Shown here: positions 1-64,000 of the stretch, piece by piece
How positions within the stretch are numbered: the first letter of the stretch is position 1
How the letters are laid out: every line of letters begins with the position of its first letter
DNA from: Acidimicrobiia bacterium
GTDB lineage: Bacteria > Actinomycetota > Acidimicrobiia > Spongiisociales > UBA11373
Direction of reading: 5' to 3'
Assembly: GCA_035464675.1 (NCBI GenBank)
Contig: DATHSA010000033.1
Location: 1,403 to 65,402 of the forward strand
DNA: 64,000 nucleotides
Position numbers and translations under genes: made by a program
Notes under the pieces: generated by a model
Databases searched by the model: none
The model's input: the letters and a program-made list of their open reading frames with translations, nothing else
What the model was told of the DNA's origin: nothing

Positions 1-786
1 GTACTTCTGCCAGTAGATGTTGACCCCGAGCGACTCGCCCGCAGTCGGATGCTCTCCCGCGATCCGCAGCCGGAGCCCGAAACGCGTCCTCCACACCAGC
101 CACGCCGTGACCGGAACGAGGAAGAGTGTCAGGAGCGTGAAGATCCCCACATTGGCCACGAAGCCGCGAGCGAAGCTGGCTATGTCGCTCACGAAGAACA
201 CGTCCCACCGGTCGATCACCCCGAGGATGTCGGGGGTCTTCCAGCCGTAGAGATCGCCGCCGGCGAGGAACGGCACGGTGATGTTGCCGACGCCTTCGAT
301 CGACGGTGACTGGGTGATCGACCCGCCGGAGCGCCCCGTGAAGATCTCGGAGGAGAGGAACCTGACGATCCCCGGAGCCAGAAGGTTGACCGCCACGCCG
401 GACACGATGTGGTCCACCTTGAAGGTGACCGTGGCGATGGCATGGATGAGGCCGCCGAACGCGCCGCCGAGGAACCCGTAGAGAAGGCCGACCCATGGAC
501 CCCCGATGATCACGCCGTAGGCGCCGAACCAGGTCCCGAGGACCATCATGCCCTCGAGGCCGATGTTGACGACGCCGGCCCGCTCGGAGTAGAGCCCACC
601 CAGGCCGGCGAGCAGGATCGGCACCGCCCACCGCAGCATGGCCCCGGACGCATTCTCCGATGTGAGCCGTTCGAGGCCCCCGGGCTCGAGCACCTGGACG
701 AAGCTGAGGACCAGAACGCCCAGCGCGGCAGCGATCGAGTACCGGACCCAGGAAGGCTGCGCCCCGAACCGCTTGAGCGTCATCAT
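1..786 (-). CDS. ABC transporter permease (BMP/nucleoside type, second permease); 3' end lies outside the window
   Basis: Absent from the ORF track because it runs off the window edge. Hand translation from ATG 786..784 (ATGA overlap with the upstream permease stop) gives MTLKRFGAQPSWVRYSIAAALGVLVLSF...NIGLEGMMVLGTWFGAYG..., a polytopic permease-like sequence with high GC3. Confidence 0.8.
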   Translation of the reverse strand, partial: MMTLKRFGAQPSWVRYSIAAALGVLVLSFVQVLEPGGLERLTSENASGAMLRWAVPILLAGLGGLYSERAGVVNIGLEGMMVLGTWFGAYGVIIGGPWVGLLYGFLGGAFGGLIHAIATVTFKVDHIVSGVAVNLLAPGIVRFLSSEIFTGRSGGSITQSPSIEGVGNITVPFLAGGDLYGWKTPDILGVIDRWDVFFVSDIASFARGFVANVGIFTLLTLFLVPVTAWLVWRTRFGLRLRIAGEHPTAGESLGVNIYWQKY

Positions 787-1943
787 GCCGCCACCGCGCT
801 CGCGTCGAGCTCGGCCGCCGCCCGCTTGGCCTCGTCGCGTTCTCGATACCGCCTCACCGACTCGTAGGCGACGACGGCGGCCAACAGGATGATCCCCTGC
901 ATGATCACGACGATCTCACGCGTCGCCGCCCCGGTGATCTGGAGGATCGGCGACGAGACATCCATGAAGGCGAACAGCATGGCCCCGATGGCCACCCCGA
1001 CGGCGTGGTTGCGACCCAGCAGCGCCACCCCGATACCGGCGAAGCCCAGCCCCGGCAGAAACTCGGCGTCGTACCTGTGGTTGCGGCTGAGGATGTCGAC
1101 CATTCCCACGAGCCCCGCCATCAACCCCGAGTACACCATCGCCATGACCACCATCCGGTCGGCACGCACGCCGCCGGCGCGAGCCGCACCAGGGTTGTAA
1201 CCCGTGGAGCGCAGGTCGAACCCGAGCCTCGTCCTGTTGAGAAACACGTGGTAGATGACGCCCGCGACGATCGCTGCAATGAGCATCGACGAGATCCTTC
1301 GACCGCCGACGATCTCTCTCGTGAAAATCTCGAAGACACCGTTCAGGTCTGGCAGCCAGCCCGACTCCGGGATGTACTTCGTGCCCGAATTCGGGGTCAA
1401 CGGGCCGTCGCGCAGTTCGACCGTCAACCATGCGAGGATGCCGCTGATCGCGATCAGGTTGAGCATGATCGTGGAGATCACCTCGTTGATCCCCCGGGCC
1501 ACCTTGAGCCAACCGGCGAGACCCGACCAGATCGCCCCGACGAGCATGGCCACGATCATGATCAGGCTGACGTGGAGGATCCCGGGCAGGACGACATTCG
1601 CTCCGACCACTGCCGCGAAGAATCCGGCGAGCTGGTACTGGCCCTCGACGCCGATGTTGAAGAGGTTCATCCGGAACCCGATCGCGGCGGCGAGGCCGGA
1701 GAGGTAGAACGGCGTCGCCCGGTTGAGCATGTCGACGATCGTCTCCAGACGCCCCCCGTTGCGAAGCATGGCCCAGTAGGCCTCCAGCGGATCGCTTCCC
1801 GAGACCAGCAAGACGATCGCCGAGAGGGCGAGTGCGAAGACGATCGCGATGACGGGTGCGGCCGCCGCGAGGACGATTCGCCTCGCTGTGTTGGCTGCAC
1901 CGCGTACCGCCGGCGGCTTCGGGGGGCCTTTCGGACTGAGCAT
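783..1943 (-). CDS. ABC transporter permease (BMP/nucleoside type, first permease), 386 aa
   Basis: C-terminal 386 aa of ORF 783..2420. Start taken at ATG 1943 (MLSPKGPP...), 8 nt after the ATPase stop. The longer N-terminal extension is Arg/Pro-rich and overlaps the ATPase gene. Multi-TM with an FNIGVEGQ motif. Confidence 0.85.
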   Translation of the reverse strand: MLSPKGPPKPPAVRGAANTARRIVLAAAAPVIAIVFALALSAIVLLVSGSDPLEAYWAMLRNGGRLETIVDMLNRATPFYLSGLAAAIGFRMNLFNIGVEGQYQLAGFFAAVVGANVVLPGILHVSLIMIVAMLVGAIWSGLAGWLKVARGINEVISTIMLNLIAISGILAWLTVELRDGPLTPNSGTKYIPESGWLPDLNGVFEIFTREIVGGRRISSMLIAAIVAGVIYHVFLNRTRLGFDLRSTGYNPGAARAGGVRADRMVVMAMVYSGLMAGLVGMVDILSRNHRYDAEFLPGLGFAGIGVALLGRNHAVGVAIGAMLFAFMDVSSPILQITGAATREIVVIMQGIILLAAVVAYESVRRYRERDEAKRAAAELDASAVAA

Positions 1944-1951
1944 CGGATCGG

Positions 1952-3478
1952 TCACGCCGCTCCCTCGCCCAGGGCGGCGCCCGTCATGTACGAACCGAGA
2001 TCGCGGGGAGTCACACGCTCGGGATCGAGCCGCGCCACGATCCGGCCCCGCAAGATCACCACGATCGTGTCCGACAGTCCGATGAGCTCCTCGAGGTCGG
2101 CGGAGACGAGTACGGTCGCCATGCCATCGGCGCGGGCCCGGCGCAGGTCCCGCCAGACGTCTGCCTGGGCGCCGACATCGATGCCCCGGGTCGGATGTGC
2201 GGCGATCAGGACGTCGGGCTTCGACGCCATCTCCCGGCCGACGATCAGCTTCTGCTGATTGCCCCCCGACAGAGCGTGGGCGGCCACTTCGATGCTCGGC
2301 GTCCGGACGTCGAACGCATCGACGACCTCCCGGGTCCGGAGCCTGGCGCCGATACGATCGAACCATATGCCCCTCGCGAACGGCCGTTGGGTCTGATGGC
2401 CCATGGCGGTGTTCTCCCACAGTGGAGCCTGCAGCAACAAACCCTCACGCTGGCGGTCCTGCGGGATGTAGGCGAGCCCGTGCTCCCGGCGCCCCCGTAC
2501 GGTCCACGACGTGGCGTCCTCGCCCTTCAGCTCGATGGTGCCGGCAGCGACCGGGTGCGTCCCGATGAGGGCGTTGATGAGCTCGGCCTGGCCGTTGCCC
2601 TCCACCCCGGCGATGCCGAGGATCTCGCCGCGGTGGACGTCGAACGACACATCGTCCACGACAACGCGCTCGTCCTCGTCGAGCACCGTGAGGCCCCGGA
2701 CGGACACCGCCACCTCATCGGTGACCGTCGACAGCTCGGTGCTCGGGGACGGCAGCTCCGAGCCGACCATCAACTCGGCGAGGTCTCCGGAGGTGACATC
2801 GTCCGGCTTGACGGTCGCCACCGTCCGGCCCTGCCGCATGACGGTGATCGTGTCCGAGATCTCGAGGATCTCATCGAGCTTGTGGTCGATGAAGAGGATG
2901 GTCGATCCGACAGCCTTCAGCTCGCGGAGGTTGCGGAACAGCTCCTCGACCTCCTGGGGGACGAGGACGGCGGTGGGCTCGTCGAGGATGAGGATCTCCG
3001 CCCCCCGGTACAGCACCTTGATGATCTCCACCCGCTGGCGCTCGCCGACCTCGAGTGTCTCCGCGAGCTCGTCCGGATCGACGGTGAGTCCGTACGCCTG
3101 ACTCACCTCGGCCAGATGTGCCTTGGCGGTGGGGAAATCGATGCGGCCGAGGGCGCGCATCGGCTCGGATCCAAGGATGACGTTCTCGAGAACGGTGAGT
3201 TGGTCGGCGAGCATGAAATGCTGGTGAACCATGCCGATGCCGTGGGCGATCGCGTCGCTCGGCGATCGGAACCGCACCTGCTCCCCGCGCACGAACATCT
3301 CACCCTCGTCGGGCTGGAGCATCCCGTAGAGGATCTTCATGAGGGTCGACTTGCCGGCGCCGTTCTCACCACATATGGCGTGGATCTCGCCGGCCTCGAC
3401 ACTGAGATCGACGCGGTCGTTGGCCACGACACCGGGGAACCGCTTCGTGATCCCCCTCAGTTCGATGGCGACCGTCAA
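1952..3478 (-). CDS. ABC transporter ATP-binding protein with two nucleotide-binding domains (sugar/nucleoside importer type)
   Basis: Walker A GENGAGKST, second NBD GVEGNGQ, signature LSGGNQQK. Start chosen at TTG 3478 (MTVAIELRGITKRF), preceded by AGGGGAGGA with a 7-nt spacer. The ORF track start at 3508 is also possible. Confidence 0.9.
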   Translation of the reverse strand: MTVAIELRGITKRFPGVVANDRVDLSVEAGEIHAICGENGAGKSTLMKILYGMLQPDEGEMFVRGEQVRFRSPSDAIAHGIGMVHQHFMLADQLTVLENVILGSEPMRALGRIDFPTAKAHLAEVSQAYGLTVDPDELAETLEVGERQRVEIIKVLYRGAEILILDEPTAVLVPQEVEELFRNLRELKAVGSTILFIDHKLDEILEISDTITVMRQGRTVATVKPDDVTSGDLAELMVGSELPSPSTELSTVTDEVAVSVRGLTVLDEDERVVVDDVSFDVHRGEILGIAGVEGNGQAELINALIGTHPVAAGTIELKGEDATSWTVRGRREHGLAYIPQDRQREGLLLQAPLWENTAMGHQTQRPFARGIWFDRIGARLRTREVVDAFDVRTPSIEVAAHALSGGNQQKLIVGREMASKPDVLIAAHPTRGIDVGAQADVWRDLRRARADGMATVLVSADLEELIGLSDTIVVILRGRIVARLDPERVTPRDLGSYMTGAALGEGAA

Positions 3479-3515
3479 CGATCGTCCTCCCCTGGAATCC
3501 GACACCAAGCGACGC

Positions 3516-3552
3516 GCGAAGCGGGACCGAGCCTAGCCCGGTCCCGCTTCGC
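3516..3552 (-). promoter_or_regulatory. Perfect 14-bp stem / 9-nt loop hairpin between the substrate-binding-protein gene and the ATPase gene
   Basis: GCGAAGCGGGACCG-agcctagcc-CGGTCCCGCTTCGC, read directly. Lies inside the 109-nt intercistronic gap (3479-3587) of the operon. Confidence 0.7.
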
Positions 3553-3587
3553 CACGCACACGGGGGTGCGTGCGGTCGTCGTCGAGG

Positions 3588-4832
3588 CTACGCGTCCTCG
3601 GGCAACACCGGAACGACGATCTCACCGGCCACGATCTGTGCCTTGTAGGCCTCGAGCTGGTCGACGATGTCGTCGATGAACCCGCCGCTGGTCGAGTAGC
3701 CCACACCGTCGGCGGCGAGGTCGTACTCGGTCGGACCGGCGGTGAAGTTGCCGGTCAGGTGGTCGGCGATCGCATAGAAGACGGCGACGTCGACGCGCTT
3801 GTTCATCGACGTGAGCACGTACTCCTGCTGCGAGGGATCGACGGTGAGGTACTGGTCGGAGTCGACTCCGATGCCCCACACCTTTTCGACTGGCACGTCT
3901 GGGAACGTCGCCGCCTCACTGAACTCCTTGGCTGCGGCAAACATCCCCGAGCCGGAGAGGCCGGCGGCGGCATAGATGATGTCCGCACCCTCGTCGTACA
4001 TGGCGAGCGCGATCTCACGGCCGAGGTCGGGTGCGCCGAACCCACCGAAGTTCGGGAACTCGGTGATGTACTCGGACACGATCTCGATGTCGGGGTTGAC
4101 CGCCCGGGCTCCGGCGATGAACCCGGCCTCGAACTTCTCGATCAGCCCGATGCCACTGACGCCCCCGATGAATCCGAGCTTGCCGGTCTGCGTCTTGAGG
4201 GCAGCCGCCACGCCGACGAGGAACGAGCCCTCGTGCTCGGCGAACACCATGCCACGCACGTTGGCGCAGTACGGCTCCGGTGGATCGAACGCGAAGTTGA
4301 GCATGCCGGAGTCCGTGATCGCGAAGTTCACGAACGGGTTGTTCTCGCAGACCTCCGGGAAGGCGGCCTCGAACGAGAAGCCGTTGCCGATGACGATCTG
4401 TGAGTTCTCCGCCTGCAGCTGCAGGTCGGTGGCGCGGGCAGCGGCGTCCGTCGGGGTGATCTCCGTGGAGGTGACACCGAACAGCGCCTTGGCCCAGTCC
4501 ACACCGCACGCCGCGGCGTCGTTGAACGACTGGTCACCGCGTCCGAGCAGGTCGAACGTAAGGCCGACGTTCACACCGGTCCCGTCGGCTTCGACGTCGT
4601 AGGCCCCCTTGATGTCGAGGCAGAAGTCGGGCACGCCCGCAGGACGTGCCGGGACGTCGGTGGTGGTTGTCGTATCGCCCGCCATCGTCGTGGTCACGGG
4701 CGCTGCCGTCGTCGTCGGTGCCTGGGTGGTCGGCGGCGCCGACGTGGTCGTGGCGTCGTCATCACCGCAAGCGGCGACTACGAGGAGAAAGGCCGCAAAC
4801 AGCGCGGCGACTCCCCAGCGTCTCTTCAACAT
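3588..4832 (-). CDS. BMP family (PnrA/Med-like) ABC substrate-binding lipoprotein, 414 aa
   Basis: Lipobox LVVAACGDD followed by a Thr/Pro-rich linker. Body resembles basic-membrane-protein nucleoside-binding proteins. GGAG Shine-Dalgarno (SD) upstream of ATG 4832. First gene of the operon with the ATPase and two permeases. Confidence 0.85.
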   Translation of the reverse strand: MLKRRWGVAALFAAFLLVVAACGDDDATTTSAPPTTQAPTTTAAPVTTTMAGDTTTTTDVPARPAGVPDFCLDIKGAYDVEADGTGVNVGLTFDLLGRGDQSFNDAAACGVDWAKALFGVTSTEITPTDAAARATDLQLQAENSQIVIGNGFSFEAAFPEVCENNPFVNFAITDSGMLNFAFDPPEPYCANVRGMVFAEHEGSFLVGVAAALKTQTGKLGFIGGVSGIGLIEKFEAGFIAGARAVNPDIEIVSEYITEFPNFGGFGAPDLGREIALAMYDEGADIIYAAAGLSGSGMFAAAKEFSEAATFPDVPVEKVWGIGVDSDQYLTVDPSQQEYVLTSMNKRVDVAVFYAIADHLTGNFTAGPTEYDLAADGVGYSTSGGFIDDIVDQLEAYKAQIVAGEIVVPVLPEDA

Positions 4833-4843
4833 GAGTGTCTACT

Positions 4844-4855
4844 CCTATGCATAGG
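4844..4855. promoter_or_regulatory. 12-bp perfect palindrome CCTATGCATAGG overlapping the SD of the BMP lipoprotein gene
   Basis: Read directly. AT-rich relative to the surrounding sequence. Its 3' half provides the TAGGAG SD on the minus strand. Confidence 0.3.
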
Positions 4856-5024
4856 GTTGGGATCTGCCCTCCAGAGACGGCCGATCGGGCGTCAGTGTAG
4901 GTCGGTCGACCGGGTCCCTGCCTGCCGCTGGCAGTCGGTCGCGCGGAGGCGCGAAGAACTCCCCTATGTCACCGAGTGGCGGATTCCGGGGGCTTCGCGC
5001 CGAAGGCTGGGGCCGGAGGCCGTC

Positions 5025-7532
5025 TCAGCCTTCCGAATCGGCCATCTCCACCGGCGGCTGATCCGGCGCCTCGATCGGGGAGAACGTGATCTGCTCCGGA
5101 TCCTCGGGATCGAGGTCGACGAGGATCGTCGATCCTGCTGAGAACTCGCCGAACAGCACCTTCTCGGAGAGCTGATCCTCCAGCATTCGCTGGATGGCGC
5201 GACGCAGGGGCCGGGCGCCCAGCTGCGGGTCATAGCCCTTGGTGCCGAGCAGCGCCTTGGCGTCGTCGGTGAGCACCAGGTCCAGCGCCTGGGACTTGAG
5301 CTGCTCGCGGACGCGAACCAGCATGAGGTCCACGATCGACTTGACCTCGTCCATGGTCAACTCGTGGAACACGATCACCTCGTCGATTCGGTTCAGGAAC
5401 TCGGGACGGAATTGCTTCTTGAGCGCCTCGGTCACCTTCTCCTTGATCTTCTGATAGGAGATCTCCTCGGTCTCCGACGCGAAGCCGATCGACTTGCGCT
5501 TCAGCTCCTGGGTCCCCAGGTTCGAGGTCATGATGATGACGGTGTTCTTGAAATCCACCGTGCGGCCCTGCGAGTCGGTGAGCCGCCCGTCCTCGAGGAT
5601 CTGCAGCAGCGTGTTGAACACGTCGGGATGCGCCTTTTCGATCTCGTCGAAGAGCACCACCGAGAACGGCTTGCGGCGCACGGCCTCGGTGAGCTGCCCA
5701 CCCTCGTCGTAACCCACGTATCCCGGAGGGGACCCGACCAGGCGGCTCACCGTGTGCTTCTCCATGTACTCGGACATGTCGAGCTGGATGAGGGCGTGCT
5801 CGTCGCCGAACAGGAACTCGGCAAGGGCCTTGGCGGTCTCGGTCTTCCCGACGCCCGACGGTCCGAGGAAGATGAACGATCCGGCCGGGCGCTTGGGGTC
5901 CTTGAGGCCGGCCCGGGTCCTGCGGATGGCACGGCTGACGGCTTGGATCGCCTCGTGCTGGCCGACGATGCGCTTGTGGAGCTCATCCTCCATCTTGAGG
6001 AGCTTGGCGGTCTCCTCCTCGGTGAGGCTCTGCACCGGGATGCCGGTCCATTGGGCCAGCACCTCGGCGATCTGCTCCTCGTCGATGATCGAGCCGACGA
6101 CGTCTTCGGATTCACCCAGCGACGACTCGGCGTCGCTGCGGTCGGAGACGAGAGTGCGCTCCTCGTCGCGCAGCTTGGCGGCCTGCTCGTACTGCTGGTC
6201 CTGGACTGCCGTCTCCTTGCGCTTGCGCACGTCGACGAGCTTGCCCTCGATCGCCTCCAGCTCGGGTGTCGGGGGTCTGCGATTGATCCGCATGCGGCTG
6301 CCGGCCTCGTCGATGAGGTCGATGGCCTTGTCCGGCAGGTGCCGGTCGGCGATGTACCGGTCGGCGAGGTTGGCGGCGGACACGAGGGCCTGATCGGTAT
6401 ACGACGCGCGGTGATGCGCCTCGTACTTCTCCCGCAGCCCGGTGAGGATCTGGATCGTCTCGGCGACGGTCGGCTCGTCGACCTGGATCGGCTGGAACCG
6501 GCGTTCGAGGGCCGAGTCCTTCTCGAGGTACTTCCGGTACTCCTCGAGTGTGGTGGCACCGATGGTCTGGAGCTCTCCGCGGGCCAACATCGGCTTGAGG
6601 ATGCTGGCGGCGTCGATTGCCCCCTCGGCGGCACCCGCCCCCACCAGGGTGTGGATCTCGTCGATGAAGAGAATGATGTCGCCGCGGGTGCGGATCTCCT
6701 TGAGGACCTTCTTGAGACGCTCCTCGAAGTCTCCGCGGTAGCGCGACCCGGCGACCAGGGCGCCCAGGTCGAGGGTGTAGAGGTGCTTACCGTTGAGGGT
6801 CTCCGGCACGTCGCCGGCCACGATCCGCTGCGCCAGGCCCTCGACGATCGCGGTCTTCCCCACCCCCGGCTCGCCGATGAGCACCGGATTGTTCTTGGTT
6901 CGGCGGGAGAGGATCTGCATGACACGCTCGATCTCGCGTTGGCGACCGATGACCGGGTCGAGCTTGCGGTCGCGGGCGTACTGCGTGAGGTTCCGGCCGA
7001 ACTGGTCCAGAACCGTCGAGCCGCTGGCGCTCTCTGAGCTGCCCCGGCCGCGTCCCGACGAGCCGGCCGGCTCACCAGACGACGGCTCGTCGCCCTGGGC
7101 GCCGGAGAGCAGCTGGATCACCGTTTGGCGGACCTTGTGGAGCTCGGCTCCCAGCTTCTGGAGGACCTGAGCGGCGACCCCCTCGCCCTCACGGATGAGA
7201 CCAAGAAGGATGTGCTCGGTGCCGATGTAGTTGTGACCGAGTTGGAGGGCCTCGCGTAGCGACAGCTCGAGCACCTTCTTGGCCCTCGGCGTGAAGGGGA
7301 TGTGACCAGAGGGCGCCTGGGCTCCCTGGCCGATGATCTCGACGACCTGGCTGCGCACTGACTCGAGGGAGATTCCCATGCTCTCGAGCGCGCGGGCTGC
7401 AACGCCTTCCCCCTCGTGGATGAGGCCGAGGAGGATGTGCTCGGTACCGATGTAGTTGTGATTGAGCAGCCGGGCTTCCTCCTGCGCGAGGACCACGACC
7501 CTCCTGGCTCTATCGGTGAACCGTTCGAACAA
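5025..7532 (-). CDS. clpC: ATP-dependent Clp protease ATP-binding subunit ClpC, 835 aa
   Basis: N-terminus [36 protein letters not shown] (repeated Clp_N domain), two AAA+ modules ([16 protein letters not shown]), UVR-like linker. Start at TTG 7532 preceded by AGGGAG with a 7-nt spacer. The ORF-track start at 7613 adds a non-conserved extension. Confidence 0.95.
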
Positions 7533-7640
7533 CGTCTGACTCCCTAGACGACGATGGCGCTCCCGGGTCCCGTCCGGAGGCGCCTTTGCGACTATAGCCG
7601 TGAGACGATCCAAGACAGGGAGCCCTATTCCGTCCCCTTC

Positions 7641-7667
7641 AACAGCAATGTCGGCTCAATGCTTCCC
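7641..7667 (-). promoter_or_regulatory. Candidate SigH/SigR-type promoter (GGGAAG-N18-GTT) about 100 nt upstream of clpC
   Basis: Minus strand reads GGGAAGC ATTGAGCCGACATTGCT GTT. Spacing matches GGAAT-N18-GTT with one mismatch. A TATAGT box at 7596..7591 (minus) is an alternative housekeeping -10. Confidence 0.25.
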
Positions 7668-7762
7668 GGACCTGAGCAGCGGGCGGGTCACGGAAGGCAA
7701 GGCAGCGCGATCCGACTCGTCGTCGGTTCGGTGCCGACTCGCCGTCGAATGGTCCTGGCCCA

Positions 7763-7768
7763 TATGGT
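7763..7768 (+). promoter_or_regulatory. Putative -10 box TATGGT, 7 nt upstream of ATG 7776 (leaderless layout)
   Basis: TANNNT-N7-ATG read directly. No SD upstream of any of the three candidate ATGs (7749, 7764, 7776). Confidence 0.35.
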
Positions 7769-7775
7769 CGCCGCC

Positions 7776-8540
7776 ATGCAAGGTCTGCCGGCAGCCGGGA
7801 CCCCGGTGCTTCACTACCTGCCGATCGTATCGACGGTGATCGCCATCGCATTCACGGGGGTGCTCTGGAGGCACTGGCGGCGGTCACCCGACAAGCGCTA
7901 CCTCATGTGGTGGACGATCGGGGTCGCCCTCTTCGGACTGGGAACGCTCACCGAAGCCGTGACCACTCTGTTCGGATGGCACGAGCCGATCTTCCGAGCG
8001 TGGTACATCGCCGGCGCGCTTCTCGGAGGAGCGCCGCTGGCTCAAGGAACGGTCTACCTGCTCATCAAGCGCCGAACGGCAGACCGCCTGACCGTGGCCC
8101 TCCTCGTCTACGTGGCCATCGCCTCCGTCTTCGTCCTGACCACGCCGCTCGCCCCCGACGCTTCGGCCGTCGGCCGCCTGGACGGCGACGCCATGGAATG
8201 GCAATGGGTTCGGCTGTTCTCACCACTCATCAACACCTACGCCCTGGTCTTCCTGGTCGGCGGGGCAATCTGGTCGGCCGTCCGGTACCGCCGCTCCGCA
8301 CAGGGTTCATCGGCCCGGGTGTGGGGGAACTGGCTCATCGCCATCGGCGCCCTGCTCCCGGGTATCGGAGGTGCCTTCACCAGAGCCGGGCACGTCGAGG
8401 TCCTGTACGTCGGCGAGATGATCGGACTGATCCTGATTTGGGGGGGATACACGCTGATCGTCGGCGATCGCTCGCCGTCGATCCACACTGCACAGCGGGC
8501 CGCCTACGAGGCGCGCCCGATCGGAAAGGGAGCCACATGA
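7776..8540 (+). CDS. Polytopic membrane protein of unknown function (about 7 TM), translationally coupled to the downstream HmuT-like gene
   Basis: Part of ORF 7554..8540. Hydrophobic segments throughout (IVSTVIAIAFTGVLW, WWTIGVALFGLGTL, WYIAGALLGGAPL, ...). The stop TGA overlaps ATG 8537 of the next gene. Start uncertain (7749, 7764 or 7776). I recognise no family. Confidence 0.7.
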   Translation: MQGLPAAGTPVLHYLPIVSTVIAIAFTGVLWRHWRRSPDKRYLMWWTIGVALFGLGTLTEAVTTLFGWHEPIFRAWYIAGALLGGAPLAQGTVYLLIKRRTADRLTVALLVYVAIASVFVLTTPLAPDASAVGRLDGDAMEWQWVRLFSPLINTYALVFLVGGAIWSAVRYRRSAQGSSARVWGNWLIAIGALLPGIGGAFTRAGHVEVLYVGEMIGLILIWGGYTLIVGDRSPSIHTAQRAAYEARPIGKGAT

Positions 8541-9544
8541 GACCACTGACGACACGGTCGGCAGCGGCTGTCGCCGTCCTTCTGCTCGTCGTCGCCGCCT
8601 GCGGCGACGACGGTGCCGCGACCACGAGCACGGCGGCCACGTCGACGACGACGGTTGCGGCAACGACCAGCACGGCACCCACAACGACGACAAGCGTCTC
8701 CGAGACGATCACGGTCGTCGGCGACGACGGTGTCGAGTCAGAGATAACGGATGCGTCGCGCATCGTCTCGCTCAGCGGAGATCTCACCGAGATCCTCTTC
8801 GCGCTCGGCGAGGGAGACCGCGTCGTGGCCATCGACGTCACCACGACCTACCCCGAGGAGGCAACCGCACTTCCCGTGATCGGGTTCGGACAGATGCTCG
8901 CACCCGAGCCGGTGCTGGCGCTCCAGCCGACGGTCGTGCTGGCCAACGATCTGACGGCTCCCCCCGAGGCCATCGAACAGATTCGGGGAGCCGGAGTGCC
9001 CGTCGTGGTCCTCGCCACTGGAGGGTCCTTCGACGCGGTGGGCCACAAGATCCGCACGATCGCAGAGATCGCGGGCGTCCCCGACAAGGGCCAGGCGCTC
9101 GCCCAACAGGTCGACGCGGAGATCGAGGCAGCCACCTCCCTGGCCGCCCAGGCCGACTCGACGCCCCGGGTCGCCTTCATCTACAGCCGGGGACCGCAAT
9201 TGCTGCTTCTCTTCGGGATCGGCACGGGCACCAACGCCATGATCGAGGGGGCCAACGCCATCGACGTGGGTGCCGAGGCCGGCATCTTCGGTGCCGTCCC
9301 GGTCTCCGCCGAGGCGCTCATCGCCGCCGCTCCCGATGTCATCGTGCTGCCCGAGGCCGGCCTCCAGGCCCTGGGCGGCGTCGATGCACTTCTGGGTGCG
9401 ATCCCCGGCCTGGCACAGACGCCCGCCGGACAGAACGGAGCCTTCCTCGCCTACGACGAGGCCTATTTCTTCAACCTCGGTCCACGCGTGGGCCAGGCGC
9501 TCATGGAGTTCGTGCTAGACCTCCATCCCGAGCTTGCCGGATAG
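8537..9544 (+). CDS. Hemin/iron-siderophore/cobalamin-class ABC substrate-binding lipoprotein (HmuT-like), 335 aa
   Basis: Internal ATG 8537 in ORF 7907..9544 (MRPLTTRSAAAVAVLLLVVAACGDD lipobox, Thr-rich linker). Periplasmic-binding-protein type 2 body. Followed by a FecCD permease and an ATPase. Confidence 0.85.
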   Translation: MRPLTTRSAAAVAVLLLVVAACGDDGAATTSTAATSTTTVAATTSTAPTTTTSVSETITVVGDDGVESEITDASRIVSLSGDLTEILFALGEGDRVVAIDVTTTYPEEATALPVIGFGQMLAPEPVLALQPTVVLANDLTAPPEAIEQIRGAGVPVVVLATGGSFDAVGHKIRTIAEIAGVPDKGQALAQQVDAEIEAATSLAAQADSTPRVAFIYSRGPQLLLLFGIGTGTNAMIEGANAIDVGAEAGIFGAVPVSAEALIAAAPDVIVLPEAGLQALGGVDALLGAIPGLAQTPAGQNGAFLAYDEAYFFNLGPRVGQALMEFVLDLHPELAG

Positions 9545-10580
9545 CCCCCACCGAAGCGAGGCAATCGACGACCCCTTCGGCGCCCGGCGCCGCGGGGTCG
9601 TCGCCGTCCTGACGATCGCCCTCATCGGAGCGGCGGGCGCCAACCTGTGCGTCGGACCGGTCGACATCGAACCCGGAGCTGTGATGCGGGTCCTGGCTCG
9701 AACGATCGGGATCGCCATCGGGGATCCCTCCGACGCTCAGATCCGTGCCGTCGTGATCGACATTCGTCTCCCCCGGGTGCTGGTGGGTGTGGTGGCGGGC
9801 GCCGCCGCGGGGATCACCGGCGCCGTGCTCCAGGGCCTCTTCCGCAACCCGGTGGCGGATCCTCATCTCCTGGGAATCGGCCCTGGCGCATCGCTGGGCG
9901 GAGCCCTGGGCGCGCTGACCGGCACGGTGCCCGGCGCCATCGCCGGGGGTGCAGTCGGTGGGATGCTGACCGCGCTTCTGGTCAGGCGCCTCGGCAGGAC
10001 ACGCGCCACCGAGCCGTCGCGGTTCGTGCTGACGGGCCTGGCACTCGGCGCGGCGATCAGTGCGTGGGTCGGGTTCGTCGTGTTCGTCGCCGACCGCACC
10101 CGGGTCCCCCCCATCGACTTCTGGCTGCTGGGAAACCTGGGCGCGAGCACCTGGGACACCCTGGGAACGCTCACCATCACCGCCGGGATCGGCGTCGTTG
10201 CGCTGCTGGGATCTGCACGAACCCTCGATGTCTTCGCTCTGGGCGAGGCCGACGCCCGGCGCCTGGGCGTCGATGTGGAGATGACGACGCTCGTGATCCT
10301 TCTCGGCGTCGGCGCCGTCATCGGCTCGGCCGTCGGCGCCGTCGGGGTCGTCGCGTTCATCGGCCTGGTCGTACCGCACCTGATCCGGCGGCTCGCCGGA
10401 GCCACGCACCGGGTCGTGCTCCTGGGATCGGCGGTGGGCGGTGCTCTCATGATGCTGCTCGCCGATCTCGGGGCGCGTGTGGTGGTCTCTCCTCAGGAGA
10501 TCCCGGTCGGCCTCCTGACCGCAGCAGTGGGCGGCCCCTTCTTCCTTTGGCTGATCAGGAAGCCGGGAGTGCCGACATGA
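9534..10580 (+). CDS. FecCD-family ABC permease (HmuU-like), 348 aa
   Basis: ORF 9534..10580 with TTG start overlapping the upstream stop by 11 nt. Typical FecCD sequence (RLPRVLVGVVAGAAAGITGAVLQGLFRNPVADPHLLGI). Confidence 0.9.
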   Translation: MPDSPHRSEAIDDPFGARRRGVVAVLTIALIGAAGANLCVGPVDIEPGAVMRVLARTIGIAIGDPSDAQIRAVVIDIRLPRVLVGVVAGAAAGITGAVLQGLFRNPVADPHLLGIGPGASLGGALGALTGTVPGAIAGGAVGGMLTALLVRRLGRTRATEPSRFVLTGLALGAAISAWVGFVVFVADRTRVPPIDFWLLGNLGASTWDTLGTLTITAGIGVVALLGSARTLDVFALGEADARRLGVDVEMTTLVILLGVGAVIGSAVGAVGVVAFIGLVVPHLIRRLAGATHRVVLLGSAVGGALMMLLADLGARVVVSPQEIPVGLLTAAVGGPFFLWLIRKPGVPT

Positions 10581-11347
10581 CCCGTCTCGCCGCCCGAGAC
10601 ATCTCATACCGGGTCGGCCGGACCACCGTTCTGAGCGAAGTCGCCTTCGACGTGGAGTCCGGAGAGCTGGTCGCCATCGTCGGGCCGAATGGCGCCGGCA
10701 AGACGACGTTGCTTCGCATCCTGGGCGGTGATCTCGAGCCCACCACCGGGACCGTGGCGATCGACGAGAACGACGTTGCCGGTCTCCATGAGCAGGAACT
10801 CGCCCTGATGCGAGCCCTCCTCGACCAGAGCGGGGTCGCCGACATCCCGTTCCCGGTGGAGACCGTTGTGGCGCTGGGGAGGACCCCCCATCGGCGCGTC
10901 GCCGGCAACACGGCGGCTCGGGACGCCGAGGTGGTGCGTCGAACGATGGACGACGTCGGAATCGGCCATCTCGAGCAGCGAGTCTTCGCCACACTCTCGG
11001 GGGGTGAGCGCGCTCTCACCTCGCTCGCCCGGGTGCTCGCCCAGGAGAGCCCGGTTCTCCTCCTCGACGAGCCGACCGGAGCGCTCGACGTCGCGGTCGA
11101 GGAGCGCACGATGAGGCTGATGCGCGAGCGGGCGACCGGGGGCGTCATGGTCGTGTGCGTGCTGCACGACCTGAACCTGGCGGCCCGCTATGCCGATCGC
11201 GTGATCCTCGTCGGCGCCGGCGAGGTCATCTCGGATGGCCCGCCGACTTCGGTCCTCACCCCCGATGCCCTCTCGGCCGTGTACCGACATCCGATGCGGG
11301 TTGTGCCCCATCCTTTCCGGGACGGGCTACTGGTGCTGGTCGACTGA
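10577..11347 (+). CDS. Hemin/siderophore-type ABC ATP-binding protein (HmuV-like), 256 aa
   Basis: ATG 10577 overlaps the permease stop (ATGA). Walker A GPNGAGKTT, signature LSGGERA, Walker B LLLDEPT. Confidence 0.9.
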   Translation: MTRLAARDISYRVGRTTVLSEVAFDVESGELVAIVGPNGAGKTTLLRILGGDLEPTTGTVAIDENDVAGLHEQELALMRALLDQSGVADIPFPVETVVALGRTPHRRVAGNTAARDAEVVRRTMDDVGIGHLEQRVFATLSGGERALTSLARVLAQESPVLLLDEPTGALDVAVEERTMRLMRERATGGVMVVCVLHDLNLAARYADRVILVGAGEVISDGPPTSVLTPDALSAVYRHPMRVVPHPFRDGLLVLVD

Positions 11348-11375
11348 CCCCTGCCGCCTGGCTCCCGGCAGCACG

Positions 11376-11381
11376 TACCAT
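11376..11381 (+). promoter_or_regulatory. Putative -10 box TACCAT, 7 nt upstream of ATG 11389 (leaderless layout)
   Basis: TACCAT-cccgggg-ATG read directly. No SD. Confidence 0.4.
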
Positions 11382-11388
11382 CCCGGGG

Positions 11389-12381
11389 ATGGAGGCACCC
11401 GACCTGCGCAGCATCGTGCCGATCGAACGCGTCTGGACGCGTCTCGAGGCGGTCGAGCGCCGCCTCTACGAAGTCTCCACCTCCGACAACCCTTTCGTCA
11501 CGGAGATCGCCCAGCATGTGATGGCGGGCGGCAAGCGGTACCGCCCGATGCTCGCTCAGGTTGCCGCAGAGATCGGCGGCGCTGACATCGATGACCCGGT
11601 CGAAGCCGGGGTGGCAGTCGAGCTGATCCACCTGGGGAGCCTGTACCACGACGATGTGATCGACGAGGCAGGGAGCCGCCGTGGCCAGACGTCGGTCAAC
11701 GCCAACTGGTCGAACACGATCGCCATCCTCGCCGGCGATTTCCTTCTGGCACGAGCGTCAGAGGTGGCGGCGCCGCTGGGGACCGAGGCGGTGGCGCTGC
11801 TCGCCCGTACGTACGCCATGCTCTGCGAGGGCCAGGTGCTCGAACTCCAGCTGGGCAACGACCTCGACCACGGCCCGGAGGACTACTTCCGGGTGATCGA
11901 GAACAAGACCGCCAGCCTCATCAGGACGTCGGCGCGGCTGGGGGCGATGGCGGGCGGGGCGTCGCCGGAGCAGGTCGCGGCCGCCACCAGGTGGGGTCAC
12001 GAGGTGGGCCTGGTGTTCCAGTTGACCGACGACGTTCTCGACCTGCTCGCCACCGAGGACTTCCTCGGCAAGCCCGCCGGTTCGGACATCCACGAGGGCA
12101 CCTTCACCCTCCCGGTCATCTTCGCCCTGCAGGCCGCCGGGGGGGACCGGGTCCGAGAGCTGCTGTCGGGAGGCAAGCCGTACGACCCCGGGGCGGTCGA
12201 GGAGGTCATCGAGATCGTTCGATCGGGCGGCCATCTCGATCGGGTGCTGGACGAGACCGAACGCCGGATCGCCGCCGCCGACGACGCCATCGCCACCCTC
12301 CCCGAGGGCGAGGTCACCAAGGTGTTGAAGCGGCTCGGAGAGTTCCTCGTCGAGCGGGTGGAGACGGCGCGCAGGGGCTAG
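11389..12381 (+). CDS. Polyprenyl diphosphate synthase (trans-isoprenyl diphosphate synthase family), 330 aa
   Basis: Internal ATG of ORF 11155..12381. Both Asp-rich motifs are present (LYHDDVIDEA and QLTDDVLD). Confidence 0.9.
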   Translation: MEAPDLRSIVPIERVWTRLEAVERRLYEVSTSDNPFVTEIAQHVMAGGKRYRPMLAQVAAEIGGADIDDPVEAGVAVELIHLGSLYHDDVIDEAGSRRGQTSVNANWSNTIAILAGDFLLARASEVAAPLGTEAVALLARTYAMLCEGQVLELQLGNDLDHGPEDYFRVIENKTASLIRTSARLGAMAGGASPEQVAAATRWGHEVGLVFQLTDDVLDLLATEDFLGKPAGSDIHEGTFTLPVIFALQAAGGDRVRELLSGGKPYDPGAVEEVIEIVRSGGHLDRVLDETERRIAAADDAIATLPEGEVTKVLKRLGEFLVERVETARRG

Positions 12382-12433
12382 CCAGGTCCTCGCGTGCCCT
12401 GGCACCTCGGGGTTCCCGTTCAGTCGCCATCTG

Positions 12434-13921
12434 CTACTCCGGGCGCAGGTGCGGGAAGAGCACCACCTCGCGGATGGAGGCCTGGTCGGTCAGCAGCATG
12501 ACGAGCCGGTCGATGCCCAGGCCCATGCCTCCGGTGGGGGGCATGCCGTACTCGAGCGCGCGCAGGAAGTCCTCGTCCATGGGATGGGCCTCGGTGTCGC
12601 CGGCGGCGCGGGCCTCCATCTGCGCCTCGAAGCGATGACGCTGCTCCACCGGGTCGTTGAGTTCGCTGAAGGCGTTGGCCAGTTCGCTGCCGGCGACGAT
12701 CACCTCGAAGCGCTCCACCAGGTCGGGATTGGACCGGTGCTCCCGGGCGAGTGGCGAGATCTCCTTCGGGTAGTCCATCACGATCGTCGGCTCCCACAGG
12801 TCTGGCTCGACCCGTGCTTCGAAGACCTCGGCGGCGATCTTGCCCACGCCCCATGAGTCCTGGGTCTCCACACCGGCCTGTGCCGAGAGCCTCCGCGCCT
12901 CGTCCAGGGGCATCCCTGGATCCCACTCGTCCCCGGTGGCGCTCGCGATGGCCCCGAAGTACGTGATCCGGCGCCAGGGCGCAGACAATGACAACGGCCT
13001 GTCCTGGTAGGTCAGCTCGGTGGTCCCGGCGACCCGGTTGGCGGCCTCGACGACGAGCATCTCGGTCAGGGCCGCCATGTCCTCGTAGTCGGCGAGCGCC
13101 TCATAGAGCTCCAGCATCGTGAACTCCGGGTTGTGCCGCGGTGAGACGCCCTCGTTGCGGAAGACCCGTCCGATCTCGTACACGCGCTCGACACCGCCGA
13201 CGATCATCCGCTTCAGGTGCAGCTCCAGGGCGATTCGCAGGAACATGTCGATGCCGAGCGCCTCGTGGTGGGTGCGGAATGGGTGCGCCAGCCCGCCGCT
13301 GGGCACGTTGTGCAGCACCGGGGTCTCGACCTCGACGAACCCGCGCCGGCTCAGCGAGTCCCGCAGGGAGGCGACCGTGGCGATGCGCGCCTCCATGGTG
13401 CGACGCGACTCTTCGTTCACGAGAAGATCCACATACCTGAGCCGGTGGCGCTTCTCGACATCGGCGAGCCCGTGCCACTTCTCGGGCAGCGGCCTGAGCG
13501 CCTTGGCCAGCAATTGGAACGATTCCACCCGGACGCTCAGCTCGCCGCGCCTGGTGGTGACCACCTCTCCGTGGGCTCCGACCCAGTCGCCCGCGTCGAG
13601 ATCCTTGAACGCCTCGAAACGGTCGCCCAGTCGTTCCTGCTCCACGAACAGTTGGATCCGTCCCGATCCGTCCTGGAGCACACCGAAGACCAGCGCCCCG
13701 ATGTCACGGCTGTTCATCAGGCGACCGGCGACTGCCACGGTCTCCCCGGTGTCGGTCCCCGAATCCAGGTCCCCGAATCGCTCATGCAGGTCGACGGCGG
13801 TGGCGGTCCGCTCGAAGGTCACCGGATACGGCTCGATCCCGGCGTCTCGCATGGCCTCCACCTTCTCGAGCCGGACCGCAACGAGGGGGTGGTCGTACGG
13901 TGCGTCGTGCTCTTCGGTCAT
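12434..13921 (-). CDS. lysS: Lysine--tRNA ligase (class II), 495 aa
   Basis: Start ATG 13921 (MTEEHDAPYDHPLVAVRLEKV). Class II motifs FRNEG and GGMGLGIDRLVMLL. OB-fold N-domain. Confidence 0.95.
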   Translation of the reverse strand: MTEEHDAPYDHPLVAVRLEKVEAMRDAGIEPYPVTFERTATAVDLHERFGDLDSGTDTGETVAVAGRLMNSRDIGALVFGVLQDGSGRIQLFVEQERLGDRFEAFKDLDAGDWVGAHGEVVTTRRGELSVRVESFQLLAKALRPLPEKWHGLADVEKRHRLRYVDLLVNEESRRTMEARIATVASLRDSLSRRGFVEVETPVLHNVPSGGLAHPFRTHHEALGIDMFLRIALELHLKRMIVGGVERVYEIGRVFRNEGVSPRHNPEFTMLELYEALADYEDMAALTEMLVVEAANRVAGTTELTYQDRPLSLSAPWRRITYFGAIASATGDEWDPGMPLDEARRLSAQAGVETQDSWGVGKIAAEVFEARVEPDLWEPTIVMDYPKEISPLAREHRSNPDLVERFEVIVAGSELANAFSELNDPVEQRHRFEAQMEARAAGDTEAHPMDEDFLRALEYGMPPTGGMGLGIDRLVMLLTDQASIREVVLFPHLRPE

Positions 13922-14053
13922 GACCCGTCGCCCGTCGCCCGGCGCCGGTCGCCCGTCAGAGTGGGGAAGATGGCCTCCTCGGTCGCCTCCCACCGGAGGC
14001 CTGCGGCTGGCGGCTGGCGCCCGTCTGGATGGCGGCTGTCTGGGTGGGGGCTC
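13922..14053. repeat. Heptamer-array element: CCC arm 13922-13958 (ACCCGTC GCCCGTC GCCCGGC GCCGGTC GCCCGTC), small hairpin 13985-14000, G-rich 7-nt-periodic arm 13998-14053
   Basis: Read directly. Fills the entire coaX-lysS intergenic gap. The CCC arm abuts the lysS start codon. Confidence 0.8.
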
Positions 14054-14819
14054 ATTCGCGGTTCATCTCGTATATCAGACGCAGGCCGTCGAGTGTCATC
14101 GTCGTGTCGACGATGCTCACCGAGTGGCAGTGGGGGACGATGGTAGAGGCGAGGCCCCCGGTGGCCACGACGGCGGGATCGCCCCCCACCTCTTTCACCA
14201 GCCGGTCCACGATCCCGTCGACCAGGCCCGCGTGCCCGAATACCAGCCCACTCTGGATCGCCTCCACCGTGTTGCGCCCGATCGCCGCCCGTGGTGCGGC
14301 AGTGTCGACGCGGCGCAGCGCCGCCGTCGCCCTGATCAGGGCGTCCTGGCTCACCTCGAGACCGGGGGCGATCGATCCGCCGATGTATGCACCAGACGCG
14401 TCGACCACATCCATGTTCGTCGAGGTCCCGAAGTCCACGGCGATCACCGGAGCGCCGTATTTGTGCATCGCGGCCACCGCATTGACGACGCGGTCGGCGC
14501 CGACCTCTCGCGGGTTGTCGATGTTGATGGGCATCCCGGTGCGCACACCCGGGCCGACCACCACCAGATGCCCCTGGATCATCTCCTGCGCCACCTCGAT
14601 CATGGCCGCCTTGGCCACCGGCACCACGCTCGAGAGCGCGACGCCATCGACGTCCTCGAGCCGGTATCCGTCCTGCCGGAGCAGGCCGGCGAAGTACAGC
14701 CGGTACTCGTCGGCGGTCCGCTCGCGTACGGTCGAAAGGCGCCAGGAATCCACCAACTCCTCACCCTCGAACAGGCCCATCACGGTCTGGGTGTTGCCGA
14801 CGTCGATCGCGATCAGCAT
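14052..14819 (-). CDS. coaX: Type III pantothenate kinase, 255 aa
   Basis: MLIAIDVGNTQTV N-terminus. GGAGGAG SD 4 nt upstream of ATG 14819. The ORF-track start at 14855 would overlap panC. Confidence 0.9.
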   Translation of the reverse strand: MLIAIDVGNTQTVMGLFEGEELVDSWRLSTVRERTADEYRLYFAGLLRQDGYRLEDVDGVALSSVVPVAKAAMIEVAQEMIQGHLVVVGPGVRTGMPINIDNPREVGADRVVNAVAAMHKYGAPVIAVDFGTSTNMDVVDASGAYIGGSIAPGLEVSQDALIRATAALRRVDTAAPRAAIGRNTVEAIQSGLVFGHAGLVDGIVDRLVKEVGGDPAVVATGGLASTIVPHCHSVSIVDTTMTLDGLRLIYEMNRE

Positions 14820-14844
14820 GCGCTCCTCCATGGGTCGCGGCGCC

Positions 14845-15726
14845 TCACGGCGCATCTCCGTACAACACGGATCGGCCTTCGAGGCGAGTCCCCCGGTCGG
14901 CGGTGCCGTCTGTATCGAGGAACACGTTGTCGATCAGGCGGACGTCGCCGACGGTCGCCGCCACCGCCAGGAATGCGTCGCGGTCGAGGAAACCGATCGG
15001 TCGAGCGGTGTGACGGTCGGCAAGGGTGACGTACTGCACGGTCGCCCCGGCGGCGGAGGCGGTCTCCCGGACCATTTGCTCCAGGGCGGCGCCGTCCCGC
15101 TCCCCCACCGCGGCGGCGTCGGCGGCGGCGAACAGGCCGCGTGAAAGGCCAAGCGCCGCCTTCCGGTCCGGGATGCGCACATTGCGGCTCGACAGGGCAA
15201 GGCCATCCTGCTCCCGCACCGTCGACACCGCGACGATCTCCACCGGGAACGAGAGGTCCCGCACCATCGTCGTCACCACGGCCAGCTGCTGAGCGTCCTT
15301 GCGTCCAAAGGAGGCGAGGTCCGGGCGGATTCCGGCGAGCAACTTGGCGACGACGGTCGCCACGCCGTCGAAGTGACCCGGACGGTAAGCGCCCTCCATC
15401 GCATCTGTCACTCCGGAGACCTGGACCCGGGTCACCGGCTCCTGCCGATACATCTCACCGTCCCCCGGAACGAACAGCACGTCGACGCCGGCACCCTCGG
15501 CCAGCCCGACGTCGCGGTCGAGGTCGCGCGGGTACCGCTCGAGATCGGAGGGGCTGTCGAATTGGATCGGATTCACGAAGACGCTCATCACCGCGAGATC
15601 GGCCATGCCGCGGATTGCGGCGACGCACCCCAGGTGGCCCTCGTGGAGAAACCCCATCGTGGGAACCAGGCCGACCACCCCCCTGGCCGCCTGCCGAACC
15701 TCCCGCATCGTCTCCGCGATGATCAT
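14845..15726 (-). CDS. panC: Pantoate--beta-alanine ligase, 293 aa
   Basis: PTMGFLHEGH HIGH-like motif and typical PanC sequence. ATGA overlap with the upstream gene. Confidence 0.95.
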   Translation of the reverse strand: MIIAETMREVRQAARGVVGLVPTMGFLHEGHLGCVAAIRGMADLAVMSVFVNPIQFDSPSDLERYPRDLDRDVGLAEGAGVDVLFVPGDGEMYRQEPVTRVQVSGVTDAMEGAYRPGHFDGVATVVAKLLAGIRPDLASFGRKDAQQLAVVTTMVRDLSFPVEIVAVSTVREQDGLALSSRNVRIPDRKAALGLSRGLFAAADAAAVGERDGAALEQMVRETASAAGATVQYVTLADRHTARPIGFLDRDAFLAVAATVGDVRLIDNVFLDTDGTADRGTRLEGRSVLYGDAP

Positions 15727-16535
15727 GACAACGCCCCCTCGATGATCTCCGCGGTTCCTGCCACCCGCGCCGTGGCCCGCACCATCGCCGCGAAATCACC
15801 GGCGAGATGTGGCGCCGCGGACCGGATCGCCTCCATCTGCGCTCGCACCGTTCCCACGTCGCCCCGGGCTACCGGGCCGGTCAACGCCTCCACGGGACCC
15901 ATGTCGAGGGCGTTGTCGACCACAGCCCTGATCAGTGGCTGGGCCACGGTGAAGTCGACACCCGCCGCCTCGAACAGCTCCCGCGAGAGCGCGAGCGCCG
16001 CCAGGGTGAAGTTCGCCGCCGCTGCGGCCGCGGCGTGATAGAGCGGCTTCGCATGGTCCTCCAGCTCGAAGGGGTGCGCCCCCAGCGACGCTGCAAACGC
16101 AAAGAGGCGGTCGGCGAAGGCGTTGTCACTCGAGGTGATCGCCACCCACGCATCGCGGAGCCGGGCGGCGCCGGCCTCGGGCGTCGGAAGCGTCTGGAGC
16201 GGATGGAACGACCCCAGCGGTGGCCCCTCCAACGCCGCGAGGGCAGCCACCGGTCGCAGGCCCGAGAGGTGCACCGCGCCTTCGAGGGCTCCCGCCTTGT
16301 CGGAGAGACGCTGCGCCACTTCGGTGATGGCGTCGTCGCGCACGGCCACGACGAGCAGGTCTGCGCGCGGGAGCCCCCGATCCCAGGAGAGCGGCGATGC
16401 ATCAATGCGTTCGGCGGCCGCGACCGCGTCCTCCGGGTCCCTGGCGAGCACGCCCACCACGCGATGGCCGGCGCCCACCGAGGCCAAGGAGAGGGCGAGG
16501 CCGGCCCGACCGGGGCCGACGAGGATGAGATCCAT
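15723..16535 (-). CDS. Rossmann-fold / DUF2520 domain protein (Rv3603c-like, usually linked to panC), 270 aa
   Basis: N-terminal LILVGPGRAGLAL dinucleotide-binding motif. Conserved position upstream of panC in actinobacteria. Confidence 0.75.
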   Translation of the reverse strand: MDLILVGPGRAGLALSLASVGAGHRVVGVLARDPEDAVAAAERIDASPLSWDRGLPRADLLVVAVRDDAITEVAQRLSDKAGALEGAVHLSGLRPVAALAALEGPPLGSFHPLQTLPTPEAGAARLRDAWVAITSSDNAFADRLFAFAASLGAHPFELEDHAKPLYHAAAAAAANFTLAALALSRELFEAAGVDFTVAQPLIRAVVDNALDMGPVEALTGPVARGDVGTVRAQMEAIRSAAPHLAGDFAAMVRATARVAGTAEIIEGALS

Positions 16536-16611
16536 GCGTTCCAGTCCTCTAGGGGTACCAGACGAGGATTCATCCTACGGCATCGAATCCACTCATCACC
16601 AGGGGCGACGT

Positions 16612-17097
16612 CTACCAGTCCGCCGAGCCGGCCCACCGCCGGGCCTTCTGATCACTCACATCGGCAAGGAGGTCCTCCACGGACCCCAGCCCCGGGATCT
16701 CGACTCCCGGCCACGCTTCGGCCAGCGGAGCCAGCACGAAGCGCCGCTCCACCATTCGCGGGTGAGGAATCCTGAGTCCGGGAACGTCGATCACCGCATC
16801 GGCGTACAACAGCAGGTCGAGGTCGAGTACCCGGGGACCCCACCTCTCACGCCGCTCCCTCCCGGCTTCGCGCTCGATCTCGAGACAGCCGCCGAGGAGC
16901 GGCCGGGGGCCGAGGACGGTGTGCATCACGACCACCGCGTTCAGGTACGGGCCCTGTGGCGGGCCTCCCACAGGATCGGTCTCCCAGAGTGATGAACGCG
17001 ACAGGACCTCTCCCAGAGCCGCGAGACCGCGAACGGCTCCCACGAGGTGTGCCGCCCGATCGCCGAGGTTCGAGCCGAGCCCGATGGCGACCCGCAG
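16612..17097 (-). CDS. folK: 2-amino-4-hydroxy-6-hydroxymethyldihydropteridine diphosphokinase (FolK); start codon non-canonical or unresolved
   Basis: RVAIGLGSNLGDR...LWETDPVGGPPQGPYLNAVV...RWGPRVLDLDLLLY...PHPRMVERRFVLAPL. The conserved AIGLGSNLGD strand lies upstream of the first GTG/ATG (17043). The only in-frame candidate is CTG 17097, 1 nt after the upstream stop. Confidence 0.8.
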   Translation of the reverse strand: MRVAIGLGSNLGDRAAHLVGAVRGLAALGEVLSRSSLWETDPVGGPPQGPYLNAVVVMHTVLGPRPLLGGCLEIEREAGRERRERWGPRVLDLDLLLYADAVIDVPGLRIPHPRMVERRFVLAPLAEAWPGVEIPGLGSVEDLLADVSDQKARRWAGSADW

Positions 17098-17098
17098 G

Positions 17099-17578
17099 TC
17101 ACGCCCCGGTTGACTCGGGGATGATCGCCCGGGCCTCGGGGCCCAGAGGGCGCTTGAGGATTCGTTGGACGATGTCGGTGGCCACGATCGGGTCTTCCAC
17201 CCGGCCGGAATGGACGAGGTAGCCGGCGAGCACCCCCGCGACGGCGTCGTCGACGATGTCGCGGTGGACGAGAAGGACGGTCCCTGGCTTGGCCGCGATC
17301 TCCTGCATCTTCTTGAACACCCGGCCGACCGACCCCGGTTCGAGGTCGTTGAGCGGCTCGTTGTGAGCTTCGATCTCCGCCGCCTGATAGGCGGCGATGT
17401 TCTGATTGCCCTCCAGGAGTGAGAGGACGGCGGTCACACCTGCGTTCTTCAACCAGGCGATCTCCTCCTCGCGCCGGACCCGGCGGTGCTGAGCGCCATG
17501 GCCTCCGATGCGCTCCGAGACGGCGAGACGGTCGGAGATCACCCAGGTGAAGTCGCGGGGTTCCAGTCCGGTCATCAT
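17099..17578 (-). CDS. PTP/dual-specificity-phosphatase-fold protein lacking the CX5R catalytic loop (pseudophosphatase), 159 aa
   Basis: Aligns by eye along its whole length with small archaeal/bacterial PTPs. The P-loop HCxxGxxR(S/T) is replaced by HRDIVDDAV. Start overlaps the folP stop (TGATG). Its stop is 1 nt from the folK frame. Confidence 0.6.
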   Translation of the reverse strand: MMTGLEPRDFTWVISDRLAVSERIGGHGAQHRRVRREEEIAWLKNAGVTAVLSLLEGNQNIAAYQAAEIEAHNEPLNDLEPGSVGRVFKKMQEIAAKPGTVLLVHRDIVDDAVAGVLAGYLVHSGRVEDPIVATDIVQRILKRPLGPEARAIIPESTGA

Positions 17579-18369
17579 CAGGGTCTCTCCCGCCTCACGA
17601 TAGCGTCCACCATGCGCGCCGAGCGCAGTCCCTCGACCACGTTGTGTGTGCGGATGACGCTCGCTCCGGAGGCGATCGCCAGGGCGTGGGCAGCCGTGGT
17701 GGGACCATCGCGCTCCTCCACCGGGATCGGACCGAGGACCCGCTCGATGAACGACTTCCGCGACGCCCCGACGAGCACCGGGCGGCCCGTCCCCGCGAGC
17801 CGGGCCACGCCATCGGTGAGGAGATCGAGGTTGTGGGCGACCGTCTTGCCGAAGCCGATACCGGGGTCCACGCAGATCCGGGAGGGGTCGACGCCATGGA
17901 CCACGGCGTGCTCGGTGCGATCTACCAGGTAGTTGGCGACATCCTCCACGACGTCCGCGTAGCGGGGATCGTCCTGCATGGTCCTGGGGCTTCCCAGCAT
18001 GTGCATCAGGACCAGCCCCACCCCCGACTCGGCCACGAGCGTGGCCATTGCCGGATCGCCGAGCGCAGTGACATCGTTGACGATCGCGGCACCATCCGCG
18101 ATCGCCGCCCTGGCAACGGTCGCCTTCGAGGTGTCGATCGAGACCACGATCCCCTCACGGGTGAGGGCCCTCACGACAGGGACGATGCGATCAGCCTCGG
18201 CATCCGCGTCGACGGGGTCCGCTCCGGGACGCGTCGACTCCCCTCCAACGTCGATGAGATCCGCGCCGTCCCTGGCCATCTGCAGACCGTGGGCGACGGC
18301 GGCGTCGAAGGCCAGGAACCTCCCGCCGTCCGAGAACGAGTCGGGGGTGACGTTGAGGATCCCCATCAC
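17578..18369 (-). CDS. folP: Dihydropteroate synthase, 263 aa
   Basis: GILNVTPDSFSDGG and DVGGESTRPG motifs. Confidence 0.95.
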   Translation of the reverse strand: MMGILNVTPDSFSDGGRFLAFDAAVAHGLQMARDGADLIDVGGESTRPGADPVDADAEADRIVPVVRALTREGIVVSIDTSKATVARAAIADGAAIVNDVTALGDPAMATLVAESGVGLVLMHMLGSPRTMQDDPRYADVVEDVANYLVDRTEHAVVHGVDPSRICVDPGIGFGKTVAHNLDLLTDGVARLAGTGRPVLVGASRKSFIERVLGPIPVEERDGPTTAAHALAIASGASVIRTHNVVEGLRSARMVDAIVRRERP

Positions 18370-18446
18370 GAGGGTGTGATGCTCGTTGGAGAGGGTGGCG
18401 CCCCCGCCGATCTCCCAGCGGGTCGGCTCGAATGGTCGCCGCAGGC

Positions 18447-20399
18447 TCAGGAGGAGCCGCTCCCATCGGAGGTGCGCGCCGCGGCGATGTCACCCCGGGC
18501 GATCTCGCCGTTGGGCGCCTGGATCCGCATCGAGCCGTTGGGAACGTGCTCCCACTTGGGCACGTCGGCAAGGATCTCCTCGATGTCGGGCGCATAGAGC
18601 GTCTCTTTGTCGAGGAGTGCATCGGCCAGTCGGTCGAGGGCGTCCCGATGAGTCGTGATGATCGCCCGCGCCTCTTCGTGCGCCTGGTTGATCAGCTTGC
18701 GGACCTCCTCGTCGATCATCGCCGCGACCTCGTCCGAGTAGTCGATCGATCGGTTGTAGTCCCGCCCGAGAAACACCTGCCCCTGCGGGGTTCCGTACCG
18801 CATCGGGCCGAGGCGGTCGCTCATGCCGTGCTCCATGACCATGGAACGGGCGAGGTCCGTGGCCTGCTCGATGTCGTTGTGGGCCCCCGTCGAGGGATCC
18901 CCGAAGATGATCTCCTCGGCAGTCCGCCCCCCGAGGGCGCGTGCCAGCGTGTCGACCATCTCGGAGCGGCGGCGATACGATCGGTCCTCCATCGGCATCG
19001 AGCGGGTGTACCCACCCATCCGACCGCGAGGGATGATCGTCACCTTGGTCACCGGGTCGGCGTGTGGGAGGGCGAACCCGACCAGCGCGTGGCCGCCCTC
19101 GTGGTAGGCGGTGAGCTGCTTCTCCTCGTCGGTCATCACCTTGCTTCGGCGCTCGGGCCCTGCGATGACCCGGTCGATCGCCTCCTCCAACTCGGCCTGG
19201 GAGATCTCGTCCTTGTCCCTGCGGGCGGCGAGCAGCGCCGCCTCGTTGATGGTGTTGGCCAGGTCCGCACCTGTGAAGCCGGGCGTCGCCCGGGCGATCT
19301 GGGCAAGATCGACGTCGTCGCCGAACGGCTTGCCCTTGGCGTGGACCTCGAGGATCTTCTCCCTGCCCCTGATGTCGGGACGGTCGACGACGATCTGGCG
19401 ATCGAATCGACCCGGTCGCAGCAGCGCCGGGTCGAGGATGTCCGGCCGGTTGGTGGCGGCGATGAGGATCACGCCGGTCTTCACGTCGAACCCATCCATC
19501 TCCACCAGCAGCTGGTTGAGGGTCTGCTCACGCTCGTCGTGGCCGCCACCGAGGCCGGCACCGCGGTGGCGGCCAACGGCGTCGATCTCGTCCACGAAGA
19601 CGATCGCCGGTGCCTGCGCCTTTGCCTGCTCGAAGAGATCGCGGACCCGGCTGGCTCCGACGCCGACGAACATCTCGACGAAGTCGGACCCGGAGATCGA
19701 GAAGAACGGGACTCCCGCCTCGCCGGCGACGGCACGGGCGAGCAGGGTCTTGCCGGTGCCCGGCGGGCCGTACAGCAGAACACCCTTGGGGATCTTGGCG
19801 CCCATCGCACGGAACTTCTGGGGTCGCGACAGGAACTCCTTGATCTCGTAGAGCTCCTCGACCGCCTCCTCGGCCCCGGCGACATCGGCGAACGTGACCT
19901 TGGGCATGTCGCGGCTGATCTGCTTCGCCTTGGCCTTGCCGAACTGCATCACCCGGTTGCCGCCGCCCTGCATCTGCAGGAGGATGAATATGAAGACACC
20001 GAAGATCAGCACGTACGGCAGGACTGCCAGCAACCACTCCCAGATCCCCGGATTCTCGGACTCGATCTCGAGAACCACTCCGTTGTCGAGAATCAACCGG
20101 GTCAGGTCGCCTTCGTAGCCATCGGGGAACGTGGTCTCGAACCGGCCGCCACCGGCACCCTCCGTGTACGTGCCGGTGATGACGTTGGACTTCTGCTTGA
20201 TCGTGACGGTCTCGATGTCACCGGCGGCGAGTTGTGTCTCGAACCGGTCCAGCGTCAGCTCCTCGGGGCCGGTCGCCGAGCTGACAAAGGTGTTGACCAG
20301 CATGATCGCCACGGTGACGATCACCAGGTACACCAGCACGGTGCGAACGGTTCGGCTCACGTGTTCGAGTCCAATCGAAGACGGTGGGACCGGCGCCAT
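18447..20399 (-). CDS. ftsH: ATP-dependent zinc metalloprotease FtsH, 650 aa
   Basis: Two N-terminal TM segments, AAA module [18 protein letters not shown], zinc motif HEGGHAL. Confidence 0.97.
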
Positions 20400-20410
20400 G
20401 GTATCCCGCT

Positions 20411-20430
20411 TGGCCGCCTATCGGCGGCCA
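20411..20430 (-). promoter_or_regulatory. 8-bp GC stem / 4-nt loop hairpin in the ftsH 5' leader, 12 nt from the ATG
   Basis: TGGCCGCC-tatc-GGCGGCCA read directly. Confidence 0.4.
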
Positions 20431-20431
20431 G

Positions 20432-20510
20432 CCGTTACCCGTTACCCGTTACCCGTTTACCCGTTACCCGTTACCCGTGCGGGGTCGCAAGGAACGGGGA
20501 ACGGGCAACG
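20432..20510. repeat. Heptamer-array element: (CCGTTAC)x6 at 20432-20477 (one 8-nt unit), 13-nt spacer, complementary arm GGAACGGGGAACGGGCAACG at 20491-20510
   Basis: Read directly. Lies in the hpt-ftsH intergenic region. Confidence 0.9.
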
Positions 20511-20528
20511 TGAGAGGGCACCGCCCTC

Positions 20529-20532
<4 letters not shown>
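20510..20532 (-). terminator. Perfect 10-bp stem / 3-nt loop hairpin overlapping the hpt stop codon
   Basis: GTGAGAGGGC-acc-GCCCTCTCAC. The hpt TGA (20531..20529) lies inside the stem. No clear U-tract. Confidence 0.4.
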
Positions 20533-21046
<514 letters not shown>

Positions 21047-21050
<4 letters not shown>

Positions 21051-22318
21051 GTCTTCACCGCGGCCACGCCCACATCACCACCCTGTCCGGCTGCGACCCG
21101 GATGGCCACCACCCACACGATTCTCCCATCGGACTCGAGGACCGGCCAGCGCGCTCGCAGACGCGAAGGCACGCCGGCCTCGGACAGAGCGTCGGAGACC
21201 TTCTTGGCGCCCCCGGGGATCGCGATCCGGTCGCCGGGCCGGGCGGCACGCACGACCAGGGGACCCTCGGGTACGACCGCCCCGTGGCGGCCAAGGCCGG
21301 CGGAGCCGGGTGCGCCGGAGACGACACGCCAGGGCCCGAAGACGACCTCACCGGGAATCTCGAGGCCAACCGGCTCAGGTGGGGACGGTGGCTCCCCGGC
21401 GTGGACGGCGACATAGGGTCCCTCGCGCTGTGCCAGGAACCCGCCGGCGATCTGGCCGGCCGTGCCGGAGACCGCCGCGAGCACGGCGGCGACGTCGGCC
21501 GCGGTGCCGGGATAGGGGTCGAGGACGATCCGCAGGGCCCGCCTCGCGACACGCGCGGCGACCGGTGCCGGGAGTGCAACGAGGGCGGCGGCCGGAACCA
21601 GCACGGCCTCCTCGTCGTGGCGTATCGGCACCTCCCCGGCGCGAGCTTCGAGCATCTCGTCGTCGGCCGCGACGAAGTCTGCCGTACGAGCGAGTGCCTC
21701 CCGCAGCCCGGGGTTGAACTCTCGCTCCAGAAGCGGAATCACCTCCTGGCGGAGCCGGTTGCGCCGAACCGACACGTCGTCATTCTGAGGATCGTCGACG
21801 AACGGGAGCTCGGCGGCCCGGGCGACGGCCCGCGCCCGATCCCTGGGGATCCCGAGGAGGGGACGCGCCCAGGGGAAGCGCCGACGCGGAATCCCCCTCA
21901 GACCGCCTGACCCGGCTCCCCGGATCAGGTTCCCCAACACGGTTTCGGCCTGGTCGTCGCGGGTGTGTCCGGTGAGGATCCACTCGGCGGAGTCACGAGC
22001 CTTCTCGAGCGCCTCCAGACGGGACTGCCGCAGCTCGGTCTCGGTGTCTCCACCCGGTGCGTCGATGATCACGTGCTCGAGCCCGAGATGGTCGGCGATC
22101 TCGGTCGCGGCGCGGACCAGCGACCCGGAGCCGGGGAGGTGGTGATGCACCGTCACGGCCCGAGCCGGCGCACCCGATCCAGCCACCGCATAGGCCATCG
22201 CCGCGGAATCGGCTCCGCCGCTGAGGGCGACAAGGACGCTACCCGGGGGGAGCTCCGCGGCGACCTCGGCCACGAAAGCATCCAGATCCGCGGTGCTCAG
22301 CCCACCCGTTCCAGCCAC
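21047..22318 (-). CDS. tilS: tRNA(Ile)-lysidine synthase, 423 aa
   Basis: PP-loop VALSGGADS. Conserved position upstream of hpt. Confidence 0.9.
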
Positions 22319-23334
22319 TTCCTCGGTGCCTTGATCTCGTCCAGTGTGGGTAGGTGATCCGGGCCGACCCAGACCGTGTCCAGGGCCGAAAAGCCGGCGG
22401 TTCGCTCGACATCGAGGATGAACCGCTCCCCCAGCTCGTACTGCTTCATCTTCATCTCGAGCCCGGTCAGGCGGAAGAAGGCTGCGGTCCGCGGGTCCTT
22501 GCGGCGAAGTTTGAGGATGCGAGACATGCGATCCTGGGTGACCAACCGTCGCGCCCCGATTCGGTCCATGACGACATGTCCGTGGCCCTCGAGAAGAGCC
22601 ATCAGCGACTGAACGCGATCGAGGAGGTCGCGCTGCTCGGGAGTCGCCAGGACTCCCATCAAACCCGACTCATCGACCATCGGTCGTCCCTCACGCGCAG
22701 CCTCGCGCATCTCACCGGCGATCCTCTGCAGCCGACCGGGCTCGGGATCCGACATCTCGACCAGGCCCTCCACCAACTCGAAGAAGTAGGGACGCAGCCA
22801 TGGCACCCCGGTGAACTGAAGCCGGTGAGTGCACTCATGGAGGGCGACCCAGAAGCGAAACTCGTCAGGACGGAACTCGTGCTGCCGCTCCATCATCAGG
22901 ATGTTGGCCCCGACGAACAGAACCACATCGCCCTCGGCCTCGTCACCCGAGGGGAGGACGAGTTCGTACTGTCCGAGCACCCGCTTGGAGAGGACCCCGA
23001 CGAGCGCACCGACCTCGGCGCCGAGGAGCCGGGAGACCAGGCGGCGGCCGAAGCCGCCCCGGCCCTTCCCCATCAGTTTTCGCTCGGCGGGGGCGAGGAG
23101 GCGGCCGAACGAATCGATGCTCCCCCGTGCCCAGTCGGCCCGGCGAAGCACGCGAACGGTGGGATCCCCGATCCAGTGCAGGCCGGTCTCCTCCTCGACG
23201 AGCCGGGCCGCCTCGGTTACGAAGCCGGAGGCCTGACGTTCGAGTAGGCCGAAGTGGTACGAGTCCTCGAGGGGGTGCGACCCGGCGAGCCGCCCGGCGA
23301 CGCGGGTGGCCACGCTCCAGTCGATGCCGCTCAC
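22297..23334 (-). CDS. Zinc-dependent metalloprotease, DUF2342 family (Rv3626c-like), 345 aa
   Basis: HExxH motif LHECTHRLQF. Conserved synteny with tilS and hpt. Confidence 0.8.
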   Translation of the reverse strand: MSGIDWSVATRVAGRLAGSHPLEDSYHFGLLERQASGFVTEAARLVEEETGLHWIGDPTVRVLRRADWARGSIDSFGRLLAPAERKLMGKGRGGFGRRLVSRLLGAEVGALVGVLSKRVLGQYELVLPSGDEAEGDVVLFVGANILMMERQHEFRPDEFRFWVALHECTHRLQFTGVPWLRPYFFELVEGLVEMSDPEPGRLQRIAGEMREAAREGRPMVDESGLMGVLATPEQRDLLDRVQSLMALLEGHGHVVMDRIGARRLVTQDRMSRILKLRRKDPRTAAFFRLTGLEMKMKQYELGERFILDVERTAGFSALDTVWVGPDHLPTLDEIKAPRKWLERVG

Positions 23335-23600
23335 TGTATGACGCGGTAGCGGCCCTTGATCCTGACTGCGTAGCCGACAAGGACACCGGCAACGACGACG
23401 CCACTCAGGACGAGAAGGGTCGGAACGAGGAAGCGGAACGTCCAGGCGTCCTCGGCGGGCGGCTCTGCCTCCTCGCCGACGATCACAACAGGACCGCTCT
23501 CCGGCGACGGGGCCTCGCCCTCCCCGGCAGACGCCGCAGGCATGGCTCCGAGAGCGAGGACGATGGCGATGAGGGCGAGGGCGACGCGCAGGCGCTTCAT
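23331..23600 (-). CDS. Small exported/membrane-anchored protein, 89 aa
   Basis: Internal ATG 23600 of ORF 23331..23828. Signal peptide MKRLRVALALIAIVLALGAMPAASA, acidic middle region, C-terminal TM. GTGA overlap with the downstream gene. Confidence 0.6.
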   Translation of the reverse strand: MKRLRVALALIAIVLALGAMPAASAGEGEAPSPESGPVVIVGEEAEPPAEDAWTFRFLVPTLLVLSGVVVAGVLVGYAVRIKGRYRVIQ

Positions 23601-23679
23601 GCCCGGCAGGTTAGGCGGCAACCAGGGGTCAACGACCGGAGTACATGTCGACTGCCGGCGGCGAGCCGGCTGATGGACC

Positions 23680-23874
23680 TCAGCCCTCGGGGACGATGCG
23701 GCCCCGGAGACGCGGGAAGCGCGTCGGTGCATGGGCGTAGCAGTGCGACCGCTTGTTGTAGCGGGACAGCACCGTCTCACACGTGTCGTGCTCGCACACG
23801 CGCGTGCCGTCGGTCTGCTTGGGAGCACGCAGCTTCCCTTGCACCCGGTTGCCCTTCATGATCTCGGACGACAT
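23680..23874 (-). CDS. Small Cys3-His protein (C-x4-C-x13-C-x2-H), 64 aa, directly downstream of the anti-sigma gene
   Basis: ORF 23680..23874 with a GGAGG SD and high GC3. The motif CEHDTC...CYAH suggests a zinc site. Confidence 0.6.
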   Translation of the reverse strand: MSSEIMKGNRVQGKLRAPKQTDGTRVCEHDTCETVLSRYNKRSHCYAHAPTRFPRLRGRIVPEG

Positions 23875-23907
23875 TCGTACCTCCAGAGGAGGGCGGAACC
23901 CGAAAGG

Positions 23908-24150
23908 TTACCCCACACTCCCGTCGGAATCATGTTCATGGATGAACGTCATGAGCCGCTCTGCGAGTTCCGGAGGCATCTCCTCACGGCAACACTGACG
24001 AATCCGCGACTTGAGCGCCTCTTCGAACCGGAAGCCCTCGCCGCACGGCGGGCAACGTCGAAGGTGCCACCGAATCCGGACGCGGCGCACCGCGGTCGTC
24101 TCGCCGTCGATGAACTCGTACATCTGGCTGTGCGCCTCGTGGCAATTCAT
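23908..24150 (-). CDS. rshA: Zinc-associated (ZAS) redox-sensing anti-sigma factor, RsrA/RshA-like, 80 aa
   Basis: Start ATG 24150 overlaps the sigma factor stop (ATGA). MYEFIDGE and H-x3-C-x2-C (HLRRCPPC) plus a downstream CC, as in RsrA. Confidence 0.85.
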
Positions 24151-24710
24151 GATCCGGCGATGCCTCGCTGCTCTGCAAACTCCCACAACGCCTTCTGGAG
24201 AGCCTTTCTTCCGCGATGCAAGCGCGACATGACCGTCCCGATCGGCGTATCCATGATGTCGGCGATCTCCTTGTAGGAAAATCCTTCGACGTCGGCGAGG
24301 AGCACCGGGATCCGGAAGATCTCTGGAAGGGACTCCAGGGCCCCCTTGATGTCATCGTCCACGATCCGATCGAGCGCCTCCTCTTCGGCACTCCTCTCGG
24401 CACCCCCCGGACCCTCCTCCCCCATCCGCTGATACAGGTAGAGATCCTCCAGTTCCCCGAGCTCCACTTCGGTGGGCCGTCGGGTCTTGCGCCGATAGCG
24501 GTTGATGAACGTGTTGGTGAGGATCCGGTACAGCCAGGCACGCAGGTTGGTCCCAGCCTGGAACGTGTGATATCCGCGGTACGCCTTGAGCAGTGCCTCC
24601 TGGAGCACGTCCTCCGCGTCGGCAGGATTACGCGTCATCCTGAGCGCAGCCGAGTACAGCTGCGGGAGGAACTCCTGCACATCGTCTTCAAAGGTGGCCT
24701 GGTCGGCCAT
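24147..24710 (-). CDS. sigH: ECF sigma factor of the SigH/SigR group, 187 aa
   Basis: Sigma-70 region 2 ([15 protein letters not shown]...) and region 4 ([25 protein letters not shown]). Coupled to the ZAS anti-sigma gene. Confidence 0.85.
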
Positions 24711-24750
24711 GTGCCCCCCGGGGCTGGCTGCCGTGCCGCCTCGGACACGG

Positions 24751-24825
24751 TGGAGCCGGAGCGGGGATTTGAACCCCGGACCTGCTCATTACGAGTGAGC
24801 TGCTCTACCCCTGAGCTACTCCGGC
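24751..24825 (-). tRNA. tRNA-Thr (anticodon CGU), CCA encoded
   Basis: Reverse complement is GCCGGAGTAGCTCAGGGGTAGAGCAGCTCACTCGTAATGAGCAGGTCCGGGGTTCAAATCCCCGCTCCGGCTCCA. It folds as a cloverleaf: 7-bp acceptor, D arm GCTC/GAGC, anticodon loop CTCGTAA, T arm CGGGG/CCCCG. Confidence 0.95.
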
Positions 24826-24836
24826 GTGAGGCGGGA

Positions 24837-24861
24837 ATGGTAGACCGTTGCCCGTTGCCCG
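24837..24861 (-). promoter_or_regulatory. Putative tRNA-Thr promoter: -10 TACCAT (24842..24837) preceded by two GGGCAAC heptamers (24845-24861)
   Basis: Minus strand reads CGGGCAACGGGCAACGGTCTACCATTCCCGCCTCAC, then the mature tRNA 5' end. Confidence 0.35.
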
Positions 24862-24954
24862 AAGAGAGGTATCGCCCGGGCCGCCCCCGACATCGGCGGT
24901 GTACCTCAGATCGATCGTCCGTACAGCCGACTCGCCCGTTGTCGGCTCCCCGGC

Positions 24955-25407
24955 TCAGGGGTGACTCGGGTCCCGGAAGATGCCGGCCGCCTGCTGCTCG
25001 GCACGCACGAAGGCGACGATGTCGGCGACGTCGTCACGCGTGAGACCCGGCACCGGATCCATGGAGCCGAAGTTCCAGTGATGCTGCACCACGCCGCGTG
25101 CCACCGCCTGCTGAAAGGCCTCATCGGAGTGATGGTTGGGTGCGTAGTAGCGATGCAGCAACGGCGGCCCGAAGCCCGTTCCCGTCAGGTCGACGCCATG
25201 ACATGCCGCACAGTTGGCGAGGAACAGCTGCCGACCCTCGGCGAGGGCCGCAGGGTCGACCGGATCGGTAGCCGACTCCGGTGCCTCGTTTCCAGCCGTC
25301 ACGACGACGAAGGCGATGAGAGTCGCCCCCAGGATGCCCCCCACGATCATCACCCAGCGCAACCTCCGGGGCTGGCGGGGACGTGCCCGTCGGTTCCTGG
25401 CGACCAC
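24955..25407 (-). CDS. Membrane-anchored c-type cytochrome (single CxxCH), about 150 aa
   Basis: C-terminal part of ORF 24955..26403. TM anchor MIVGGILGATLIAFVVVTAG, heme motif CAACH, distal Met region. Start is GTG 25407 (AGGGGA SD, positively charged N-terminus), or 25353/25350. Confidence 0.7.
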   Translation of the reverse strand: MVARNRRARPRQPRRLRWVMIVGGILGATLIAFVVVTAGNEAPESATDPVDPAALAEGRQLFLANCAACHGVDLTGTGFGPPLLHRYYAPNHHSDEAFQQAVARGVVQHHWNFGSMDPVPGLTRDDVADIVAFVRAEQQAAGIFRDPSHP

Positions 25408-25439
25408 TGGTTTCCCCTCGCGATCGAGCGGACTCAGCG

Positions 25440-25445
25440 TACCGT
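25440..25445 (+). promoter_or_regulatory. Putative -10 box TACCGT, 7 nt upstream of the copB ATG (leaderless layout)
   Basis: TACCGT-tgtcgcc-ATG read directly. No SD. Confidence 0.4.
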
Positions 25446-25452
25446 TGTCGCC

Positions 25453-27462
25453 ATGACCGATCACCACGAGGCACACCACCACGAGGCAGGAGCCGACGAC
25501 CGCCACGCCGGTCACAGCCCGGAGATGTTCCGCGATCGCCTCGCCGTCTCGACGGCGCTCGCCATTCCGATCCTCTACTTCAGCGAACGCATCCAGGAGT
25601 GGTTCGGTTTTGACGCGGTGGAGTTCCCCGGCGACGCGCTGGTGACCCCGGTGCTGGCGACCGTCCTCTTCGTCTACGGCGGCCGCGTCTTCATCATCGG
25701 AGCGTTCAGGGAGATGCGACGACGCGCCCCGGCCATGATGACCCTGATCACCCTGGCCATCTCGGTGGCCTACGGCTACAGCCTCGCGGTGTCGCTCGGC
25801 ATCGACGGGGAGCCCTTCTACTGGGAGCTGGCCACCCTGATCGTGGTGATGCTTCTCGGTCACTGGGTGGAGATGCGGTCGATCCAACGGGCCGGGAGCG
25901 CCCTCGACCGCCTCGCGGAACTCATTCCGTCGACGGTCCACCGCATCGAAGGCGACGACCTGGTCGAGGTTTCGATCGACGATGTGGGTGTCGACGATCG
26001 GCTTCTGATTCGCCCCGGCGAGCAGGTCCCGGCGGACGGCATCATCGAAGAGGGCTCGTCCTCCATCGACGAGTCCTTCCTCACCGGCGAGTCGCTGCCG
26101 GTGCCCAGGTCGGAGGGCGACGAGGTGGTCGCCGGAGCCGTCAACGGCGACGGCGCGCTCACCGTCCGTGTGACCGCAACCGGGGACGAGTCGACCCTCA
26201 GCCAGATGATGCGGCTCGTACAGGAGGCCCAGGCGTCGCGAACCCGCTTCCAGGGCCTGGCCGATCGGGCCGCGTTCTGGCTGGTGATCGTCGCCATCGC
26301 CGCGAGCATCCCCACCTTTGCGGTCTGGCTCGCGTTCGGTGACGAGGGAGCCACCTTCGCGGTGGCCCGGGGCGTCACCGTCCTCGTGATCGCCTGTCCC
26401 CATGCCCTGGGTCTGGCGATCCCGTTGGTCATGGCGAATGCCACCGCGATGTCCGCGGGTCGCGGGATCCTCGTCAGGGACCGGGACGCCTTCGAGCGAG
26501 CCAACCGAATCAGCCTCGTGGCGCTCGACAAGACCGGGACGCTCACCGAAGGGGAGTTCGAAGTCGTGTCGGTCACAGCGGGAGACGGCATCGACGAGGC
26601 CAAAGCACTGCGCCTGGCCGCATCGCTCGAACGTTCGTCAGAGCACCCTCTCGCCGCAGCCATCGTGGGCGCAGCCGAACAACGGGGCCTGTCCCTACCG
26701 ACGGCCACGGATGTCCGCGCTGAAGCCGGGATGGGCATCAGCGGATCTGTCGATGGAGGCTCATGGCGAGTCGGGCGGCCCGAGTGGGCAGTGGATCTCG
26801 AGATGCGCAGCGTCGCCGAGATCGACGCTGCCCTCGAGGCGGCTGCGGCCGACGGACGCGGCGCCGTGGTCCTCATGGACCGGGAGGCGGTTCGCGCCGT
26901 CATCACGCTCGCCGATCGCATCCGCCCGACCGCCCGCAAGGCGATGGATGACCTCCGTGACCTCGGGGTGACCCCGGTGATGATCACCGGGGATGCCGAA
27001 GCCGTCGCCCGAACCGTGGCCTCGGAACTCGGGATCGAACGGTTCCACGCCCGGGTCCTCCCGGGTGAGAAGGCCGAGATCGTCGACGAACGGAAGACAG
27101 AAGGGCGGGTGGCATTCGTCGGCGACGGCATCAACGACGCGCCGGCCCTCGTGGGGGCCGACCTCGGGATCGCCATCGGAGCCGGCACCAACGTCGCGAT
27201 CGAGTCGGCCGACGTGGTGTTGGTCGAGAGCGATCCAGCCGCCATCGCCAGGACTCTGCGGCTCTCGGCGCTCACGCGCCGCAAGATGCTGCAGAACCTC
27301 GCCTGGGCGACGGGCTACAACGTGGTGGCGATCCCCCTCGCGGCAGGCGTCGCCGCCGGTGCCGGACTGGTGCTCTCCCCTGCAATTGGAGCGTTGCTCA
27401 TGAGCGCCTCGACCGTGATCGTCGCCATCAACGCGGTGCTGTTGAGGCGGGCCCGGATCTGA
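25453..27462 (+). CDS. copB: Copper-translocating P1B-type ATPase, CopB-like (His-rich N-terminus, CPH motif), 669 aa
   Basis: Internal ATG 25453 of ORF 24961..27462. MTDHHEAHHHEAGADDRHAGH, TM6 motif ACPHALGLA, DKTGTLTEG, GDGINDAPAL. Confidence 0.9.
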   Translation: MTDHHEAHHHEAGADDRHAGHSPEMFRDRLAVSTALAIPILYFSERIQEWFGFDAVEFPGDALVTPVLATVLFVYGGRVFIIGAFREMRRRAPAMMTLITLAISVAYGYSLAVSLGIDGEPFYWELATLIVVMLLGHWVEMRSIQRAGSALDRLAELIPSTVHRIEGDDLVEVSIDDVGVDDRLLIRPGEQVPADGIIEEGSSSIDESFLTGESLPVPRSEGDEVVAGAVNGDGALTVRVTATGDESTLSQMMRLVQEAQASRTRFQGLADRAAFWLVIVAIAASIPTFAVWLAFGDEGATFAVARGVTVLVIACPHALGLAIPLVMANATAMSAGRGILVRDRDAFERANRISLVALDKTGTLTEGEFEVVSVTAGDGIDEAKALRLAASLERSSEHPLAAAIVGAAEQRGLSLPTATDVRAEAGMGISGSVDGGSWRVGRPEWAVDLEMRSVAEIDAALEAAAADGRGAVVLMDREAVRAVITLADRIRPTARKAMDDLRDLGVTPVMITGDAEAVARTVASELGIERFHARVLPGEKAEIVDERKTEGRVAFVGDGINDAPALVGADLGIAIGAGTNVAIESADVVLVESDPAAIARTLRLSALTRRKMLQNLAWATGYNVVAIPLAAGVAAGAGLVLSPAIGALLMSASTVIVAINAVLLRRARI

Positions 27463-27468
27463 CGGCGG

Positions 27469-27768
27469 CTAGACCGCTCGCTCGGCGCGCCCGTCGGGGT
27501 AGACGACTCGCAGGCCGACGTCATAGTTGGCCGGCGGGGGCACGAAGCGCAGCTCCATGAACGTGAGCCCCGGGTAGTAGGGGTCCTCGTAGAGCTCGGC
27601 GATGACGTCGTCGGGCAGCAACTCGGCGATGCGCAGCATCTCGCGACGGTCGTCGAGGGAGGACCCGACGAATCGCAGTTCGCCCTCTTGATCGAGCCGC
27701 TCTACGAGCTGGTCGGCGACCTCGCGCCGCCATGCCCGTCGCGACCGCGTCTCGCGGAAAAATGGCAT
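27469..27768 (-). CDS. Hypothetical protein, 99 aa
   Basis: ORF 27469..27768. High GC3, GGAG SD, balanced composition. I recognise no family. Confidence 0.55.
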   Translation of the reverse strand: MPFFRETRSRRAWRREVADQLVERLDQEGELRFVGSSLDDRREMLRIAELLPDDVIAELYEDPYYPGLTFMELRFVPPPANYDVGLRVVYPDGRAERAV

Positions 27769-27786
27769 CCCGGTACTCCGCCCTGG

Positions 27787-27808
27787 AGAATCACAGCAAT
27801 GTGATTCT
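27787..27808. promoter_or_regulatory. 22-bp palindrome AGAATCACA-gcaa-TGTGATTCT, candidate operator upstream of the 99-aa gene
   Basis: Perfect 9-bp arms read directly. AT-rich in a GC-rich genome. Lies 19 nt upstream of ATG 27768. Confidence 0.45.
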
Positions 27809-27860
27809 GGATGATCTCAGGCAGATTCCGGGGATTTCGGAAGGAGAGCGATTGGCGACG

Positions 27861-29048
27861 CTACCTGGGCACTTCGCTCCAGGGGAGATCCTTGTCGACC
27901 CGGGGCTCGCCGGGGAGGCCGAGGACCCGCTCCCCCAGGATGTTCTTCATGATCTCGGAGGTTCCCCCCTCGATCGAGTTCGCCCGGGCCCGCAAGAACG
28001 CCTTGGTCGGCGGATGGCTGGTGAACTCGTCCGGGCGGGCCATCTCGTAGCTGTCGTAGAGCATCCCGTCGGGCCCCATCATCTCGAGGACGAACTCGTA
28101 GATCTTCTTGTTGATCTCCGCGTAGACGAGCTTCGACGTCGAGCCCTCGGGACCGGGCGTCCCTACGGTCCGCATGTCGGCGGCGCGCAGGTTGGTGAGC
28201 CGGGCAGCCTCTGCGTCGACCCACAGCGACATGAGCCGGTCGCGAGCTGCCGGATCGTCGTGCCCGTACTCCTTCCAGATGCGGACCGCCTCACCGATGG
28301 GCCCGCTGGCACGGGGGGCGATCGATCCCCCGATCGCCACCCGCTCGTTCATGAGCGTGGTGAGAGCGACCCGCCAGCCATCGCCCACCTCACCGATCAG
28401 GTTCTCGTTGGGAATGCGGGCATCGTCGAAGTAGACCTCGTTGAACTCGGCCTCCCCGGTGATCTGGCGGAGGGGACGCACCTCGACTCCTGGGGACTCC
28501 ATGTCGACGATGAAATACGACATCCCCCGATGCTTGGGCACATCCGGGTCGGTGCGCACGAGGAGCATCCCCCACTTGGAGACGTGCGCCAGCGTGGTCC
28601 ACACCTTCTGACCGTTGACGACCCACTCGTCGCCGTCCCGCACCGCCTTCATCGCGAGGGCGGCGACGTCGGAGCCGGCGCCGGGCTCCGAAAACATCTG
28701 ACACCAGATCTCCTCTCCAGTGAACATCGGCCGCAGCCAGCGGTGCTGCTGCTCCTCGGTGCCGTGGGCCATCAGCACGTGGGCCCCCATCCCCACGCCC
28801 AACGCGTTGAACCGGGCCGGATGGGGAGCGCCGGCGTCGGCGAGGCGCTGCTCGACGACGGTCTGCAAGGAGCGGGGCGCCTCCATGCCACCGAGGCCCT
28901 CCGGATACCACACCCAGGCGAGGCCCATGTCGTATCGCGCACCGAGGAATTCGACCGGGTCGCCCTTCGGGTCGTGCTCGGACAGCAGCCGATCGATCGC
29001 CTCTTCGACGGTCTTGGTGGTGACGGTCATGAAGACATGTTGGCACAT
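27861..29048 (-). CDS. Acyl-CoA dehydrogenase, 395 aa (or 389 aa from ATG 29030)
   Basis: Typical ACAD sequence (WCQMFSEPGAGSD, VVNGQKVWTT, GDGWRVALTTLMNERV). Confidence 0.9.
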   Translation of the reverse strand: MCQHVFMTVTTKTVEEAIDRLLSEHDPKGDPVEFLGARYDMGLAWVWYPEGLGGMEAPRSLQTVVEQRLADAGAPHPARFNALGVGMGAHVLMAHGTEEQQHRWLRPMFTGEEIWCQMFSEPGAGSDVAALAMKAVRDGDEWVVNGQKVWTTLAHVSKWGMLLVRTDPDVPKHRGMSYFIVDMESPGVEVRPLRQITGEAEFNEVYFDDARIPNENLIGEVGDGWRVALTTLMNERVAIGGSIAPRASGPIGEAVRIWKEYGHDDPAARDRLMSLWVDAEAARLTNLRAADMRTVGTPGPEGSTSKLVYAEINKKIYEFVLEMMGPDGMLYDSYEMARPDEFTSHPPTKAFLRARANSIEGGTSEIMKNILGERVLGLPGEPRVDKDLPWSEVPR

Positions 29049-29083
29049 GGCCGTGGCCAGTTGGCCGTCCGGTGGTCATGGCT

Positions 29084-29150
29084 CGTCGCCCGTTGCCCGT
29101 TGCCCGATACCCGTGCATCGCTGGCCGGCCAAACGGGAAACGGGAAACGG
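29084..29150. repeat. Heptamer-array element: CGTCGCC CGTTGCC CGTTGCC CGATACC CGTG (29084-29115), spacer, AAACGGG AAACGGG AAACGG (29131-29150)
   Basis: Read directly. Intergenic, between the epimerase-family gene stop and the acyl-CoA dehydrogenase start. Confidence 0.9.
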
Positions 29151-29152
29151 AT

Positions 29153-30073
29153 CTACCCGATCGCGTCCTTCATCGCCTCGTCGATGTCGGTGTCGGCGAA
29201 CCGGAAGCCATCGGCCTCGAGGCGGGCAGGGATGGCACGCTGGCTCTGCAACACGACCGCCTCGGCGAGCTCGCCTCCGATGACGATCTTCACGGCGAAC
29301 CCCGGGATCGGGATGACGGTGGGGCGGCCCAGGGCGCGTCCGACGGCCCGGATGAAACGCCTGTTGGTCACGGGTTCCGGAGCGGTCAGGTTCACCGGTC
29401 CCTCGATCTCAGACCGCAACAGCAGGTGGAGGATGGCGGCTATCTCGTCGTCGAACGAGATCCAGGGCCAGTAGGTGTCACCGCCGGCGACCGGGCCCCC
29501 GAGCCCCCACCGGTACGGGCTGAGCCACTTCGGGCCGAACGGAGCGAGCAGCCTGCCGAGGGCGGCGCCCTCCTCGCTGAGGATGATCCCGCTTCGGGTC
29601 ATCGCCACCCGAATCCCGGCATCGGCGGCGGGCCTCGCGGCCTCCTCCCACGCCGCCACCAGGTCGGCGAGAAAACCCTCTCCCTTTGGTGACGTCTCGG
29701 TCAGCACCGCGTCGCCGCCGTCGCCGTAGTACCCGACGGCGGACGCGTTCACCAGGACGCGCGGCTTCGGGTCCGCGTGCGCGATGGCCTCGACGAGAAC
29801 CCGGGTGGTGTCGACCCGGCTCTCCCAGACCAAACGTTTCTCCTCGTCGGACCAACGGCGCTCACCGATGGACCGGCCCGAGAAGTTGGCGACGCCGTCG
29901 AAGCCCCCCACCAGATCGGGATCGAGCGACTCGGGTGGGTTCCACCGGATCCCGTCCACCGCGGCGTCGGTCTGGGGGCGCACCAGCCGGACCGCCTCGT
30001 GGCCTTCTCCCCGGAGTCGCTCGACGAGTGCCGATCCGATGAGTCCTGTGGACCCTGCGATGAGGAATCTCAT
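29153..30073 (-). CDS. NAD-dependent epimerase-family protein with C-terminal DUF1731 (YfcH/SDR39U1-like), 306 aa
   Basis: Start ATG 30073 (MRFLIAGSTGLIGSAL Rossmann motif). C-terminal region typical of the TIGR01777 family. Confidence 0.85.
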   Translation of the reverse strand: MRFLIAGSTGLIGSALVERLRGEGHEAVRLVRPQTDAAVDGIRWNPPESLDPDLVGGFDGVANFSGRSIGERRWSDEEKRLVWESRVDTTRVLVEAIAHADPKPRVLVNASAVGYYGDGGDAVLTETSPKGEGFLADLVAAWEEAARPAADAGIRVAMTRSGIILSEEGAALGRLLAPFGPKWLSPYRWGLGGPVAGGDTYWPWISFDDEIAAILHLLLRSEIEGPVNLTAPEPVTNRRFIRAVGRALGRPTVIPIPGFAVKIVIGGELAEAVVLQSQRAIPARLEADGFRFADTDIDEAMKDAIG

Positions 30074-30080
30074 GTCGAGG

Positions 30081-30086
30081 AGGGTA
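30081..30086 (-). promoter_or_regulatory. Putative -10 box TACCCT, 7 nt upstream of ATG 30073 (leaderless layout)
   Basis: Minus strand reads TACCCT-cctcgac-ATG. No SD. Confidence 0.4.
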
Positions 30087-30108
30087 CGTGTCTCCCGGGC
30101 GTCGGCAT

Positions 30109-30188
30109 CCGTCGCCCGTCGTCTGCCCGGAGAGCGCACGCACGCGTCGGGATTCCTGCCGGGCGACGGGCGTCGGGCGACCGGCGAC
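30109..30188. repeat. Heptamer-array element: CCGTCGC CCGTCGT CTGCCCGG (30109-30130), 28-nt spacer, CCGGGCGA CGGGCGT CGGGCGA CCGGCGA C (30159-30188)
   Basis: Read directly. Intergenic, between the plsC-like stop and the epimerase-family start. Confidence 0.85.
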
Positions 30189-30193
30189 CCTCC

Positions 30194-30850
30194 TCAGGAA
30201 TTCCCGCCGTACACACCCTCCAACGCCTCCCCCACCCTCACGCGCCACTCCTCCGTCATCGCCCCCACCGGATCCTCGTGACCCTCATACTCGGTGGGAA
30301 GGATGGGACGGCACCTGACACCAACGACCGGGCTGCGGGAGATCCCGGTGGCTCCGCGTCCCATGACCAGATCGGTCCCCGCCACTGCGACGGGCACCAG
30401 GGGCACCCCGGCGCGTCGGGCCAGCCAGGCGGCCCCGCGCTTGGGATCGACCTCGCCCCACCGCCACACCCTCACCCCTTCCGGGAACAGGCCGACGGTT
30501 CCGCCCGAGGCGAGTTCGGCGAGCGCGAGTCGCAAGGCGCCCAGAGCGACACGACTTCGGGACATCGGGATGGCACCCAGCCACAGCGTGAGACCGTCGA
30601 AGAGCCGCGAGTTCCCGTACAGCTCATCCACGGCGAGGTAGCGGATCGGACGCCTGACTGTGAGACCAACCGCCACAGGGTCGACGTGTGAGTAGTGATT
30701 CGCGGCGACCACCGCAGGCCCCTCGGGAAGCGCAGGGCCACGATGGTCGAAATCGATCCACCAGCGGGCAAGAGCCGTGCCGAGCAGGATCCCCGCCCTC
30801 GAGGCGGCGACGGCCCCTCGTGGGAAGCCCGGCTTACGTCGCGGTTCCAA
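30194..30850 (-). CDS. plsC: 1-acyl-sn-glycerol-3-phosphate acyltransferase family protein, about 218 aa
   Basis: HX4D motif NHYSHVDP and FPEG motif in the C-terminal part of ORF 30194..31237. Start set at TTG 30850, the first start-type codon upstream of the motif, overlapping the holB end by 17 nt. The rest of the long ORF overlaps holB out of frame. Confidence 0.7.
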   Translation of the reverse strand: MEPRRKPGFPRGAVAASRAGILLGTALARWWIDFDHRGPALPEGPAVVAANHYSHVDPVAVGLTVRRPIRYLAVDELYGNSRLFDGLTLWLGAIPMSRSRVALGALRLALAELASGGTVGLFPEGVRVWRWGEVDPKRGAAWLARRAGVPLVPVAVAGTDLVMGRGATGISRSPVVGVRCRPILPTEYEGHEDPVGAMTEEWRVRVGEALEGVYGGNS

Positions 30851-31898
30851 GATCGGCGAACAGCGCGCCAAAGGCGAGCTCCGGGCGCTGGTTGGCGTCG
30901 ATTGCGTCGATTGCGTCGAGAACCCGGCCCGCCTTGGAGACGGCGTCCCGCGCCGCCACCTCGGCCAGATCCGCGCCGCTGACGTCGCGGTTCCGCACGG
31001 GGCCGCCGTACTGCGCGACGGCGGCATCCCGGTACCAGGAGGCGAGGATCTCGAGCCCACCGGTGTGGAGAGCGACGGTGGCCCGCTTGCGCTCCCGCTC
31101 GTGCCGCTCCTTGATCGAGCGAAGGTCCTGGCCCTGGTCCTCGCCCTCGGCGATCTCGACGGCATGGCGTTCGGCGAGCCCCTCCAGCAGGGGATCGACG
31201 GCCGCGGCGAGCTCGTCGGCAAGCCGGTACGCGTCACCCGGCCGGGGCGTCACCCGTCCCGGGACCGACAGCCACGCTGCCCGGAAGGCAGCGACCTCGG
31301 GCCGGGTGGCCAGGACGAGCGCGAGTCCGGGGCGGCCCCCCGAGGCCGTCGCCACCCGCTCCGCCTGATCGGGATCCAGGCCCCGCGCGACGAGAGCCTG
31401 AGCGATCTCGATCTCGGGGACCCGACCGAAGAAGACGGTCCGCGAGCGGCTGGCGACCGTGGCGGGCAGGTCGTCCTCCGACTCGGCGACAAGCACGAAC
31501 ATCGTCGTATCCGAAGGCTCCTCGAGGGTCTTGAGAAGCGCGTTGGCCGCCTCCTCGTTCATGGCACCGGCCTCCTCGAACACGAAGGCCTTACGAGCCG
31601 CCTCGACGGGGGTGAGCACCGCCCGGGCCACCGTCTCCCGGGCACGGTCGACCGTCAACGACGACCGCCCGTCGGGCTCCACCAGCACGAGATCCGGATG
31701 CTTGCCCTGAAGTGCCCTCCGCATCCCGGCCTCGTCCTGCCCGCAGAGGACGCGGGCGGCGAATCGACGCGCCACGGTGGCCTTTCCGACACTCCCCGGT
31801 CCGACGAACAAGTACGCATGGGCCGGCCTGGCGACATCGGCCGACAGCATGTCGAGCACCGGGCGATGGCCGATCACATCGCCGAACATCACGACCAT
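30834..31898 (-). CDS. holB: DNA polymerase III subunit delta-prime, 354 aa
   Basis: HAYLFVGPGSVGK, LLKTLEEP. Overlaps the tmk end. Confidence 0.9.
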   Translation of the reverse strand: MVVMFGDVIGHRPVLDMLSADVARPAHAYLFVGPGSVGKATVARRFAARVLCGQDEAGMRRALQGKHPDLVLVEPDGRSSLTVDRARETVARAVLTPVEAARKAFVFEEAGAMNEEAANALLKTLEEPSDTTMFVLVAESEDDLPATVASRSRTVFFGRVPEIEIAQALVARGLDPDQAERVATASGGRPGLALVLATRPEVAAFRAAWLSVPGRVTPRPGDAYRLADELAAAVDPLLEGLAERHAVEIAEGEDQGQDLRSIKERHERERKRATVALHTGGLEILASWYRDAAVAQYGGPVRNRDVSGADLAEVAARDAVSKAGRVLDAIDAIDANQRPELAFGALFADLGTAT

Positions 31899-32494
31899 CG
31901 CTCCCGGAGCGCTTCCGTGGCGGCCCGGATGACCTCGTCGACCGGCATGGATCCGTCGATCACCACGAACCGACCAGGTTCCGCCTCCGCCAGTTCGTCG
32001 TAGGCGCGGGCGACGCGATCGTGAAGCCGCGCCCCGGCAAGGGAGATGCGATCGGCCTCGTCCTCCCGCTGAAGACCGTGCTCGGGATCGAGCCGAAGGA
32101 GAATCACGGTGTCAGGCCATACATCGCCCAGCCCCGCACGGTTCACCTCCCGCACCGCGTCGATCGGAAGGCCGCGCCCCGCACCCTGGTAGGCGAGCGA
32201 GGAGTACACCGAGCGGTCCGAGACAACGACCTTCCCGGATTCGAGGGCCGGGCCGACGATGGCCGCTGCCAGTTGGGCGCGAGCCGCGGCAAACAAGAGA
32301 GCCTCGGTCCAGTCGGAGAGCTCGGAGTCGGTGGCGAGGAGGATGGCCCTGATGGCTTCACCGGCTGCAGTCCCACCGGGCTCGCGCACTCGCACCACGT
32401 CGTGGCCCCGCTCCTGGAGGGCGGCCGCCACCCCGGCCGCGACCGTGGACTTGCCGGCGCCGTCGACACCCTCGATGGCCGCGTACCGGCTCAC
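31889..32494 (-). CDS. tmk: dTMP kinase, 201 aa
   Basis: P-loop IEGVDGAGKST, REPGGT. Confidence 0.95.
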   Translation of the reverse strand: MSRYAAIEGVDGAGKSTVAAGVAAALQERGHDVVRVREPGGTAAGEAIRAILLATDSELSDWTEALLFAAARAQLAAAIVGPALESGKVVVSDRSVYSSLAYQGAGRGLPIDAVREVNRAGLGDVWPDTVILLRLDPEHGLQREDEADRISLAGARLHDRVARAYDELAEAEPGRFVVIDGSMPVDEVIRAATEALRERWS

Positions 32495-33927
32495 CCGGGT
32501 TCTCCGTCGTCCTCACCGACGACTTCGTGCTCGTTCGTCTCGTCCATCCCTGTCACCCGTTTCCGATACGTGCGGAGTGCCTCCATCGCCGTGCCGACGG
32601 CCGGACGGTCGCCGATGTGGCCCAGGGCGATCAGGCTCCTCCGCACGCTCCACAGCGTCACAAGCCCGCTCGAGAGGATGGTGGCACCACCGACGAGCAA
32701 CACCACTCTCGCCCCGCGCGACAGCACTCCGGGCAACACGCCATCGAAGAGCTCCGCGAGCGGGATGGCGATCATCATCGAGGTCAGGAGCCCGATGCGC
32801 ATGAGGGAGAGCAGCGCCGCAAAGGTCCTCCCCCGGAGCTCGTCATCGGTCTGCTCATGGAGGTGGGCAAAGCCGAGCACGTAGGCGGAGCCGGCCCCCA
32901 ATCCCATCACCGCGATCCAGCCCACGCCCCCGAACAGCGTCTTCACGAAGGCCGCGGCTCCGAGCGACACCCCGGCGACGATCAGGGCGATGGCGAAGAA
33001 GACGTCCTTGTTGACCAGCCGGGGGCCGAAGATCGTGACGTTCACGATCCCGAAGCCGGCACCGAGGCCGAAAGCGGTCAGAAGTGCGGGGAATCCGACG
33101 GTGCCCGCCTCGAGCACACCGGTGGCGAACGGCTTGCCCAACACGACGATGATCCCACCGCCGGCCAGGGCCACCGTCATCGCCAGGACCACCGAACGGA
33201 TCCGGCGGTGACCGGCCACGAAGCGGATCCCCTCCCAGAGGTCGCGAAGCGGCTCCATCGGGTTGAAGCGCCGCGACTTCTTCGAACGAGCCGGTGGACG
33301 CCGCTTCTGTGTGGGGAGGGTCATGATCGTGAGCGCCGATGCCACATAGGTGACCGAGTCGAGAAGGAACGCAAGTCCCACGACCGTGCCGGGCAGCAGC
33401 CCCCACAGCGTCACGTTGTCGCTCCAGGGCGCGATGGCTGTGAAGATCGCCGCGCCGAGGGGGAAGGTCCCGTAGGCGGCGCTGAGCGAGAGGCTGTTCG
33501 CTCGCACGATCTCGCTCCGGCGCACGAGGGTGGGGACCATCGCCTCTTTGGCCGGCTGAAAGACGAGGGTGAGTGCCTCGAGCGCCAGGTTGATCAAGAC
33601 CAGGGCCTGGATCGTCTCCACGAAGGCAAGGCTGAAGACCAGGGTGGCGCGCCCGAACTCCATCGTCATCATCACGTACTTGCGGGGCAGACGATCGGCG
33701 ATGACCCCGCCCACCGCGGCGAAGAACAGGCCGGGCACGATCCGAGAACCGAGTGCCAGAACGATCCCCCCGCCACCGGCCAGATCGTCGGCCAACGAGA
33801 GCGTGGCGAGGATCGCCACCCAGTCCCCGGTGCTGGAGATCAGCCCGGCACGCCAGAGTCGCGAAAAGGGCCCGGACTTGATCAGCGCCCACGCCGATCG
33901 CGGCCCGGCCCCGGTGTGATCGATCAC
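32491..33927 (-). CDS. MFS transporter, 478 aa
   Basis: 12-14 predicted TM segments. GTG start. 4-nt overlap with tmk. Confidence 0.85.
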   Translation of the reverse strand: MIDHTGAGPRSAWALIKSGPFSRLWRAGLISSTGDWVAILATLSLADDLAGGGGIVLALGSRIVPGLFFAAVGGVIADRLPRKYVMMTMEFGRATLVFSLAFVETIQALVLINLALEALTLVFQPAKEAMVPTLVRRSEIVRANSLSLSAAYGTFPLGAAIFTAIAPWSDNVTLWGLLPGTVVGLAFLLDSVTYVASALTIMTLPTQKRRPPARSKKSRRFNPMEPLRDLWEGIRFVAGHRRIRSVVLAMTVALAGGGIIVVLGKPFATGVLEAGTVGFPALLTAFGLGAGFGIVNVTIFGPRLVNKDVFFAIALIVAGVSLGAAAFVKTLFGGVGWIAVMGLGAGSAYVLGFAHLHEQTDDELRGRTFAALLSLMRIGLLTSMMIAIPLAELFDGVLPGVLSRGARVVLLVGGATILSSGLVTLWSVRRSLIALGHIGDRPAVGTAMEALRTYRKRVTGMDETNEHEVVGEDDGEPG

Positions 33928-33978
33928 AGGCGGAGGCTAACCAGCCGCCGGTCTCCGGCCACCAGCCGGAAGGCCCTT

Positions 33979-34033
33979 CGTCTCCCGTCGCCCGTCACCC
34001 GTCTCCCGTCGTCACCCGTTCCCCGTTGCCCGG
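33979..34033. repeat. Heptamer array CGTCTCC CGTCGCC CGTCACC CGTCTCC CGTCGTCACC CGTTCCC CGTTGCC CGG (about 7.5 units)
   Basis: Read directly. Lies 17 nt downstream of the topA stop and 52 nt upstream of the MFS start. The minus (mRNA-sense) strand carries 7 GGG tracts. Confidence 0.9.
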
Positions 34034-34049
34034 TCTGGCTCGCGGCTCA

Positions 34050-36716
34050 TCAGGTCTCCTTCTTGCCGGAAGCCGGGGGCGGGGGGCTGACGGCCTCACC
34101 TTCTGTCTTGCTGGAGGCTGGGGGCTGGGGGCTGGGGGCTTTCTTGCCGGGTTTGACGGTCTTGCCCTCTGCCTCCAGCTTGGCGCGGCGCTCGGCGAGG
34201 AGCTCGGCGGCGCGCTCGAGGGTGATCTTCTCCACCGAGTCGTCGCGGCGCAGTGATGCATTGACACCACCATCGGTCACGTATGGCCCGAATCGACCGT
34301 CCCTGACCTCGACCTCGTACCCGGTTCCGGGTTCGACACCGAGTGCCTTGAGGGGCTTGGCGCTCCGGGCACCGCGGCGCTGCTTCGGCTGGGCGAAGAG
34401 CGCCAGCGCGCCCTCCAGATCGATCTCGAAGATCTGCCCCTCGGCCTCCAGGCTCCGGGTGTCGGAGCCCTTCTTGAGGTAGGGACCGTACCGGCCGTTC
34501 TGTGCGGTGATCTCCTCACCCGACTCCGGATCCTCGCCGACGACGCGGGGCAGCGAGAGAAGTCGCAGCGCCTCCTCCAGAGTGACGGTGTCGAGGCCCA
34601 TCGACTTGAGGAGCGAGGCCGTCTTGGGCTTCCCCTTCTGGTCGTCGGATTCGCCCAGCTGGACATACGGGCCGAACCGACCGGACTTGGCGATCACGTC
34701 CAGACCGGTGTCCGGATCGGAGCCGAGCAGCCGTTCGCCGGACGGAGCCTCGAGCAACTCGGTCGCCTTCTCCAGGGTCAGCTCGTCGGGTGGCAGGTCC
34801 TCGGGTACGGACACCCGATCCTCGCCGCGCTCCAGGTACGGCCCGTAGCGCCCGCTGCGGAGCACCACGTCTTCGCCCCCATCGAAGGGGATGGTGTTGA
34901 TCTCTTTGGCGTCCGCGGCGTCGAAGGTCCTCTCGACCAGTTCGACCAGGCCCGGATGACCGTTGCCGAAATAGAACGAGGCCAGGTAGGGGATGTGCTC
35001 CCGATCACCCCCGGCTATCTCATCCAGATCCTCCTCCATTCGGGCGGTGAATCCATAGTCCACGAGGTCGGTGAAATGCCGTTCGAGGAGCCGGACGGTC
35101 GCAAACGCGAGGAATGTCGGCACGAGTGCCGAGCCCTTCTTCCAGACGTACCCGCGCTCCTGGATCGTGGAGATGATCGAGGCGTACGTCGAGGGCCGGC
35201 CGATCCCCAGCTCCTCGAGCTTCTTCACGAGCGACGCCTCCGTATACCGGGCCGGGGGCTTGGTCTCGTGCCCGACCGCCTCCAGGCTCTCGGTGTCGAG
35301 CGCCTGGCCCTCCTGCAGCGGCGGAAGCCGGATCTCCTGGTCCTCGAGCTCGGCGTCGGGATCGTCGGAGCCCTCGACGTACGCCCGGAGGAATCCCGGG
35401 AAGGTGATGACCTTGCCCGAGGCGGAGAACTCGGCGTCCTTGCCCGACGACCCGATGGCGCCGAGACGGACCTGGACGCTCTCCCCCACCGCGTCCGCCA
35501 TCTGGGAGGCGACGGTCCGCTTCCAGATCAGGTCGTAGAGCTTCGACTCGTCGGGGCCGACGTGGCGTGCCACCTCATCGGGAGTTCGAAACCGGTCGCC
35601 GGCAGGCCGGATGGCCTCATGCGCCTCCTGTGCATTCTTGACCTTCGAGGTGTAGATGCGGGGCGAAGCCGGCAGGTAGTCGCCACCGTACAACTCGGCA
35701 ACCTGGGTCCTCGCCGCCGTCACCGCTGTCTCCGACAGCGAGATGCTGTCGGTGCGCATGTAGGTGATGTACCCGTTCTCATAGAGGCGCTGAGCGACCT
35801 GCATCGTCCGCTGCGATCCGAACCGGAGCTTGCGGCCCGCCTCCTGCTGGAGCGTCGACGTCCGGAACGGTGGATAGGGAGAGCGCTTGTACGGCTTGCT
35901 CTCCACACGCCGGACCGAGAAGTCGGAGTCGGACAGATCGTCCACGACGGCCTCGGCCGCCGTCCGATCCAGCAGAACCACGTCGCTGCGGGCGACGGCG
36001 CCCGCGCTGTCGAAGTCCTTTCCGGAGGCGACCCGCACGCCGTCGAGGTCGGCGAGGACCGCGGAGAACGACCCGTCCGCGGTGGCGAACACCCCGGCCA
36101 CGTCCCAGTACTCGGCGGTGCGGAACGCCATGCGCTCCCGCTCACGCTCGACGATGATCCGGATCGCCGGACTCTGCACCCGTCCCGCCGACAGCTTGGG
36201 GCGAATCAGCTTCCACAGGACCGGCGACACCTCGTACCCGAACAGCCGATCGAGGATGCGGCGCGTCTCCTGGGCGTCCACCAGCCGGCGATCCAGGTCG
36301 CGGGGCTGCTCGATGGCGTGCCGGATCGCGTCCGGCGTGATCTCGTGGAAGACCATCCGCTTGACCGGCACCCGCGGGTTGAGCACCTCCGTCAGGTGCC
36401 AGGCGATCGACTCCCCTTCGCGGTCCTCGTCCGTCGCCAGGTAGAGCTCATCGGCCTCCTTGACGAGCTTCTTCAGCTTGGTTATCTGGGACGACTTCTC
36501 CTTGGGGACGATGTAGAGCGGCTTGAAGTCGTTCTCGGTGTCGACGCCGAGCCGTGCCCATGCCTCGTCCTTGTACGACTTGGGGATGTCGGCCGCGCTG
36601 CGCGGAAGGTCGCGCACATGACCGATGGAGGACTCGACGACGTAATCGCCGCCGAGAATCCCGGCGATGGTGCGCGCCTTGGCAGGCGACTCGACGATGA
36701 CGAGTTTGGAGGACAT
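34050..36716 (-). CDS. topA: DNA topoisomerase I, 888 aa, with Lys/Pro-rich C-terminal tail
   Basis: Toprim N-terminus LVIVESPAKARTI, active-site region, actinobacterial-type C-terminal repeats (GRFGPY x4) and a basic tail. Confidence 0.97.
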   Translation of the reverse strand: MSSKLVIVESPAKARTIAGILGGDYVVESSIGHVRDLPRSAADIPKSYKDEAWARLGVDTENDFKPLYIVPKEKSSQITKLKKLVKEADELYLATDEDREGESIAWHLTEVLNPRVPVKRMVFHEITPDAIRHAIEQPRDLDRRLVDAQETRRILDRLFGYEVSPVLWKLIRPKLSAGRVQSPAIRIIVERERERMAFRTAEYWDVAGVFATADGSFSAVLADLDGVRVASGKDFDSAGAVARSDVVLLDRTAAEAVVDDLSDSDFSVRRVESKPYKRSPYPPFRTSTLQQEAGRKLRFGSQRTMQVAQRLYENGYITYMRTDSISLSETAVTAARTQVAELYGGDYLPASPRIYTSKVKNAQEAHEAIRPAGDRFRTPDEVARHVGPDESKLYDLIWKRTVASQMADAVGESVQVRLGAIGSSGKDAEFSASGKVITFPGFLRAYVEGSDDPDAELEDQEIRLPPLQEGQALDTESLEAVGHETKPPARYTEASLVKKLEELGIGRPSTYASIISTIQERGYVWKKGSALVPTFLAFATVRLLERHFTDLVDYGFTARMEEDLDEIAGGDREHIPYLASFYFGNGHPGLVELVERTFDAADAKEINTIPFDGGEDVVLRSGRYGPYLERGEDRVSVPEDLPPDELTLEKATELLEAPSGERLLGSDPDTGLDVIAKSGRFGPYVQLGESDDQKGKPKTASLLKSMGLDTVTLEEALRLLSLPRVVGEDPESGEEITAQNGRYGPYLKKGSDTRSLEAEGQIFEIDLEGALALFAQPKQRRGARSAKPLKALGVEPGTGYEVEVRDGRFGPYVTDGGVNASLRRDDSVEKITLERAAELLAERRAKLEAEGKTVKPGKKAPSPQPPASSKTEGEAVSPPPPASGKKET
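34113..34140. repeat. In-CDS heptamer repeat GGAGGCT GGGGGCT GGGGGCT GGGGGCT (plus strand), encoding APSPQPPAS of the TopA tail
   Basis: Read directly. G5/G6 runs also occur at 34075-34087. Confidence 0.8.
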
Positions 36717-36799
36717 GGTCTCCGCAGGGGAAGGGACGGGGTTGGTTTACGGCCAGACGGGCGGCATGTCAAGGAGCCGGGCCGGCGACGACGGCCTCC

Positions 36800-37864
36800 C
36801 TACCCGCCGATCGCCTCCCGCAATCCCGCCTCGAAACGCGCCGCGGTCGCCTCCCATGTGTAGTGCCGTCCCACCCACTCGAGACCGGCGCGGCCCATCG
36901 CAGCTGCGAGGGTCGGTGCGCCCACCAGGCGTCGCATCGCATCGAGGAGCGTCCGGTCGGTGTCGACGACGAAGCCGGTCACCCCCGGGTCGACCGTCTC
37001 CGGGGCGCCACCGGAATCCCCGGCGACGACGGGGAGCCCGGTGGCCGCCGACTCGAGAAACACGACGCCGAGGCCCTCGACCTCCAGTCCGAACCACCGC
37101 GTGCGGCATGGCATCGCGAAGATCTTCATCTCGCGGTACAGGCCGGGAAGGCGGTCGTAGGCGACATCGACCTCGAACCGCGTGGGTACTCCCAGCCGCT
37201 CAGCGAGTCGCCGGAGCGCCCCCTCGTCCCGCCCCTTCCCCACCAGCAGCACCTCCACGTCGTGCCCCTCCCCGCGGAGGGCATGCACCGCCCGAAGCAC
37301 CCTGCGCTGGCCCTTGCGGGGGACGAACCGGCTCACGCAGCCGACGACCACGCCGTCGGGCCCGGGACCGGGGGCGAACCCGGGGTCGACCCCGACCCCG
37401 ACGACGCGGACGGGGCGCCCTGTCAGGCGTTCGACGCGGCCTGCGGTGAATCTCGAGTTGGCCAGGACGGCATCGGCCCGCTTCAGGGGATGGCGCACCA
37501 ACTGCCGGGCGATGGGGATGGCGGCGGGAACGGTTATCTCGGCGCCATGGCACAGGACGGCGTACGGCACCCCGGTCTCATCCCGCAGCCGGGGCCCCAT
37601 GTGAGCCAGGGGGTGGGGGGCGCCGAACAGGACCACATCGGGCTGGAACTCCTCGACCTGCCGCGCGACCCAGCGACGGGTGCGACGCGTCGGCCACATG
37701 AATCGACGGCTGCCCCGAACCACCCGGTCGTCGGGGGGGGCGCCGTCGTGGCGGGGGGCGAGCACCCGCACCTTCCCCGGGAAGGCCGCGACGAGCCCCT
37801 TGAGGTACTGCTGGATCCCCCCCGCCCGGGGAGGGAAGTCGTTGGTGACGAGAAGAACGCGCAC
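36800..37864 (-). CDS. Glycosyltransferase family 4 (PimB-like fold), 354 aa
   Basis: Start GTG 37864 (RVLLVTNDFPPRAGGIQQY). C-terminal EX7E region (GLGVVFLESAATGLPVVA). Confidence 0.85.
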   Translation of the reverse strand: MRVLLVTNDFPPRAGGIQQYLKGLVAAFPGKVRVLAPRHDGAPPDDRVVRGSRRFMWPTRRTRRWVARQVEEFQPDVVLFGAPHPLAHMGPRLRDETGVPYAVLCHGAEITVPAAIPIARQLVRHPLKRADAVLANSRFTAGRVERLTGRPVRVVGVGVDPGFAPGPGPDGVVVGCVSRFVPRKGQRRVLRAVHALRGEGHDVEVLLVGKGRDEGALRRLAERLGVPTRFEVDVAYDRLPGLYREMKIFAMPCRTRWFGLEVEGLGVVFLESAATGLPVVAGDSGGAPETVDPGVTGFVVDTDRTLLDAMRRLVGAPTLAAAMGRAGLEWVGRHYTWEATAARFEAGLREAIGG

Positions 37865-37992
37865 CCGCTCAGTCTCGCGCAACACGTCGGAGGGCCGACA
37901 ACAGGCGGCTCCGAGCTGCCGACTCTCTGCCGTCTTCTGCAGATGTCGGCTCAGCCCGCAACGGCAGACATCCGACCCTGGCGGCGCAGGGC

Positions 37993-39192
37993 TCAGATGT
38001 TGTAGTCCACCAGCATTTGACGGCCCGACTCCATGCGGACGTGGCTGACGCTGGTGTTCCCCGGCATGGCGAGGTTGCGCCATTCCGACCAGGTGAGCCC
38101 GAGCACCCGGGCGGTCAGGGACCAGATCGCACCGCCATGGCTGAACAGGGCAACGCGCTCGCCGGGATGGTGGGCGTTCATCCGTTCGATGACCGCGGCC
38201 ATCCGCTGCCCGACGGCCTCGAAGGTGTCACCTGTGCCTCCCCGGGGGATGTCCTCGCCGGATTCGAACACCCTTGCCCAGTCCTCGGGGTGCTGCTCGG
38301 CGATCTCGTGCGGCGTCAGGCCCTCCCAGGCCCCGAAGTCCACCTCGATGAGATCGCCCAGAAGGCCGACTGAAAGGCCGTGTACACCGGCGAAGGCCTC
38401 CGCGGTGGCGCGGGCTCGCTCGAGGGGTGACGAATAGACCCTGGTCACCCCGGCGTACCGCCGCCCCAGATTTTCGGCCTGGCGCCTGCCCTGCGTCGTG
38501 AGCGGCCCGTCGGTCACGCCGTGCCACCGGCCGGCGGCGTTGGCCTCCGACTCGGCATGTCGGATGAGCGCGATCCCATTGGTGTCGTCGTCGACGAAAT
38601 GGGTCTGGTCGTTGAACGACCCGAGCCGGAAGGCGCCGTCCTCGACGGAGACCTCGGTGATCCCAGTGTTGCGCACCCGGTCGATCGGCCAAGGAGCGCT
38701 GCGATCGCGGAACCGCATCTGCCCCGCAATGACAGCGTGTACCACCCCTCCATGGGTCATCACCAATATCCGGGAGTCGGCGGGGGCTTCGTCGACCAGG
38801 ACTTCAAAGGAGTCGTTGACCCGCCGGCCGAGGTCGTGCCACGACTCGCCGCCGCCCATCTTCACCGGCTCGCCGGCGCGGACGGCGGTGATCTCGTCGG
38901 GGAACCGGGCGTGCACCTCGTCGCGGGTCAGCCCTTCCCAGACGCCTATGTCGATCTCCCGCCAGGCCGGGTCGGGCTTGGGGTCGAGCCCGGCTGCCTC
39001 CGCCGTGTCGATGGCGCGGGGGAGGTCGGAGGACACGACGAAGTCGAACTCCTGCCCGGCTAGCCGCCGACCCAGCGCCTCGGCCTGCAGGCGTCCGCGA
39101 GCGCTGAGGCCGTGGCCCCCGTGCCCCTGCCAGATCCCCGACGCGTTGGCGTCGGTCTCGGCATGGCGGACGAAGGTGATGTGGACGGGCAT
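37993..39192 (-). CDS. Tandem (duplicated) histidine phosphatase / PGAM-superfamily protein, 399 aa
   Basis: Two complete domains, each with the RHG-type motif (FVRHAETDAN... and LIRHAESEAN...) and a downstream catalytic His region. Confidence 0.85.
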   Translation of the reverse strand: MPVHITFVRHAETDANASGIWQGHGGHGLSARGRLQAEALGRRLAGQEFDFVVSSDLPRAIDTAEAAGLDPKPDPAWREIDIGVWEGLTRDEVHARFPDEITAVRAGEPVKMGGGESWHDLGRRVNDSFEVLVDEAPADSRILVMTHGGVVHAVIAGQMRFRDRSAPWPIDRVRNTGITEVSVEDGAFRLGSFNDQTHFVDDDTNGIALIRHAESEANAAGRWHGVTDGPLTTQGRRQAENLGRRYAGVTRVYSSPLERARATAEAFAGVHGLSVGLLGDLIEVDFGAWEGLTPHEIAEQHPEDWARVFESGEDIPRGGTGDTFEAVGQRMAAVIERMNAHHPGERVALFSHGGAIWSLTARVLGLTWSEWRNLAMPGNTSVSHVRMESGRQMLVDYNI

Positions 39193-39353
39193 CGCTGGGC
39201 GCACAGGCTAGGGCGTGTCGGGTCGACGGCAGACCGCGTCCGAGCGGCGCAGCCGACCCGAGACCGGTCAAGAGGAGGAACCGAGAATCCACTTACAGAG
39301 CGGCACCCCCGCAAGTAGATTGAATCGTGACTCTCGACACGACTGGAGGAGTC

Positions 39354-39437
39354 ATGAGCACAACGGCATGGGTGATCTTGATCGTCGTCCTGCTGCTCGT
39401 CTTCGGCGGGTTCGGCTTCAGCAGGCGACGCCGCTAG
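39354..39437 (+). CDS. Small hydrophobic peptide, 27 aa (MSTTAWVILIVVLLLVFGGFGFSRRRR)
   Basis: Too short for the ORF track. Found by hand. GGAGGAG SD 2 nt from the ATG. 24/27 GC at third codon positions. One TM followed by an Arg tail. Confidence 0.5.
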   Translation: MSTTAWVILIVVLLLVFGGFGFSRRRR

Positions 39438-39459
39438 GACCCCGCCAGGACCCATCGAC

Positions 39460-39489
39460 AGACCGCCGTCGACCACGTAGCGGCGGTCT
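39460..39489 (+). terminator. 9-bp stem / 12-nt loop hairpin downstream of the 27-aa ORF
   Basis: AGACCGCCG-tcgaccacgtag-CGGCGGTCT followed by TT. Confidence 0.35.
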
Positions 39490-39572
39490 TGCCGGGCCTG
39501 GGAGCGACAACGAGGCGAACGGACGCCTCGATCCTCCGATGCCCGCTGAGGTGCCGCGACCCGGCGCTCCCT

Positions 39573-39578
39573 TACAAT
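39573..39578 (+). promoter_or_regulatory. Putative -10 box TACAAT, 6 nt upstream of ATG 39585 (leaderless layout)
   Basis: TACAAT-ccccag-ATG read directly. Confidence 0.45.
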
Positions 39579-39584
39579 CCCCAG

Positions 39585-39722
39585 ATGACCATCGTCTGGG
39601 GAGTCCTTGGAGCCGTGTTCGTGGCGATCTACATCCTCGTCCACCGCGCCAGGGTCAGGACGATGCGCCGTTTCATCGAGCGTGGCGGGCTCGACGGCGC
39701 CAACCGCGACGACGCCAGGTAG
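39585..39722 (+). CDS. Small membrane protein, 45 aa (MTIVWGVLGAVFVAIYILVHRARVRTMRRFIERGGLDGANRDDAR)
   Basis: Internal ATG of ORF 39489..39722. One TM plus a basic tail. High GC3. Leaderless-type promoter. Confidence 0.5.
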   Translation: MTIVWGVLGAVFVAIYILVHRARVRTMRRFIERGGLDGANRDDAR

Positions 39723-39770
39723 CCACGTCTCTGTCTGGCCAATCGCCAACAGCCAATCGACACTCGGCGC

Positions 39771-41825
39771 TCAAATGAAGGCAGACGCGAAGATCAGCGA
39801 CACGATCGTCATCACCTTGATCACGATGTTCATCGCCGGCCCGGCGGTGTCCTTGAAGGGGTCACCGATGGTGTCGCCCACGACGGCGGCCTTGTGGGCG
39901 TCAGAGCCCTTCCCTCCGTAGGCACCGGCCTCGATGAACTTCTTGGCGTTGTCCCAGGCACCGCCGGCGTTCGCCATGAAGATGGCGAGCAGGAAGCCCG
40001 TGATCAGCGCCCCGGCGAGGAATCCTCCCAGGGCCTGGACATCTATGAACCCGATGACGAGCGGAAGCGCAACCGCGAGGGCGCCCGGGATCACCATCTC
40101 TCGAAGCGCCGACGCCGTCGAGATGTCGACGCAGCGGGCGTATTCGGGACGGGCGTCCTCACGACCCTCACGCAGCCCGGGGATCTCGCGGAATTGCCGC
40201 CGCACCTCTTCGATCATCTGGTTGGCAGCTCTGCCCACCGCCTTGATCGTCAGCGCGGCGAACAGGAAGGGGAACATCGCACCGAGGAAGAGCCCGATCG
40301 TGGTCTCGACCTGGATGATGTCGATGACCTCCAGCTGGACCGCCTCTCGGAACGCGAAGAAGAGGGCCAGGGCGGTGACGGCGGCCGACCCGATGGCGAA
40401 GCCCTTGGCCACCGCGGCGGTGGTGTTGCCCAGGGAGTCCAGGGCATCGGTGGCCTGCCGGACCTCCTTGGGGAGATGCGCCATCTCGGCGATGCCGCCG
40501 GCGTTGTCGGCGATCGGGCCGTAGGCGTCGACCGAGACGGTGATGCCCAGAGTGGACAGCACGCCGATGGCGGCGATGGCGATGCCATAGATGCCACCCT
40601 GATCGAACGCCAGATCCCCGGCCCAGTAGGCGCCTCCGATTCCCGCTGCTACCACGATCACGGAGAAGGCGGCCGAGCGCATGCCGTCGGCGATGCCGGC
40701 CAGCACCACGGTTGCCGGCCCCGTCTCCGCCTGCCTGGCGATCTCCTTCACCGGCCGCCAGTGGTCCGAGGTGAACATCTCAGAGAGCTGCCCGATGGCC
40801 AGACCGACCGCGAGGCCGACTACGACGGCGAGGAACAGGCCGATCGGGTTGTCGACGCCTTCGAGGTCGCCGAACAGCCCGTACACCAGGCCGAGCGTGC
40901 CGAGCACGGTGAGGATCGCTGCCGCGTAGGTGCCGCGATGCAGGGCGGCGGCGAGGTTGGTGCCCGTGGGGCGGACCAGGAAGGAGCCGAGGATGGAGGC
41001 TCCCATGCCGACCGCGGCCACGGCGAGCGGGAAGACCAGAGCCTGCGGTAGGAACGGCTGCCCGGCGAAGACGAAGGCGGCGAAGGCGATCGGGGCGACG
41101 AGCGACCCGACGTACGACTCGAACAGGTCGGCACCCATCCCGGCGACGTCGCCGACGTTGTCGCCCACGTTGTCGGCGATCACGGCCGGATTGCGCGGGT
41201 CGTCCTCGGGGATCCCCGCCTCGACCTTGCCCACCAGGTCGGCGCCGACATCGGCCGCCTTGGTGTAGATGCCGCCGCCCACCCTGGCGAACAGCGCGAT
41301 CGAAGACCCCCCCAGACCGACCGCGGTGAGCACCTGGTACGGATCGTCCACCTCGAGCCAGCGGACGAAGACGAGGAAGGCGAGCCCCAGCCCGGCGAGG
41401 CCGAGCCCGGCGACGCTGAAGCCCATGACCGCACCGCCGCGGAAAGCCAATGGAAGCGCCTCGCGCACGCCGCCCCTCCGGGCCGCCTCGGCGGTACGGG
41501 AATTCGCGGCGGTGGCGATCCGCATTCCGATGAAGCCGGCGAAGGCCGAGAGGAGCGCCCCGAACACGTAGGCGAGGGCCCCCCAGGGCCGGCCGTAGTC
41601 GAGGAGGGCGAAGATCAGGCCCGCCATGAGCACGACGAAGACCGCCACCCAGGTGTACTCACGGCGGAGGAACGCCATTGCACCTTCACGGATGGCCGCC
41701 GAGATCTCCCTCATCCGGTCGTTTCCGGCGGGTGCGGCTAGCACCTGACGGGAGAACAGAACGGCCAGCAGCAGGCCCGCTGCGCCTGCGCCGACGGCGA
41801 TGTACAACCAGACGTCCGGATCCAC
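39771..41825 (-). CDS. hppA: Membrane-bound ion-translocating pyrophosphatase, 684 aa
   Basis: GDNVGDVAGMGADLFESY and other H+-PPase signatures. GAGGAG SD, GTG start. Confidence 0.95.
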   Translation of the reverse strand: MDPDVWLYIAVGAGAAGLLLAVLFSRQVLAAPAGNDRMREISAAIREGAMAFLRREYTWVAVFVVLMAGLIFALLDYGRPWGALAYVFGALLSAFAGFIGMRIATAANSRTAEAARRGGVREALPLAFRGGAVMGFSVAGLGLAGLGLAFLVFVRWLEVDDPYQVLTAVGLGGSSIALFARVGGGIYTKAADVGADLVGKVEAGIPEDDPRNPAVIADNVGDNVGDVAGMGADLFESYVGSLVAPIAFAAFVFAGQPFLPQALVFPLAVAAVGMGASILGSFLVRPTGTNLAAALHRGTYAAAILTVLGTLGLVYGLFGDLEGVDNPIGLFLAVVVGLAVGLAIGQLSEMFTSDHWRPVKEIARQAETGPATVVLAGIADGMRSAAFSVIVVAAGIGGAYWAGDLAFDQGGIYGIAIAAIGVLSTLGITVSVDAYGPIADNAGGIAEMAHLPKEVRQATDALDSLGNTTAAVAKGFAIGSAAVTALALFFAFREAVQLEVIDIIQVETTIGLFLGAMFPFLFAALTIKAVGRAANQMIEEVRRQFREIPGLREGREDARPEYARCVDISTASALREMVIPGALAVALPLVIGFIDVQALGGFLAGALITGFLLAIFMANAGGAWDNAKKFIEAGAYGGKGSDAHKAAVVGDTIGDPFKDTAGPAMNIVIKVMTIVSLIFASAFI

Positions 41826-41924
41826 GGGATCTCCTCGGTGACGATGAACCGGCGCAAGGTTAGGCGGGTGGCAGACCGCCCTGGCCGTGAGTCATCCGTT
41901 CTCGCCCTGTCGGCGAATCGCGCT

Positions 41925-43379
41925 TCAGCGCCGCCACAGCTCTCTTGTGAACAGGAGGATGACCGGGAAGATCTCCAGCCTCCCGACGATCATCAGGAAA
42001 CTCAGCAGCCACTTGCCCGCGGCCGGCACTACGAAGTAGTTGGCCGCCGGACCCACTTCCGAGAGACCCGGGCCTATGTTGCCGAGCGCGGATGCCACCG
42101 CGGAGACCGACGTCGGCAGGTCGAAACCCGCACCCGCGACGGACTCGATGGTGGCAAACGCGAACGTGCCTGTCATGAACAGGAACATGTAGAGCAGGAA
42201 GAACGACTGCACGCTCTCCGCCACCTCGTCGGGGACCGGCTGATCGCCCAACTTGGTCACGAACAGCCCCCGGGGATGGATCAGCCTCCTGAGGTCCGCC
42301 TGGGAGCCCTCGTAAAGAACGCCCAACCGGTAGATCTTCACGGATCCGCCCGTAGAGCCTGCCATCCCGCCCACGAACATGAGGCCGACGACGAGCACCT
42401 GCAGGGCGCTCGCCCACTGGCCGAAGTCGGCCGTCGCGTAACCCGTCGTGGTCACGAGAGAAACGGCAGTGAAGAGGCCGTCGCGAACCGTGTCCGCGAT
42501 CTCCGTTCCCCACGTCCCTATCACGACGAACACCGACGCCGCGGCAAGGATCATCGCGTAGAGCCGGAACTCTGGATGCCGCAAATACGCGATTGGGTCA
42601 CGGTCGCGAATAGCTCGATAGTGCAGGGCGAACGACGCCCCCGCGATCACCATGAACACGATCACGACCCACTGCGCATAGGCGTTGAACGCGTCGAGCG
42701 AGGCCGCCCTGGTACCGAACCCGCCGGTCGACATCGTGGTGAAGGAGTGGGTGATCGCGTCGAACAGGGACATGTCGCTGAACGCGAGGAGAGCCGCCTC
42801 GAGAGCCGTGAATGCCACGTAGACGAACCAGAGGCGCTTGGCCGTCTCCCGGAACCGGGGTGTGAGCCGATCGGGATGCGGGCCGGGCGATTCGGCTCTC
42901 GCCAGCTGGACGCCCCCGGTGCCGAGGAGCGGGAGGATCGCGATCGAGAGAATGATGATCCCCATCCCTCCCATCCATTGCGTGAGCGCTCGCCACCAAA
43001 GGATCGAAAATGGCAGGGTCGCCGGGTCCGGCACCACCGAGGCCCCGGTTGTGGTCAGACCGGACGCCGACTCGAAGAAGGCATTCGTCAGACCATTCAT
43101 GGTCCCAGTGATCAAATAGGGAAGGGTCGCCGCGAACGTCATGGCGAACCAGGAGAGCCCGACGGCTGCAAAGCCTTCTCCCGTAGTCAGGACGCCGTTC
43201 GTCGCGAATACGCGACGACCGACATCGCCGACCACGATGACGATCGCTGCGGCGACCGAAATCTCAGCGGCCTCCGCCCATTCGCTGTAGATGACCGCAA
43301 CCGCGGCTGCGGAGATCATTGCGGCACCAGTGGCCTCGACCACCGAGAACACGATGTGGGCGAGCCTTCGGAGGGACAC
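41925..43379 (-). CDS. trkH: TrkH-family potassium uptake protein, 484 aa
   Basis: Multi-TM with TrkH-type selectivity-filter-like repeats (TTTGAS, MSTGGFG, VTTTGYA, GSTGGS). 3 nt downstream of trkA. Confidence 0.9.
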   Translation of the reverse strand: MSLRRLAHIVFSVVEATGAAMISAAAVAVIYSEWAEAAEISVAAAIVIVVGDVGRRVFATNGVLTTGEGFAAVGLSWFAMTFAATLPYLITGTMNGLTNAFFESASGLTTTGASVVPDPATLPFSILWWRALTQWMGGMGIIILSIAILPLLGTGGVQLARAESPGPHPDRLTPRFRETAKRLWFVYVAFTALEAALLAFSDMSLFDAITHSFTTMSTGGFGTRAASLDAFNAYAQWVVIVFMVIAGASFALHYRAIRDRDPIAYLRHPEFRLYAMILAAASVFVVIGTWGTEIADTVRDGLFTAVSLVTTTGYATADFGQWASALQVLVVGLMFVGGMAGSTGGSVKIYRLGVLYEGSQADLRRLIHPRGLFVTKLGDQPVPDEVAESVQSFFLLYMFLFMTGTFAFATIESVAGAGFDLPTSVSAVASALGNIGPGLSEVGPAANYFVVPAAGKWLLSFLMIVGRLEIFPVILLFTRELWRR

Positions 43380-43382
43380 GGC

Positions 43383-44711
43383 TCAACCGAACAGACGCTC
43401 GACCGCCCCGATCGCCGCGGGCAGTGCGATGGCTATCAGGCGGTCTCCGCTCTCGATCACGGTCGTTCCGTGAGGAATGAACGCTTCCTTCCCCCGCACG
43501 ATCCCGCCGACGATCGCCGATTTGGGAAGCCCTATCTCTGTGAGGGACTTGCCGATCGATTCACTTCCTTCGGGTACCTGAAGCTCTATCGCCTCGGCGT
43601 CTGTGTCCTCGAAAGTCGCCACAGAGTGGATGGTTCCACGACGAACGAGACGGAGGATCTCGTTGGCAGCGGCGAGTCTCGTGGACACGCCTGCGTCCAG
43701 GCCGTGTCCGGCGAGCAGGGCCACGTACTCGATCCTCGAGAACCGGGCGACTGCAGTGGGGATGCCCAGAGCCTTGCCCACCAGACAGCCGAGGATATTC
43801 ACCTCGTCCCAGCCCGAGAGCCCCAGGACGACATCAGCCTTCTCCACACCCTCCGTCTGCAACACCTTCGGGTCGGTGGGATCTCCCTGCACGACGACGA
43901 GGCGGTCGTACTTCGCCGCGAGGTCGAGCGCGCGGCTGGCCTCCGAATCCACCAACACCGTGTGGATTCCACTTCTTACGAACAGCTCTGCCGTCATGAG
44001 CGCCAGCCGGGTTGCTCCGAGAATGAACACCTTTCGGGCGGGGTGCTCTTCGACACCCATCAGTTTGAGTGCCTCGTTCGCCGACTTCCCACTCGAGACG
44101 ACGAGTACGTGGTCCCCGGCAGCGACGCTCGAGTCCCCCCGGCCAATGATTGTCTCTCCCTCGCGGACCAAGGCGGCCACTATCCAATCCCAACCCGTGA
44201 CCCTGCGCCGGAGTTCCGCCAGCGTGATCCCATCGAGTGGTGCACCCGGTTGAACGCGTCCTCCGAAGAGACTGATCTGTCCCCCGGCGAACTCCACGAC
44301 CTCCGAGACTCCTCCCCGACGAACCAGAAGGAGCAGCTCCCGCGTCAGGGCCTCGACCGGATCGATGACGACGTCGACGCCGTGCAAGTCGAGGTCTTCT
44401 CTCAGGGTTGGGTCCTGCACCCGCGCCACACGTCGGGGGACCCCCAGACGTGCTGCCGCTTGACAGGCCAGGATGTTGACTGCGTCAGAGGATGTCACCG
44501 CGATCAGAAGAGCAGCGTCCTCCACACCAGCGGCCTCCAAGGCGTGCACACTCGCGCCGTTCTCGTTGATCACCAGGCAGTCGACCGAGTTCTGCAGCTC
44601 CTCCGCCTGGGCGGGATCGGACTCGATGACTACAACATCCTGCCCTTCGAAGGCGAGACGCTCGGCCAGGTGTGAACCGACCGCTCCGGCTCCGACGATC
44701 ACGATGCGCAT
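43383..44711 (-). CDS. trkA: Trk system NAD-binding component TrkA (two RCK modules), 442 aa
   Basis: MRIVIVGAGAVGSHLA and a second Rossmann motif KVFILGATRLAL. Confidence 0.9.
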   Translation of the reverse strand: MRIVIVGAGAVGSHLAERLAFEGQDVVVIESDPAQAEELQNSVDCLVINENGASVHALEAAGVEDAALLIAVTSSDAVNILACQAAARLGVPRRVARVQDPTLREDLDLHGVDVVIDPVEALTRELLLLVRRGGVSEVVEFAGGQISLFGGRVQPGAPLDGITLAELRRRVTGWDWIVAALVREGETIIGRGDSSVAAGDHVLVVSSGKSANEALKLMGVEEHPARKVFILGATRLALMTAELFVRSGIHTVLVDSEASRALDLAAKYDRLVVVQGDPTDPKVLQTEGVEKADVVLGLSGWDEVNILGCLVGKALGIPTAVARFSRIEYVALLAGHGLDAGVSTRLAAANEILRLVRRGTIHSVATFEDTDAEAIELQVPEGSESIGKSLTEIGLPKSAIVGGIVRGKEAFIPHGTTVIESGDRLIAIALPAAIGAVERLFG

Positions 44712-44720
44712 GGGAGGAGA

Positions 44721-44750
44721 CGTTACCCGTTACCGGTCGCCCGTCACCCG
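44721..44750. repeat. Heptamer array CGTTACC CGTTACC GGTCGCC CGTCACC CG, 9 nt upstream of the trkA ATG
   Basis: Read directly. CCC arm of the trkA/nhaA divergent-region element. Confidence 0.85.
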
Positions 44751-44870
44751 AGCGTCGTCGGGTCTTCTGCCCACGAGTTGCCCGATCGTCGAGAGCCTCC
44801 CAAGGCCCCCGGCGAGACTCCTTGCCTCCGTCCCGGCATGACGGCGGCGGCCGGGTCGTTCACCGGACAG

Positions 44871-44951
44871 CAGGGGTGACGGGAGACGGGAAACGATTCG
44901 ACTCCCGAGCCAACCGGAACCCCTCGAGAGACCGTTACCCTGCGGGGTCCC
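44871..44951 (+). repeat. GGG arm (CAGGGGTGACGGGAGACGGGAAACG) plus a conserved ~75-nt module upstream of nhaA, including the -10-like TACCCT at 44936-44941
   Basis: Shares GACGGGAGACGGG, ACGATTCG, CCGA.CCAAC and GACC(C)GTT(T)ACC blocks, in the same order, with 50268-50341. Confidence 0.7.
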
Positions 44952-46355
44952 GTGGCCAAAGTCCCGCCGCCTGCCGCCGAGCACATCACCTGGCTCGAGT
45001 CGGAGCGAACCGTGCCCAGACGGTTCATCCGACCGCTCCTGCGATTCACCTACATCGAGTCGGCGGGAGGCGGCGTCCTCTTGCTGGCCGCGGTGGCCGC
45101 CCTCATCTGGGCCAACTCACCGGTGAGCGACTCCTACGAGTCGTTCTGGGCCACGCAATTCGAGCTGACCATCGGACCGCTCCACCTGGTGGAGAACCTG
45201 AGACACGTCGTGAACGACGGCCTCATGACGATCTTCTTCTTCGTCGTCGGCCTCGAGATCAAGCGCGAGCTCGTCAACGGGGATCTCCGCAACCCGAAGG
45301 CCGCCGCGCTCCCCGTCGTCGCCGCCCTCGGGGGGATGATCCTCCCCGCCGTCATCTATGTGGTGATCGCCGGGGGCACGGAGGGGGCCTTCCACGGCTG
45401 GGGGATCCCGATGGCGACCGACATCGCCTTCGCGGTCGGTGTGGTCGCCCTCCTCGGCAGCCGCGTCCCGGTCGGTGGAAAGCTGTTCCTGCTCGCCCTG
45501 GCGATAGTCGACGACATCGGCGCAATCTCCGTCATCGCGATCTTCTACACCGAGGATCTCGCCCTGGGTTACCTGCTGGCGACCCTCGGAATGCTCGCCG
45601 CGATGTGGGCGGCACAGCGTGTCCGGATCCGTTCCCTCGCCTTCTACGTCCCCATGGGATTTCTGGCGTGGTTCTTCCTCTTCGAGAGCGGGGTCCATGC
45701 CACCCTCGCCGGTGTAGCAATCGGGCTCCTCACCCCTGCTCGGTCGATGTACTCGGACCGTGAGTACCACGACCGCACGGTTCGGATCCTCGAGCGCTAC
45801 GACTTCGACGTGGAGGCACCGCGGGGGGAGGAGAGGATCGATTTCGACGCACTCGAGGTGTCAGACGTCGCAAGGGAGTCGGTGGCTCCCCTCTATAGGA
45901 TCGAGAACAAGCTCCACCCCTGGTCGTCGTTCCTCGTGGTGCCGATCTTCGCCCTCGCCAACGCCGGTGTGAGCTTCGCCGGCGTCGACCTCCTGGAGGC
46001 GGCGACCCATCCGGTCGCCCTCGGCGTCTCGATGGGCCTGCTCGTGGGCAAGACCGTCGGCATCGGCCTGTTCGCATGGCTGGCGGTCCGCCTCCGCCTC
46101 GGTGTGCTGCCCCGGAACATCACGTGGCGCCACATCATCGGCCTCGCCGCGGTGGCAGGGATCGGCTTCACCGTGTCCCTCTTCGTCTCGGACCTCGCCT
46201 TCCGCGCCAGCGATCTCGAAGACCTCTCCAAGACCGGCATCTTCATAGGATCGGCCCTGGCGGGGATCCTCGGGTACCTCATCCTCCGACCACGGGCGCC
46301 TCGAGACGCCGCCGTCCCCCAATCCCCGGAGGCCGGTAACGTCGCCGCTCGATGA
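44952..46355 (+). CDS. nhaA: Na+/H+ antiporter NhaA, 467 aa
   Basis: NhaA signature FFFVVGLEIKRELVNGDL and the WGIPMATDIAFAVG region. GTG start. Confidence 0.92.
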   Translation: MAKVPPPAAEHITWLESERTVPRRFIRPLLRFTYIESAGGGVLLLAAVAALIWANSPVSDSYESFWATQFELTIGPLHLVENLRHVVNDGLMTIFFFVVGLEIKRELVNGDLRNPKAAALPVVAALGGMILPAVIYVVIAGGTEGAFHGWGIPMATDIAFAVGVVALLGSRVPVGGKLFLLALAIVDDIGAISVIAIFYTEDLALGYLLATLGMLAAMWAAQRVRIRSLAFYVPMGFLAWFFLFESGVHATLAGVAIGLLTPARSMYSDREYHDRTVRILERYDFDVEAPRGEERIDFDALEVSDVARESVAPLYRIENKLHPWSSFLVVPIFALANAGVSFAGVDLLEAATHPVALGVSMGLLVGKTVGIGLFAWLAVRLRLGVLPRNITWRHIIGLAAVAGIGFTVSLFVSDLAFRASDLEDLSKTGIFIGSALAGILGYLILRPRAPRDAAVPQSPEAGNVAAR

Positions 46356-47584
46356 GGCAGAGTCGGCCGCTCGGCCCGATCGTCGCGCTTCTCGTCACCG
46401 TCGCCGCGTGCGGTGGCGGTGAGGCGGCGACCACGACGACGACGGTGATGCCGACCACCACCACCAGCGCACCAACGACGACGACGACGCTCGGCCCGAC
46501 GACGACGATGGCTCCGCAGTGGGTGAGCGTTCCGATCGAAATGTCCCTGGAGGGCGACGACGAGGCCGCCGAGGTCTTGGCCGACTTCTACGCATGGATC
46601 GGCGACCGCTCGCATCCGACCCCCGCTGCCGCAGCAGGACTGCTCGACCATCTCGCAGACGTCCACCCCGAATCGGGAAGCACCTTCGAAGCCGAGCTCC
46701 ATGCGGCCGAGGTGGAGGGCGGTCGGGTGGCCGTCGTCACTGCCGGCGACGACGTCGTCCTCCTCGCCGACGAAGGATCGGGCTGGCGCGTGGTCGGAGC
46801 CGACCTTGCCCGCTTCGATCTGGATCCGTGGTTCGGCGAGGAGGTACGGCATGTCCTGGTCCTCGGGACCGATGCTCGCCCCGGGGAGTCTCAGCCCCTC
46901 TACCGGGCAGACAGCATCCACATTCTCTCCTCGAACTCGGCGCGCGGCGGCGGCTCGATCCTGGGGTTCCCCCGCGACACCTATGTGGAGGCGTCCTACG
47001 GTTTCGACAAGTTCACGCATGTGAACGCTCTGGCGGAGACCCACTCGTCCGAGATGGTGGACATCGCGGAACGAATCTCGGGTCTCCCGATCGAGGGCTA
47101 CATCCTCACCGGCTTCACGAACTTCCGTCGGCTCGTCGATCAGTTCGGAGGCGTGGTCGTCGACGTTCCGTACTTCATAGATGACTGGCGCGCCGAGGCC
47201 TACATCCTCCGGGGAGTGCAGCGGTTGTTCGGCGACGATGCCCTCGGCTTCAGCCGCACTCGACGCATCACGGGCGGCGACTTCGCCCGCTCGGCCAACC
47301 AGGGAAAGGTGATCCTGGCAGCACTCGTCGAGACCCTCGGAAGGGACATCACTCAGCTCCCGACACTGATCGCCATTCTCATCGACAACACCTGGACCGA
47401 TCTGTCGCCCGGCGATCTGCTCACGCTCGGCGCCACCGCGTTCCTCGTGGACCCGCAGCGGGTGACCAACGAGGTGCTGCCGGGCTCCGTCGAACTTCGT
47501 AACGGCTCGTCGGTGGTGATACTGGACGACGCAGGCGCCGACGCGATCTTCGACGATCTACGCGACGGGATCCTGGACGGCTGA
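46352..47584 (+). CDS. LCP (LytR-CpsA-Psr) family lipoprotein, 410 aa
   Basis: Lipobox LLVTVAACGGG and a Thr-rich linker. LCP core (VLVLGTDARPGE...RADSIHILS...GFPRDTYV...GDFARSANQ). ATGA overlap with nhaA. Confidence 0.85.
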   Translation: MRQSRPLGPIVALLVTVAACGGGEAATTTTTVMPTTTTSAPTTTTTLGPTTTMAPQWVSVPIEMSLEGDDEAAEVLADFYAWIGDRSHPTPAAAAGLLDHLADVHPESGSTFEAELHAAEVEGGRVAVVTAGDDVVLLADEGSGWRVVGADLARFDLDPWFGEEVRHVLVLGTDARPGESQPLYRADSIHILSSNSARGGGSILGFPRDTYVEASYGFDKFTHVNALAETHSSEMVDIAERISGLPIEGYILTGFTNFRRLVDQFGGVVVDVPYFIDDWRAEAYILRGVQRLFGDDALGFSRTRRITGGDFARSANQGKVILAALVETLGRDITQLPTLIAILIDNTWTDLSPGDLLTLGATAFLVDPQRVTNEVLPGSVELRNGSSVVILDDAGADAIFDDLRDGILDG

Positions 47585-47614
47585 GCGGCCCCGTCCGAAC
47601 GCCGTATTCCGACG

Positions 47615-50212
47615 TCACGGCCGCGACGCCCCCGCTCTCGTTCGCTCGACGATCCACTGCACCAGTCCCGCGGCCGCCACCAGGGTGAGCGTGACGCCGA
47701 GGGCTGCGACCCCCAGGGGCTCGGTCTCGAACAACACCTGACCGAAGGGCGTGTAGACCACGGCCGCGTGGAGTGCGGTCGAACCGGCGAGAGACCAGAG
47801 CAGCAGACGATTGGGCGTGCCCTTCACCCTGGCCCGGACCTCGTAGGCATGCACCAGCTGGACGAGCACCAGAGTCGTGAAGATCATCGTCCGCACAACG
47901 GGCCACTCGCTGCTCAGGACGTAGTGGCCGAGGAGGAGCGCGCCGAGTGCGGCGCTCGCGAGGATGGCGCCCCTCGAGGCGAGGAGGCCCCATCGCTGCA
48001 ACACCCCGTGCGCCGGCTCCGGAGGCCTGTCCATCACGCCCTCTGTCGCCGGGTCGACCCCGAGGGCCAGCGCCGGCAGCCCATCGGTGACGAGGTTCAT
48101 CCACAGCAACTGCGTCGCCAGCAGGGGTTCGCCGAGGCCGCCCCAGACGAGAAACCCGACGAACATCACGAAGACCTCCGACGCGTTGCAGGCGAGGAGG
48201 TACCAGACGACCCGCTTCAGGTTCCCAAAGATCGTCCTGCCTTCGCGCACGGCGGCGACGATCGAGGCGAAGTTGTCGTCGGCGAGCACGATCGACGACG
48301 CCTCCTTCGCCACATCGGTGCCGCTTCCCATCGCCACGCCGATGTCGGCCGACCTCAGTGCCGGGGCGTCGTTGACCCCGTCGCCGGTCATGGCGACGAT
48401 CTCGCCGCGCCGGCGCCACGCCTCGACGATCTTCACCTTGTCCAGGGGATCGATGCGAGAGAAGACCCGGTAGCGGTCGATGTCGGCTGCGAGCTCTTCG
48501 GCGTCCTGCTCGCGGAGCCGATCACCGCCCATCACTGCTCCGCCACTCTCGATGATTCCCACGTCCGTGGCCACGGCCTCGGCCGTCACGGCGTGGTCGC
48601 CCGTGACCATGACGACGCGGATCCCGGCCCGACGCGCCTCCTCGACCGCCGGCAACGCCTCCGGGCGGACCGCATCGCTCATTCCCACCATCGCCACGAG
48701 GACCAGGCCGCTCTCGGCGTCACCGGCCTCGGAGGGCATCTCATCCGAGTGGCGATAGGCCAGTGCCAGGGTGCGCCACCCCTTCTCGGCGAGACCGGTG
48801 GCGACATCCAGGTCGGCCTGGCGGCGATCGTCCGCGAGGGGCGCCGGGCCGCCGGCGGTCTCGATCCGATCGCATCGCTCGAGGACCACCTCGGGCGCCC
48901 CCTTGACTGCCACCAGGTACCCGTCGCCGACGTCGTGCACGGTCGACATCCGCTTGCGGCGCGAGTCGAACGCATGCTCGTCGACCCGGGGGGCGCGCTC
49001 CCTGATTCCATCCGGGTCGGCGCCACCGGCCACCGCGGCCCGGACCACGGCGAGTTCGGTGGGGTCGCCGATCCACCCCTCCTTGCCCTTCCGGGCGTCA
49101 CTACAGAGGGCGGCGATCTCGAAGAACCGCGCCGACCGCCGATCGCCAGGATCGAGCTCCCGAGGGGCAAGGCGCAGGTCGGCCAGCAGCACCTCCTGCA
49201 CTTCGAGGCGATTCTGCGTGAGGGTTCCCGTCTTGTCGGTGCAGATCACCGATGCGGAGCCCAACGCCTCGACCGCGGGGAGCCTCCGGACGATGGCATT
49301 CCGTTTGGCCATTCGCTGCACGCCCCGGGACAGCGTGATCGTCACGACCGCGGGGAGGCCCTCCGGGATGGCGGCGACTGCGAGAGCGACGGCGGTGAGG
49401 AACATCGCCTCGGCTGGATTCCCCCGCCACCATCCGGCCAGGAACACGATCCCGGCGGTGGCGACGGCGATCGCCGCCAGTCGCTTGCCCACACTGTCCA
49501 ACTCGACCTGAAGAGGGGTTGGCGGCTCCTCCTCGGCCAGCGACTCGGCGATCCGCCCGAACTCGGTGGACGGGCCTGTCGCCACGACGATCGCGGCACC
49601 CCGTCCTGACGCGATGGTGGTTCCGGCGAACACCATCGATGTCCGGTCCCCGAGTGAGCCGGCGTGCTCCACCGGGTCGGCCGCCTTCGCCACGGGGAGG
49701 GACTCACCGGTCAGGGAGGCCTCATCCACTTCGAGATGGATCGCCTCGGCGACGCGGGCATCTGCGGCTACGAGAACCCCGGCCTCGAGGATGATCAAGT
49801 CGCCGGGTACGACCTCACGGGTGGGGACCGACACCTCACGCCCCTCCCGCACCAGGACCGCTTCCGGCGCAGCCATCTCCCGCAGGCGGGCGAGAGCCTG
49901 CTCGGCGCGCGCCTCCTGGAGGAAGCCGAGAACGGTGTTCAGCACCACGATCGCAGCGATGACGCCGGCATCGATCCACTCGTCGAGCAACGCCCCACTG
50001 ATGACGGCGGCGACCAGCAAGAGCCAGACGAGCGCGCTCCTGAGCTGACGGGCCAGCAGCGTGAGCGTCCCCGGGCCCTCGTCCGACCTGATCTCGTTCG
50101 GTCCGTGCTCGCCGAGCCGCCGGGAAGCCTCTTCCTCACCGAGACCACGCCGCTTATCGGTGTCGAGACGATCTGATACCTCGTCGGCGGTAAGGGTGTG
50201 CCAGGAGGTCAC
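47615..50212 (-). CDS. Cation-transporting P-type ATPase (P2 type, Ca2+/Mg2+-like), 865 aa
   Basis: Start GTG 50212 (TSWHTLTADEVSDRL, cation-ATPase N domain). ICTDKTGTLTQN, TGDGVNDAPAL. Confidence 0.9.
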   Translation of the reverse strand: MTSWHTLTADEVSDRLDTDKRRGLGEEEASRRLGEHGPNEIRSDEGPGTLTLLARQLRSALVWLLLVAAVISGALLDEWIDAGVIAAIVVLNTVLGFLQEARAEQALARLREMAAPEAVLVREGREVSVPTREVVPGDLIILEAGVLVAADARVAEAIHLEVDEASLTGESLPVAKAADPVEHAGSLGDRTSMVFAGTTIASGRGAAIVVATGPSTEFGRIAESLAEEEPPTPLQVELDSVGKRLAAIAVATAGIVFLAGWWRGNPAEAMFLTAVALAVAAIPEGLPAVVTITLSRGVQRMAKRNAIVRRLPAVEALGSASVICTDKTGTLTQNRLEVQEVLLADLRLAPRELDPGDRRSARFFEIAALCSDARKGKEGWIGDPTELAVVRAAVAGGADPDGIRERAPRVDEHAFDSRRKRMSTVHDVGDGYLVAVKGAPEVVLERCDRIETAGGPAPLADDRRQADLDVATGLAEKGWRTLALAYRHSDEMPSEAGDAESGLVLVAMVGMSDAVRPEALPAVEEARRAGIRVVMVTGDHAVTAEAVATDVGIIESGGAVMGGDRLREQDAEELAADIDRYRVFSRIDPLDKVKIVEAWRRRGEIVAMTGDGVNDAPALRSADIGVAMGSGTDVAKEASSIVLADDNFASIVAAVREGRTIFGNLKRVVWYLLACNASEVFVMFVGFLVWGGLGEPLLATQLLWMNLVTDGLPALALGVDPATEGVMDRPPEPAHGVLQRWGLLASRGAILASAALGALLLGHYVLSSEWPVVRTMIFTTLVLVQLVHAYEVRARVKGTPNRLLLWSLAGSTALHAAVVYTPFGQVLFETEPLGVAALGVTLTLVAAAGLVQWIVERTRAGASRP

Positions 50213-50230
50213 GCGGCAAGGTTGGCAGGT

Positions 50231-50294
50231 CCGACGCCCGACGCCCGACGCCCGATGCCCGGCAACACGGACGGGAGACGGGCGACTGGAGACG
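50231..50294. repeat. Heptamer-array element: CCGACGC x3 + CCGATGC CCGG (50231-50262), 5-nt spacer, CGGACGGGAGACGGGCGACTGGAGACG (50268-50294)
   Basis: Read directly. Centre of the 129-nt divergent region between the P-type ATPase and the helicase. Confidence 0.9.
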
Positions 50295-50328
50295 ATTCGT
50301 CCGACCCAACAACGTCCGGCGACCCGTT

Positions 50329-50334
50329 TACCGT
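50329..50334 (+). promoter_or_regulatory. Putative -10 box TACCGT, 7 nt upstream of helicase ATG 50342 (leaderless layout)
   Basis: TACCGT-ccacgcg-ATG read directly. No SD. Confidence 0.4.
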
Positions 50335-50341
50335 CCACGCG

Positions 50342-52588
50342 ATGCACCCCGCCGTCGCGTCATGGCTCGCCGATCCCGAGCGGGCCGACCGGATCGCCCA
50401 CGTGGAGACGGTCGCCGAGCGCCGGGCCATCTTCGAGGACCTCGACCCGCCGATGCCGGACGACCTACGGGCCGCTCTCGCCGAACGAGGGATCGACCGC
50501 CTGTACCGCCACCAGGCGCAGGCGATCAAGCGCGCCCGGGCCGGGACGCACACGGTGGTCGTGGCCGGCACGGCTTCGGGAAAGTCCCTGGGCTATCAGG
50601 TGCCGATCCTGGAGGCGGCACTGGAGGACCGGGCCGCGACGGCCCTCCTCCTCTTCCCGACCAAGGCCCTCGCGCGCGATCAGTTCCGGGCGATGCATGC
50701 CTTCGGCATCCCCGAGGTGACACCGGTCGTCTATGACGGCGACACCGACTCGGAGACGAGATCATGGGCCCGCAAGCACGCCACGGTCGTCATGACCAAC
50801 CCCGACATGCTGCACGTCGGGATCCTGCCCTCGCACGGCAAGTGGGCCACATTCTTCCGGAGGCTCCAGTACGTGGTGATCGACGAGGTCCACGTGCTCC
50901 GGGGCATCTTCGGAAGCCACGTCGGCAACGTGGTGCGGAGGCTGCGCCGGGTGGCCCGTCACTACGGCGCCGATCCCACATTCCTCGGGTCGTCGGCGAC
51001 GATCGGCAACCCCGGGGAGCTGATGTCGGCGCTCACCGGCCTGCCCGTCGATGTCGTCGAACAGGACGCCTCGCCCGCGGGCGTGCGGCACTACGTCCTG
51101 TGGAATCCCGAGTTGGAGGAGGACGACACCCGGCGCAGCCCCCTCGCCGAGACCACGGATCTGTTTGTCGACCTGGTCGGTCGGGGCGAGCACACCATCG
51201 CCTTCGCCCGCAGCCGAAAGGGAGTGGAGCTGGTCTACCGGTGGGCTCGCGAGCGGCTCGACCTCGACCTCGCCGATCGCATCGCTCCGTACCGGGCGGG
51301 ATACCTGCCGGAACAGCGTCGCGAGATCGAGGAGCGCCTGTTCTCCGGCGAGCTGCTCGGCGTCACTGCCACCAACGCATTGGAACTGGGGATCGACGTG
51401 GGCGGCCTCGACGCCGCCATCGTCGCCACATTCCCGGGGACGGTCGCCTCGTTCCGCCAGCAGACCGGACGAGCGGGGAGATCCACCGAGGAGTCGTTGT
51501 CGGTGCTGGTCGCCGGCCAGGACGCCCTCGATCAATGGTACGTGAACCACCCCGGAGACCTGTTCGGCCGACCCTCCGAGGCAGCGGTGGTGAACCCGGC
51601 CAATCCTCACATCCTCGCCGGCCACATGGGCTGCGCCGCCTACGAGATCCCGATGCTCTCCGAGGACGCAGTGGCCACCTTTGGACCGGAGGTCGAGTCG
51701 CTGGCTGCCGACCTCGTCTCCGAGGGCGCGCTGCGCATCCGGAACGGACGGCTCCTCTGGGCCGGGCGAGGCGCCCCGGCTCCTGCCATCGACATCCGGA
51801 CTGCCGGAGGGCCGCCCTACACCATCGTCGACACCCGAGGTGAGGTGATGGGGACCGTCGACGAGAGCCGCGTGTTCTCACAGGCCCATCCCGGTGCGGT
51901 CTACCTCCACCAGGGCGACTCGTATGTGATCGAGAACCTGTCGGTGGAGGACCGGCTGGTGCGGGCCCGCCCCGGCGAGGTCGGGTACTACACGCAGCCG
52001 GAGGAGGACACCACCGTCGAGGTCCGCGTCGTGCTGCGTTCAGGCGCGGTCGGGCGCTTCGGGCACAGGCTGGGCGATGTCGAGGTCGAATCGCGCGTCA
52101 CCGGGTTCAAGCGCAAGAAGATCTCGGACCGCAGCGTCATCTCGTACGAGCCTCTCGACCTGCCGCCACGGCGCTACGAGACCCAGGCGATCTGGTTCAC
52201 GGTGGACGACGACCTGCTGCGCGATGCCGGGATCGCCACCGTCGACCTGCCGGGCACCCTCCACGCCGCCGAGCACACCGGGATCGCCATGCTCCCCCTC
52301 TTCGCCATCTGCGACCGGTGGGACATCGGCGGGCTGTCGACACCCTTCCACGCCGCGACCGGCATGCCCGTCTGGTTCATCTACGACGGCTACCCCGGCG
52401 GCGCCGGAATCGCCCCCCTCGCCTATCAGGCCGGCACGCGTCACCTCTCGGCGACGCTCGAGGCGCTGCGCACCTGCCCCTGTGACACCGGTTGTCCCTC
52501 ATGCGTCCAGTCGCCCAAGTGCGGCAACTTCAACGAGCCCCTGGACAAGGCGGGGGCGATCCGGCTGCTCGAGGTGGGCCTGGGGTGA
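50342..52588 (+). CDS. DEAD/DEAH-box helicase with C-terminal 4-Cys DUF1998 (MrfA/Rv3649-like 'helicase/secretion neighbourhood' helicase), 748 aa
   Basis: Internal ATG 50342 of ORF 50198..52588. Walker A GTASGKS, DEVH box, C-terminal CPCDTGCPSCVQSPKCGN. Confidence 0.9.
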   Translation: MHPAVASWLADPERADRIAHVETVAERRAIFEDLDPPMPDDLRAALAERGIDRLYRHQAQAIKRARAGTHTVVVAGTASGKSLGYQVPILEAALEDRAATALLLFPTKALARDQFRAMHAFGIPEVTPVVYDGDTDSETRSWARKHATVVMTNPDMLHVGILPSHGKWATFFRRLQYVVIDEVHVLRGIFGSHVGNVVRRLRRVARHYGADPTFLGSSATIGNPGELMSALTGLPVDVVEQDASPAGVRHYVLWNPELEEDDTRRSPLAETTDLFVDLVGRGEHTIAFARSRKGVELVYRWARERLDLDLADRIAPYRAGYLPEQRREIEERLFSGELLGVTATNALELGIDVGGLDAAIVATFPGTVASFRQQTGRAGRSTEESLSVLVAGQDALDQWYVNHPGDLFGRPSEAAVVNPANPHILAGHMGCAAYEIPMLSEDAVATFGPEVESLAADLVSEGALRIRNGRLLWAGRGAPAPAIDIRTAGGPPYTIVDTRGEVMGTVDESRVFSQAHPGAVYLHQGDSYVIENLSVEDRLVRARPGEVGYYTQPEEDTTVEVRVVLRSGAVGRFGHRLGDVEVESRVTGFKRKKISDRSVISYEPLDLPPRRYETQAIWFTVDDDLLRDAGIATVDLPGTLHAAEHTGIAMLPLFAICDRWDIGGLSTPFHAATGMPVWFIYDGYPGGAGIAPLAYQAGTRHLSATLEALRTCPCDTGCPSCVQSPKCGNFNEPLDKAGAIRLLEVGLG

Positions 52589-52789
52589 CGGGCAGGGGGC
52601 GGCGGAGACAGCGGGCGAGCCCGCGGCGGCTCCTCAGCCCACGTACGCCCCGGGACCCTCACACACCCATGCCATCCTCTCCGCGACCTGCTCACCCTCC
52701 GGCCTCGGCCCACGGACGTACCGGGTCGGGCCGGCCTACTCGTACTCGAAGAGCCGCTGCCGGGCGCGTCGTGGGCCCTTGGCCCGGTC

Positions 52790-52795
52790 TACCGT
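52790..52795 (+). promoter_or_regulatory. Putative -10 box TACCGT (context TCTACCGTTCT), 31 nt upstream of GTG 52827
   Basis: The 10-mer CTACCGTTCT is identical to that upstream of msrA (58273-58282). The leader contains a GAGGAG SD. Confidence 0.3.
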
Positions 52796-52826
52796 TCTCA
52801 GACGACACCACCGAGGAGCGGCGGAA

Positions 52827-53456
52827 GTGCAACACATCGTCGACACGGTTCTCGACAAGCTGGGGCCGCACGGCCTGGACACCATCGCCGGGAAGCTCGG
52901 CCTCGACCGGGCGGACGCAAAGCGAGGCGTGACCACGGCCGTCACCGCGCTGACCGGCGCCCTCGCCCACAATGCCTCCAAGCCGGAGGGGGCCAGGTCG
53001 CTCGACTCGGCACTCGAGCGGGACCACGACGGAGGGATCTTCGACAACCTCGGCGACTACCTCGGCGACTTCGCCGCCGGCCCGGGCAAGGCGATCCTCG
53101 GGCACGTCTTCGGAAGCAAGGAGCCGACGGTCGAGAAGGCCGTGGCCGACAAGTCGGGCCTTCCGCTCGACAAGGTGGTACCTCTCCTCACGATGGTGGC
53201 CCCCCTGGTGCTGGGCGCTCTCGGCAGGAGGAAGAAGGAGGAGAATCTCGACGCCTCACAGATGGCAACGACTCTCGCCGAAGAGCGCGCGGCGGCTGCG
53301 GAGAAGGACGACGGGGGCATCCTCGACACGGTGATGGGTGCCCTGGGCGGCCTCACCGGATCGGGTCAGTCGTCCGGAGGAGGCAGCAAGGGCGGCCTGG
53401 GGGGACTCTTGAACGCAATCGGGGGACTGTTCGGAGGGAAGAAGAAGGGGCCTTAG
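52827..53456 (+). CDS. DUF937-like protein (Gly-rich C-terminus), 209 aa
   Basis: GTG 52827 with a GAGGAG SD, in frame within ORF 52077..53456. Sequence LDKLGPHGLDTIAGKLGLD...GGLLNAIGGLFGGKKKGP resembles DUF937 proteins. Confidence 0.65.
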   Translation: MQHIVDTVLDKLGPHGLDTIAGKLGLDRADAKRGVTTAVTALTGALAHNASKPEGARSLDSALERDHDGGIFDNLGDYLGDFAAGPGKAILGHVFGSKEPTVEKAVADKSGLPLDKVVPLLTMVAPLVLGALGRRKKEENLDASQMATTLAEERAAAAEKDDGGILDTVMGALGGLTGSGQSSGGGSKGGLGGLLNAIGGLFGGKKKGP

Positions 53457-53471
53457 GCTCCCCTCGGTACG

Positions 53472-53492
53472 CCCCCCGTCCTCGACGGGGGG
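53472..53492. terminator. Perfect 9-bp GC stem / 3-nt loop hairpin between convergent genes
   Basis: CCCCCCGTC-ctc-GACGGGGGG read directly. 16 nt after the DUF937 stop and 25 nt after the tadE-like stop. Confidence 0.55.
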
Positions 53493-53516
53493 AGACGCTG
53501 GCGACCGGTGGCCTCT

Positions 53517-53903
53517 TCATGGATCCAGCAGAAGTGCCGGCACGAACTCGGCCCTTCCTGTCGCCCGGACCGTGAACACTCCGAGCGGCCAGATCTCGAC
53601 CGTACGCTCCGTCGTCACCTCCACCGTTCGAGGCTCCCACGACTGGTCACGCTCGCACATGCACAGCACCACCCGGGCGCCGTTGAGCCGGGCGAACCGG
53701 ATCGCCTCATCCACCGGCGGCCCCTTCGATCCGAAAGGCAGGAAGGTGATCGGGGCGGCGGCCAGAGCCGCGGCGTCCGCCGCGGTGCTTGCCTCCACCC
53801 GGGCCCGCAGGTAGGCACCGACCGCGGCAAGCCCTACGGCGAGAACCAGTACCAGACCCATGACGCCGATGAGGGCCAGCGAGGCGCTTCCCCGATCGCT
53901 CAC
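53517..53903 (-). CDS. TadE-like secretion-neighbourhood protein (Rv3654c-like), 128 aa
   Basis: N-terminal GSASLALIGVMGLVLVLAV pseudopilin-like segment. Last gene of the tad operon. 4-nt overlap with the upstream gene. Confidence 0.7.
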   Translation of the reverse strand: MSDRGSASLALIGVMGLVLVLAVGLAAVGAYLRARVEASTAADAAALAAAPITFLPFGSKGPPVDEAIRFARLNGARVVLCMCERDQSWEPRTVEVTTERTVEIWPLGVFTVRATGRAEFVPALLLDP

Positions 53904-54265
53904 TGCTCGACCCGCATCACGGCCCGTGCCACCAGGGTCACATCGAATCCGCCGAAGAGCGGAGCCGCCACCCGGTGGCGAAGACGCACCACCACCTCTG
54001 CGGTGCCACCCACCCGGTGCTCACGTGCCACCGACACCCGCGCCCGGGATCCGGTCTCGCCGCCGAGCGCCCGACGCACCGCCGCCACCGCCCGCTCTGG
54101 CTCGGGGGACGTGGCCGCCTCCCGCGCCCCTTCCCTCGCCGCGCTGCTCACCTCCAGCTGGACCCGCGCCGCCACCGCCACTTCGACCGCTGCCAGGAGG
54201 ACCAGCAGGACCACGGGGAGGACGAGGGCGAACTCCACGGCGGCGGAGCCCCGATCGCGGCTCAC
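53900..54265 (-). CDS. TadE family pilus-assembly protein, 121 aa
   Basis: Start GTG 54265 overlaps the pilin stop (GTGA). DRGSAAVEFALVLPVVLLVLLAAVE TadE motif. Confidence 0.75.
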   Translation of the reverse strand: MSRDRGSAAVEFALVLPVVLLVLLAAVEVAVAARVQLEVSSAAREGAREAATSPEPERAVAAVRRALGGETGSRARVSVAREHRVGGTAEVVVRLRHRVAAPLFGGFDVTLVARAVMRVEQ

Positions 54266-54429
54266 CCGCCACCCGTGGCGAAACCCCGCACCCTCTGAAT
54301 CACCGCGTCGAAGAAGGAGGGCAGGACGTCCGAGCCTGCAGCCCATGAGATGAGAGCGAGCGCGACTATTGCGGCGGCGACGATCACGAGGGCGTACTCC
54401 GCGGTCGCCTGGCCGAGTTCCGATGTCAT
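54262..54429 (-). CDS. Flp/DUF4244-type small pilin-like protein, 55 aa
   Basis: Too short for the ORF track. Translated by hand as MTSELGQATAEYALVIVAAAIVALALISWAAGSDVLPSFFDAVIQRVRGFATGGG. The G-x-x-T-A-E-Y motif and hydrophobic helix are typical of Flp-like pilins. Confidence 0.75.
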   Translation of the reverse strand: MTSELGQATAEYALVIVAAAIVALALISWAAGSDVLPSFFDAVIQRVRGFATGGG

Positions 54430-54445
54430 TGGAGGCACCTTTCCG

Positions 54446-55072
54446 TCAGGGAGTCGGACCGAGCCGCGCCAGGCCCTCCAGCACCGCAGGGCCCACCGCG
54501 AGGATCACGAACCCCGGAAGGATCAGCAGAGCCAGCGGGAGCAGCAGCCGCACCGGAAGCCGCCGTGCGGCCGCCATCCGGGCCGCGTGGTCCTCGTGAC
54601 GACGGGTCCGGGCAAAGGCGGTGATGGCGGAACCGAGCGGGGCCCCGCTGACCGCGGCGCCGGCGGCGACACGCGCCAGCCCTTCGAGCCTTCCGCGCGC
54701 CGCGGCGAGGCCCGCTGCCATCCCTCGCCTGTCGATCGATGCGACGAGATCATCGAGTTCGGACCGCAGGTCGTGATGAACATGAGGCGCCCCGGCCGCG
54801 ATGGCCGCGCGGAGGCTCAGGCCCGCCGTCAGACCGAGCACCAGGAGGTCGGCGAGCACCGCGACGTCGGCGTCCGCACGTTGCTCCTCGAGCCGGGCCA
54901 GTCGTGCCCTGCGCCACCTGACCCGGGCCACGGTCACAGCTCCCGCAGCGGCACCTGCGATCGGCTCGGCCACGACCGCACCGCCGATGATGCCGGCCAA
55001 GAATGGGCGGCCTCGCCCGAGCCGAGGCCAGACCCATCCCGTGGCGACCGCCGCCACCACGATGATCGTCAC
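54446..55072 (-). CDS. tadC: Type II secretion system F-family protein (TadC-like), 208 aa
   Basis: Start GTG 55072 overlaps the tadB stop (GTGA). C-terminal part of ORF 54446..55771. TM-rich T2SSF-like sequence. Confidence 0.75.
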   Translation of the reverse strand: MTIIVVAAVATGWVWPRLGRGRPFLAGIIGGAVVAEPIAGAAAGAVTVARVRWRRARLARLEEQRADADVAVLADLLVLGLTAGLSLRAAIAAGAPHVHHDLRSELDDLVASIDRRGMAAGLAAARGRLEGLARVAAGAAVSGAPLGSAITAFARTRRHEDHAARMAAARRLPVRLLLPLALLILPGFVILAVGPAVLEGLARLGPTP

Positions 55073-55740
55073 GACGCCCTCTGCAGCATCGCCCACACCA
55101 CGCCCACACCGACGAGTTGGAACCCGACGCCAAGAGCGACGATGAGACCGAGCGCGGGATCGGATGCAGGCGAGAGTCGCCCGGTTGCGGCCATCCCGAC
55201 GAGGACGAGCACCGGCAGTCCGGCAACCACCGCGGCCGAGGCCCGGGCCTGCGCGGTCAGCGCCCTTCTTTCCCTCCGGAGAGCCGCCTCGTCGGACGCC
55301 CGCACCGCGAGGATGTCGAACATCGTCGCCGTGGGTCCCCCCACGGTGGCCGCCATGTGCCAGGCGGCGGCAGAGAGGCGCCCGAAGGTGGGAAGTGCCT
55401 CCGCCAACCGGGGGGCAACCCGATCCGCGGACATCCCGGCAGCCGCCAGACGCGCCGCGGGCCGGAGGTCCAGGCGCGGGGCCCGGGATGCCGCCGCCAC
55501 CAGCGCGAAGCGCGGCGGAGCGCCCGCGGCGAGCTCGGAGGCAAGGCCCCCGAGAAACGCCGCCTCGTCGTCGGGGGTCCGCACCGGGTGCCGTTCCCTC
55601 CGTCGGCGGAGCGCCCACACCGCCATCGCGACACCGGCGAGCGCTGGATGGGTGACAGCCGCCACTCCCAGGGCGACCGCAGCGAAGGGCACTCCCCCGA
55701 GGAGAGCAATCGCCGCCACCACCATTGCGGTCAGGGCCAC
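55069..55740 (-). CDS. tadB: Type II secretion system F-family protein (TadB-like), 223 aa
   Basis: ORF 55069..55740. TM-rich. Overlaps the tadA end by 10 nt. Confidence 0.75.
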   Translation of the reverse strand: MALTAMVVAAIALLGGVPFAAVALGVAAVTHPALAGVAMAVWALRRRRERHPVRTPDDEAAFLGGLASELAAGAPPRFALVAAASRAPRLDLRPAARLAAAGMSADRVAPRLAEALPTFGRLSAAAWHMAATVGGPTATMFDILAVRASDEAALRRERRALTAQARASAAVVAGLPVLVLVGMAATGRLSPASDPALGLIVALGVGFQLVGVGVVWAMLQRAS

Positions 55741-56777
55741 TGTCGTCGCACCCCATCGGTCCCGACTTCACTCATGGCGACGATCTGGCGATGCCCATCG
55801 CGGCGCTCGAGTTGCACGATCAGGTCGATGGCCGAACGCAGCATCCGGCGGACCGCCTCGGCGGGAAGGTTGCGATCGGCGGTGAGTGCCAGCGTCTCCA
55901 GCCTCCACAATGCCTCCTCGGGCCCGTTGGCGTGGACCGTTCCCATCGACCCGGCATGACCCGTGCTCATCGCCTGGATCAAGTCGAATGCCTCCGACCC
56001 GCGGACCTCGCCGACCACTATCCGATCGGGCCGCATCCGCAGCGCGTGGCGGACCAGGGTCCGCAGCGTGATCTCCCCGGCACCCTCGGCGTTGGGCGGG
56101 CGGGCCTCCAGCCGGACCACGTGCCCCGAGAGCCGAAGCTCGGCGGCGTCCTCGATGGTGACCACGCGTTCGTCGTTCGCAATCGCCCGGGATAGGACGT
56201 TGAGCAGCGTCGTCTTCCCCGACCCCGTCCCGCCTGAGACGAGAAGATTCCGTCGCTCGATCACGGCACCTTCGAGGAGCGACGCCGCCTCCCGCGCGAG
56301 TGCCCCCTGCTCGACCAGGTCGTCGAGGGTCTCGACCACGGCGACGAAGCGGCGGATGGCGACCGCCGGTCCGTCGACGGCGGCCGGCGGGATGATCGCG
56401 TGGAGGCGGGACCCGTCGGGAAGACGGGCATCGACCGCCGGCGAGGCCCTGTCGAGGCGAAGCCCGAGCGGGGCGATCACCCTCTCGACGGCGGCGACCA
56501 CGGCCTCTGGACCGGAGAAGCGCACGTCGGCGCGCTCGAGGGCGCCGCGCCTCTCGATCCACACCTCGTCGGGTGCGTTGACCAGCACGTCCGACACCTC
56601 GGGATCGGCGAGCAGTGGCTCGAGAACTCCTAGTCCCACCAGTTCCATGGCTGCGGAGATCGCTGCGTCGGGCTCGAGGGGTGCCTCCACCTGGGCGATT
56701 CGCCGGGAAGCCAGGATCACCTCTCGAGGACGAAGCGGCACCTCCGAATCGAGGAGGCGTTCGACGATCCGGTTCAC
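55731..56777 (-). CDS. tadA: TadA/CpaF-family secretion ATPase, 348 aa
   Basis: Start GTG 56777 overlaps the upstream stop (GTGA). Walker A SGGTGSGKTT, Asp box, MSTGHAGSMGTVHAN His box. Confidence 0.9.
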   Translation of the reverse strand: MNRIVERLLDSEVPLRPREVILASRRIAQVEAPLEPDAAISAAMELVGLGVLEPLLADPEVSDVLVNAPDEVWIERRGALERADVRFSGPEAVVAAVERVIAPLGLRLDRASPAVDARLPDGSRLHAIIPPAAVDGPAVAIRRFVAVVETLDDLVEQGALAREAASLLEGAVIERRNLLVSGGTGSGKTTLLNVLSRAIANDERVVTIEDAAELRLSGHVVRLEARPPNAEGAGEITLRTLVRHALRMRPDRIVVGEVRGSEAFDLIQAMSTGHAGSMGTVHANGPEEALWRLETLALTADRNLPAEAVRRMLRSAIDLIVQLERRDGHRQIVAMSEVGTDGVRRQWP

Positions 56778-57331
56778 TCCGGCCACGGAAGCCCCCACGC
56801 ACTCCGCCAGGCCCGGACCCAACGATCCTTCGGCCCGGGTCTCCGACCATCGAGCAGCGACCGAACCGTTGCGGTGGAGGGGACCGGCAGGCGCACCCCG
56901 ATCCCGGGGAGGCGGGCGAACGAGGGCGTGGCCTGGAAGACGGCCGGGCCTTCGTGCGGACCGAAGAGATCCGCCGGAAGATGAAGCCTCACCGGGACCA
57001 CCGGCATCGACAGGCCCGCCGGAGCGGGACGCGGCGGAAGCCTCAGCACCACCCGCGGATGATGCGCGAGCAGAGCCTCGACCACCCTCCACGCGTCTCC
57101 CGGGCTGACACCGCCGTTGCGGAGGACGGCGACGCCGCGCCGGGGCGTGAGGTCGTCCTTGGTGACCCCGTCCTCGACGAGATCGGCGAGTGAGCGGGCT
57201 CCCGGGTACCGGGGGCCGAGGGGATCGAGATCGACGACCGCTGCATCGCCCGCCGCCAGGGCCAGCCCGAGTGGAGCGAGCGCGCCAAGCAGCCCGTCCT
57301 CCGGCGTCCACACGGCGAGCGCCGGATGCAT
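56774..57331 (-). CDS. Secretion-neighbourhood protein in the CpaE/ParA position but lacking a Walker A motif, 185 aa
   Basis: ORF 56774..57331, first gene of the tad operon. AVWTPEDGLLGALAPLGLALAAG occupies the place where ParA-like proteins carry GGxGxGKS/T. Confidence 0.55.
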   Translation of the reverse strand: MHPALAVWTPEDGLLGALAPLGLALAAGDAAVVDLDPLGPRYPGARSLADLVEDGVTKDDLTPRRGVAVLRNGGVSPGDAWRVVEALLAHHPRVVLRLPPRPAPAGLSMPVVPVRLHLPADLFGPHEGPAVFQATPSFARLPGIGVRLPVPSTATVRSLLDGRRPGPKDRWVRAWRSAWGLPWPE

Positions 57332-57416
57332 GCGGGCAACCTATGTCGCTGGGGCCCTCTGCTCAAGGGGGCTGTGAGGGCCACTTCCGAGACATCGATG
57401 GCACACTGAGACCGCA

Positions 57417-58193
57417 ATGGAGGCCGCATTCTTCGATCTCGACAAGACGGTGATCGCCCGATCGTCCACCCTGGCGTTCACCGGTCGGCTGTACAAGGCG
57501 GGGATGCTCCGCCGGCACACACTCATCCGCGCCGGCATGGGGCAGCTGATGTACATGCTGTTCGGAGCCGACGAGGACCAGCTGGCGAAGGCACGCGACG
57601 CCATGCTCCAGCTGACCAAGGGGTGGGACCGCGCCGAAATCGAGCGAATCGTCGAGGAGGCGCTCGAGGAGGTCGTCGCCCCCATCGTCTACGCCGAGGC
57701 CCTCTTCCTGATCGACGAGCACATGCGGGAGGGGCGCAAGGTGTTCATCGTCTCGGCCAGCCCCCACGAGGTGGTACATCCACTCTCGCGATACATCGGT
57801 GTCGAAGACGTGATCGCCACCCGGGCCAGGGTGGACGGGGAGGGTCGATACACCGGAGAGGTGGAACTCTATGCCTACGGGCCCGACAAGGCCAACGCTG
57901 TCCGGGCGGTGGCCGAGGAACAGGGTATCTCCCTCGAGAACTCGTACGCCTACTCGGACAGCGCCACCGACATCCCCCTGCTCGAACTGGTCGGACATCC
58001 CCATGCGGTGAACCCCGAAAAGGAACTCCGGGCCGTGGCCGAGGAGCGGGGCTGGCCGATCCTGGAGTTTCAGCGGCAGGTCAGCCTCACCGAGCGCCTC
58101 ACCCGGCCGGTCCCCCTCATATCGGGTGCAACGGTCGCCGCCGTGATCGGAGCGGCGATCGCATGGGTGCTTCTGCGGAAGAAGCGCGGGTAG
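57417..58193 (+). CDS. HAD-IB family hydrolase (SerB-like, Rv3661-like) with C-terminal TM segment, 258 aa
   Basis: Motif I FFDLDKTV, motif IV YSDSATD. Divergent from the tad operon. Confidence 0.85.
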
Positions 58194-58259
58194 CCCGTCG
58201 CCCGTCGCCGGTCACCCGTCCCCCACAGCCGCGGGGAGCCGGGGCTGGGGACCGGGAAC
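58193..58259. repeat. Heptamer-array element: GCCCGTC GCCCGTC GCCGGTC ACCCGTC CCCC (58193-58224), spacer, GCGGGGAGCCGGGGCTGGGGACCGGGAAC (58231-58259)
   Basis: Read directly. Starts at the last base of the HAD stop codon. The G arm has four G3-4 tracts with 2-4 nt loops. Confidence 0.9.
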
Positions 58260-58280
58260 ACCGCTCCCCCACCTACCGTT
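58254..58280 (+). promoter_or_regulatory. SigH/SigR-type promoter for msrA: GGGAACA-N16-CGTT
   Basis: GGGAACA (58254-58260), 16-nt spacer, CGTT (58277-58280). ATG follows at 58289, giving a near-leaderless transcript. Matches my recollection of the GGAAT-N18-GTT / GGAACA-N16-17-CGTT consensus. msrA is a classical thiol-stress regulon member and sigH-rshA is in this window. Confidence 0.5.
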
Positions 58281-58288
58281 CTAGAAGC

Positions 58289-58921
58289 ATGTTCCGATCC
58301 AAGTCAGAGATGATCTCCGCCTCCGACGCCCTCGAGGGGCGCTCCGAGGCGATCCCCACCACCGATACCCACTTCGTCAATGGCAATCCCATCCATCCGC
58401 CGTTCCCGGAAGGGATCGAGACCGCCGTCTTCGGGATGGGCTGTTTCTGGGGGGCCGAGAAGCTCTTCTGGGAGACCCCCGGCGTGTACAGCACGGCCGT
58501 CGGCTACGCCGGCGGCTTCACCCCCAATCCCACCTATGAGGAGGTGTGCTCCTCGCTGACCGGGCACACCGAGGTGGTGCTGGTCGCCTTCGACCCTGAG
58601 AAGGTCTCCTACGACCGGATCCTCGAGCTGTTCTGGGAGAACCACGACCCCACCCAGGGAATGCGCCAGGGCGCCGATCGGGGCACCCAGTACCGCTCGG
58701 CCATCTACACGCAGTCCGACGAGCAGGTCGATGCCGCCAAGCGCAGTCGCGACATGTTCCAGGGGGCGTTGAAGCAGTCCGGAATGGGCGAAATCACCAC
58801 CGAGATCAAACCGCTCGGCGAGTTCTACTACGCCGAGGGCTACCACCAGCAGTACCTGGCGAAGAACCCGAACGGGTATTGCCCGGATCATTCGTGTGGA
58901 GTCCGGTTTCCGGGCGCCTGA
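58289..58921 (+). CDS. msrA: Peptide-methionine (S)-S-oxide reductase MsrA, 210 aa
   Basis: Internal ATG 58289 of ORF 57623..58921. Active site [10 protein letters not shown]-terminal GYCPDHSCG. Confidence 0.93.
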
Positions 58922-58928
58922 TCCCCGT

Positions 58929-60215
58929 CTACCCGGCCGCCCCCAGTCCATCACCCTCGCGATAGCCCTGAGCGGCTCGCTCGAGAACCTCGAGGGTGCG
59001 GCGGGCGATCCGGCGCCAGCCGAAGGTACGGCGGGCCCAACGGGCGCCGTCGATCTCGAGGCGTTCTCGCAGCCGCGGATAGCGGAGTGGCATGGACAGC
59101 ATGACGCCGAACTCCTGGGGTCGCTTGGGGTCGGCGAAGAGCGCCTGGCCGCCGAAGTCGAACATCTCCTCGAGGCCGCCATGGACCGTGGCGACGCAGG
59201 CGGTGCCGGAGGCCATCGCTTCGATCGCCGTCATGCCGAACGGCTCATAACGGGAAGGCAGGGCGAACACGGTCGCGGCGCGGTAGTGGTCGGCCATCTG
59301 ATCGTCGGGGATGTAGCCCCGCCAGTCGATGTGGTCCTCGACACCGAGATCGGCGGCGAGCTTCTGCCAGCGCTCGACGCGGCGCCTGTCGGTGTCGGAG
59401 TCGGCCCCGACCGCAAGCACGAGGCGGGCGTCGTCGACCGCCTCCCTGAGCGTGGGCAGAGCCCTGATGAGCAGGTCGTACCCCTTGTTGGCCGCCGCCC
59501 GGCCCACCGTGTAGACGTCGTGGCGCTCGAAGTCGAGGCGCTTCCTTATCGTCGAGAGCCGCTCCGCGGGCACGGGGGTGTAGGTTCGCTCGTCGATCCC
59601 CGGCGGGATCATGGCCAGATGGCGCGAGGGCACCTCGTAGCGCTTCTCGAGGATCGTCACCTGCTGCGGTGTGGTGGCGATCACGTGGTCCGATCGCCGG
59701 TACACCAGGAACTCCTTGTGGATGCGCTCTTCGAACCGGTAGTCCGACTCGATCTGCTGGGGATCGCCCTTCATGTCCTTGCGCTTCCACCAGCCCAGCG
59801 AGTGGGGAGTGTGCACATGGGGTAGGTCGCGCTCCTCGGCTATGTGCTGCCCGGCCCAGCCGGCGTCCCAGTAGTGCGAGGAGATCAGGGCGTACTCCCT
59901 CCCGAGATCCTCACGCCGCCGGAGGAACTCGGAGACGAAGCCATGGATGTGATCGTGCATGTCCTCCTTGCGGATGAACTCCGACCCGCCGAACGGGATC
60001 CGCCATACCCGGAGACGCGGGCCCATGTCGTCGAGCTCGGGCTGGTCCTCGAAGCGCCGGGTGACGATGTCGACGTCGTAGCCCATCTCGGAGAGTCGCT
60101 CGGCGAGTCGCAGCACGAACACCACCTGGCCTCCGGTATCCGGGAGCCCGAGCTCGGGCTCGGCGGCGACGTATCCGTGGAGCGAGAGCATCAGGATGCG
60201 TGACTCGAGGTTCAT
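58929..60215 (-). CDS. Sucrose-phosphate-synthase-like glycosyltransferase (GT4; sucrose-P or mannosylfructose-P synthase type), 428 aa
   Basis: Start ATG 60215 overlaps the upstream stop (ATGA). ILMLSLHGYVAAEPELGLPDTGGQVVFV, then a C-terminal GT-B region with the EPFGMTAIEAMASG motif. Confidence 0.75.
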   Translation of the reverse strand: MNLESRILMLSLHGYVAAEPELGLPDTGGQVVFVLRLAERLSEMGYDVDIVTRRFEDQPELDDMGPRLRVWRIPFGGSEFIRKEDMHDHIHGFVSEFLRRREDLGREYALISSHYWDAGWAGQHIAEERDLPHVHTPHSLGWWKRKDMKGDPQQIESDYRFEERIHKEFLVYRRSDHVIATTPQQVTILEKRYEVPSRHLAMIPPGIDERTYTPVPAERLSTIRKRLDFERHDVYTVGRAAANKGYDLLIRALPTLREAVDDARLVLAVGADSDTDRRRVERWQKLAADLGVEDHIDWRGYIPDDQMADHYRAATVFALPSRYEPFGMTAIEAMASGTACVATVHGGLEEMFDFGGQALFADPKRPQEFGVMLSMPLRYPRLRERLEIDGARWARRTFGWRRIARRTLEVLERAAQGYREGDGLGAAG

Positions 60216-60940
60216 GCGAATGCTCCTGCCGCCGTCAGTCCTTCGAGCACTCCCAGCGCTTGACGGCCCCGGGCGAGGTGAACGGGAATGTCCTGGACCC
60301 TGCGCAGCAACTCGAAACGGGCATTGCCCACAGCAACGCCGAACCCCACGCGCAAGAGGTCCCAGTCGTTGGCCGAGTCGCCGGAGGTCACGACACGTGT
60401 CAGCGGGACACGGAGGCGGCGTGCCACATAGCGGGCTGCGGCGGCCTTGCCGGCGGCACGCGGCAGCACGTCGAAGTTCGAGGGCGCCGACTCGATCACC
60501 TGGATGGCGAGACGGGTGCCGAAGACGGCCCTGCGCGCCTCGTGCCATCGGTCCGGGGGAACGGTGAAGCTGACCTTGTGGCTGCCCTGGTACTCGTCGA
60601 TGTGCGGCTCGAAGCCGTGACCGGCGAGCGCGTCATGGATCCGTTGTCGGTCCCAGTGACCGAAGCGTGACGCCCAGCCGAGGGCACGGCGACCGGCGAT
60701 CTCGACCTCGGTGCCCAACGCCCCGATGAAGCCCCGCGGCCGGAAACCGGTGATCCCCTCGAAGGAGGCGGAGACGCTCTTCACGGGGCGGCTGGAGTTG
60801 ACGACGACACCCACCTCGGGATGACCCGCGAGGTACCGCGTAAGCCGACGCAGCCCGTCGGGGTGCCCGAGCAGGGTGTCGTCGGCGTCAGAGACCAGAA
60901 GCCACGACGCCTCGGGGTCGTCACCTGGAGGTTCGCGAAT
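60212..60940 (-). CDS. HAD-IIB phosphatase (sucrose-phosphate-phosphatase-like); start codon non-canonical or unresolved
   Basis: The frame is open from the in-frame TAG at 60961..60959. Nucleophile motif LLVSDADDTLL lies at 60898-60866, upstream of the first GTG (60814). Only ATT 60940 and CTG 60898 precede the motif. C-terminal SGDSANDW motif IV. Confidence 0.65.
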   Translation of the reverse strand: MREPPGDDPEASWLLVSDADDTLLGHPDGLRRLTRYLAGHPEVGVVVNSSRPVKSVSASFEGITGFRPRGFIGALGTEVEIAGRRALGWASRFGHWDRQRIHDALAGHGFEPHIDEYQGSHKVSFTVPPDRWHEARRAVFGTRLAIQVIESAPSNFDVLPRAAGKAAAARYVARRLRVPLTRVVTSGDSANDWDLLRVGFGVAVGNARFELLRRVQDIPVHLARGRQALGVLEGLTAAGAFA

Positions 60941-61011
60941 GAGGCGCGGGCCGGTTGCCTAGGCCCATGAGGACCATACCCCGGGGGTGACCCGAGGCAA
61001 ACCGGACAGTT

Positions 61012-62412
61012 CTAGGACCCCGCCTCGACCCGCGCCGACTCGATCTTCTCGGTCGTCAGCCTGGGGAAGGCGTAGACCAGCAGCAGGGCATTGATGATCG
61101 CCACCGCGAAGAAGGGCCAACGGAGGGCGTCGGCTCTGCCAACGAGGGGCGTGAAGGCGGCAACGATCACGCCGCCGAGCAGGGAGCCGATCGGCATCAT
61201 CCCCCATCCGAAGAAGCGGTAGACGCTGTTGACCCTCCCCAGCAACTCGTCCGGGATGATCGTCTGGCGAAGCGACACCGTGATCACGTTCCACAGGATC
61301 GCCAGCAGCGTGCCCAGGGCGAACATCAGCCACACCACCCACCAGCGGCTGCTGATCCCGATGACCACGGCGGAAGCAGAGCCTCCCACGATCGCCAGAT
61401 AGAGCGACGGCCCGCTGCCGAGGCGCTTGCTGATCCTGGCGGCGAACAGGCTTCCCACTATCCCGCCGACGGCCCCGGCCATCAGCAGGATCGAGAAGAC
61501 GAAGGCGCCGACGCTGTCGGCCCCGAAGAACTCGGCGACCGGGCGCAGAACCCCGGTGAACAGGCCCGTCTGGAGGTCGAGGTCCTCCTGTGCGAAGAGG
61601 ATGAAGGTGGAGAACATCATCATTCCGGCGGCGTTGAGGAATCCGAGGACGATCGCCATCGGACGCAGCAGTGGATGGCGCCACAGCCAGAGGAAGCCCT
61701 CCTTGATCTCCGCCCGCCACGCCACCTTCTTGGCAGGTGCGGTCCCGTCCGCCCGCCGGGCGCGGAACTGGCCGGAGATGAGGAAGACCAGGCCGGCGGC
61801 CACGGCGAAGGTGCCGGCGTCGATGAAGAACGGGAGTGCGAACCCGACGCCCAACAGGATGGAGCCGAGTGGAGGGCCCACGAACGAGTTGGCGACCATC
61901 TCGGCGCCCCACAGATTGCCGTTCGCCTTCTCCAGGTTCTCCGGCTCGACGATCGCGGGGAGGAAGGTCTGCGCCGAGTTGTCGCGGAGCACCTCGGCCA
62001 TGCCCATGAGGAGTGCTGCGATCAGGAGCACGGAGTACACGGCCAGGTCGGTGGGGATGTCGACGCCGGTGGCGAGGTCGCCGGGGGTGGGGAGCGAAGA
62101 GGCCTCGCCGAGGATCACCACCGCGACGACCGCGGTGAGCGCGGCCCGGATCGTGTCCATCGCCAGAATGATCTTGCGGCGGTCGAGACGGTCGGTGATC
62201 ACACCCGCAGGGAGGGTGAAGACCAGCCACGGGATCCTCTGGGCGACTGCGATCAGGGCGATGAGCACTGGATCGCGGGTCACCGCCGAGGCCAGCCACG
62301 GGTAGGCGATCGCGGAGATCCCGTCGCCGAGGTTGCTGATGACGCTGGCGGTCCACAGCCTCCAGTAGTTGCGGCTGAGCCGGGTCTTCTCCGGCTCGGC
62401 GGTCGTCGTCAA
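61012..62412 (-). CDS. MFS transporter (EntS/DUF894-like), 466 aa
   Basis: ORF 61012..62412, about 12 TM segments. 4-nt overlap with the upstream ArsR-family gene. Confidence 0.85.
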   Translation of the reverse strand: MTTTAEPEKTRLSRNYWRLWTASVISNLGDGISAIAYPWLASAVTRDPVLIALIAVAQRIPWLVFTLPAGVITDRLDRRKIILAMDTIRAALTAVVAVVILGEASSLPTPGDLATGVDIPTDLAVYSVLLIAALLMGMAEVLRDNSAQTFLPAIVEPENLEKANGNLWGAEMVANSFVGPPLGSILLGVGFALPFFIDAGTFAVAAGLVFLISGQFRARRADGTAPAKKVAWRAEIKEGFLWLWRHPLLRPMAIVLGFLNAAGMMMFSTFILFAQEDLDLQTGLFTGVLRPVAEFFGADSVGAFVFSILLMAGAVGGIVGSLFAARISKRLGSGPSLYLAIVGGSASAVVIGISSRWWVVWLMFALGTLLAILWNVITVSLRQTIIPDELLGRVNSVYRFFGWGMMPIGSLLGGVIVAAFTPLVGRADALRWPFFAVAIINALLLVYAFPRLTTEKIESARVEAGS

Positions 62413-62957
62413 GCGCCCTCCTTGGAGTCCTCTCTCAGTGATGGTCGGTCGGTCGGGTAGACCCCGGCGATGAAGCCGTAGACGGTCCCGCCACCGCGGG
62501 GCATGCCGGCGAACTCCTCGGCGAGTGCCTGCAGCCGGTCGCGGAACTCGGCGATCCGGGCCGCGTCGAGGCGAGCGTGCCGCAGGGTGAAGAAGGCTTC
62601 CTCGCCCTCATCCGGCCGCCGCATCTCCCCCATCGCCTCGACCATGAAATCGGGCTTGTCGAGGTCGTCGACGTTGGGGAACAGGTAGGTGCGGGCGACC
62701 CGGCCGTAGTACTTCTCGGTCAGGGCGCGCACCTTGCGGGTGCGCACCACCTTGATGAGCCCCGCCGCCTCCATCGCCTTCAGGTGGTGGCCCACGGTCC
62801 CCTTGGGACGGTCCAGCGCCTCGGCGAGCTGAGCGGTCGTCGCCGGGCGCTCGGCCAGGAGGGTGATGATCTCCGAACGGGTCTCGTCGGCGAGCAGCCG
62901 CGCCTGGTCGATGTCGAGTTCGAAGAGCCCCGCGGGCGGCTGGTACCCCTCGGTCAC
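62409..62957 (-). CDS. ArsR-family winged-helix transcriptional regulator, about 182 aa
   Basis: HTH region RSEIITLLAERPATTAQLAEALDRPKGTVGHHLKAMEAAGLI. Start set at GTG 62957 (GAGGGAG upstream). The longest ORF reaches TTG 63014 but would cover the repeat/operator region. Confidence 0.7.
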   Translation of the reverse strand: MTEGYQPPAGLFELDIDQARLLADETRSEIITLLAERPATTAQLAEALDRPKGTVGHHLKAMEAAGLIKVVRTRKVRALTEKYYGRVARTYLFPNVDDLDKPDFMVEAMGEMRRPDEGEEAFFTLRHARLDAARIAEFRDRLQALAEEFAGMPRGGGTVYGFIAGVYPTDRPSLREDSKEGA

Positions 62958-62967
62958 GTCTCCCTCA

Positions 62968-63007
62968 ATGGTCGGCGATCGCCGTATGGTCGATAATTCC
63001 CGACCAT
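62968..63007. promoter_or_regulatory. Candidate operator: ATGGTCG (62968), ATGGTCG (62986) and inverted CGACCAT (63001); inner pair forms ATGGTCG-ataattcc-CGACCAT
   Basis: Read directly. Immediately upstream of the ArsR-MFS operon. GGCGATCGCC palindrome between the direct copies. Confidence 0.45.
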
Positions 63008-63050
63008 TTGTCAAGGGTCGGAGAGGGCAAGCGGCAGAAGGACTCGGGGA

Positions 63051-63623
63051 TCACCCGGACGTCACGAAGACGTCGTCCCCCACGCGGATCCGGTGAGCCC
63101 CTTCCAAGGGTCGCAGGTCGAGGATGTAGCCGCGGGTACCGCCGTCGAGGAACTCGAGGTCGTCGGCGACCTCATCCCGGGGGGCCACTTCGTCTCGTCC
63201 CAACAGGAACGAGGCGAACTCGGCGCAGGGCGCCGCCACCCGGGCACCACCCAGTGGCACCTCGGCGTCGTCGGTGCGAACGACGACCACGCCCTCGAGG
63301 TCGCCCGGACCGATCCTTCGATCTGTGGCCACGATCAGGTTCTCCCCGGCGCATCCCAACGGAGCCGCGCCAAAGCGGGCCGCGATCCGGTCGTAGTGCT
63401 CGGAGAATCCGATCGACAGCGCCCGGCGGCCCCCGCCGCGCGACGTCGGATGACCGGCGTGATGGGCATCGATGATCCAGGACCCCTCGTGGCGACCCAC
63501 CAGCCCTGGCGGACCGATCACTGCCTCGTCGACGGCCTGGACCGGCGCGGGGTCGTAGCCGATGCCCGGCTTCTTGAGCGGGTTCCGCTGAATCTGGATG
63601 CGGACGATCGGTCCAAGCAGCAT
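63051..63623 (-). CDS. MOSC-domain-like protein, 190 aa
   Basis: ORF 63051..63623. Pattern HAG..RALS...HY....F......GENL.....IGPGD......PC.EF resembles the MOSC beta-barrel with its conserved Cys. Confidence 0.55.
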   Translation of the reverse strand: MLLGPIVRIQIQRNPLKKPGIGYDPAPVQAVDEAVIGPPGLVGRHEGSWIIDAHHAGHPTSRGGGRRALSIGFSEHYDRIAARFGAAPLGCAGENLIVATDRRIGPGDLEGVVVVRTDDAEVPLGGARVAAPCAEFASFLLGRDEVAPRDEVADDLEFLDGGTRGYILDLRPLEGAHRIRVGDDVFVTSG

Positions 63624-63673
63624 TCCGGGAGCGTAGGCCGCCTACTCGACCCGCGGCTCCGTGCCCGTGGTCG

Positions 63674-64000
63674 TCAGGGCCGCCTTTGACCGAAGACGAC
63701 CTCGTTCAAGAGGTCGGGACGATCCGTGATGATTCCATCGACCTCCATGTCGAGCAGCGTCCTCATCCGATCAGGATCGTTCACCGTCCACACGTGGACC
63801 TGCTTGCCCGCGGAGTGTGCCGAATCGACCAGGCGCCGTGAGGCGACGCGGCGCGGGATCTGAAGAGCGTCTGCACTCCCACCGATCGGAAGGCGCAACC
63901 TGCAGGCGGCGACCGCCCTGGTGATCTCCCTGGGTCCGGCCGACACGGCCACCCGCCCGTGGGTCAATCGGCGGAAGGCTCCGATGCGCCAGTCACGGAA
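63674..64000 (-). CDS. Glycerophosphodiester phosphodiesterase family protein; C-terminal part only (5' end outside the window)
   Basis: KQVHVWTVNDPDRMRTLLDMEVDGIITDRPDLL is the typical GDPD C-terminus. The reading frame stays open to the window edge. Confidence 0.7.
   Translation of the reverse strand, partial: FRDWRIGAFRRLTHGRVAVSAGPREITRAVAACRLRLPIGGSADALQIPRRVASRRLVDSAHSAGKQVHVWTVNDPDRMRTLLDMEVDGIITDRPDLLNEVVFGQRRP

Follow-up and report, generated by a model that had tools for sequence, protein, structure and literature searches.

A putative SigH/SigR-type promoter upstream of msrA and its conservation in an order of uncultured Acidimicrobiia

Organization of the region upstream of msrA

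The window analyzed here is a stretch of 64,000 nucleotides from the metagenome-assembled genome of an uncultured member of the Acidimicrobiia. On the forward strand of this window, the gene of a HAD-IB family hydrolase (57417-58193; Pfam PF12710, 1.2e-32; TIGR01490, 182 bits) ends with the stop codon TAG (58191-58193) and is followed by msrA (58289-58921). The msrA gene encodes 210 amino acids (Pfam PMSR, 5.9e-64; TIGR00401), and the N-terminus of its product, MF(R/G)xK, is conserved. A tblastn search of the msrA loci with HAD shows conserved synteny of the two genes in at least 12 relatives.

In the intergenic region, the forward-strand sequence GGGAACA (58254-58260) is separated by a C-rich spacer of 16 nucleotides (58261-58276) from CGTT (58277-58280), and a further 8 nucleotides, CTAGAAGC, separate CGTT from the ATG of msrA (58289-58291). 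This layout had been described in an earlier note on this DNA, and direct reading of the sequence confirms its coordinates. When the site is rewritten with the core hexamer GGAACA (58255-58260) and GTT (58278-58280), it becomes GGAACA-N17-GTT. The note had also likened the site to the SigH/SigR consensus, and the site is indeed in exact agreement with the experimentally derived consensus (PMC4803200, PMC3489674), the second of these sources quoting the sequences for Mycobacterium tuberculosis, Streptomyces coelicolor and Corynebacterium glutamicum. The consensus of M. tuberculosis SigH is GGAAYR-N17-GTT, in which SigH prefers a purine at position 6, while SigE promoters have a pyrimidine there (PMC4803200); this rule is derived from M. 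tuberculosis. The msrA site matches the optimal form of this consensus exactly: GGAACA has the GGAAYR form of a SigH/SigR (ECF12) -35 element, and the GTT of the -10 element, preceded by C, lies exactly 17 nucleotides past it.

Conservation of the promoter in relatives

Among genomes of the same order, GGAAC-N17-19-GTT is found just 5' of msrA in 25 of 30 loci. The form with 18 nucleotides between GGAAY and GTT occurs at 23 sites in 29 relatives, against 0.05 expected, and the conservation of the motif has a P value of about 1e-53. Both GGAAC and GTT are invariant in these 23 sites, position 6 of the -35 element is a purine in 22 of them, and GTT is preceded by S in 20. The sequence of the spacer varies freely while the two elements stay constant. 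Furthermore, a position weight matrix (PWM) built solely from the msrA sites of the relatives gives its top score in the entire genome to the site in the window. The motif might have arisen as a chance match that has no function, as the window alone contains three GGAAY-N18-GTT matches against 1.34 expected, a count not above chance. Such an origin has a negligible probability in view of the conservation and of the rank of the site in the genome.

Of 42 msrA loci that are not actinobacterial, a single one has the motif. The strict motif is present in 9 of 38 loci labelled as Actinomycetota, mainly those of Acidimicrobiia, and it is mostly absent 5' of the most similar msrA genes in Micromonospora, Pseudonocardia, Rhodococcus and others. 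The conservation across the order should therefore not be generalized to the broader actinomycetes. The msrA signal is very probably an ordinary, well-supported stress promoter that is shared across this group of Acidimicrobiia.

The heptamer repeats adjoining the -35 element

Directly after the HAD stop codon, TRF reports a direct tandem repeat with a period of 7 (GCCCGTC, 4.6 copies; 58193-58224, forward strand), which constitutes the C arm of the repeat region. A repeat search additionally finds an imperfect inverted repeat (58208-58255, forward strand) with arms of 15 nucleotides that are 80% complementary. The 3' foot of this inverted repeat touches the first G's of GGGAACA, which itself stands directly after GGGGACC. 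These features, together with the arrays that also adjoin the msrA promoter region in two other genomes (G003 and G005), could suggest that the heptamer array creates or supplies the -35 element and that turnover of the array makes or tunes the promoter. The earlier note had proposed that the -35 element is the terminal unit of the array and that the array doubles as promoter material.

Neither proposal agrees with the comparison. TRF reports the C arm only and no array in the G arm, where the runs of G start at 58233, 58241, 58247 and 58254, that is, with spacings of 8, 6 and 7. A gap of 12 nucleotides separates GGAACA in G003 from the end of the array, which is not in register with it. In three congeners, hairpins built of unrelated heptamer units end 14-26 nucleotides before the -35 element, and the promoter is kept. 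The -35 hexamer is identical in relatives with unrelated arrays or none, and GGAACA is invariant where the upstream sequence is completely different. An origin of the promoter in the array is largely refuted by this comparison and must be regarded as very improbable. Since GGAACA is kept next to unrelated hairpins, the promoter is older than the adjoining array and independent of it.

The hairpin and heptamer element (58193-58255) is a separate, fast-evolving structure that abuts the -35 element and probably serves as a terminator of HAD or as an insulator. The terminator reading is based on the hairpins of the congeners, which are strong, unrelated in sequence and located at the same place (z from -3.7 to -5.2), and not on the copy in the window, where the fold of 58194-58260 has a minimum free energy of -35.8 kcal/mol, no better than that of shuffled sequences (z = -0.69 and +0.48). 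A scan of 57900-58500 for sigma-70 and terminator consensus sequences gave nothing relevant, and an Rfam search gave a single match at chance level. The conspicuous heptamer repeats of this genome should not be taken as promoter parts on the basis of their position beside promoters alone.

The sigH-rshA pair

The presumed cognate sigma factor is encoded on the reverse strand of the same window. A sigH/sigR orthologue (24147-24710) matches the SigH_actino model TIGR02947 with 252.1 bits (cut-off 251.55), and the adjoining rshA/rsrA anti-sigma factor gene (23908-24186, reverse strand), whose product contains the ZAS motif HLRRCPPC (HxxxCxxC), matches TIGR03988 with 64 bits (cut-off 62.5); both scores are only just above the cut-off. 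The pair, as proposed earlier for 23908-24710, is present in nearly all relatives, with orthologues of SigH in 39 of 41 and of RsrA in 41 of 41. The genome thus encodes both a SigH/SigR sigma factor and its RshA/RsrA type of ZAS anti-sigma factor. The alignment of RshA to TIGR03988 begins at residue 14, and the true start of rshA is likely to be the ATG at 24150, which overlaps the sigH stop codon as ATGA.

A further motif, GGAAGA-N17-GTT (24187-24212, reverse strand), lies within the sigH coding sequence, where it is read as the codons GGA AGA ... TTG, and it is found in 30 of 30 orthologues. The rare codon AGA (2.1% usage) is invariant and TTG (5.8%) is kept in 29 of 30, while the neighboring synonymous sites vary among the same orthologues. 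The internal motif is a probable SigH-dependent promoter of rshA, as in C. glutamicum, where sigH depends on housekeeping promoters and a separate SigH-type promoter, with the -35 sequence TGGAAGA, serves rshA (PMC3489674).

The motif in the genome and the choice of sigma factor

The whole genome contains 54 matches to GGAAY-N18-GTT, of which 21 are intergenic (P = 3.5e-9). Fifteen sites lie within 150 nucleotides 5' of a gene on the same strand, while control spacings give from 1 to 6 such sites with a mean of 3.1. The candidate targets are two thioredoxins, TlpA-like redoxins, the Fe-S assembly genes HesB and NifU, HtpX, a DksA-like protein, the gene of a SigE-like ECF sigma factor and a sigma gene of the group-1/2 type. 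The motif also precedes thiol-redox genes other than msrA, as well as proteostasis genes, and the thioredoxin promoter GGAATR-N17-GTT is kept in 25 of 29 relatives. Of the genes that the earlier note had suggested for a genome-wide search, the thioredoxins have the motif, and no canonical motif was found 5' of trxB. The msrB gene is preceded by GGGAACA, with GCT where GTT is expected. The pattern GGAAYR-N17-GTT is now calibrated for the annotation of these metagenome-assembled genomes.

The genome encodes about 11 ECF paralogues, and a promoter of the ECF type might be read by one of these, either the SigE-like one or one of about nine others, in place of SigH or alongside it. The best match of the SigE-like paralogue (contig C18) is mycobacterial SigE (203 bits, below the cut-off); its gene has a promoter GGAACT-N17-GTT of its own, and the promoters that such a factor reads would look similar. 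SigE and SigH have overlapping promoters in M. tuberculosis, and a number of these serve both factors (PMC4803200). Nevertheless, the purine at position 6, which is the preference of SigH, is found in nearly all thioredoxin sites of the relatives as well as in 22 of the 23 msrA sites, and the target set is that of thiol-redox metabolism. At several thiol genes of this genome, the -35 element is GGAATC, contrary to the purine rule. Only the sigma factor in the window reaches the SigH model and pairs with an anti-sigma factor of the RsrA type, and its gene carries the conserved rshA motif. Recognition of the msrA promoter by another ECF sigma factor is therefore unlikely.

The match to the consensus, the conservation across the order, the presence of the motif at thioredoxin and other thiol genes and the sigH-rshA pair all support the earlier suggestion that msrA has a promoter of the SigH/SigR type. 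We estimate at about 0.77 the probability that GGAACA and GTT, separated by 17 nucleotides, work as an ECF-sigma promoter belonging to the SigH/SigR (ECF12) class.

The predicted leaderless start and a sigma-A-type hexamer

The sequence between GTT and the msrA ATG contains no GGAGG or other Shine-Dalgarno sequence. Together with the distance of 8-9 nucleotides from GTT to the ATG, this implies a leaderless msrA mRNA, and transcription is predicted to start at the A of the ATG (58289). A promoter of the SigH/SigR type would be expected to initiate about 6-10 nucleotides past GTT and to be inducible by diamide, heat or oxidants. The arrangement GTT-N8/9-ATG without a Shine-Dalgarno sequence recurs in 7 msrA orthologues and at 4 other candidate targets in the same genome; the other relatives have msrA leaders of 15-33 nucleotides, most of them with GGAGG. 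Within the order, this unit of promoter and gene seems to have alternated between a leadered and a leaderless form.

The ECF -10 element overlaps the hexamer TACCGT (58274-58279, forward strand), which has the TANNNT form of a sigma-A -10 element and lies 9 nucleotides before the ATG. In this genome, which is heavily leaderless, 347 of 1264 genes have TANNNT 6-10 nucleotides ahead of their start codon, TACCGT being among the commonest hexamers, and 48 genes other than msrA have TANNNT at 9 nucleotides. Given these genes, sigma-A could transcribe msrA too. Sigma-A might even be the only factor to transcribe msrA, from TACCGT, which would make msrA a constitutive leaderless gene with GGAAC and GTT left unused. 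In agreement with such a promoter, CTAC[CG]GTT is intergenic in 17 of 25 occurrences, mostly without a GGAAY -35 element, and one relative (G005, locus L006) has just TACCAT, 7 nucleotides before the msrA ATG, and neither GGAAC nor GTT. The relatives as a whole speak against this: GGAAC and GTT occur at a fixed spacing in 23 of them, 17 of which have no TANNNT at that place, and the leaderless msrA orthologues L020 and L027 contain no TANNNT at all. Sigma-A promoters need no GGAAC -35 element. Exclusive use of sigma-A is consequently improbable, more so than recognition by another ECF sigma factor.

The sigma-A-type hexamer is retained in 7 of 24 msrA sites, and msrA may carry overlapping -10 elements for sigma-A and SigH. 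Tentatively, and at somewhat less than even odds, the 8-mer CTACCGTT, which is found at the level of the genus, can be considered a composite -10 element in which sigma-A reads TACCGT and SigH reads CGTT together with the GGAACA -35 element. If so, both holoenzymes would fire at one leaderless start and provide basal as well as stress-induced expression, and the composite element would sit within an order-wide SigH circuit whose negative feedback is a promoter of rshA written in rare codons. Like the leaderless sigma-A promoters of Actinobacteria, in which TANNNT lies about 7 nucleotides before the start, the msrA promoter has TACCGT at 9 nucleotides and no Shine-Dalgarno sequence. Unlike in those promoters, its hexamer overlaps an ECF -10 element and accompanies a conserved GGAAC -35 element.

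The window contains exactly two copies of the 10-mer CTACCGTTCT, which includes TACCGT, one at 58273 and the other at 52789, against 0.02 expected. The second copy (52789-52798, forward strand) lies 28 nucleotides 5' of the start of a DUF937 gene and, as the earlier note had remarked, it has no matching -35 element, there being no GGAAY at that position. This copy is probably the sigma-A-type -10 element (TACCGT) of a leadered gene. A search of the three congeners revealed no DUF937 gene, and the 10-mer is absent from its two distant orthologue loci. The recurrence is better explained by the TACCGT contained in the 10-mer than by a common SigH element.

Proposed mechanism and comparison with known systems

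By combining these observations, it is possible to propose how msrA would be induced. We infer from the sequence which sigma factor reads the msrA promoter, its induction by stress and the start point. Thiol-oxidative stress would cause RshA, a zinc- and cysteine-containing anti-sigma factor, to release SigH. RNA polymerase carrying SigH would then bind both promoter elements and initiate transcription from the A of the msrA ATG or next to it. The resulting leaderless mRNA would be translated without a Shine-Dalgarno sequence, and MsrA would repair oxidized methionines using thioredoxins that are under the same type of promoter. The link between msrA and SigH is in itself what specialists would expect. 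Its description here would extend the well-studied SigH/SigR thiol-stress regulon, including trx, msrA and feedback through rshA, across an entire order of uncultured Acidimicrobiia with small genomes. The presence of the regulon in this order suggests that its core wiring is ancient within the Actinomycetota.

For S. coelicolor, Kim et al. 2012 (Mol Microbiol 85:326) reportedly found that SigR recognizes GGAAT-N18-GTT and that msrA/msrB, trxA/B/C and proteolysis genes are targets conserved among actinomycetes. The sigR gene is said to have an autoregulated promoter, sigRp2, and GGAAT to be the preferred -35 sequence, whereas the msrA sites described here always have GGAAC. In C. glutamicum, msrA (cg3236) is 6.6-fold upregulated in a delta-rshA strain (Busche et al. 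2012, PMC3489674). The consensus of that species differs from the present site in its looser spacer of 16-19 nucleotides and in the A/T-rich extension of its -10 element, GTTgaa (PMC3489674).

The system of M. tuberculosis has the identical optimal promoter architecture, and there, too, a ZAS anti-sigma factor, RshA, holds an ECF sigma factor of the thiol and heat stress response (Sharp et al. 2016, PMC4803200). Its regulon includes thioredoxins, msrB, sigE and sigB, and transcription of some of its targets starts no more than 5 bp from the start codon (PMC4803200). The sigH gene of M. tuberculosis is positively autoregulated and msrA is not listed in its regulon (PMC4803200), whereas msrA in the present genome has the predicted leaderless promoter, and GGAA-N18-20-GTT does not occur within 260 nucleotides upstream of sigH in any of 30 genomes. 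Positive autoregulation of sigH through a canonical upstream motif was accordingly rejected for these genomes. A tRNA-Thr gene is located directly 5' of sigH, an arrangement seen in this genome only.

The msrA promoter

In the window, the HAD-IB hydrolase gene (57417-58193, forward strand; stop TAG at 58191-58193) is followed by msrA (58289-58921, forward strand), which starts 95 nt beyond its end. Direct reading of the spacer gives CCCGTCG CCCGTCG CCGGTCA CCCGTCC CCC ACAGCCGC GGGGAGCCGGGGCTGGGGACC and then GGGAACA CCGCTCCCCCACCTAC CGTT CTAGAAGC ATG. The -35 element GGGAACA lies at 58254-58260 and the -10 element CGTT at 58277-58280, both on the forward strand, with 16 nt between them and 8 nt from CGTT to the ATG at 58289; the positions and distances reported earlier are exact. 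Written as in experimental studies, the promoter is GGAACA-N17-GTT (GGAAC-N18-GTT if counted from GGAAC). It matches the published consensus sequences for M. tuberculosis, S. coelicolor and C. glutamicum quoted in PMC3489674. ChIP-seq and 5' RACE in M. tuberculosis have yielded GGAAYR-N17-GTT, with exactly 17 nt in 19 of 25 promoters, and at position 6 of the -35 element a purine is preferred by SigH and a pyrimidine by SigE (PMC4803200).

Three independent lines of evidence, namely position in its own genome, conservation at msrA and an outside-group control, show this predicted promoter to be functional. The window alone contains GGAAY-N18-GTT three times against 1.34 expected, which is not above chance. 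In the whole genome (2.13 Mb in 83 contigs, 68% GC; 2094 genes called with a codon-usage model, 91% coding), 21 of the 54 matches are intergenic where 9% are expected (P = 3.5e-9), and 15 lie within 150 nt upstream of a gene on the same strand. Control spacings of 14-17 and 20-22 give 1-6 such upstream matches, and N19 gives 7.

Of 41 genomes belonging to the order, 39 yielded an msrA gene, and GGAAC-N17-19-GTT stands directly upstream of msrA in 25 of the 30 loci retrieved. With the window's own locus left out, the other 29 loci (about 200 kb) hold 27 N18 matches, 23 of them in the 80 nt before msrA, against a chance expectation of 0.05. In the relatives' sites GGAAC and GTT are invariant and the spacer sequence varies freely; among the 23 N18 sites, position 6 of the -35 element is a purine in 22, and C or G precedes GTT in 20. 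A weight matrix built from the relatives' msrA sites only ranks the window's site first across the whole genome. Among labelled genome records, the motif is present within 150 nt upstream in 1 of 42 non-actinobacterial msrA loci and in 9 of 38 Actinomycetota-labelled ones, mostly Acidimicrobiia; the best labelled relatives are Acidimicrobiia MAGs. The SigH/SigR-type promoter proposed in the earlier note is thus borne out by consensus match, conservation and genome-wide positional enrichment, and, as far as sequence comparison can tell, a conserved promoter of this type driving a leaderless msrA is genuine.

Control of msrA by SigH/SigR is expected biology, msrA being a known regulon member; in C. 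glutamicum, msrA (cg3236) is up 6.6-fold in a ΔrshA strain (PMC3489674). What is modestly new is the order-wide conservation of the promoter in uncultured Acidimicrobiia, the switches between leadered and leaderless forms of msrA, its possible composite -10 element, and a probable rshA promoter embedded in rare codons of sigH.

The probable sigma factor and its predicted regulon

The sigH-rshA pair previously noticed at 23908-24710 is real. The sigma factor (24147-24710, reverse strand) matches the actinobacterial SigH model TIGR02947, barely above the cut-off, and the anti-sigma factor (23908-24186, reverse strand) matches the RsrA model TIGR03988 and carries HLRRCPPC. Of 41 relatives, 39 have a SigH orthologue (63-93% identity) and all have RsrA, and the two are always neighbours. 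The genome has about 11 ECF paralogues, and the position-6 rule is not universal because several thiol genes have GGAATC; both points leave some room for another, or an additional, ECF sigma factor at the msrA promoter, which we consider unlikely. SigH itself would read this promoter with a probability of roughly 0.75-0.8.

Elsewhere in the genome the motif precedes TlpA-like and NHL-type redoxins (assigned by eye from sequence motifs; a Pfam search of the one such candidate submitted gave no redoxin match), the Fe-S assembly proteins HesB and NifU, an M48/HtpX protease and a DksA-type zinc finger protein. The anticipated occurrence at trx and trxB held for two thioredoxins but not for trxB (contig C38, 22336), which has no motif and sits behind a SigM-like ECF sigma factor and a membrane protein. 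At the thioredoxin orthologue, GGAATR-N17-GTT is present in 25 of 29 relatives. The motif also stands upstream of a SigE-like ECF sigma gene with an adjoining ZAS-like anti-sigma gene (contig C18, 22804-23304, reverse strand; GGAACT-N17-GTT) and of a gene for a 321-aa group-1/2-type sigma factor (contig C67; GGAATC-N17-GTT). This resemblance to the path from SigH to sigE and sigB in M. tuberculosis suggests that a similar cascade may operate here.

Upstream of msrB (contig C81, 2699-3058) a perfect extended -35 element, GGGAACA, is found at about 2620-2650 with GCT, not GTT, at the -10 position; this may be a weak SigH promoter. A palindrome, GGAAC-N16-GTTCC, lies on contig C68 (plus-strand index about 3740) with a 71-aa ORF on one side and an ABC transporter gene on the other, and fits the motif when read from either strand.

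The heptamer array

The earlier note took the -35 element for the terminal unit of a heptamer array doubling as promoter material. Neither part is upheld. TRF finds only the C-rich arm of the region (58193-58224), and the G-runs of the G-rich arm are irregularly spaced (8, 6, 7). A repeat search gives a 15-nt inverted repeat, 80% complementary, with its 3' end at 58255, and in the window the hairpin region folds no better than shuffled sequence. Three congeners keep the order HAD-hairpin-promoter-msrA, with units NNTCAAG (G001), GGCCNAC (G002) and CCCGTTN/GGGTAAC (G003). These hairpins are strong folds (z = -3.7 to -5.2) of period-7 units unrelated in sequence, and stop 14-26 nt short of the same GGGAACA; structure and period are retained and the unit sequence is replaced. 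That the promoter is kept while the units are unrelated argues that it is older than the array and independent of it. The array would be a fast-turnover element touching the -35 element by chance in this genome, and probably serves the HAD gene as a terminator or insulator.

The promoter spacer CACCGCTCCCCCAC (58259-58272) is identical at 12 of 14 positions to the end of the C-rich arm, CACCCGTCCCCCAC (58213-58226). This likeness is probably compositional, because related msrA promoter spacers are C-rich too.

Predicted leaderless transcription and the -10 region

On direct reading, the stretch from CGTT to the msrA ATG has no Shine-Dalgarno sequence, and conservation of the N-terminus MF(R/G)xK fixes the start codon. 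Seven msrA loci, four of this genus and three others (L016, L020 and L027), have GTT-N8/9-ATG; the remaining relatives have leaders of 15-33 nt, and GGAGG is present in most of these. The window's genome has four further candidate targets with ATG 8-9 nt after GTT. This genome is strongly leaderless overall: of the 1264 genes whose upstream region is free, 347 have TANNNT ahead of the start codon at a distance of 6-10 nt (background about 4 per position), and only 371 have a Shine-Dalgarno-like 4-mer. From these features together we infer that msrA transcription starts at the A of the ATG.

The 10-mer CTACCGTTCT of the msrA -10 region does recur upstream of the DUF937 gene, at 52789, as had been noted. 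It includes TACCGT, which with TACCCT, TAGCCT, TAACCT, TACCAT and TACGCT is among the commonest TANNNT hexamers of the genome. CTAC[CG]GTT occurs 25 times, 17 of them intergenic, mostly 6-30 nt ahead of a start codon and without a GGAAY -35 element. The best reading of the DUF937 copy is therefore a putative ordinary sigma-A -10 element of a leadered gene. No DUF937 gene turned up in the three congeners, and CTACCGTTCT is absent from its distant orthologue loci.

At msrA, TACCGT lies 9 nt before the ATG, a distance common to 48 other genes, and the hexamer is kept in 7 of 24 msrA sites while the surrounding spacers vary. In one relative (G005, locus L006), GGAAC and GTT are lost. A (GCGAATY)4 array there is followed by TACCAT, which is kept at 7 nt from the ATG, and msrA seems to have come under a housekeeping leaderless promoter. 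A composite sigma-A/SigH -10 element at msrA is thus plausible, if tentative. TANNNT is absent at that place in the other 17 sites, two leaderless ones included, which argues that the ECF promoter is the conserved, primary element.

A probable promoter within sigH

The 3' end of sigH contains GGAAGA-N17-GTT (24212-24187, reverse strand), 36 nt upstream of the likely rshA ATG at 24150, which overlaps the sigH stop as ATGA. The motif is present in all 30 orthologues, and is carried by GGA and AGA within HRGRK and by a leucine codon, TTG (HRGRK...AL). AGA makes up 2.1% of arginine codons and TTG 5.8% of leucine codons in the window's genome, yet they are kept in 30 and 29 of the 30 orthologues, respectively. 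The arginine just before is encoded in five ways, and synonymous positions nearby are variable; GGAAGA-N17-GTT is absent from other ECF paralogues that have HRGRK. This pattern points to nucleotide-level selection for a promoter, and a SigH-dependent rshA promoter inside sigH, giving negative feedback, is probable. The layout is that of PrshA in C. glutamicum (-35 TGGAAGA, PMC3489674). The conservation of the motif implies that the SigH system of this lineage would use this motif class.

The 3' part of rshA contains GGAACT-N18-CGTT (23945-23971, reverse strand), and a 64-aa Cys/His-rich ORF without a Pfam match follows 70 nt downstream. Of 30 sigH-rshA loci, 20 share GGAACT-N18-CGTT at this position, which may reflect either a promoter or mere protein conservation. 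In none of 30 genomes does a SigH-type motif stand in the 260 nt upstream of sigH, which may therefore be co-transcribed with tRNA-Thr(CGT) from a housekeeping promoter. Within 24751-24861 (reverse strand), the tRNA gene lies 40 nt upstream of sigH, with TACCAT, a hexamer resembling a -10 element, and a short (GGGCAAC)2 array ahead of it.
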